In this document: one piece after another, positions 1 through 25,768 of the stretch
Layout of the letters: the number at the start of each line of letters is the position of its first letter
Position numbering within the stretch: the first letter of the stretch is position 1
IMG/VR virus record: IMGVR_UViG_3300032233_002160
Location: 1 to 25,768 of that record
Length of the DNA stretch: 25,768 nt
Source of the DNA: a virus
Lineage: Duplodnaviria > Caudoviricetes
Strand: one strand, 5' to 3'
Position numbers and translations under genes: made by a program
The notes under the pieces: model-generated
The model's input: only the letters and a program-made list of their open reading frames with translations
Databases searched by the model: none
What the model was told of the DNA's origin: nothing

Positions 1-480
1 ACTATTGATAAAGGTAGTGTGGAAGCATCTAAGGCAGCATTCAAACCCGTAACTCCATCTAAAGCAATTGCAGCTGCTCCTAGCACCTCTGCTGCTGCTT
101 CTGGTGGCAATGCCGTTTCAGCAACTAATGCAATTGCTGCTGCTCCAAAACCAAAACCAATGGTTCCAACAAGAATGCCTCTTGCCCAATCATTTGAGTA
201 TGATGCTTATGACCTTGTACTTGAGTATCTCCTCTCACAGGGTCACGCAGAGACCGTTGCGGAGGCACAATACCTTATGACCGAGATGGATGCTGAGATG
301 ATTGGTGGTATTGTTGAAGGTATTGCTGATAGAACTGCTAATGCAGTTGGACATCAGAGAGCAGGTACTCTTGGTGATGCTGATGAAATGAGAAAAAATC
401 AAGACGCCACATCTGCATCTATTGGTAAAATGAAAAGGGGTTCTGGAGCAAAAGTTACTCCTACTCTACCTGGAGTTTGA
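1..480 (+). CDS. Hypothetical phage protein, 5'-truncated; Ala/Pro-rich linker followed by an acidic helical domain
   Basis: Frame 1 is open from base 1 (TIDKGSVEASK...), so the listed GTG at 19 is probably internal. Stop at 478-480, followed by a terminator. Confidence 0.75.
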   Translation, partial: TIDKGSVEASKAAFKPVTPSKAIAAAPSTSAAASGGNAVSATNAIAAAPKPKPMVPTRMPLAQSFEYDAYDLVLEYLLSQGHAETVAEAQYLMTEMDAEMIGGIVEGIADRTANAVGHQRAGTLGDADEMRKNQDATSASIGKMKRGSGAKVTPTLPGV

Positions 481-504
481 CACTATTTTTCAAACCGTAC
501 ACTA

Positions 505-531
505 AGAGGGCTTGACAAGTCCTCTTTTTTT
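505..531 (+). terminator. Intrinsic terminator carrying a sigma70 -35 box (PeSL-like)
   Basis: AGAGGGCTT-GAC-AAGTCCTCT hairpin followed by a T run. Confidence 0.8.
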
Positions 532-540
532 GTATAGACT
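512..540 (+). promoter_or_regulatory. sigma70-type early promoter
   Basis: TTGACA(512-517)-17 nt-TAGACT(535-540). Confidence 0.7.
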
Positions 541-558
541 AGGTTTGTCTGGGTTGAA

Positions 559-566
559 GATAAATA
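559..566 (+). promoter_or_regulatory. T4-like late promoter
   Basis: GATAAATA, 22 nt upstream of ATG 589. Confidence 0.6.
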
Positions 567-588
567 ATAGCTCATAAGATTACATTAT

Positions 589-1044
589 ATGAGTTATGAG
601 AACCCATGGAGATTCAATGGGGAAATTTTTGAATCAGATCATATAGAAGATTATTTTGGATTTGTATATCATATTCACTCTAAGATCACCGGTAGAAGTT
701 ACATAGGACGCAAGTACTTTTGGTCGTTCAGAACTCCTCCTGGTAAGAAACGGAAGTCTAAGCAAGAATCTGATTGGAAAAAATATTATGGTTCTTGTCC
801 AGAACTTAAAGAAGATGTAGTAAAATATGGTAAAGAATGGTTTGAAAGAAAAATAATATCCTTACATAAGACCAAGGGTAAATGTAATTTTGAAGAAACA
901 AGACAACTTTTCCTAAATAATGTACTGACCGAAGCACTTGACACTGGGGTTCCTGCGTACTACAATAGTAACATACTCTCCAGATACTTTAGGAAGGATT
1001 ACTTTGATGGAAACCTTGGAACAGACTCTTCGGACATCACATGA
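589..1044 (+). CDS. GIY-YIG family endonuclease
   Basis: GFVY...YIGRK motif, followed by YYGS and a downstream EE(TR) helix with a conserved Asn (YYNSNI). Confidence 0.8.
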   Translation: MSYENPWRFNGEIFESDHIEDYFGFVYHIHSKITGRSYIGRKYFWSFRTPPGKKRKSKQESDWKKYYGSCPELKEDVVKYGKEWFERKIISLHKTKGKCNFEETRQLFLNNVLTEALDTGVPAYYNSNILSRYFRKDYFDGNLGTDSSDIT

Positions 1045-1207
1045 CTGGGCAATTGATAGAATTCACATTCTAAGTGATAAAAAGAATTATGATGATGCTC
1101 ATGCAATTCAATCAGAATTTAGTGAATGGTTGAATCCAGATATTCCTGATCATGATATCTTTTCATTAGTATACATAGGAGAATCCGATGAAAGTAGATC
1201 TTCATAA
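1007..1207 (+). CDS. Hypothetical protein (66 aa)
   Basis: ATG at 1007 with AGGAAGGA upstream; overlaps both neighbouring genes as in a phage operon. Confidence 0.65.
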   Translation: METLEQTLRTSHDWAIDRIHILSDKKNYDDAHAIQSEFSEWLNPDIPDHDIFSLVYIGESDESRSS

Positions 1208-1877
1208 CTTTTTTCTACATTATGATCCAAATAATCCGAAACATGTTGCTGCAGTAGAGGAACTTGAAAAGGATTTGGATGTAGTTAATTTACTTGATGA
1301 TGAATCTAACTGGGTCAAAATTTTCAGAGAAAAGGCACCAGTTCCTGCACCTACAGGGGTTTTGCCTGTTCCATATTTTCCACAAACAGACAATTATAGA
1401 GATGCTGATAGAACTTGCAACTCTTCATCGTGTGCTATGTGCCTTGAGTTTTTAAAACCAGGAACTTTAAAAGGAGCAAAGGGCGATGATGCCTACGTTC
1501 AAAAAGTATTCTCAATTGGTGATACAACAGATCACTCAGTTCAGACTAAAGTTCTCTCCTCTTATGGAGTTCAGTCTGATTTCCGTACAAATCTTGGGTT
1601 TTCTGATTTGGATAAAAGTTTATCTGCTGGGAAACCTGTTGTTATTGGCATACTTCACAGGGGTCCTATATCTGCTCCTCGTGGTGGTCACATGGTTGTA
1701 GTCATTGGTAAGAAGGGTCAAGATTATATTGTGAATGATCCTTATGGTAGTTTGAATGATGGATATACTGGTAATGTAACCAATGGTAAGGGTGCTGTAT
1801 ATAAGAGATCTGAACTTTCTCAGAGATGGTTGGAGTATGGTAAAGATAGAACTGGTTGGGGAAGAATTTTTAAATGA
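1188..1877 (+). CDS. Peptidase C39-like protein (putative peptidoglycan hydrolase)
   Basis: VPYFPQ...TCNSSSCAM (catalytic Cys), GGHMVVVIG (His) and VNDPYG (Asp); Shine-Dalgarno AGGAG upstream. Confidence 0.8.
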   Translation: MKVDLHNFFLHYDPNNPKHVAAVEELEKDLDVVNLLDDESNWVKIFREKAPVPAPTGVLPVPYFPQTDNYRDADRTCNSSSCAMCLEFLKPGTLKGAKGDDAYVQKVFSIGDTTDHSVQTKVLSSYGVQSDFRTNLGFSDLDKSLSAGKPVVIGILHRGPISAPRGGHMVVVIGKKGQDYIVNDPYGSLNDGYTGNVTNGKGAVYKRSELSQRWLEYGKDRTGWGRIFK

Positions 1878-2491
1878 CTATAAAATTTATTGATGCTGTA
1901 AAAAATTATAAGAATTTACCACAACAGAATGATGCCTGGATGTTTCTTCAGGCATCAGTTCATAAAGAAATTCTTGATGAATTTGCAAGAAGATATCGTA
2001 ATGAAAAAATAGAACCTACATTTGAAGGAATACCAATTCCTGGCGTTGAATTGATAAAAAAGTTTGAAGGTTGCCATCTGAAAGCATATTATGATCCTTT
2101 GACTGGAGGACTTCCTATTACAATTGGGTGGGGAAGTACTCGCAGAAAAGATGGAACTGGGTTTATGATTGGTAGTACAATCACTCAAGAACAGGCAGAT
2201 GATTTGTTGTATTTTCAACTTCGTCGTGAGTATCTACCAACACTTAAAAAAATCCCACACTGGAATGAAATGAATGAGAATCAACAAGGAGCACTTTTAT
2301 CTTTTGCTTATAATCTTGGTGCTAATTTCTACGGGGATCCCAATTTTAATACCATAACCAGAGTTCTTAAAAATAAAGAGTGGGGTAAAGTTCCTGACAC
2401 TCTTTATCTGTATAGAAATGCTGGAACTAGTGTGGAATCGGGACTAGCAAAAAGAAGAAAAGTAGAAGGAGATTTATGGAATCGTAAATAA
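1874..2491 (+). CDS. Phage lysozyme (GH24) endolysin
   Basis: LIKKFEG..L.AY.D....PITIGWG, ALLSFAYNLG and GLAKRRKVE motifs; ATGA overlap with the upstream gene. Confidence 0.9.
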   Translation: MTIKFIDAVKNYKNLPQQNDAWMFLQASVHKEILDEFARRYRNEKIEPTFEGIPIPGVELIKKFEGCHLKAYYDPLTGGLPITIGWGSTRRKDGTGFMIGSTITQEQADDLLYFQLRREYLPTLKKIPHWNEMNENQQGALLSFAYNLGANFYGDPNFNTITRVLKNKEWGKVPDTLYLYRNAGTSVESGLAKRRKVEGDLWNRK

Positions 2492-2638
2492 TTTCCTACC
2501 TCTTCTCCAGGTTCTACGAATTGCAGATCGAACTTCTGGTGGTTGAGATTTAGGTTGAACTCTTCGGTTTTCCATAAACAATCCATCATGAGTCAATAAT
2601 CGAAATAGCACTACTGCTAAAAGAATAAGTTTCTTCAT
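2474..2638 (-). CDS. Small hypothetical protein (54 aa, MKKLILLAVVLFRLLT...), hydrophobic N-terminus and basic C-terminus
   Basis: Translated by hand; GGAG upstream; ATGA-coupled to the upstream ORF. Confidence 0.6.
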   Translation of the reverse strand: MKKLILLAVVLFRLLTHDGLFMENRRVQPKSQPPEVRSAIRRTWRRGRKLFTIP

Positions 2639-2745
2639 TCTTTAGTCTCCAAATATGCTAATCTTAATATGTAATAGATGCACCACATAGTAAAAACTAA
2701 ACCTGATCCAAGTATTATACATACTCCCCAAGGAAACTCATTCAT
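2635..2745 (-). CDS. Small single-TM protein (36 aa, MNEFPWGVCIILGSGLVFTMWCIYYILRLAYLETKE)
   Basis: Translated by hand; GGAGGA upstream; overlaps both neighbours. Confidence 0.6.
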   Translation of the reverse strand: MNEFPWGVCIILGSGLVFTMWCIYYILRLAYLETKE

Positions 2746-2935
2746 CCCATTCCTCCTGTCTGTGTATCCATACTTTTAAATCTTTTACATATTTTCTTAA
2801 TATTTGTGCTTGTTCTTCATGCCATGGATCTCCCGTTTCCATTCCGATCCTTGTGTGATTATCTATTGCATTAAGTATTTTGTGAATGGGAGCATTCCAA
2901 CACTCACGCTTCGGAGTATTCCATTCGCGTGCCAT
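2738..2935 (-). CDS. Hypothetical protein (65 aa, MAREWNTPKRECW...)
   Basis: ORF track; part of a tightly packed minus-strand operon. Confidence 0.7.
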   Translation of the reverse strand: MAREWNTPKRECWNAPIHKILNAIDNHTRIGMETGDPWHEEQAQILRKYVKDLKVWIHRQEEWDE

Positions 2936-2941
2936 GATTAA

Positions 2942-3055
2942 TTACTTTTTCTTACCACCATTTTTAGCCTTCTTCGCAGTCGCATTACCTTGGTTTTGTT
3001 TGGATTGCTTTCCACCAGCAGATCCCTTCTTACCCTTATTTGCTGATTTGGCCAT
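2942..3055 (-). CDS. Small Lys/Gly-rich basic protein (37 aa, MAKSANKGKKGSAGGKQSKQNQGNATAKKAKNGGKKK)
   Basis: Translated by hand; directly downstream of a minus-strand late promoter. Confidence 0.65.
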   Translation of the reverse strand: MAKSANKGKKGSAGGKQSKQNQGNATAKKAKNGGKKK

Positions 3056-3066
3056 TTTTTAGGCAT

Positions 3067-3094
3067 TTGACATACCATCTATTTATGCTATAAT
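3067..3094 (+). promoter_or_regulatory. sigma70-type promoter with extended -10
   Basis: TTGACA(3067-3072)-16 nt-TATAAT(3089-3094), in a TGnTATAAT context. Confidence 0.65.
3080..3087 (-). promoter_or_regulatory. T4-like late promoter for the minus-strand micro-ORF operon
   Basis: CATAAATA on the minus strand, 24 nt upstream of ATG 3055. Confidence 0.6.
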
Positions 3095-3117
3095 ATCAAA
3101 AGTTCAAATCTATTTTT

Positions 3118-3318
3118 ATGACAGAACAACAAGAACATCTTACAAATCTGCTCAATCAACGGCAACAACTCTCTCAGGAACTTGAAACTCTTCAGGGACA
3201 AACGAACTCTAAGAGAGAACTTTTTTTCAAAGTTCAGGGAGTTATTGAATATTTGACTCAAATTGGAGTAGTGCTTCCCGAACCTGAACCAGTTGAAGAA
3301 GTGTCCGAGGATGCTTGA
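3118..3318 (+). CDS. Hypothetical coiled-coil protein
   Basis: ORF with heptad Leu/Gln/Glu pattern downstream of a promoter. Confidence 0.7.
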   Translation: MTEQQEHLTNLLNQRQQLSQELETLQGQTNSKRELFFKVQGVIEYLTQIGVVLPEPEPVEEVSEDA

Positions 3319-3343
3319 CAAAAAATAAATAGTAACTTATTAT
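3315..3343 (+). promoter_or_regulatory. sigma70 promoter with nested late promoter
   Basis: TTGACA(3315-3320)-17 nt-TATTAT(3338-3343); AATAAATA at 3324-3331. Confidence 0.65.
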
Positions 3344-3348
3344 GAGAA

Positions 3349-3460
3349 ATTCCTAACACAGGAATAACATCATGAGAATTTGATGTGATATTAGAGCCCA
3401 GGAAAGTGCCCTCCGAGAGGAGTGGTGTACCCCCTTTCTATTGGGATGTAGAGTTCAATT
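3349..3460 (+). ncRNA. Candidate structured 5' leader / cis-regulatory RNA
   Basis: Hairpins ATTCCT/AGGAAT and ACATCA/TGATGT, then a long interrupted stem GAGC/GTTC, CCCA-GGAAAG/CTTTCT-AT-TGGG capped by CTCC-GAGA-GGAG (GNRA loop). Confidence 0.5.
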
Positions 3461-3467
3461 AAACTTA

Positions 3468-4103
3468 ATGCAAAATTTCTTTACAGTAGCCCTGCCTCTT
3501 TTGGCATCGGTTACAACCAGTTCGGCAACACTGCCTGTAGTATTTCCTCCATTATTGAGTGGTCCTCCACCATTTTCTGTTATTAAGGAGTTTGATACAA
3601 CGACAGCGACCAAAGAGGTTGCTCCCGATAAGACAAAAGAGAAAAGGCTAATTTGTAAAGGGTGTTCAAATCAAGAGCAAATTGCTCTCGATTATTTCCA
3701 AGACGTTGGAATTAAAGACAGAAACGCCCTTGCTACTATCATGGGCAATATTAGACAAGAATCAACATTCGTGCCTAATGTTTGTGAAGGTGGTAGCAGG
3801 ATTCAGTACCATCACTGCTCAGGTGGTTATGGTCTAATCCAATGGACATCTGCGAATCGTTACTATGGATTGGGTGATTTTGCTAAGAGGTATGGTGGTT
3901 CTCCATCAGCACTTAATACGCAACTTCGTTATCTTACAAATGAGGTTCAGTGGAAGAGGATTGAGGAGAAGATGAAAACTCCTGGTAAATCCATATACTC
4001 CTACATGAACACTGCATATAGTTGGATTGGTTGGGGGCATCATGGTGCTCGCACATCCTATGCCCATGATTATGCTTCTCGACTAGTTCAAGTAGAGGTC
4101 TGA
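3468..4103 (+). CDS. Exported cell-wall hydrolase with phage tail lysozyme-like domain
   Basis: Signal-like N-terminus from ATG 3468; ALATIMGNIRQES and GYGLIQWT motifs. Confidence 0.75.
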   Translation: MQNFFTVALPLLASVTTSSATLPVVFPPLLSGPPPFSVIKEFDTTTATKEVAPDKTKEKRLICKGCSNQEQIALDYFQDVGIKDRNALATIMGNIRQESTFVPNVCEGGSRIQYHHCSGGYGLIQWTSANRYYGLGDFAKRYGGSPSALNTQLRYLTNEVQWKRIEEKMKTPGKSIYSYMNTAYSWIGWGHHGARTSYAHDYASRLVQVEV

Positions 4104-4109
4104 TAAATA
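4102..4109 (+). promoter_or_regulatory. T4-like late promoter
   Basis: GATAAATA, 30 nt upstream of ATG 4140. Confidence 0.55.
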
Positions 4110-4136
4110 GGGGGGAGAGAAGTTCTTCCCCCTTTT
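4110..4136 (+). terminator. Intrinsic terminator-like hairpin
   Basis: G-run/GAGA ... TCTT/C-run stem followed by TTTT. Confidence 0.6.
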
Positions 4137-4139
4137 CTT

Positions 4140-4436
4140 ATGCCGATTGAAAACAATCCACAAAGCTTAAATGATAGTATTGATATTGCCGCAGAAGCAG
4201 AATATCTTAAACTAACAAGTAATGTTGGTGATGTTAAATTAAATTCTTCTAATGAGATAGAACTTCAACCAAAGGGAACTATATTTGGTGCTAGAATTAA
4301 AGCAGAAGAAAATGGAACTATAACTCCCTCGTTAACCTTTGATACTAAAAAACTTTGGACTAAAAACGAAAAATTTAATCCAAAAGATATTGTAGACCAG
4401 GCATTAACAGATTTTTTGGACAATCAAAATGTTTAA
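4140..4436 (+). CDS. Hypothetical protein
   Basis: ORF downstream of a late promoter; overlaps the next gene. Confidence 0.7.
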   Translation: MPIENNPQSLNDSIDIAAEAEYLKLTSNVGDVKLNSSNEIELQPKGTIFGARIKAEENGTITPSLTFDTKKLWTKNEKFNPKDIVDQALTDFLDNQNV

Positions 4437-4869
4437 AATATTCGAGATTAGGGAAGGAAAATTTACTGCCTTTCCTCAGTTAAGTCCTAAAAAAATCAAA
4501 GGATTTTTTATAATTTCTGCTGTGATGATAGGTATCTCTTTATTATCTGGATGGTTGAATATATCAGAAAAACAACTTTGGAAGTATTATCAACTTTTAC
4601 TTGAGCAATTAAATGTAAAATATGAATTGCCCGAATTAAAAAATAATCAAGATAAACTAGATGCAAGAGTAGAACTTGCAGTTGATAGAGCACTTGCTGA
4701 AGTAACTGCAGAATATGACCTAATTATTGCAGAAGCAGATAAAAAATATAAACCAAAATATGTGGACGGGGTAAATGACGAGACAGTGTGTTATACTGAT
4801 GAATGTAAGACACTTGCACCCCCAATGAGACTTTGTTCTCCATGGGTTGACGACTGCCCTAAAGAGTGA
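4429..4869 (+). CDS. Hypothetical membrane-anchored protein with C-terminal Cys cluster
   Basis: TM segment GFFIISAVMIGISLLSGWL; C-terminal CYTDEC...LCSPWVDDC. Confidence 0.75.
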   Translation: MFKIFEIREGKFTAFPQLSPKKIKGFFIISAVMIGISLLSGWLNISEKQLWKYYQLLLEQLNVKYELPELKNNQDKLDARVELAVDRALAEVTAEYDLIIAEADKKYKPKYVDGVNDETVCYTDECKTLAPPMRLCSPWVDDCPKE

Positions 4870-4875
4870 TATAAT
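4847..4875 (+). promoter_or_regulatory. sigma70 promoter for the tRNA cluster
   Basis: TTGACG-17 nt-TATAAT, 8 nt upstream of tRNA-Arg. Confidence 0.75.
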
Positions 4876-4883
4876 ACTCTCAT

Positions 4884-4957
4884 GTCTCAGTAGCACAGCG
4901 GATTAGTGCAACATCCTTCTAAGATGTGGGTCGGGGGTTCGAATCCCTCCTGGGACG
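4884..4957 (+). tRNA. tRNA-Arg(TCT)
   Basis: Acceptor GTCTCAG/CTGGGAC; anticodon arm ACATC-CTTCTAA-GATGT; GGTTCGAATCC. Confidence 0.95.
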
Positions 4958-5003
4958 TTGGAGTAGTCGTTATGCCCATAGCATAGAAAGACGCTCCTTA
5001 TAA

Positions 5004-5076
5004 TCCCCTATAGCTCAATTGGCAGAGTATTTGACTGTTAATCAAAGTGTTCCTGGTTCGAGTCCAGGTGGGGGAG
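5004..5076 (+). tRNA. tRNA-Asn(GTT)
   Basis: Acceptor TCCCCTA/TGGGGGA; anticodon arm TTTGA-CTGTTAA-TCAAA; GGTTCGAGTCC. Confidence 0.95.
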
Positions 5077-5079
5077 CCT

Positions 5080-5151
5080 GCCTCTGTAGCTCAGTGGTAG
5101 AGCAGCGGTTTTGTAAACCGCTGGTCGCAAGTTCGAATCTTGTCGGAGGCT
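5080..5151 (+). tRNA. tRNA-Thr(TGT)
   Basis: Acceptor GCCTCTG/CGGAGGC; anticodon arm GCGGT-TTTGTAA-ACCGC; GTTCGAATC. Confidence 0.95.
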
Positions 5152-5152
5152 C

Positions 5153-5181
5153 TTGACATAATATTCGTTATGTCTTATACT
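5153..5181 (+). promoter_or_regulatory. sigma70 promoter
   Basis: TTGACA-17 nt-TATACT. Confidence 0.75.
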
Positions 5182-5203
5182 TCACAAGTCCGTGTGGAGG
5201 AGA

Positions 5204-5226
5204 ACACTTCCCTAAATAGGAAGTGT
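5204..5226 (+). promoter_or_regulatory. Hairpin with a late promoter in its loop, upstream of the HNH gene
   Basis: ACACTTCC-CTAAATA-GGAAGTGT, a perfect 8-bp inverted repeat. Confidence 0.7.
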
Positions 5227-5240
5227 ATGTGCTAAATCAA

Positions 5241-5705
5241 ATGAGAACTAAAACTGAATTATTAAATGCAGTTGAAGCATCTCAATCGATGGCTGAGGTC
5301 ATAAGGAGATTAGGTCTTAATAAAAGTAGTGGTACTTATACTACTATAAAAAAAGAACTTAAATATCACAATATACAACTTAATTTTAAAAATCGTAGTA
5401 GATCAACTATTAGATATAAAAATGAAGAAATATTTTGTGAAAATTCTACTTATGATAGATCAACTCTTAGGAATAAAATTATTAAAGAATTAATTCTTGA
5501 ATATAAGTGTTCTGATTGTGATATAATTGATTGGAATGGGAAAAAACTTTCTCTCCAATTGGATCATATAAACGGAGTTCCTAATGATAATAGGATGGAA
5601 AATCTAAGATTTCTTTGTCCCAATTGTCATTCTCAAACAAAAACTTGGGGGAATAAAAATAATCCCCCGACCGAGAGTGATGCCAAAAGTAAGGCACCCC
5701 GATAA
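5241..5705 (+). CDS. HNH homing endonuclease (free-standing; start may be GTG 5223)
   Basis: CSDC...LQLDHINGVPNDNRMENLRFLCPNCHSQT; HTH-like N-terminus SMAEVIRRLGL. Confidence 0.9.
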   Translation: MRTKTELLNAVEASQSMAEVIRRLGLNKSSGTYTTIKKELKYHNIQLNFKNRSRSTIRYKNEEIFCENSTYDRSTLRNKIIKELILEYKCSDCDIIDWNGKKLSLQLDHINGVPNDNRMENLRFLCPNCHSQTKTWGNKNNPPTESDAKSKAPR

Positions 5706-5742
5706 GGGATACAGTAGAAGGATGCGAAACCTTCCACTCTCA
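5673..5742 (+). ncRNA. Aberrant tRNA-like element (pseudo-tRNA or tRNA mimic)
   Basis: GAGAGTG/CACTCTC+A acceptor; TGCC-AAAAGTAA-GGCA D arm; CCC-CGATAA-GGG short anticodon arm; GAAGG-ATGCGAAA-CCTTC T arm. Confidence 0.65.
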
Positions 5743-5810
5743 CAAACATTAGGTAAGTAAAGTAAAAGGAGCATGGGAACCAGTAATGGAGATACCGCAC
5801 CTGCCTATAT

Positions 5811-5882
5811 GCGAAATTAATTCAGCGGTAGAATGTCTGCCTTCCAAGCAGAACGTCAGGAGTTCGAATCTCCTATTTCGCT
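5811..5882 (+). tRNA. tRNA-Gly(TCC)
   Basis: Acceptor GCGAAAT/ATTTCGC; anticodon arm TCTGC-CTTCCAA-GCAGA; GTTCGAATC. Confidence 0.95.
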
Positions 5883-5900
5883 TCCCCAATTCTTGGGGTT

Positions 5901-5908
5901 ACTAAATA
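5901..5908 (+). promoter_or_regulatory. T4-like late promoter upstream of the porin
   Basis: ACTAAATA. Confidence 0.5.
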
Positions 5909-5919
5909 ATCCTCGTAGT

Positions 5920-5935
5920 TGTAAATCTTAATACA
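5920..5935. promoter_or_regulatory. Candidate NtcA box
   Basis: TGTA-AATCTTAA-TACA matches TGTA-N8-TACA, 5 nt before the porin ATG. Confidence 0.4.
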
Positions 5936-5940
5936 ATCTT

Positions 5941-7428
5941 ATGAAATTTTTCAAACAACTGATGCTTGCACCTGTTGCTCTTGGAATGATTGCACCTGCC
6001 GCACAAGCAGCAGACATCAATCTTTCTTCGATTAATCAATATGCTTCGGCAGAACAGGTCACAAGTGTTACACAATTCTCTGATGTAAAACCTACTGATT
6101 GGGCATATCAGGCACTCAGCAACCTCGTAGAGCGTTATGGTTGTGTTGCAGGATACCCTAATGGTACTTTTGCAGGTGGGAAAGCAATGACTCGTTTTGA
6201 GGCAGCGGCACTTCTGAATGCCTGCCTTGAGCGTGTCACTGAAACAACTGATGAACTTCGCAAACTTCTTACCGAGTTCGATACAGAACTGACTGTTCTG
6301 ACTGCTCGTGTGGATGGTCTTGATAAGAAAGTTGGTCGTCTTCAGGCACAACAGTTCTCTACTACTACCAAACTGAAAGGTGAGGCAAGTATGGTTCTGG
6401 GTGGTGTTCCTGGACTTAAGACCACTACTGGTACTGAGTCTGGTAATACCGCATTCAATTATGACCTTCGTATCAACTTTGATACATCGTTCACTGGTAA
6501 GGATTTGCTCCGTACTCGTCTGCGTTCTGGTAACTTCTCCAGTCAACCTTTTGGTTCTTCTTCGTCACTGTTCAAACTTGACAAAGCAGAAACTTCACAA
6601 GGAACTGGTACTACTAGCAATGTCTGGTTGGATCGTCTGTACTACACCTTCCCTGTTGGTAAGAATGTAAAACTGACTGCTGGTCCTTTGGTTCGTAACA
6701 CTGAACTTGCTTGGATTCCTTCAGCATATAAGTCGGACATTCTTGACTTCTTCCAACTTGGTGGTGCATCTGGTGTCTATAACAAGGCAACTGGTGCTGG
6801 TTTTGGTGCTCAATACACTCAACCAGGAGCACAAGGTTTGGTTGCTAACTTGAACTATATTGCCGAAAATGGTAATGATAGTTCTACCGGTGCCTTTGAT
6901 TCCACTGGTAAACTGAACTTGCTTGCTCAGGTTGGTTATCGTGCTCCTCAGTTCGGTGTTGCCGTTGGTTACCGTTATGGTACTGAAGGTTCACGAGTTC
7001 GTACCTTCAATGCTCTTGGCGGTGGTTCTGGTGCTCTTACAAACGGTCAGGATTCCAACAGTGTAGCATTCAATGCTTACTGGCAACCCAAGACCTCTGG
7101 TATCGTTCCTTCAATCAGTTTTGGTTATGGGTATAATGGTGTGAATGGTGCTGGTGCAAGAACTGGTGCTACCAATTCACAATCTTGGTTCACTGGTCTT
7201 CAGTGGTCTGATGTGTTTGCTAAGGGTAATGCTGCTGGTATTGCTGTTGGACAACCTTCAAACTCTGAGAATGCTGCCAAGGCAACAATGCTTGAGTTCT
7301 TCTACAAGTATCAGGTTAGTGACAATATCTCAGTTACTCCTGCTATCTTCTATGCCTCGGACAATCAAGGTGATAAGACTGCTTCCTCTAACTGGGGTGG
7401 TGTAATTCAGACTACCTTCAAGTTCTGA
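5941..7428 (+). CDS. Cyanobacterial outer-membrane porin (Som/OprB type with SLH domain)
   Basis: Signal peptide; QVTSVTQFSDVKPTDWAYQAL..LVERYGCVAGYP SLH domain; FSTTTKLKGE; C-terminal TTFKF. Confidence 0.93.
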   Translation: MKFFKQLMLAPVALGMIAPAAQAADINLSSINQYASAEQVTSVTQFSDVKPTDWAYQALSNLVERYGCVAGYPNGTFAGGKAMTRFEAAALLNACLERVTETTDELRKLLTEFDTELTVLTARVDGLDKKVGRLQAQQFSTTTKLKGEASMVLGGVPGLKTTTGTESGNTAFNYDLRINFDTSFTGKDLLRTRLRSGNFSSQPFGSSSSLFKLDKAETSQGTGTTSNVWLDRLYYTFPVGKNVKLTAGPLVRNTELAWIPSAYKSDILDFFQLGGASGVYNKATGAGFGAQYTQPGAQGLVANLNYIAENGNDSSTGAFDSTGKLNLLAQVGYRAPQFGVAVGYRYGTEGSRVRTFNALGGGSGALTNGQDSNSVAFNAYWQPKTSGIVPSISFGYGYNGVNGAGARTGATNSQSWFTGLQWSDVFAKGNAAGIAVGQPSNSENAAKATMLEFFYKYQVSDNISVTPAIFYASDNQGDKTASSNWGGVIQTTFKF

Positions 7429-7431
7429 TAA

Positions 7432-8765
<1,334 letters not shown>

Positions 8766-8803
8766 TATTATATTAAACTTACATACGAAGTTATTCACAT
8801 TTT

Positions 8804-9769
8804 ATGAAACTCAAAACTTTTCTTGCTGTTGGTCTTGCTCTTGCACCGACCGCAGCATTTGCATCTCCTGTTCGTTTGAATATTGCAGGTGCTACATTCC
8901 CAGAAACAATCTATATGCGTTGGTTCTCTAATCTTGCTAAGGCAGGTGGTCCTAAAGTCAACTATCAGGCAACTGGTTCTGGTGCTGGTCGTAAAGCATT
9001 CATTGATGAAACAGTATCTCTTGGTGCGACTGATGATCCTATCAAGGATAAGGATCGTGCAAAAGTTTCCCGTGGTGTGGTGCAAATCCCTACCGTTGGT
9101 GGAACGATTGCAATTGCCTATAATAATCCTGCCTGCAAACTGAAACTGACTCAGAAGCAAGCAGTATCCGTCTTTATGGGTTCTATTGACACCTGGAAGG
9201 AACTTGGATGCCCTGGTGGTAAAATCATCACAGCATACCGTTCTGATGGTTCTGGAACCACTGCAGCATTCACCGAATCAATGCAGGCATTCTCTAATGA
9301 ATGGACTCTTGGAACTGGTAAATCAGTTCCCTGGAAAGTTGGTATCGGTGGTAAAGGTAATGATGGTGTTGCAGGTATTCTTGCAACAACTCCTGGTTCG
9401 ATTGGATATATTAACCAATCCTTTGTCAAAGGTAATCTGAAAGCTGCCGCAGTTCAGAACAAGTCTGGTGAGTTTGTTCTTCCCAGTTATGCTTCTGGTT
9501 CTAAGGCACTGAATGGTATTGTTCTGGATAAGAATCTTGCAGGACAAGACCCAAATCCTGCTTCTAAGGGTGCATATCCTATTGCTACCTTGACCTACCT
9601 ACTTGCTTATAAGACAGGTAATGGTGCTAAGACTGATGCTATCAAAGATGCTCTTAACTATATCTTGAGTGATAAGGCACAGGCACTTGCCGATGACCTT
9701 GGATATGTTCCTCTCAAGGATGCAATTCAAGCAAAAGCACAGGCTGCCGTGAACCAAATCAAGGAATGA
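8804..9769 (+). CDS. pstS: Phosphate ABC transporter substrate-binding protein
   Basis: Signal peptide; GATFP, VNYQATGSGAG, RSDGSGTT, GKGNDGV and AYPIAT motifs. Confidence 0.96.
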   Translation: MKLKTFLAVGLALAPTAAFASPVRLNIAGATFPETIYMRWFSNLAKAGGPKVNYQATGSGAGRKAFIDETVSLGATDDPIKDKDRAKVSRGVVQIPTVGGTIAIAYNNPACKLKLTQKQAVSVFMGSIDTWKELGCPGGKIITAYRSDGSGTTAAFTESMQAFSNEWTLGTGKSVPWKVGIGGKGNDGVAGILATTPGSIGYINQSFVKGNLKAAAVQNKSGEFVLPSYASGSKALNGIVLDKNLAGQDPNPASKGAYPIATLTYLLAYKTGNGAKTDAIKDALNYILSDKAQALADDLGYVPLKDAIQAKAQAAVNQIKE

Positions 9770-9774
9770 TACAT

Positions 9775-9802
9775 AGAGGGGGTTGACAAAACCCCCTTTT
9801 TT
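9775..9802 (+). terminator. Intrinsic terminator carrying a -35 box (PeSL-like)
   Basis: AGAGGGGGTT-GACAA-AACCCCCTTT followed by T residues. Confidence 0.8.
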
Positions 9803-9811
9803 GTGTATTAT
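9783..9811 (+). promoter_or_regulatory. sigma70 promoter
   Basis: TTGACA-17 nt-TATTAT. Confidence 0.7.
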
Positions 9812-9831
9812 AGTTTGGAGTTAAGATTTCT

Positions 9832-9987
9832 ATGTCTCTCATTTCACAGCAGGATAGAGTACTTGCAATTAAGGCTTTGGAGCATTATACATCTTCATTT
9901 AAGGATGTTATGACCGAAGCAGAAAGAGCAGAATCAAATGCTCTTCTTAACTGGATTAAACTTGAGTATAATAAGAATGAATATTAA
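9832..9987 (+). CDS. Hypothetical protein (51 aa, MSLISQQDRVLAIKALEHY...)
   Basis: Translated by hand; GGAG upstream; follows a promoter. Confidence 0.65.
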   Translation: MSLISQQDRVLAIKALEHYTSSFKDVMTEAERAESNALLNWIKLEYNKNEY

Positions 9988-10141
9988 ACTTTGGTATTGT
10001 GATTCAATGAAACAATGGCGTTGGACACTGACTGATTGTTCCCGTCCAATCATCAAACAAGAATCTGGACAAAGACCAGATTTGAGAGATGCTATGAATG
10101 ATATTGCAAATACTGTAGAGTATATGCTAAAATCTCATTGA
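9977..10141 (+). CDS. Hypothetical protein (54 aa, MNIKLWYCDSMKQWRWTL...)
   Basis: In-frame ATG 9977 overlaps the end of the previous ORF. Confidence 0.65.
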   Translation: MNIKLWYCDSMKQWRWTLTDCSRPIIKQESGQRPDLRDAMNDIANTVEYMLKSH

Positions 10142-10148
10142 TTTTATT

Positions 10149-10220
10149 GGGAGATTGGCGCAGTGGTAGCGCAGCTGCTTTACACGCAGACGGTCACTAG
10201 TTCGAATCTTGTATCTCCCA
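10149..10220 (+). tRNA. tRNA-Val(TAC)
   Basis: Acceptor GGGAGAT/ATCTCCC; anticodon arm CTGC-TTTACAC-GCAG; GTTCGAATC; one T-T mismatch in the T stem. Confidence 0.9.
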
Positions 10221-10222
10221 TT

Positions 10223-10230
10223 TATAAATA
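10223..10230 (+). promoter_or_regulatory. T4 late promoter
   Basis: Exact TATAAATA upstream of dps. Confidence 0.7.
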
Positions 10231-10248
10231 CTTGAAAAGTATTGTGTA

Positions 10249-10683
10249 ATGGAAAAACTTTATAAACTTCTAAGTGATACTCAGGCATCACTTTTTTTAT
10301 TATTCCAAAAAACCTGGGTCTATCACTGGCATATTGTCGGACCTGACTTTAAACAAATTCACGATTTGTTTGGTGGTCAATACGAAGCAATTCAAGAAGA
10401 AGTTGATCGTATCTCAGAACATATGAGATTTTTGGGAATCAAACCTATCAGTTCCTTATCTAGAGTTCTAGAAGTATCTGGAGTTGGAGAAGCAAAAACT
10501 AATATTTCTGAAATGGAAATGATTAAAGATTTGCTTGAGGGACATAAAAAGATTATAGATATGTTAGGTGAAGTTGCCGAAGAAGCAGAAGCACAAAAGT
10601 CAAGAGGAACTGTTAATCTTGTTGACGATTTAAACGAAGCACACGGTAAGTTTGTTTGGATGTTACGTTCATTTACTGAATAA
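10249..10683 (+). CDS. dps: Dps family ferritin-like protein
   Basis: KTWVYHWHIVGPDF..IHDLF, VDRISEH and C-terminal HGKFVWMLRS motifs. Confidence 0.9.
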   Translation: MEKLYKLLSDTQASLFLLFQKTWVYHWHIVGPDFKQIHDLFGGQYEAIQEEVDRISEHMRFLGIKPISSLSRVLEVSGVGEAKTNISEMEMIKDLLEGHKKIIDMLGEVAEEAEAQKSRGTVNLVDDLNEAHGKFVWMLRSFTE

Positions 10684-10703
10684 AAATTAACTTATAATGA
10701 CAA

Positions 10704-10961
10704 ATGGAAAATTTAAGAATCAGGTGCCGTTCCTGTAATAGGGAACTAGAGGGGCATCATAGTAAAGCAGTCTCTTGTGGTTGCTCAAATATGGCAACTA
10801 TTCGTGGAGATAAAATTTCAGCAGTTGACTTATCTAAGGTTATTATGCTAAACTCCATACATACCAAAGAAAAGTCGGGTGTTCTTACAGAAGAAGACCT
10901 TGCTTATCAGGAATCGAGGCGTCAACGTAAAGTAAGACGTTTAGATTTTGAAGTCCGTTGA
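10704..10961 (+). CDS. Hypothetical Zn-ribbon-like protein
   Basis: CRSC...CGC motif. Confidence 0.75.
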   Translation: MENLRIRCRSCNRELEGHHSKAVSCGCSNMATIRGDKISAVDLSKVIMLNSIHTKEKSGVLTEEDLAYQESRRQRKVRRLDFEVR

Positions 10962-10971
10962 GGACTTTTAT

Positions 10972-11054
10972 GGAAAGAGTCCGGTTGGTCGAGGACACCG
11001 CCTTGAAAGCGGCTGGGTATAAACACTTCGCAGGTTCGATTCCTGTTCTTTCCG
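10972..11054 (+). tRNA. tRNA-Ser(TGA)
   Basis: Acceptor GGAAAGA/TCTTTCC; anticodon arm CCGC-CTTGAAA-GCGG; long variable arm; GGTTCGATTCC. Confidence 0.93.
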
Positions 11055-11125
11055 TTACAATGAATACAAAACTCCAATCTCAAAATCTTTATAATACTAA
11101 TTAGTAACACTACGATACAAAATAA

Positions 11126-11275
11126 ATGGATTCTCACACCTTAAACAACTGGGTGAAGATTAAAGAAACATTTGAAAAGTCTGGAAATACAGATAATCAT
11201 TTTTATAAAAGAGCATGTGCTATAATTAAAACTGGTAAAGACCCATTAGAAAACTTTCTCAGTGGTAAGAAATGA
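11126..11275 (+). CDS. Hypothetical protein (49 aa, MDSHTLNNWVKIKETFEKSG...)
   Basis: Translated by hand; ATGA-coupled to the next ORF. Confidence 0.65.
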   Translation: MDSHTLNNWVKIKETFEKSGNTDNHFYKRACAIIKTGKDPLENFLSGKK

Positions 11276-11418
11276 GTGAAGAAGAAGTACAAAAAATGAT
11301 TGATGCTGCAATTGATAAGCATAACAAGACGGCAACACTAATCTCAGCATCCATCGGTTCGATTCTTCTGGGATTTTATGCTCACGGTCTGTTGGCGGTC
11401 ATTGACAGAGTGAGGTAG
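11272..11418 (+). CDS. Small membrane protein (48 aa, MSEEEVQKMIDAAIDKHN...)
   Basis: Translated by hand; hydrophobic C-terminal helix. Confidence 0.6.
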   Translation: MSEEEVQKMIDAAIDKHNKTATLISASIGSILLGFYAHGLLAVIDRVR

Positions 11419-11430
11419 TCGTGGTATTAT
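11402..11430 (+). promoter_or_regulatory. sigma70 promoter for tRNA-Pro
   Basis: TTGACA-17 nt-TATTAT. Confidence 0.7.
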
Positions 11431-11441
11431 AGATACATCAA

Positions 11442-11515
11442 CCGGGATTAGCGCAGCTTGGTAGCGCATCTGCTTTGGGAGCAGAGGGTCGTAGGTTCGA
11501 ATCCTACATCTCGGA
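11442..11515 (+). tRNA. tRNA-Pro(TGG)
   Basis: Acceptor CCGGGAT/ATCTCGG; anticodon arm TCTGC-TTTGGGA-GCAGA; GGTTCGAATCC. Confidence 0.95.
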
Positions 11516-11539
11516 TTGCCAGTTTCACGACTGGTACAC

Positions 11540-11568
11540 TTGACTTAAAGGTCAATTCATCCTATAAT
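11540..11568 (+). promoter_or_regulatory. sigma70 promoter
   Basis: TTGACT-17 nt-TATAAT. Confidence 0.7.
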
Positions 11569-11591
11569 TACTAGGCAAACAAATCAAAGCA

Positions 11592-11807
11592 ATGTCGGTT
11601 ACAATTAAATTTAAGAAAGACCTCCAAACTCTTAAATCTGCGGTTAATGGTGATTTTTATCTTGATGTAAAGAATCCGAAACTCTACAAAAAGATTCGTC
11701 GATATTATCAAAATGAGGGTGTAATGTTCTCTGAAGATCCTTTGGATAATTATGATATTCTCCTTGAGTGTATTGCCCAAGATCTTGAAACTTCCGAAGT
11801 TGCGTGA
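11592..11807 (+). CDS. Hypothetical protein
   Basis: ORF downstream of a promoter; overlaps the next gene. Confidence 0.75.
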   Translation: MSVTIKFKKDLQTLKSAVNGDFYLDVKNPKLYKKIRRYYQNEGVMFSEDPLDNYDILLECIAQDLETSEVA

Positions 11808-12058
11808 TGACAAAAGTTCTCCTTGAACGGGAAGGTTATCGTTTTGTTCAAAAAGGAATTATTGAACTTAACGGTATGCCCGATTATCGTCTACAGAAAC
11901 AGAACTATTACACTAAACACTGGAATGACATTTATTTGTTCGATAATTCTATGCAATGCACTACTGCAATGGAAGATTTGGAGTATGCGAAATGGTTAGA
12001 TCCTGATAGAGTTCCTTGTTATATGGATACTAATGATATTCTTGATTGGGATCAATAG
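11807..12058 (+). CDS. Hypothetical protein (start ATG 11807 or GTG 11804)
   Basis: ORF track; coupled to the upstream stop codon. Confidence 0.75.
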   Translation: MTKVLLEREGYRFVQKGIIELNGMPDYRLQKQNYYTKHWNDIYLFDNSMQCTTAMEDLEYAKWLDPDRVPCYMDTNDILDWDQ

Positions 12059-12245
12059 TCTCGGAAAGACTTAAAACCTGCCCTGGTCGGGAGCAACCCC
12101 TTCAGTCACGGAGAGACTTTAAAAGTACTGGTGGAGTCAAATATGACCCTATTGTTTTATTGCTTTTCTCAAAAGCAATTGGTGCGGGTGGGGAATACTG
12201 CCGCCTGGTTTCCAATTTCCAGTTAAAGAATTGGTGGCGTGCATG
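12057..12245 (+). ncRNA. Structured RNA, probably the manA RNA motif
   Basis: Non-coding block with AGTC/GACT hairpins, an ATTGCTTTT/AAAAGCAAT stem and a CTGG/CCAG + CCAATTT/GAATTGG pseudoknot, upstream of nucleotide-sugar genes. Family assigned from recall, not by search. Confidence 0.6.
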
Positions 12246-12256
12246 AAAGACCTAAG

Positions 12257-12284
12257 AGGAGAGTTGCATAAACTCTCCTTTTTT
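12257..12284 (+). terminator. Intrinsic terminator carrying a -35 box (PeSL-like)
   Basis: AGGAGAGTT-GCATA-AACTCTCCT followed by a T run. Confidence 0.8.
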
Positions 12285-12292
12285 GGTATAAT
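12264..12292 (+). promoter_or_regulatory. sigma70 promoter for the glycan locus
   Basis: TTGCAT-17 nt-TATAAT. Confidence 0.65.
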
Positions 12293-12312
12293 GGTATGAG
12301 ATACGTTATTAT

Positions 12313-13314
12313 ATGAAAGTTGCTTTAATTACTGGCATTACGGGTCAAGATGGATCTTACCTTGCGGAACTACTCCTAGAAAAGGGTTATGAAGTTCATG
12401 GTATTATTCGACGTAGTTCCTCTATCAATACTGATCGAATCGATCATATATATCAAAATATTAAGTTACATTACGGAGACTTAACAGACTCTACTAATAT
12501 AGTAAGAGTTATTCAAAAAGTCCAACCAGATGAAATTTATAATCTTGGTGCTCAGAGTCATGTCAAAGTATCCTTTGAAGTGCCTGAATACACTGCTGAT
12601 GTGGATGCTATGGGAACTCTCAGGGTTCTTGAAGCAGTTCGTCTCTTGGGCATGGAAGACCGTGTACGCATCTATCAGGCATCTACCAGTGAACTCTATG
12701 GACTAGTTCAGGAAACTCCACAGAGAGAGACCACTCCCTTCTACCCTCGTTCTCCTTATGGTGTAGCAAAACTCTACGGATACTGGATTACAAAGAACTA
12801 TCGTGAGGCATATGGAATGTATGCCTGCACTGGCATTCTTTTCAATCATGAAAGTCCCCGTCGTGGTGAGACATTTGTAACCCGTAAGATTACTCAGGCA
12901 CTTTCTAAGATTTCTGTAGGACTTCAAGATTGTTTGTATCTTGGCAATCTGAATGCCAGACGGGACTGGGGACATGCTAAGGATTTTGTGGGAGCAATGT
13001 GGTTAATGCTTCAGCAAGATGAACCTGATGATTATGTGATTGCTACTGGTGTTCAATATTCTGTAAAGGATTTTATTGAGGAAGCAGCACCTTATTTTGG
13101 TATGAAGATTGTATGGATGGGTGAAGGTTTGAATGAGATTGGATACGATTTGAATACTAAAAAAGAGGTCATTCGGGTCGATCCTAAATATTTTAGACCT
13201 GCTGAAGTTGAGACTTTGTTAGGTGATGCCTCTAAGGCAAAGGAAAAACTAGGTTGGGAACCTAAAATTTCATTTAAACAATTAGTTGAGGACATGTGTG
13301 TTTATGGGCAATAG
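12313..13314 (+). CDS. gmd: GDP-mannose 4,6-dehydratase
   Basis: [44 protein letters not shown] and RDWGHA motifs. Confidence 0.97.
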
Positions 13315-13315
13315 T

Positions 13316-14554
13316 ATGTTTCATAAAATAGAAAAGTGTAGAGTCTGTGGAAATGAACATTATTCCACAGTTTTAGATTTGGGCAATCAATATCTTTCTG
13401 GGATTTTTCCTAAATCTATAGATCCTGATATGTATCGTGGACCCTTAAAACTTGTTAAGTGTGATGAACTAACAGGTGGATGTGGCCACGTTCAATTGGA
13501 ACATACCTTCGATCTCCCTACAATGTATGGGCAAGAATATGGGTATCGTTCTGGATTAAATGATAGTATGGTAAAACATCTTAGAGGCAAGTATGAAAAA
13601 ATTTCTAATTTTCTTGATCTAAAGGAAAATGACATTGTAATTGATATTGCTGGAAATGATGGCACATTTCTTGGGTTCTTTTCGTCAGAATTAAAATTAG
13701 TAAGTATTGATCCAACTTCTAAAAAGTTTTCAAAGTACTTCAAAGAACATGTAAATTATATTGCAGACTTTTTTAGTGAAAAAACCTTTAGAGAATTTTT
13801 TGCAACTTCTAATGCAAAGTTAGTAACTTCATTTTCAATGTTCTATGACTTGGAAGATCCTTGTCAGTTTGCTAAAGAGGTTAATTCTATTTTAGATCCT
13901 GAAGATGGTATTTGGGTTTTGGAGCAGAGTTATATGCCTGAGATGCTTCGTGCAAATTCTTTTGATACTGTATGTCATGAGCATCTATCATACTATGGAA
14001 TGAGGCAACTGAAATACATCATGGATCAGGCAGGATTAAAGATTATTGATTTTGAATTTAATGATGTAAATGGTGGAAGTATTTCACTTGTAGTTGCAAA
14101 TAAAGATAGTAAATATGAAGAAGCAACTCAAATGTTGAACGATCTTCTTCAAGAAGAATTGGACCTTAAACTTAATACTACCGAACCTTGGAATGATTTT
14201 TCTTTCCGTATTGAAGAATGTAAAATTAAGTTCTGGGAACTTATTAATGAGTGTAAAGAGGATGGATTAAAAATTGCTGCTCTTGGGGCCAGTACAAAGG
14301 GTAATGTAACAATTCAAACTTGGGGAGTTACTCCTGATGATATTAAAGTCGTTGGTGAAGTTAATCCTGATAAAGATGGATCATTTACACCTGGAACTTG
14401 GATTCCTATTAAAAATGAAGATTCTGTAATTGAAGAATATGATGTCTTTGTAATTCTTCCTTGGCACTTTAAAAATTTCTTTATTAACAGTCCAAAATTC
14501 AAAGGCAAAAAATTATTGTTCCCACTCCCAAATGCCGAAATTGTAATTCCTTGA
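13316..14554 (+). CDS. NDP-hexose C-methyltransferase (C3-methyltransferase family)
   Basis: N-terminal Zn site CRVCG...C...CGHVQL; SAM motif DIAGNDG; FDTVCHEHLSYY; GASTKG; LPWHF. Confidence 0.85.
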   Translation: MFHKIEKCRVCGNEHYSTVLDLGNQYLSGIFPKSIDPDMYRGPLKLVKCDELTGGCGHVQLEHTFDLPTMYGQEYGYRSGLNDSMVKHLRGKYEKISNFLDLKENDIVIDIAGNDGTFLGFFSSELKLVSIDPTSKKFSKYFKEHVNYIADFFSEKTFREFFATSNAKLVTSFSMFYDLEDPCQFAKEVNSILDPEDGIWVLEQSYMPEMLRANSFDTVCHEHLSYYGMRQLKYIMDQAGLKIIDFEFNDVNGGSISLVVANKDSKYEEATQMLNDLLQEELDLKLNTTEPWNDFSFRIEECKIKFWELINECKEDGLKIAALGASTKGNVTIQTWGVTPDDIKVVGEVNPDKDGSFTPGTWIPIKNEDSVIEEYDVFVILPWHFKNFFINSPKFKGKKLLFPLPNAEIVIP

Positions 14555-14558
14555 TATT

Positions 14559-15494
14559 ATGAAAAAAGACTCTAAAATATTTGTTGCAGGTCACAGAGGA
14601 CTTGTTGGATCTGCTATCGTGAGAAATTTAAAAGAAAATGAATATACAAATATTGTTACCAAAACTCGTCAAGAGTTGGATCTTTTAAATCAAAAGGATG
14701 TTCTTGATTTCTTTCAGGATGAAAAACCAGAGTATGTTTTTGATGCAGCTGCCCGTGTTGGTGGCATCTATGCAAATGACACATTCTCCGGAGATTTTAT
14801 CTATGAGAATATACAAATTCAAACCAATTTGATTAATAGTTCGTATCGATCTGGTGTAGAAAAGTTTTTATTTCTTGGATCTGTTTGCATCTATCCTAAG
14901 TTTGCTGAATTTCCTGTCAAGGAAGAATCTCTTCTTACTGGATATCTTGAACCAACTAATGATGCATATGCAGTTGCTAAGATTTCTGGGATTAAAATGC
15001 TCCAAGCATATCGTAAGCAATATGGATTTAAATCTGTATCACTTATGCCATCAAATCTTTATGGTCCTGGTGATAATTTTCATCCAGAAAATGGACACGT
15101 AATTCCATCAATGATGCAAAAATTTAGTAATTCGGATGGCAAATCTGTAACTTTTTGGGGTGATGGAACTCCAATGCGTGAGTTTCTTTATGCAGATGAT
15201 CTTGCAGATGCCTGCTTATTTGCAATGGAACATTTTGAAAATGCCGAACTTATTAATGTTGGTTCTGGTGAAAACGTAACGATTGAAAATCTTGCAAAGA
15301 CAATTGCTGGCATTGTGGGATATAATGGGGGCATTGAATGGGATACAGCACGCCCAAATGGAACTCCCAATCGTCCTCTAGATTATTCTAAAATGACTGA
15401 ACTTGGATGGAAACCAAAGCATAGTCTTCGTGAAGGGTTGAAAAAAACTTATCAATGGCTCATTGAAAATACTCATTATGATAGTTGTAAATGA
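14559..15494 (+). CDS. fcl: GDP-L-fucose synthase (epimerase/reductase)
   Basis: GHRGLVGSA, AARVGGI, LGSVCIYP, YAVAK, NLYGPGDNF..HVIP and GDGTPMREFL motifs. Confidence 0.95.
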   Translation: MKKDSKIFVAGHRGLVGSAIVRNLKENEYTNIVTKTRQELDLLNQKDVLDFFQDEKPEYVFDAAARVGGIYANDTFSGDFIYENIQIQTNLINSSYRSGVEKFLFLGSVCIYPKFAEFPVKEESLLTGYLEPTNDAYAVAKISGIKMLQAYRKQYGFKSVSLMPSNLYGPGDNFHPENGHVIPSMMQKFSNSDGKSVTFWGDGTPMREFLYADDLADACLFAMEHFENAELINVGSGENVTIENLAKTIAGIVGYNGGIEWDTARPNGTPNRPLDYSKMTELGWKPKHSLREGLKKTYQWLIENTHYDSCK

Positions 15495-16456
15495 AATATT
15501 CCAAAGTAATTATTTGGGGACATCCATTATATTCTCATACACATTCATATGTTCATGAAGCATATCATAGAGCATTTAAAAGTATGGGATATGATGTCTA
15601 TTGGTTTCATGATGATGATTATCCAGAAGACTTTGATTATACAAATTGTCTTTTTGTAGGTGAGGGATTTGCAGATAAAAAAATTCCTATCAATGACACA
15701 AGTTGTTATTTAATAATGTATTGCCCATCACCAATTAAATATCAAGGTGCTGGGAGGTATATTGATGTGAGGATGTCTGCAATTAATTTCAAAGATCATA
15801 TTCAAGAATATTCTCTAGATAAAAATACCGCAACTAAAATTGGTCCTGCCTGTTATTTTGTCCCCAAAACACTTGAAAAGGTTAAAGTTAAAAATGATTA
15901 TGTAGATTATGAAATGGACGATTATGATAAGGTATACATTGCTTGGGCAACAAATCTTCTTCCTGATGAATTTGAGGAAGAAGATATTTATTTAGAACGA
16001 GAAAATTCAATTTATTTCTTTGGGACTATTTCTGCTCATGGAATATGTGAAAACTACTCTAATTGGCAACCTTTTTTAAAGGCATGTAATGATAACCAAA
16101 TCAAATTTATTCACAATGATCCTTGGCAAAATCCTGTATCTATGTGTGATGTAATTGTCAATACACAAAAATCACTTTTAGGTATTGATATTCGTGGTCC
16201 AGAACATTTGAAACAAGAATTATTAACTTGTAGAGTATTTAAAAACATTAGTTATGGTCATTTAGGATTGACAAATTCAAAGGCATTATATGAAGAACTT
16301 GAAGGAAATTGTATTTACAATGAAAATGCCGAAGAGTTATTTTATGATGGTATTAAGAATAGAACGAATTATAAATTAATATCTGATGGCATGAAGTTTG
16401 TTCAGGAGAACCACACATACATAAATCGAGTAAACACTTTATTATCAATTCTATGA
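15491..16456 (+). CDS. Putative glycosyltransferase (GT-B-like C-terminus)
   Basis: CRVFKNISYG...HTYINRV resembles CgeB/GT1-like C-termini; lies within the glycan locus. Confidence 0.55.
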   Translation: MKYSKVIIWGHPLYSHTHSYVHEAYHRAFKSMGYDVYWFHDDDYPEDFDYTNCLFVGEGFADKKIPINDTSCYLIMYCPSPIKYQGAGRYIDVRMSAINFKDHIQEYSLDKNTATKIGPACYFVPKTLEKVKVKNDYVDYEMDDYDKVYIAWATNLLPDEFEEEDIYLERENSIYFFGTISAHGICENYSNWQPFLKACNDNQIKFIHNDPWQNPVSMCDVIVNTQKSLLGIDIRGPEHLKQELLTCRVFKNISYGHLGLTNSKALYEELEGNCIYNENAEELFYDGIKNRTNYKLISDGMKFVQENHTYINRVNTLLSIL

Positions 16457-17226
16457 CAACTAACATAACAAATATTGGCATTATGATGAGTTGCTTTGAT
16501 GAAGTAGAAGCAGTATCATTTGCAATCCAAGAATTGAGGAAATTTTATCCAGAAAATAAAATTTATATTTTTAACGAAAGTAATAAAGACTATAGTTTTT
16601 TACTCAATGACGATAGTAATATAAAAATAAAAAATGATAAAGATTCGATGAGTTTTTATTATCAAAATACTATTTCTGATGTTTATTTACTTCCTGAATT
16701 TCAACTAAAAATTCAAGATGCTTTTTTAACTTTTCTAAGTAGAATACACCAGACTATAGAATATTCTCAGAGTGAATATTTGTTATTAATGGATCCTGAT
16801 GTATTAATAAGAGGTCAATTAAATATACCATCAAATATTAATCTTCTAGGTTCATTAAGAAATAGGGGTGTTCCATTATCAACAAAAAAAATATTACAAG
16901 AGATAGAAGGTGCTATAATTATAGATGAATGGGGGGCAACGCCCGGAATATTTAAAGTTGAAACTTTCCTTAAAGCTTATGATAAATTTATTTCCATTCC
17001 CAATCTGCTACAAAAATTTACTCAATCATGGTATGCTTTCTATGCTCATGATATAATCATACCAATGCTATTTGCTCTTATAGGGGAGAAAGAACACTTA
17101 AATCTTGATTTTACTGAATGTAATAGTGACATTGATTGGCAAACAAATAATAAAAAGTTGGTTCATCACTATAAAAAATACTATAGTGATGTTGAAACCA
17201 AATTTCCATTTTTCAAAGAAATATAA
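16453..17226 (+). CDS. Putative GT-A fold glycosyltransferase
   Basis: EYLLLMDPDVLI contains a DXD motif; GT2-like N-terminus. Confidence 0.6.
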   Translation: MTTNITNIGIMMSCFDEVEAVSFAIQELRKFYPENKIYIFNESNKDYSFLLNDDSNIKIKNDKDSMSFYYQNTISDVYLLPEFQLKIQDAFLTFLSRIHQTIEYSQSEYLLLMDPDVLIRGQLNIPSNINLLGSLRNRGVPLSTKKILQEIEGAIIIDEWGATPGIFKVETFLKAYDKFISIPNLLQKFTQSWYAFYAHDIIIPMLFALIGEKEHLNLDFTECNSDIDWQTNNKKLVHHYKKYYSDVETKFPFFKEI

Positions 17227-17232
17227 AATGTT

Positions 17233-18783
17233 ATGAATGTCTTTATAATCAATAACTCCGCACAAAATTGTGGAGTTTATCAATATGGAAAAAGATTTGG
17301 AAGTATTGCATCCAAATCTAAAAAATATAATTTTATGTATTATGAAATAAATTCTGAAGAGGAATTTATTAAACTATATGAAATTCATAAACCTAAAGCA
17401 GTAATTTACAATTATCTTGCTGGGACTATGCCATGGTTAAGTGGTAGAATAATTCAGACATGTAGGGATCAAGGTGTAAAACAATACACAATCGTTCATA
17501 ACTCACACTACGATGGATTTGATTACTATTTGCACCAAAATCCATATCATCCACATGTAGATGATAGAAATTTTGCCTTAGCAAGACCTTTATTTGATTA
17601 TCAGTCACCTAAAATAGAACGTGATGATGATACCTTACATATAGGAACTTTTGGATTTGGATTTAAATGTAAGTATATTGATCAGATTTGTAAAACTGTA
17701 AATGAACAAATAACCGATAGAAAAGTTCAAATTAATTTACATTTAACAGAATCTCATTATTCTCCAAATTGGGATACAATACAAACAATAAAACAAGATT
17801 GTTTCAATCAGATTACTCATGATAATATTAAATTAAATATAACTCATGATTTTTTGACTGATGAAGAAATGCTAAACTTTCTTTCTAAGAATGATTTAAA
17901 TATATTCTTTTATGAAAAGTATCCAGATAATTATTATAATGGTATTTCTTCTACAATAGATTATGCACTCTCTGTTAAAAAACCATTAGCAATTTGTGAA
18001 AGTAATATGTTTTCTCACATTTGGGATGTTAAACCATCTATTTGTGTGGAGCATAATTCTCTCCCATCAATTATTGAAAATGGATTTGCTCCTTTAGAAG
18101 AAAAGTACAATTTATGGACGAATGAAAAGTTTATAGATATCTTAGAAGAAATTATAGAAAAAACAACCGAAGTCATTATGACACAATTTAATTCTGACGC
18201 AAAACAAGATCAATTTGTTGCAAATATTTTAAACTTTAAAAAGAATGGATATTGTGTAGATATTGGTAGTCATCATTCAATTACTTCAAATAATAGTTAT
18301 TATTTTCAGAACGATGATTGGACATCAATTAGTATAGAACTTGATAGTTTATATAATGAAAGTTATTCTAGTAGAAAAAGTGGAGTTCACTTAAATGAAA
18401 ATGCTTTAGACGTTGATTATAGGAAACAATTTGAGGAGTATGAATTTCCAAAAAATATAGATTATCTTTCTCTAGATGTTGATACTCTAAGTTTGGATGT
18501 TCTTAAAATTTTACCTTTAGATGAGTATAGATTTAAAGTAATTACGATTGAGCACGATGGATATCTTTATGGTGACAGGTATAGAGAACCCCAGAGAAGT
18601 ATTCTTAATTCTCATGGATATCTTCTACTCTGTTCAAATGTTTATGTTGAACAACCTGGATATGAAGGAAAAGAATTTCCATTTGAAGATTGGTGGGTTG
18701 ATCCATCAGAATTTGATAATGATTTGATTGAAAAAATCAAATGCGATAGCACATTTCCATCGGCAATTATTTCTAAGTTTTAA
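17233..18783 (+). CDS. Fusion of a GT-B-like domain and an FkbM-like SAM methyltransferase
   Basis: N-terminal CGVYQYG..GTFGFG..GISSTIDYALS; C-terminal QDQFV..GYCVDIGS..IDYLSLDVD..FKVITIEH..EDWWV. Confidence 0.65.
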   Translation: MNVFIINNSAQNCGVYQYGKRFGSIASKSKKYNFMYYEINSEEEFIKLYEIHKPKAVIYNYLAGTMPWLSGRIIQTCRDQGVKQYTIVHNSHYDGFDYYLHQNPYHPHVDDRNFALARPLFDYQSPKIERDDDTLHIGTFGFGFKCKYIDQICKTVNEQITDRKVQINLHLTESHYSPNWDTIQTIKQDCFNQITHDNIKLNITHDFLTDEEMLNFLSKNDLNIFFYEKYPDNYYNGISSTIDYALSVKKPLAICESNMFSHIWDVKPSICVEHNSLPSIIENGFAPLEEKYNLWTNEKFIDILEEIIEKTTEVIMTQFNSDAKQDQFVANILNFKKNGYCVDIGSHHSITSNNSYYFQNDDWTSISIELDSLYNESYSSRKSGVHLNENALDVDYRKQFEEYEFPKNIDYLSLDVDTLSLDVLKILPLDEYRFKVITIEHDGYLYGDRYREPQRSILNSHGYLLLCSNVYVEQPGYEGKEFPFEDWWVDPSEFDNDLIEKIKCDSTFPSAIISKF

Positions 18784-18799
18784 TTTATTGATTAATATA

Positions 18800-19609
18800 A
18801 TGGAAAATAAATTTTGTTTAGTTACTTCTCTTTTTAATATTGAAAGAGAAAGAATGAATGGTAATGATGGTAGATCTTGGGATGATTATTTGAAGTGGTT
18901 TGAGAAAACTCTTCAACTTAAGAGTCCTATGATTGTTTTTTGTGAAGATGATTTAGTTGCTTTTATCAAAAAAAGAAGAGAGTATCCAACAAAAATAATC
19001 ACACACACTGTTTCAGAAATTCCTTATTATTACTTAAAGAATGAAATTCAAAAAATAATTTCTTCCAATGAATATCAAAGTAAAATAGGTGCTCCCGAAA
19101 GAATTGAGTGTCAGCATCCAATGTATAATGTAGTTCAGTATTCAAAATTTAAATGGTTGGAGCAAGCAATAGAACTCAATCCATTTAATAGTAAATATTT
19201 TTTTTGGATTGATGCTGGTGCTTCTCGACATTTTGAAGGATTTGATACAAACAATAATTTTCCAAGTCAGGAATCTTTGGATGCACTTGATCAAATGGGT
19301 GAAAAGTTTCTACTCCAAATGAATATGGATTATTATCAAGATTTGGTACAGGCTGAAACTTTAACAGAAGAATATCTATGGGATGCCAGGGCATTTACCT
19401 GCGGATCTTTTTTTGGTGGAGAACTTGAAGCAGTTAAAAAAATAAATCTTGAAATTGATAATATTTTTATTAATAAAATGATTAATAATGGACTTGTGAA
19501 TACCGAACAAACTGCACTAGGATATCTTTTGAAGACACAACCAGATTTATTTGTTGAATATAGAAGATATAATGGTAAGCACATGGACATGTTTACAGAA
19601 CTTTCTTGA
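18800..19609 (+). CDS. HtrL/WlaTC-like glycosyltransferase
   Basis: LVTSLFNI, YNVVQYSKF, AIELNPFNSKYFFWIDAG, CGSFFGG and EQ motifs. Confidence 0.7.
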   Translation: MENKFCLVTSLFNIERERMNGNDGRSWDDYLKWFEKTLQLKSPMIVFCEDDLVAFIKKRREYPTKIITHTVSEIPYYYLKNEIQKIISSNEYQSKIGAPERIECQHPMYNVVQYSKFKWLEQAIELNPFNSKYFFWIDAGASRHFEGFDTNNNFPSQESLDALDQMGEKFLLQMNMDYYQDLVQAETLTEEYLWDARAFTCGSFFGGELEAVKKINLEIDNIFINKMINNGLVNTEQTALGYLLKTQPDLFVEYRRYNGKHMDMFTELS

Positions 19610-19618
19610 GATAATTGA

Positions 19619-20578
19619 ATGAATATTGCATTTATTGGACCTGGTATTATGCCTATTCCTCCTGATGGATGGGGTGCTGTTGAAATGATGATTTGGGATT
19701 ATGCAACAGTCCTTGGAGAACTTGGATATACTGGAGCAATTATCAATACTCCAGATAGATATCAAATTATTGAAGAATTAAAAGAAGAGAAATTTGATAT
19801 TGTTCATCTTCATTACGATGTTTTTCATGATATTATTCCTGAGATTTTAAATACGATTTCTGGAAAGTTAATTGTCTCAAGTCATTATCCATATATCAAT
19901 TGTCCAGACATGTGGGTAAGGGATAACTACATTCCAATAGCACAAAGTTACGTTAATAACGAAGATTTTTATATATTTGCTTCAACCCAAAACGATATCG
20001 ATACTTTTGTAAGATTTGGTGCAGATAAAAATCATTGCTGGTTAAGTAGATTGGGAGTTCTTCCAGACTCTTATCAATTTGATGAGAATGCGACATATGA
20101 TCGCACACTTTCTTTTTCTCAAATTTGTGATAGAAAACGTCAATACCTTATTCAAGATTTTGATAATATTGACTTTATTGGTAGAATGGAGTATGGTAAG
20201 TTTAGTAATAGAACAAACTACAAGGGAGAAATGCTAAGAGAAAAATTAAATACTGAAATCACTAAGTATTCTAACTTTACTCTTCTGAGTTCTGTTGAAA
20301 ATACAACCCCACTGGTTGTTAAAGAAGCACTTATTTGTGGATTGGGTGTGGTAGTTTCTGAACAAGTATCTGTGGAATTGAATGCAAGTTTAGATTTTAT
20401 TGATGTAATTCCAGAAGATAGGATTGAAGACCTTTCTTATGTTAAAGATGTTTTGGAAAAAAATAAAGAATATTCTGTAAAGAACAGGAATGAAATTAGA
20501 GATTATGGAATTAAAACTTTTGGACTTGCTAATATTTTAGAATTTGAATATGTTCCCAAACTTCAATCACTATTATGA
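19619..20578 (+). CDS. GT4-like glycosyltransferase
   Basis: IPPDGWGAVE N-terminus; ENTTPLVVKEAL resembles the GT-B nucleotide-binding motif. Confidence 0.75.
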   Translation: MNIAFIGPGIMPIPPDGWGAVEMMIWDYATVLGELGYTGAIINTPDRYQIIEELKEEKFDIVHLHYDVFHDIIPEILNTISGKLIVSSHYPYINCPDMWVRDNYIPIAQSYVNNEDFYIFASTQNDIDTFVRFGADKNHCWLSRLGVLPDSYQFDENATYDRTLSFSQICDRKRQYLIQDFDNIDFIGRMEYGKFSNRTNYKGEMLREKLNTEITKYSNFTLLSSVENTTPLVVKEALICGLGVVVSEQVSVELNASLDFIDVIPEDRIEDLSYVKDVLEKNKEYSVKNRNEIRDYGIKTFGLANILEFEYVPKLQSLL

Positions 20579-21519
20579 GAATTAGTATTATTGGACCAGC
20601 AACTCAAATACCTCCAGTAGGTTGGGGTGCAGTTGAAAGTTTAATCTGGGATTATAAACTTTCATTGGAAAAATTGGGACATAAAGTTCAAATCATAAAC
20701 ATTGCAAATCCAAATGAAATTATTCAACGTGTGAATCAATTCCGACCGAATTTTGTTCATATCAACTATGATGACTGGATTACTCTTTATCCATATATTC
20801 AGTATCCTTGTGCAATAACTTCTCACTTTGGATATATTGAACGGCAGGATATGTTGAATGGATATGTAAATATCTTTAGACTCTTTCAGGATTACAAACC
20901 AAATATTCTTTGTCTATCCGAGAACATTAAAAAAGTTTATAAGTTTTTTGCTGAAATTCCAGAAGAAAAATTATACATCAATCCAAACGGTGTAAATTCT
21001 TCCCTATTTAAAAAGACTGATGAACCAAAATATCCCGATAGAAGCATCTATTTGGCTAAGGTAGATTATCGTAAACGTCAGCATCTATTCCAGTCTATTG
21101 ATTCTCTTTGGTATGCTGGTAATCTTGCAGATTCAAGATTTAATACAAATAAAAATTATCTTGGAGAATGGAATAAAGATACCCTTCATGAGGAGTTGAC
21201 AAATTATGGAAATCTGGTATTATTAAGTGATGGTGAAGCACATTCTCTTGTATTGATGGAAGCACTTGCTGCTGGACTTGGTATTGTAATCAGTGAATTT
21301 GCAACAGCAAATCTTGATTTAGATAAGGAGTTTATTGATGTGATTCCAGAAAAAAAAATCAATGATATTGAGTATATTGAAAGTATCATAATTAAAAACA
21401 GAGAGTATTCAATTTCTCATAGAGAAGAAATTTTAGAGTATTCTAAAAATTTTGAATGGTCTAATATCATACAAAATTATTACCTTCCAAATATTAAAAA
21501 ATTGATTAGCAAGTTATGA
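20575..21519 (+). CDS. GT4-like glycosyltransferase (paralog of the upstream gene)
   Basis: IPPVGWGAVE; EAHSLVLMEALAAG (EX7E). Confidence 0.8.
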   Translation: MRISIIGPATQIPPVGWGAVESLIWDYKLSLEKLGHKVQIINIANPNEIIQRVNQFRPNFVHINYDDWITLYPYIQYPCAITSHFGYIERQDMLNGYVNIFRLFQDYKPNILCLSENIKKVYKFFAEIPEEKLYINPNGVNSSLFKKTDEPKYPDRSIYLAKVDYRKRQHLFQSIDSLWYAGNLADSRFNTNKNYLGEWNKDTLHEELTNYGNLVLLSDGEAHSLVLMEALAAGLGIVISEFATANLDLDKEFIDVIPEKKINDIEYIESIIIKNREYSISHREEILEYSKNFEWSNIIQNYYLPNIKKLISKL

Positions 21520-22307
21520 TTGGATTTAATGCTCTGGGACAATTAGGAAGATTGGGAAATCAAATGTTCCAATTTGCAGCACTTAAAGGTATTGCAAGGC
21601 ATCGTGGATTTGAATATTGCTTTCCCCCCACACAAAATAGGAATGAATGGACTGACCATCAATTACTTAGTGCATTTAAACTTGCTTCTACTAGTCAATT
21701 AAATATTCAGTTTATTGATACTGGCAGACCAACAGTTTTTGAAGGAATCTTTTCATTTAATGAGATGTTTTTTAATGAGTGCCCTGATTGGGTGTCTATT
21801 CAGGGATACTTTCAAACAGAGAAATACTTTAAGCACATTCGTGATGAGTTGCTAAAAGACTTTGAGTTTAGGGATGAGATTTTAGAACCTTGTAAAGAGA
21901 TGATGTCTCAATTTGATAGTGCTCCAATTGCACTTCATATTCGTAGAACTGACTATCTTACAAATCCAAATCATACTGTACTTGGACTTGATTATTATGA
22001 AGAGGCACTAAAGCAGTTTGGTGATAGTAAAGTCCTTGTATTTTCTGATGATCCAGAATGGTGCAATCAACAAGAGTTATTCTCTGATGATAGGTTCCTG
22101 ATTGCCGAAGGAAATACAAATCATGTCGATTTGTGCTTGATGACTTTATGCTCTGGGCACATTATTGCCAACTCTTCATTCTCCTGGTGGGGTGCATGGT
22201 TATCAAATAGTAAGCAGGTTGTAGCACCTTCTGGGTGGTTTAGGGGGTCTAATAATGAGCACCTAGATACTAAAGATATTATTCCTGAAACTTGGATGAT
22301 GATATGA
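21516..22307 (+). CDS. GT11 alpha-1,2-fucosyltransferase
   Basis: GRLGNQMFQ, GYFQTEKYF, HIRRTDY, FSDDPEWC and ANSSFSWWGAWL motifs. Confidence 0.92.
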   Translation: MIGFNALGQLGRLGNQMFQFAALKGIARHRGFEYCFPPTQNRNEWTDHQLLSAFKLASTSQLNIQFIDTGRPTVFEGIFSFNEMFFNECPDWVSIQGYFQTEKYFKHIRDELLKDFEFRDEILEPCKEMMSQFDSAPIALHIRRTDYLTNPNHTVLGLDYYEEALKQFGDSKVLVFSDDPEWCNQQELFSDDRFLIAEGNTNHVDLCLMTLCSGHIIANSSFSWWGAWLSNSKQVVAPSGWFRGSNNEHLDTKDIIPETWMMI

Positions 22308-23017
22308 AAGTTGCCATTGCATTTGTTGGTACTGGTAAGTACCTTGATTTTCTTCCTAGGTATTATGAGAATATTAAAGAATATTTTCTACCTAATACCG
22401 AGAAGATATTTTTAGTGTTCACTGATGGTGAAGGAGATTTCCCAGAAGATGTTAAAGTTTATCCGCAGGAACACCTTGAGTGGCCGTTCATTACACTTAA
22501 AAGGTTTGAAATTCTTAACAGTGCAAGAGATGAAATTGTTAAAAATGACTGGTTGGTTTTCATTGATGCTGATGCTCTCGTTGTTGATCAGATTTTAGAA
22601 GAAGATTTTTTTACTGATAAACCACTGTTTGGTGTGCATCATCCCTGCCATGCACTAGGTATGTCTCCTCATAATAAGTATCCAGGTTCCTTTGAGACTA
22701 ATACGGAATCCTTAGCACATATAACAGAAACTGATGATGTATCTGTATATTATCAGGGATGTTTGTGGGGTGGTAAAATCCCGGAAGTTTGTGCTATGAT
22801 TGATACTCTAATGGAAAGAACTAATCTTGACTTGAAAAATGATGTAATTGCGATATGGCACGATGAAAGTCATATGAACAAGTACTTTATTGAAAATAAA
22901 GATTTAGTACATACTCTTGGACCAGAATATGCTTATCCCGAAGTCTTTGCTGGGTATTGTGACTTTGAACCAAAGATTGTACACCTTGCAAAAGATAATT
23001 CTAAGTATCAGCAATAG
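22304..23017 (+). CDS. GT6 family (ABO-like) glycosyltransferase
   Basis: GTGKY, VFTD, WPFITLKRF, FIDAD, YYQGCLWGG, AIWHDESHMNKYF and LGPEY motifs. Confidence 0.9.
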   Translation: MKVAIAFVGTGKYLDFLPRYYENIKEYFLPNTEKIFLVFTDGEGDFPEDVKVYPQEHLEWPFITLKRFEILNSARDEIVKNDWLVFIDADALVVDQILEEDFFTDKPLFGVHHPCHALGMSPHNKYPGSFETNTESLAHITETDDVSVYYQGCLWGGKIPEVCAMIDTLMERTNLDLKNDVIAIWHDESHMNKYFIENKDLVHTLGPEYAYPEVFAGYCDFEPKIVHLAKDNSKYQQ

Positions 23018-23019
23018 AA

Positions 23020-23814
23020 ATGGATAAAAATAAAGCAACTTATAAACTCAAGGGACTTCCTCCCATTTATTATCTCAATCTGGATGAACAACCAGAAAGG
23101 GCAGAATATATGGAAGATCAACTTAAGTACTGGGAGATTGAAGATTATACTCGTATCTCTGCCTATGATGGTAGGGACGGTAGAGACCTAGGAGACATTC
23201 TCAAAGGACGTTATCCTGATATGATGACTTCTGGTGAGGTAGGTTGTGTAACATCGCATCTGAAAGCACTGAAGCACTTCTTGGAGAACTCTGACTCTCC
23301 TTGTGCTCTGATTATGGAAGATGATTGTGACATCTCTACAGTAACCAATTGGCCGTTTAGTTGGAAGGATTTCTTTTGTAAGGTTCCTTATGATTATGAT
23401 GTCGTTCAACTTGCAATTATCAATCCTGCTCAAGTTCATGTACGAATGCATCGTAGGTTTGTCAATGACTTCTCAACTGCCTGCTATTTAATTACTCGAC
23501 ATCATGCACAGAAACTCATCAATCTTCACGTTCGTGGTGATAAGTATAAGTTGGATAATGGAGTCAAACCACGTGCAGTTGCCGATGATCTGATTTATAA
23601 TTCTGGCAATACTTTTGCAATTCCCCTGTTTCTCTATAAGATTGAATTAGGATCTTCCATTCATGATGAGCATGTCGATGTATTTCATAAGTCAAGTTAT
23701 GAAGGTCTTTGGAATTTTTGGAAGACCGATTCTACAAATATCAGTGATTGGAGTGCTATATTTGATTATGACCCTTATTTTGCCAGAATCCCGCCAGGAT
23801 TTGAAGGCAAATGA
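23020..23814 (+). CDS. GT25 family glycosyltransferase
   Basis: YYLNLD...ER, GEVGCVTSH, LIMEDD and STACYLI motifs. Confidence 0.88.
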   Translation: MDKNKATYKLKGLPPIYYLNLDEQPERAEYMEDQLKYWEIEDYTRISAYDGRDGRDLGDILKGRYPDMMTSGEVGCVTSHLKALKHFLENSDSPCALIMEDDCDISTVTNWPFSWKDFFCKVPYDYDVVQLAIINPAQVHVRMHRRFVNDFSTACYLITRHHAQKLINLHVRGDKYKLDNGVKPRAVADDLIYNSGNTFAIPLFLYKIELGSSIHDEHVDVFHKSSYEGLWNFWKTDSTNISDWSAIFDYDPYFARIPPGFEGK

Positions 23815-23817
23815 GAC

Positions 23818-23864
23818 TTGACAAATCGTTACATTTCCTATATAATTCTGTAATGTTTCGTAAC
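23818..23864 (+). promoter_or_regulatory. sigma70 promoter with HLR1-like repeats
   Basis: TTGACA(23818)-17 nt-TATAAT(23841); GTTACATT in the spacer; minus strand GTTACGAA-AC-ATTACAGA at 23847-23864. Confidence 0.65.
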
Positions 23865-23874
23865 AAAACAAAAA

Positions 23875-24084
23875 ATGACGACAACGACTAACGAGTACGG
23901 GCAGCAAAACATGTTTGCTAAAGAACCCGTTATGTATATCTCTGATGAAGATGCTATCAAGTATGGTATGATGACTCACAACGAAAGAGCAGAACTTGCT
24001 AATGGTCGTTGGGCAATGATGGGCATCATTACTGGACTTGCATCTTATGCTATCACCGGCAATCTGTTCTTTGGTCTTGCCTAA
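23875..24084 (+). CDS. hli: High-light inducible protein
   Basis: AELANGRWAMMG (ExxNGRxAMxG), C-terminal TG; NMFAKEP N-terminal extension. Confidence 0.93.
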   Translation: MTTTTNEYGQQNMFAKEPVMYISDEDAIKYGMMTHNERAELANGRWAMMGIITGLASYAITGNLFFGLA

Positions 24085-24170
24085 TGACTGAGGTAATTTT
24101 TGCAACCACAAGTGTTGCCTTCTTTGTGCTTCTTGCACACTCAATCAATCAACTTTCAGAAACTTATTAA
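24084..24170 (+). CDS. Small hydrophobic peptide (28 aa, MTEVIFATTSVAFFVLLAHSINQLSETY)
   Basis: TAATG coupling to hli; fills the gap up to the RBS of the next hli. Confidence 0.55.
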   Translation: MTEVIFATTSVAFFVLLAHSINQLSETY

Positions 24171-24181
24171 GGAGAACTAAA

Positions 24182-24301
24182 ATGAAATTCGGATGGACAC
24201 CTGAGGCAGAACTTCTCAATTCTCGTCTTGCTATGCTTGGATTCGTAATCGCAGTCGGAACTTATCTTACCACTGGGCAAATTGTGCCTGGAGTGTGGTG
24301 A
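24182..24301 (+). CDS. hli: High-light inducible protein (39 aa)
   Basis: MKFGWTPEAELLNSRLAMLGFVIAVGTYLTTGQIVPGVW; Shine-Dalgarno AAGGAG. Confidence 0.92.
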   Translation: MKFGWTPEAELLNSRLAMLGFVIAVGTYLTTGQIVPGVW

Positions 24302-24370
24302 AACACTAACAAAACTAAGCATTTATACTCATTCTCATTCTAAATATGAGTGGGGACATTTATATTTCAA

Positions 24371-24442
24371 ATGATAATTGTAGAATTATATTTCGCAGTA
24401 TTATTCTCTATAATAATAATAAAAGCAGCATTTTCGAAATAA
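24371..24442 (+). CDS. Possible 23-aa hydrophobic peptide (MIIVELYFAVLFSIIIIKAAFSK)
   Basis: Downstream of the late promoter-like CTAAATA at 24340-24346. Confidence 0.3.
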   Translation: MIIVELYFAVLFSIIIIKAAFSK

Positions 24443-24480
24443 TTTTAAATCCTCTTCTATATACAGGAGAGGATTTTTTT

Positions 24481-24636
24481 ATGATGCCTAGAAATCAACT
24501 GACCAAAGAAGAAATTAAATGGTATATTGAGAGGTTAAAGGCAGAACTTTATCAGGAGAAAACTTCGGAGTCAAAGTATCTTGCCGATAAGTATCTCAAT
24601 AAAGTCTTAGATAAGATTGGTGAATATTATTGTTGA
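24481..24636 (+). CDS. Hypothetical protein (MMPRNQLTKEEIKWYIERL...)
   Basis: Strong Shine-Dalgarno AGGAGAGGA upstream of ATG 24481/24484. Confidence 0.65.
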   Translation: MMPRNQLTKEEIKWYIERLKAELYQEKTSESKYLADKYLNKVLDKIGEYYC

Positions 24637-24645
24637 CTGGTGGGG

Positions 24646-24673
24646 TTGACAGGCAGTTTTACTGTGCTATCAT
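24646..24673 (+). promoter_or_regulatory. sigma70 promoter
   Basis: TTGACA-16 nt-TATCAT with a TG extension. Confidence 0.55.
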
Positions 24674-24701
24674 AGGTAGGACATTTTGAAGTCTTTCTTA
24701 A

Positions 24702-25352
24702 ATGATGAAACTCTTTGCACCTGCCATTGCCACTCTTATGATTGCTGGCACTCTGCTTCCTGCGTATGCTGATGGTGATAGGAATCGGGACAATGGTGGA
24801 AATCAATCGACTAACACTAACACTAACACTAACACGAATAGCAACACCAACAACAACACCAATCGGAACAATAACCGAAACAATAATACAAATAATTTGA
24901 CTGGTGGGTCTTCTACTTCGACTTCTACTGGTGGATCTGCAAATCAAACTACCACCAATAGTCTGGGTGGGTCTACAAACACACTAGTTAATCAAGGAAC
25001 TGTTTATTATCCCGATTGGATTAATGTGGCACCTTCACAGTCTTCTGTTTCTATCAATTCGTCTTCCTGCCAAGGTCCAACTATTAATGGTGCTGTTCAA
25101 ACTCTAGAGACTGATTCCTTTAATAATCAATACGGTGTTCAGGGAAGCATTGGTATTTCTATTCCTCTTGGTGGACAGAAGGATTGTTATGAGGTTCAAT
25201 CCAGTATTCGCAAACGAGCAGTATTTGAGAATGCTGCTAATACTGCTTTGATGTGTACTCAACTGGCAAAGATGAATGTGAAATTTGACGATGTTAGGTT
25301 CCCTGAACTTGCTGCCTGCCTTCCCCCGTCACCCGTTTCTTCTGCGAAGTGA
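24702..25352 (+). CDS. Hypothetical exported protein with Asn/Thr-rich low-complexity region
   Basis: Signal peptide ending in AYA; N/T-rich tract; four Cys in the C-terminal domain. Confidence 0.8.
   Translation: MMKLFAPAIATLMIAGTLLPAYADGDRNRDNGGNQSTNTNTNTNTNSNTNNNTNRNNNRNNNTNNLTGGSSTSTSTGGSANQTTTNSLGGSTNTLVNQGTVYYPDWINVAPSQSSVSINSSSCQGPTINGAVQTLETDSFNNQYGVQGSIGISIPLGGQKDCYEVQSSIRKRAVFENAANTALMCTQLAKMNVKFDDVRFPELAACLPPSPVSSAK
24810..24833 (+). repeat. (ACTAAC)4 tandem repeat encoding TNTNTNTN
   Basis: Read directly from the sequence. Confidence 0.9.
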
Positions 25353-25386
25353 TTGACACCATTTGTGTTCTGTGCTACAATAAATA
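25353..25386 (+). promoter_or_regulatory. psbA promoters: sigma70 plus overlapping late promoter
   Basis: TTGACA(25353)-17 nt-TACAAT(25376); AATAAATA at 25379-25386. Confidence 0.7.
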
Positions 25387-25420
25387 GATGTTAAGAAATC
25401 AACATATTTCTTAATCTTCT

Positions 25421-25522
25421 GTAACCGAGATCATCAGAAGTAAAGCATCTCTCATACCTGCACTGGAGGGTGGTGTAGGATATACTGTACTCGTTCAGTC
25501 CCCCCTGAATTCATACTTACCC
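25421..25522 (+). ncRNA. PhotoRC-II-like cis-regulatory RNA
   Basis: psbA leader with GAGAT/ATCTC, CCTGCACT/GGTGTAGG and TTCAG/CTGAA hairpins, and complementary G-rich and C-rich loops. Family assigned from recall. Confidence 0.7.
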
Positions 25523-25533
25523 TTTTAAGAAAA

Positions 25534-25768
25534 ATGACTGCTACTATTGCTACACGCAATTCTACTAACCTCTGGGAATCTTTTTGCCAGTGGGTTACTT
25601 CTACAAACAACCGTCTTTATGTCGGTTGGTTTGGTGTTCTGATGATTCCAACGTTGCTTGCTGCAACGATTTGTTTCATCATCGCATTTGTCGGTGCTCC
25701 TCCTGTGGACATCGACGGCATTCGTGAACCTGTTTCTGGTTCGCTAATGTACGGCAACAACATCATCT
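25534..25768 (+). CDS. psbA: Photosystem II D1 protein, 3'-truncated by the window
   Basis: [42 protein letters not shown]...[24 protein letters not shown]. Confidence 0.99.

Follow-up and report, generated by a model that had tools for sequence, protein, structure and literature searches.

A tightly conserved, tRNA-shaped RNA family before tRNA-Gly in freshwater cyanophage tRNA operons

The 70-nt sequence at positions 5673–5742 (+ strand) of virus record IMGVR_UViG_3300032233_002160, here called element A, belongs to an uncatalogued, tightly conserved, tRNA-shaped RNA family in the tRNA operons of freshwater cyanophages. It is very probably a real RNA under selection, and our tentative reading, to which we give a probability of roughly 0.4, is that it is a non-decoding tRNA mimic acting in trans on a tRNA-binding protein of the host. 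The tRNA clusters of phages are interpreted as a stock of decoding tRNAs. In the cluster described here, a single slot carries interchangeable non-decoding RNAs, and one of these, element A, is held more tightly than the adjacent tRNA-Gly. Should element A prove to be a tRNA decoy, this would be a new form of RNA counter-defence, and at minimum it is a small, well-bounded and uncatalogued RNA family.

The window, that is, the whole 25.8-kb stretch of DNA analysed, is a virus record with a T4-like cyanophage gene set that includes tRNA genes, an SLH-OprB porin, a wcaG RNA (12151–12248, before a GDP-mannose dehydratase-like gene) and a PhotoRC-II RNA (25402–25493). The closest cultured phage sharing its gene order is S-SRM01, a freshwater Synechococcus phage. 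Around element A, all on the + strand, tRNA-Thr(UGU) (5080–5152; ARAGORN, Rfam) is followed by a putative sigma70-type promoter (5153–5181; 11/12 consensus matches, 17-nt spacer), a conserved transcript leader (5188–5202), a hairpin (5204–5226) and an HNH endonuclease ORF (5223–5705, starting at GTG 5223 or ATG 5241). Behind element A come a second RNA, element E (5750–5807), tRNA-Gly(UCC) (5811–5882; ARAGORN) and the SLH-OprB porin gene (5941–7428), which often, though not always, follows tRNA-Gly. All 53 HNH-less contexts have a −10-like box in the 60 nt preceding element A. ARAGORN called six genes in the window and missed element A, as an earlier reading of the sequence alone had expected; it also missed a tRNA-Ser(UGA)-like gene at 10971–11054, which scored 40.2 bits with the tRNA-Sec model.

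The cloverleaf proposed in that sequence-only reading was found at 5673–5742 with the letters it had given. The predicted fold is a four-way junction closed by a 7-bp outer stem (5673–5679/5735–5741), which, with A5742 as discriminator, matches a tRNA acceptor stem. A5680 stands in the place of U8, the D-like loop AAAAGTAA (5685–5692) contains one G instead of the GG pair, and the 5-bp T-like stem (5717–5721/5730–5734) carries the 8-nt loop ATGCGAAA (5722–5729), with G at position 55, instead of TTCGAAT, so that all three absences claimed earlier hold. The fold has a predicted energy of −25.7 kcal/mol (z −5.12; equalled by 0/200 shuffles). Within the 624-nt context 5187–5810, pairing probabilities in the outer, D and T stems are 0.99–1.0, except for the outer D pair (0.75), and the short stem reaches 0.9. 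The D stem does have 4 bp in the window, as had been stated; its outer pair is lost without compensation in 8 of the 19 alleles aligned, and the D-like arm (5682–5695) is therefore better described as 3 conserved pairs behind a 2-nt linker. Likewise, the stem in the anticodon position is only 3 bp long, as claimed, in a different register: 5698–5700/5706–5708 around a 5-nt loop, GAYAA, has a probability of 0.9 vs 0.09 for the alternative, and the sole compensated pair (5700–5706; allele L291, also L604) falls in it. A U at position −1, present in 50/57 contexts, could extend the outer stem to 8 bp.

Across the 19 alleles, 96.5% of cells pair. Four of the 20 pairs counted vary by G-U wobble and one by a two-sided change, and one pair each in the T stem, the outer stem and the inner D stem is broken in 1/19 alleles. 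One two-sided change was reached in 78/500 shuffles, so covariation is not significant, because the family hardly varies. The varying columns comprise 6 of 32 unpaired and 10 of 38 paired positions; the loops are thus as fixed as the stems, which favours tertiary structure or binding over decay of the loops.

Relatives were collected with three pattern scans of viral contigs, each targeting a different part of element A. The first found 42 whole copies and 1 truncated copy in 46 loci, the second found element A in 55/62 loci and the third in 58/69, the remaining loci being chance matches; a metagenome scan added 49 further loci, with overlaps to the viral-contig scans. The matches listed from a looser pattern scan were mostly chance, and that scan was set aside. 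In one copy (L007 850–929) the 5′ half is missing and the remainder is joined to the tRNA before it. Once duplicates were removed, 57 different contexts remained, with 19 different alleles of the 70-nt sequence. tRNA-Gly(UCC) lies within 330 nt after element A in 170 of 170 scorable matches, 15 of the total of 185 being left out as too near a contig end.

Mean pairwise identity over the 57 contexts is 97.2% within element A (minimum 87%). The 60 nt before it average 76.6%, and the tRNA-Gly next to it, represented by 22 sequences that form 11 clusters at 85%, averages 70.3%. In the segments of 17 carriers, third codon positions of the porin are 67% identical vs 98% for element A. The majority frequency is 0.98 inside element A and falls to 0.75 and 0.67 in the flanking 6 nt, a drop that is inflated by indels because the comparison is ungapped. 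Since the pattern scans demand conserved letters, loci found by promoter and leader alone served as a control: in these 7 contexts identity was 96.2% vs 75.9%, and half-decayed copies numbered 0. A tRNA pseudogene should change faster than neighbouring tRNAs; the 97% vs 70% identity shows the reverse, and none of the homologues found is an ordinary tRNA, so that element A is neither a pseudogene nor the one-off degenerate tRNA that would have undone the original proposal. The inference of selection in the sequence-only reading thus survives on conservation, structure and lack of decoding features, while its argument from intact stems and decayed loops falls away, the loops being equally invariant. 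Distant homologues were found neither by the three pattern scans nor by model searches. BLASTN against 50,697 phage records, a set from which records very similar to the window may be missing, gave no record with 80% cover, the relative S-SRM01 lacks element A, and the covariance model had no match in 151 host-family genomes under strict filters run without a positive control.

The departures from a decoding tRNA affect every arm, all of which differ from tRNA in length. Decoding tRNAs have a 5-bp anticodon stem with a 7-nt loop and U33, as well as U8, G18G19 and T54-U55-C56 in a 7-nt loop; the short arm of element A consists of 3 bp and a 5-nt loop, U33 occurs only in the L291-type allele, and the other three features are replaced by A8, a single G and an 8-nt loop with G at 55. 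Rfam returned nothing on element A at E ≤ 10, including searches with short stretches, and the tRNA model RF00005 had no match. The earlier statement that both elbow partners are lost is nevertheless too strong: the T-like arm (5717–5734; 5 bp, 8-nt loop a-UGCRA-AA) is altered, yet U54, C56, R57 and A58 align with tRNA T-loops, and the commonest change in this loop is G/A at 57, where tRNAs vary too (372 G, 147 A). We take UGCRA to fit the general T-loop consensus. A GNRA loop closed by a U-A pair is an equally good reading of this loop, and allele L355 is compatible with neither. When the element A model was run unfiltered over 90 kb from six cultured phages, its 8 best matches were real tRNA genes, and the alignment was in register, placing the loop as a-U54-G55-C56-R57-A58; tRNAs made up 10 of the 19 matches, though they occupy 2.6% of the strands. 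The scores were low (12–18 bits), and the test is partly circular because the cloverleaf was supplied to the model.

The stretch 5694–5708 is identical in its 15 nt to the anticodon arm of host tRNA-Ile(GAU) minus U33, that is, 15 of 16 bases in register. This arm occurs in 73 of 101 host-family genomes searched. Under two strict scorings the match was reached by 3/1000 and 5/1000 shuffles, under lenient scoring by 353/1000, and for the commoner GAC allele (37/57 contexts) by 167/1000; 31 host tRNAs, taken from 30 of 45 loci, entered the comparison, and the match is a post-hoc one, sought with the tRNA-Ile arm already in view. With 556 phage tRNAs in place of the host set, strict scoring gave an ordinary best match (33/100 shuffles). 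GAU is an Ile anticodon and GAC a Val anticodon, and IleRS and ValRS both use A73. The match suggests, though it does not prove, that element A descends from tRNA-Ile or mimics it.

Element A shares its place with other RNAs. The order in HNH-less loci is promoter, 15–25-nt leader, cassette, 3–6 nt and tRNA-Gly, and the slot contains element A in 57 contexts, an unrelated folded RNA (cassette B) in 16 and a plain hairpin (cassette C) in 15, counts that reflect the scans used and not natural frequency. The slot of S-SRM01 is filled by the plain hairpin, and in some phages the slot is empty. Each of cassettes A, B and C finishes with a helix a few bases short of tRNA-Gly. Of the 19 tRNA-Gly alleles, 5 are found next to two or three types of cassette, which indicates that the cassettes are swapped. 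Cassette B, about 55 nt long (e.g. L235, L250, L251 and L318), gave no Rfam match and no BLASTN match in phage records; by eye, its internal loop is presumably kink-turn-like. Element A persists without the leader (L017, L168) and tolerates a 490-nt HNH insertion before it and insertions of 62–143 nt behind it, and is therefore a self-contained unit. It behaves as a self-contained gene that is not needed for tRNA-Gly. In L108-type loci, the stretch of 143 nt between element A and tRNA-Gly is AT-rich.

Element E, an optional, strongly covarying RNA unrelated to element A, follows it in 13 of 57 contexts, the window included, and is widespread in phage tRNA clusters (at least 119 matches, L420–L538). 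It covaries better than element A: one pair is C-G in 36, A-U in 34, G-C in 3 and U-G in 1 of 74 distinct sequences, and two inserted stems are hypervariable. Among 16 loci there was no Rfam match to element E, including none to manA, so that this identity was rejected, and BLASTN against phage records returned partial matches only, in 4 records. In two loci (L034, L397), element A, element E and an abiF RNA stand in a row, and in S-CREM1 the slot before tRNA-Gly itself holds the Rfam abiF RNA. abiF RNAs above the gathering score lie flush before cyanophage tRNA genes in L612 (1532–1568), L034 (995–1031), L397, L482 and L230 (5521–5557). The abiF-associated RNA is described as an antitoxin in the part of PMC12737573 covered here, and it is possible that these cyanophage copies are stand-alone antitoxin mimics.

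The leader is common to all cassette types and resembles the 5′ UTR or ribosome-binding motif that precedes the start codons of host porins; in L408 an ORF follows it immediately. It is nearly complementary to the Yfr1 motif, and the window's variant type pairs best with it (the L025-type leader at −14.4 kcal/mol). Among the 14 commonest variants, only 2 beat shuffles (p < 0.05), so that a role as a Yfr1 sponge is no more than a lead.

The HNH ORF is an optional insertion, present between leader and element A in 4 of 57 contexts, and its match to HNH_3 (21.1 bits) is below the cut-off of 24.8. It does end inside element A, with TAA at 5703–5705, as the sequence-only reading had pointed out, although the overlap is incidental. 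Most close relatives of the HNH protein end at WGNKK, and the last residues of the window's ORF are borrowed from element A. The HNH of context L006 stops before element A, in the database proteins P0001 and P0004, which have the C allele, the frame continues to a later stop, and protein P0010 is the same HNH reading into cassette B. The overlap says nothing about the RNA, and a selected stop was rejected on these grounds despite the T in all 4 HNH contexts. The hairpin at 5204–5226, part of the insertion, has TAAATA in its loop and covers the HNH ribosome-binding site, and by analogy it may exert translational control of the T4 type. In the portion of PMC2330249 covered, T4 provides the precedent for such a hairpin and, with segB, for an endonuclease gene of this kind among tRNA genes. 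A motif resembling this TAAATA is found again ahead of the porin gene and is likely a late promoter.

Contigs from RNA libraries covered element A in 4 of 4 runs, although ends, strand and level are invisible in them and DNA carry-over is uncontrolled; the runs came from 4 studies and were drawn from 24 listed (23 recorded as RNA), and runs X5–X7 had small word shares. One contig (X5) runs through element A, element E, tRNA-Gly and the porin.

On the tRNA-mimic reading, the unit from promoter to tRNA-Gly would be transcribed from the putative sigma70-type promoter, and RNase P cleavage at tRNA-Gly would free the 3′ end of element A a few bases past its closing stem. A second cut at G5673 could follow, with trimming and possibly CCA addition; potential cues are G+1, the U at −1 in 50/57 contexts, the minihelix of 7+5 bp and the T-loop-like loop. 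RNase P prefers G+1 and U−1. It also accepts non-tRNA substrates with a T-loop-like loop, according to the part of PMC4919913 covered. Element A encodes no CCA, and a CCA-enzyme domain was not found in the three phage records searched. Release as a discrete RNA is, in our judgement, probable, and the freed element would most likely persist as a compact RNA whose altered elbow and Ile/Val-like short arm, with GAU/GAC at the 5′ side of the loop and A73, would permit protein binding and no ribosome entry. Candidate partners may include an anticodon nuclease, a tRNA-sensing defence protein or a synthetase. That relatives manage without element A makes it less likely that its role is strictly to help process tRNA-Gly. 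A more specific proposal, which we regard as rather unlikely, makes the slot an exchangeable counter-defence RNA cassette, with element A as a tRNA-Ile/Val look-alike soaking up a tRNA-cutting or tRNA-sensing defence protein, much as the slot's abiF RNA would an RNase toxin; loss of one anticodon-loop base would then have made a ribosome-proof look-alike.

Not all of the evidence leads to mimicry. The near-invariant loops and junctions exceed what tRNA mimicry alone needs, every arm deviates from tRNA lengths, and the slot and its neighbours hold RNAs that are not tRNA-shaped (cassette B, element E, abiF, wcaG, manA), so that element A might instead be a small structured RNA that is freed from the operon and uses its invariant loops to bind a protein or small molecule, antitoxin- or aptamer-like, with the tRNA shape a coincidence or a processing handle. 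The 7+5-bp minihelix, the T-loop alignment and the Ile-arm match all point back to tRNA, no ligand or partner gene was found and the downstream gene varies, and we hold this alternative possible but doubtful. Its position, always first behind the promoter and before tRNA-Gly in 170/170 matches, together with contig X5 and the shared helix end of cassettes A, B and C, would also suit a role in cis, in which element A would form the folded 5′ leader of a tRNA-Gly–porin transcript and stabilise that transcript or tune its processing or porin expression. Yet relatives manage with a plain hairpin or nothing, element A tolerates insertions on either side, the porin comes next in only 20 of 36 contexts scored (by a crude motif test on a subset, which misses some porins), and neither a + strand terminator nor a start codon is coupled to element A, which together make such a role unlikely.

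A functionless tRNA-Ile relic, its apparent conservation owed to recent recombination or HNH-driven homing, would explain why the family is tight, with no distant members in the three pattern scans and model searches, why cassettes are swapped against shared tRNA-Gly alleles (5/19) and why an HNH gene sits in the slot, and the main scans did require conserved letters. We consider it improbable: conservation falls at the helix ends, most stem changes preserve pairing, HNH is present in 4/57 contexts only and enters cassette B too, and the promoter- and leader-found sample of 7 contexts held no half-decayed copies. Less credible by far is a short peptide encoded by element A and read from the ribosome-binding motif of the leader. 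Nine of 16 variable columns do fall on third positions of one open frame behind a ribosome-binding-like motif, but this frame is the best of several, picked afterwards, the frequent changes either replace amino acids or destroy the ATG, and there is no shared stop, the frame entering tRNA-Gly in differing registers. Two further identities were discarded: a manA RNA split by HNH, as there is no manA match and HNH-less relatives have no manA here, and group I intron, ribozyme or RNase P RNA, for which nothing fitted by eye against their consensus features and Rfam gave no support.

Among known systems, the nearest parallel is the T4 tRNA cluster, which yields two small stable RNAs, species 1 and 2, cut from the same precursor as the tRNAs in a cluster that also contains a homing endonuclease gene, as here (PMC2330249, in the part covered). 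Like element A, these RNAs, rnaC (139 nt) and rnaD (119 nt), are structured non-tRNA units in a phage tRNA cluster. They are larger, have other folds, rnaC with a canonical T-arm, and their existence is demonstrated, whereas element A is known from sequence, predicted fold and contigs; the element A model found no match at the corresponding T4 locus (L608 1409–1672) that would indicate homology. Because S-SRM01 carries a plain hairpin in the same slot, the role of such T4-type 'extra' stable RNAs is testable by cassette swap. Bacterial tRNA-Ile(GAU) shares with element A 15/16 anticodon-arm nucleotides (window allele), A73 and the 7+5-bp minihelix, and differs in that element A lacks U33, has a 3-bp stem with a 5-nt loop, reads GAC in 37/57 contexts, has no U8, GG or TTC and shows no similarity in the other arms.

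A tRNA-like shape without a working anticodon arm is shared with the tmRNA TLD, YrlA, skipping-rope and DUF2693-FD RNAs; mascRNA is another tRNA-like non-decoding RNA. Such RNAs keep a canonical T-loop, which element A does not. Several of them are RNase P substrates, as given in the covered part of PMC4919913. The skipping-rope (RF02924) and DUF2693-FD (RF02926) models gave 0 matches at E ≤ 10, in a search in which no control genome passed the cut-off, and none in cmscan; the tmRNA and YrlA models had no match at element A, where neither a tag frame nor a Ro-binding stem was seen, the only YrlA match lying on a tRNA-Asn/Thr pair. A description of element A was not found in the literature searched, including the covered parts of PMC2864571, PMC9964418, PMC6778093, PMC2190773 and PMC6191309, and subscription papers may differ. 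Six supplement files of PMC10690425 held no match, and element A may be among the 10,006 candidates of that study, which was covered in part.

The RNAs abiF (RF03085), manA (RF01745) and wcaG (RF01761) adjoin cyanophage tRNA genes flush, as element A does, and have no sequence or structure match to it. The manA model had no match in the window and matched S-CREM1 with 96.6 bits; the abiF model had none in the window and gave separate matches beside element A in L034 and L397. In S-PM2, the stretch before tRNA-Gly (L611, ~13970–14130) contains, by eye, a wcaG-like sequence and a small hairpin.
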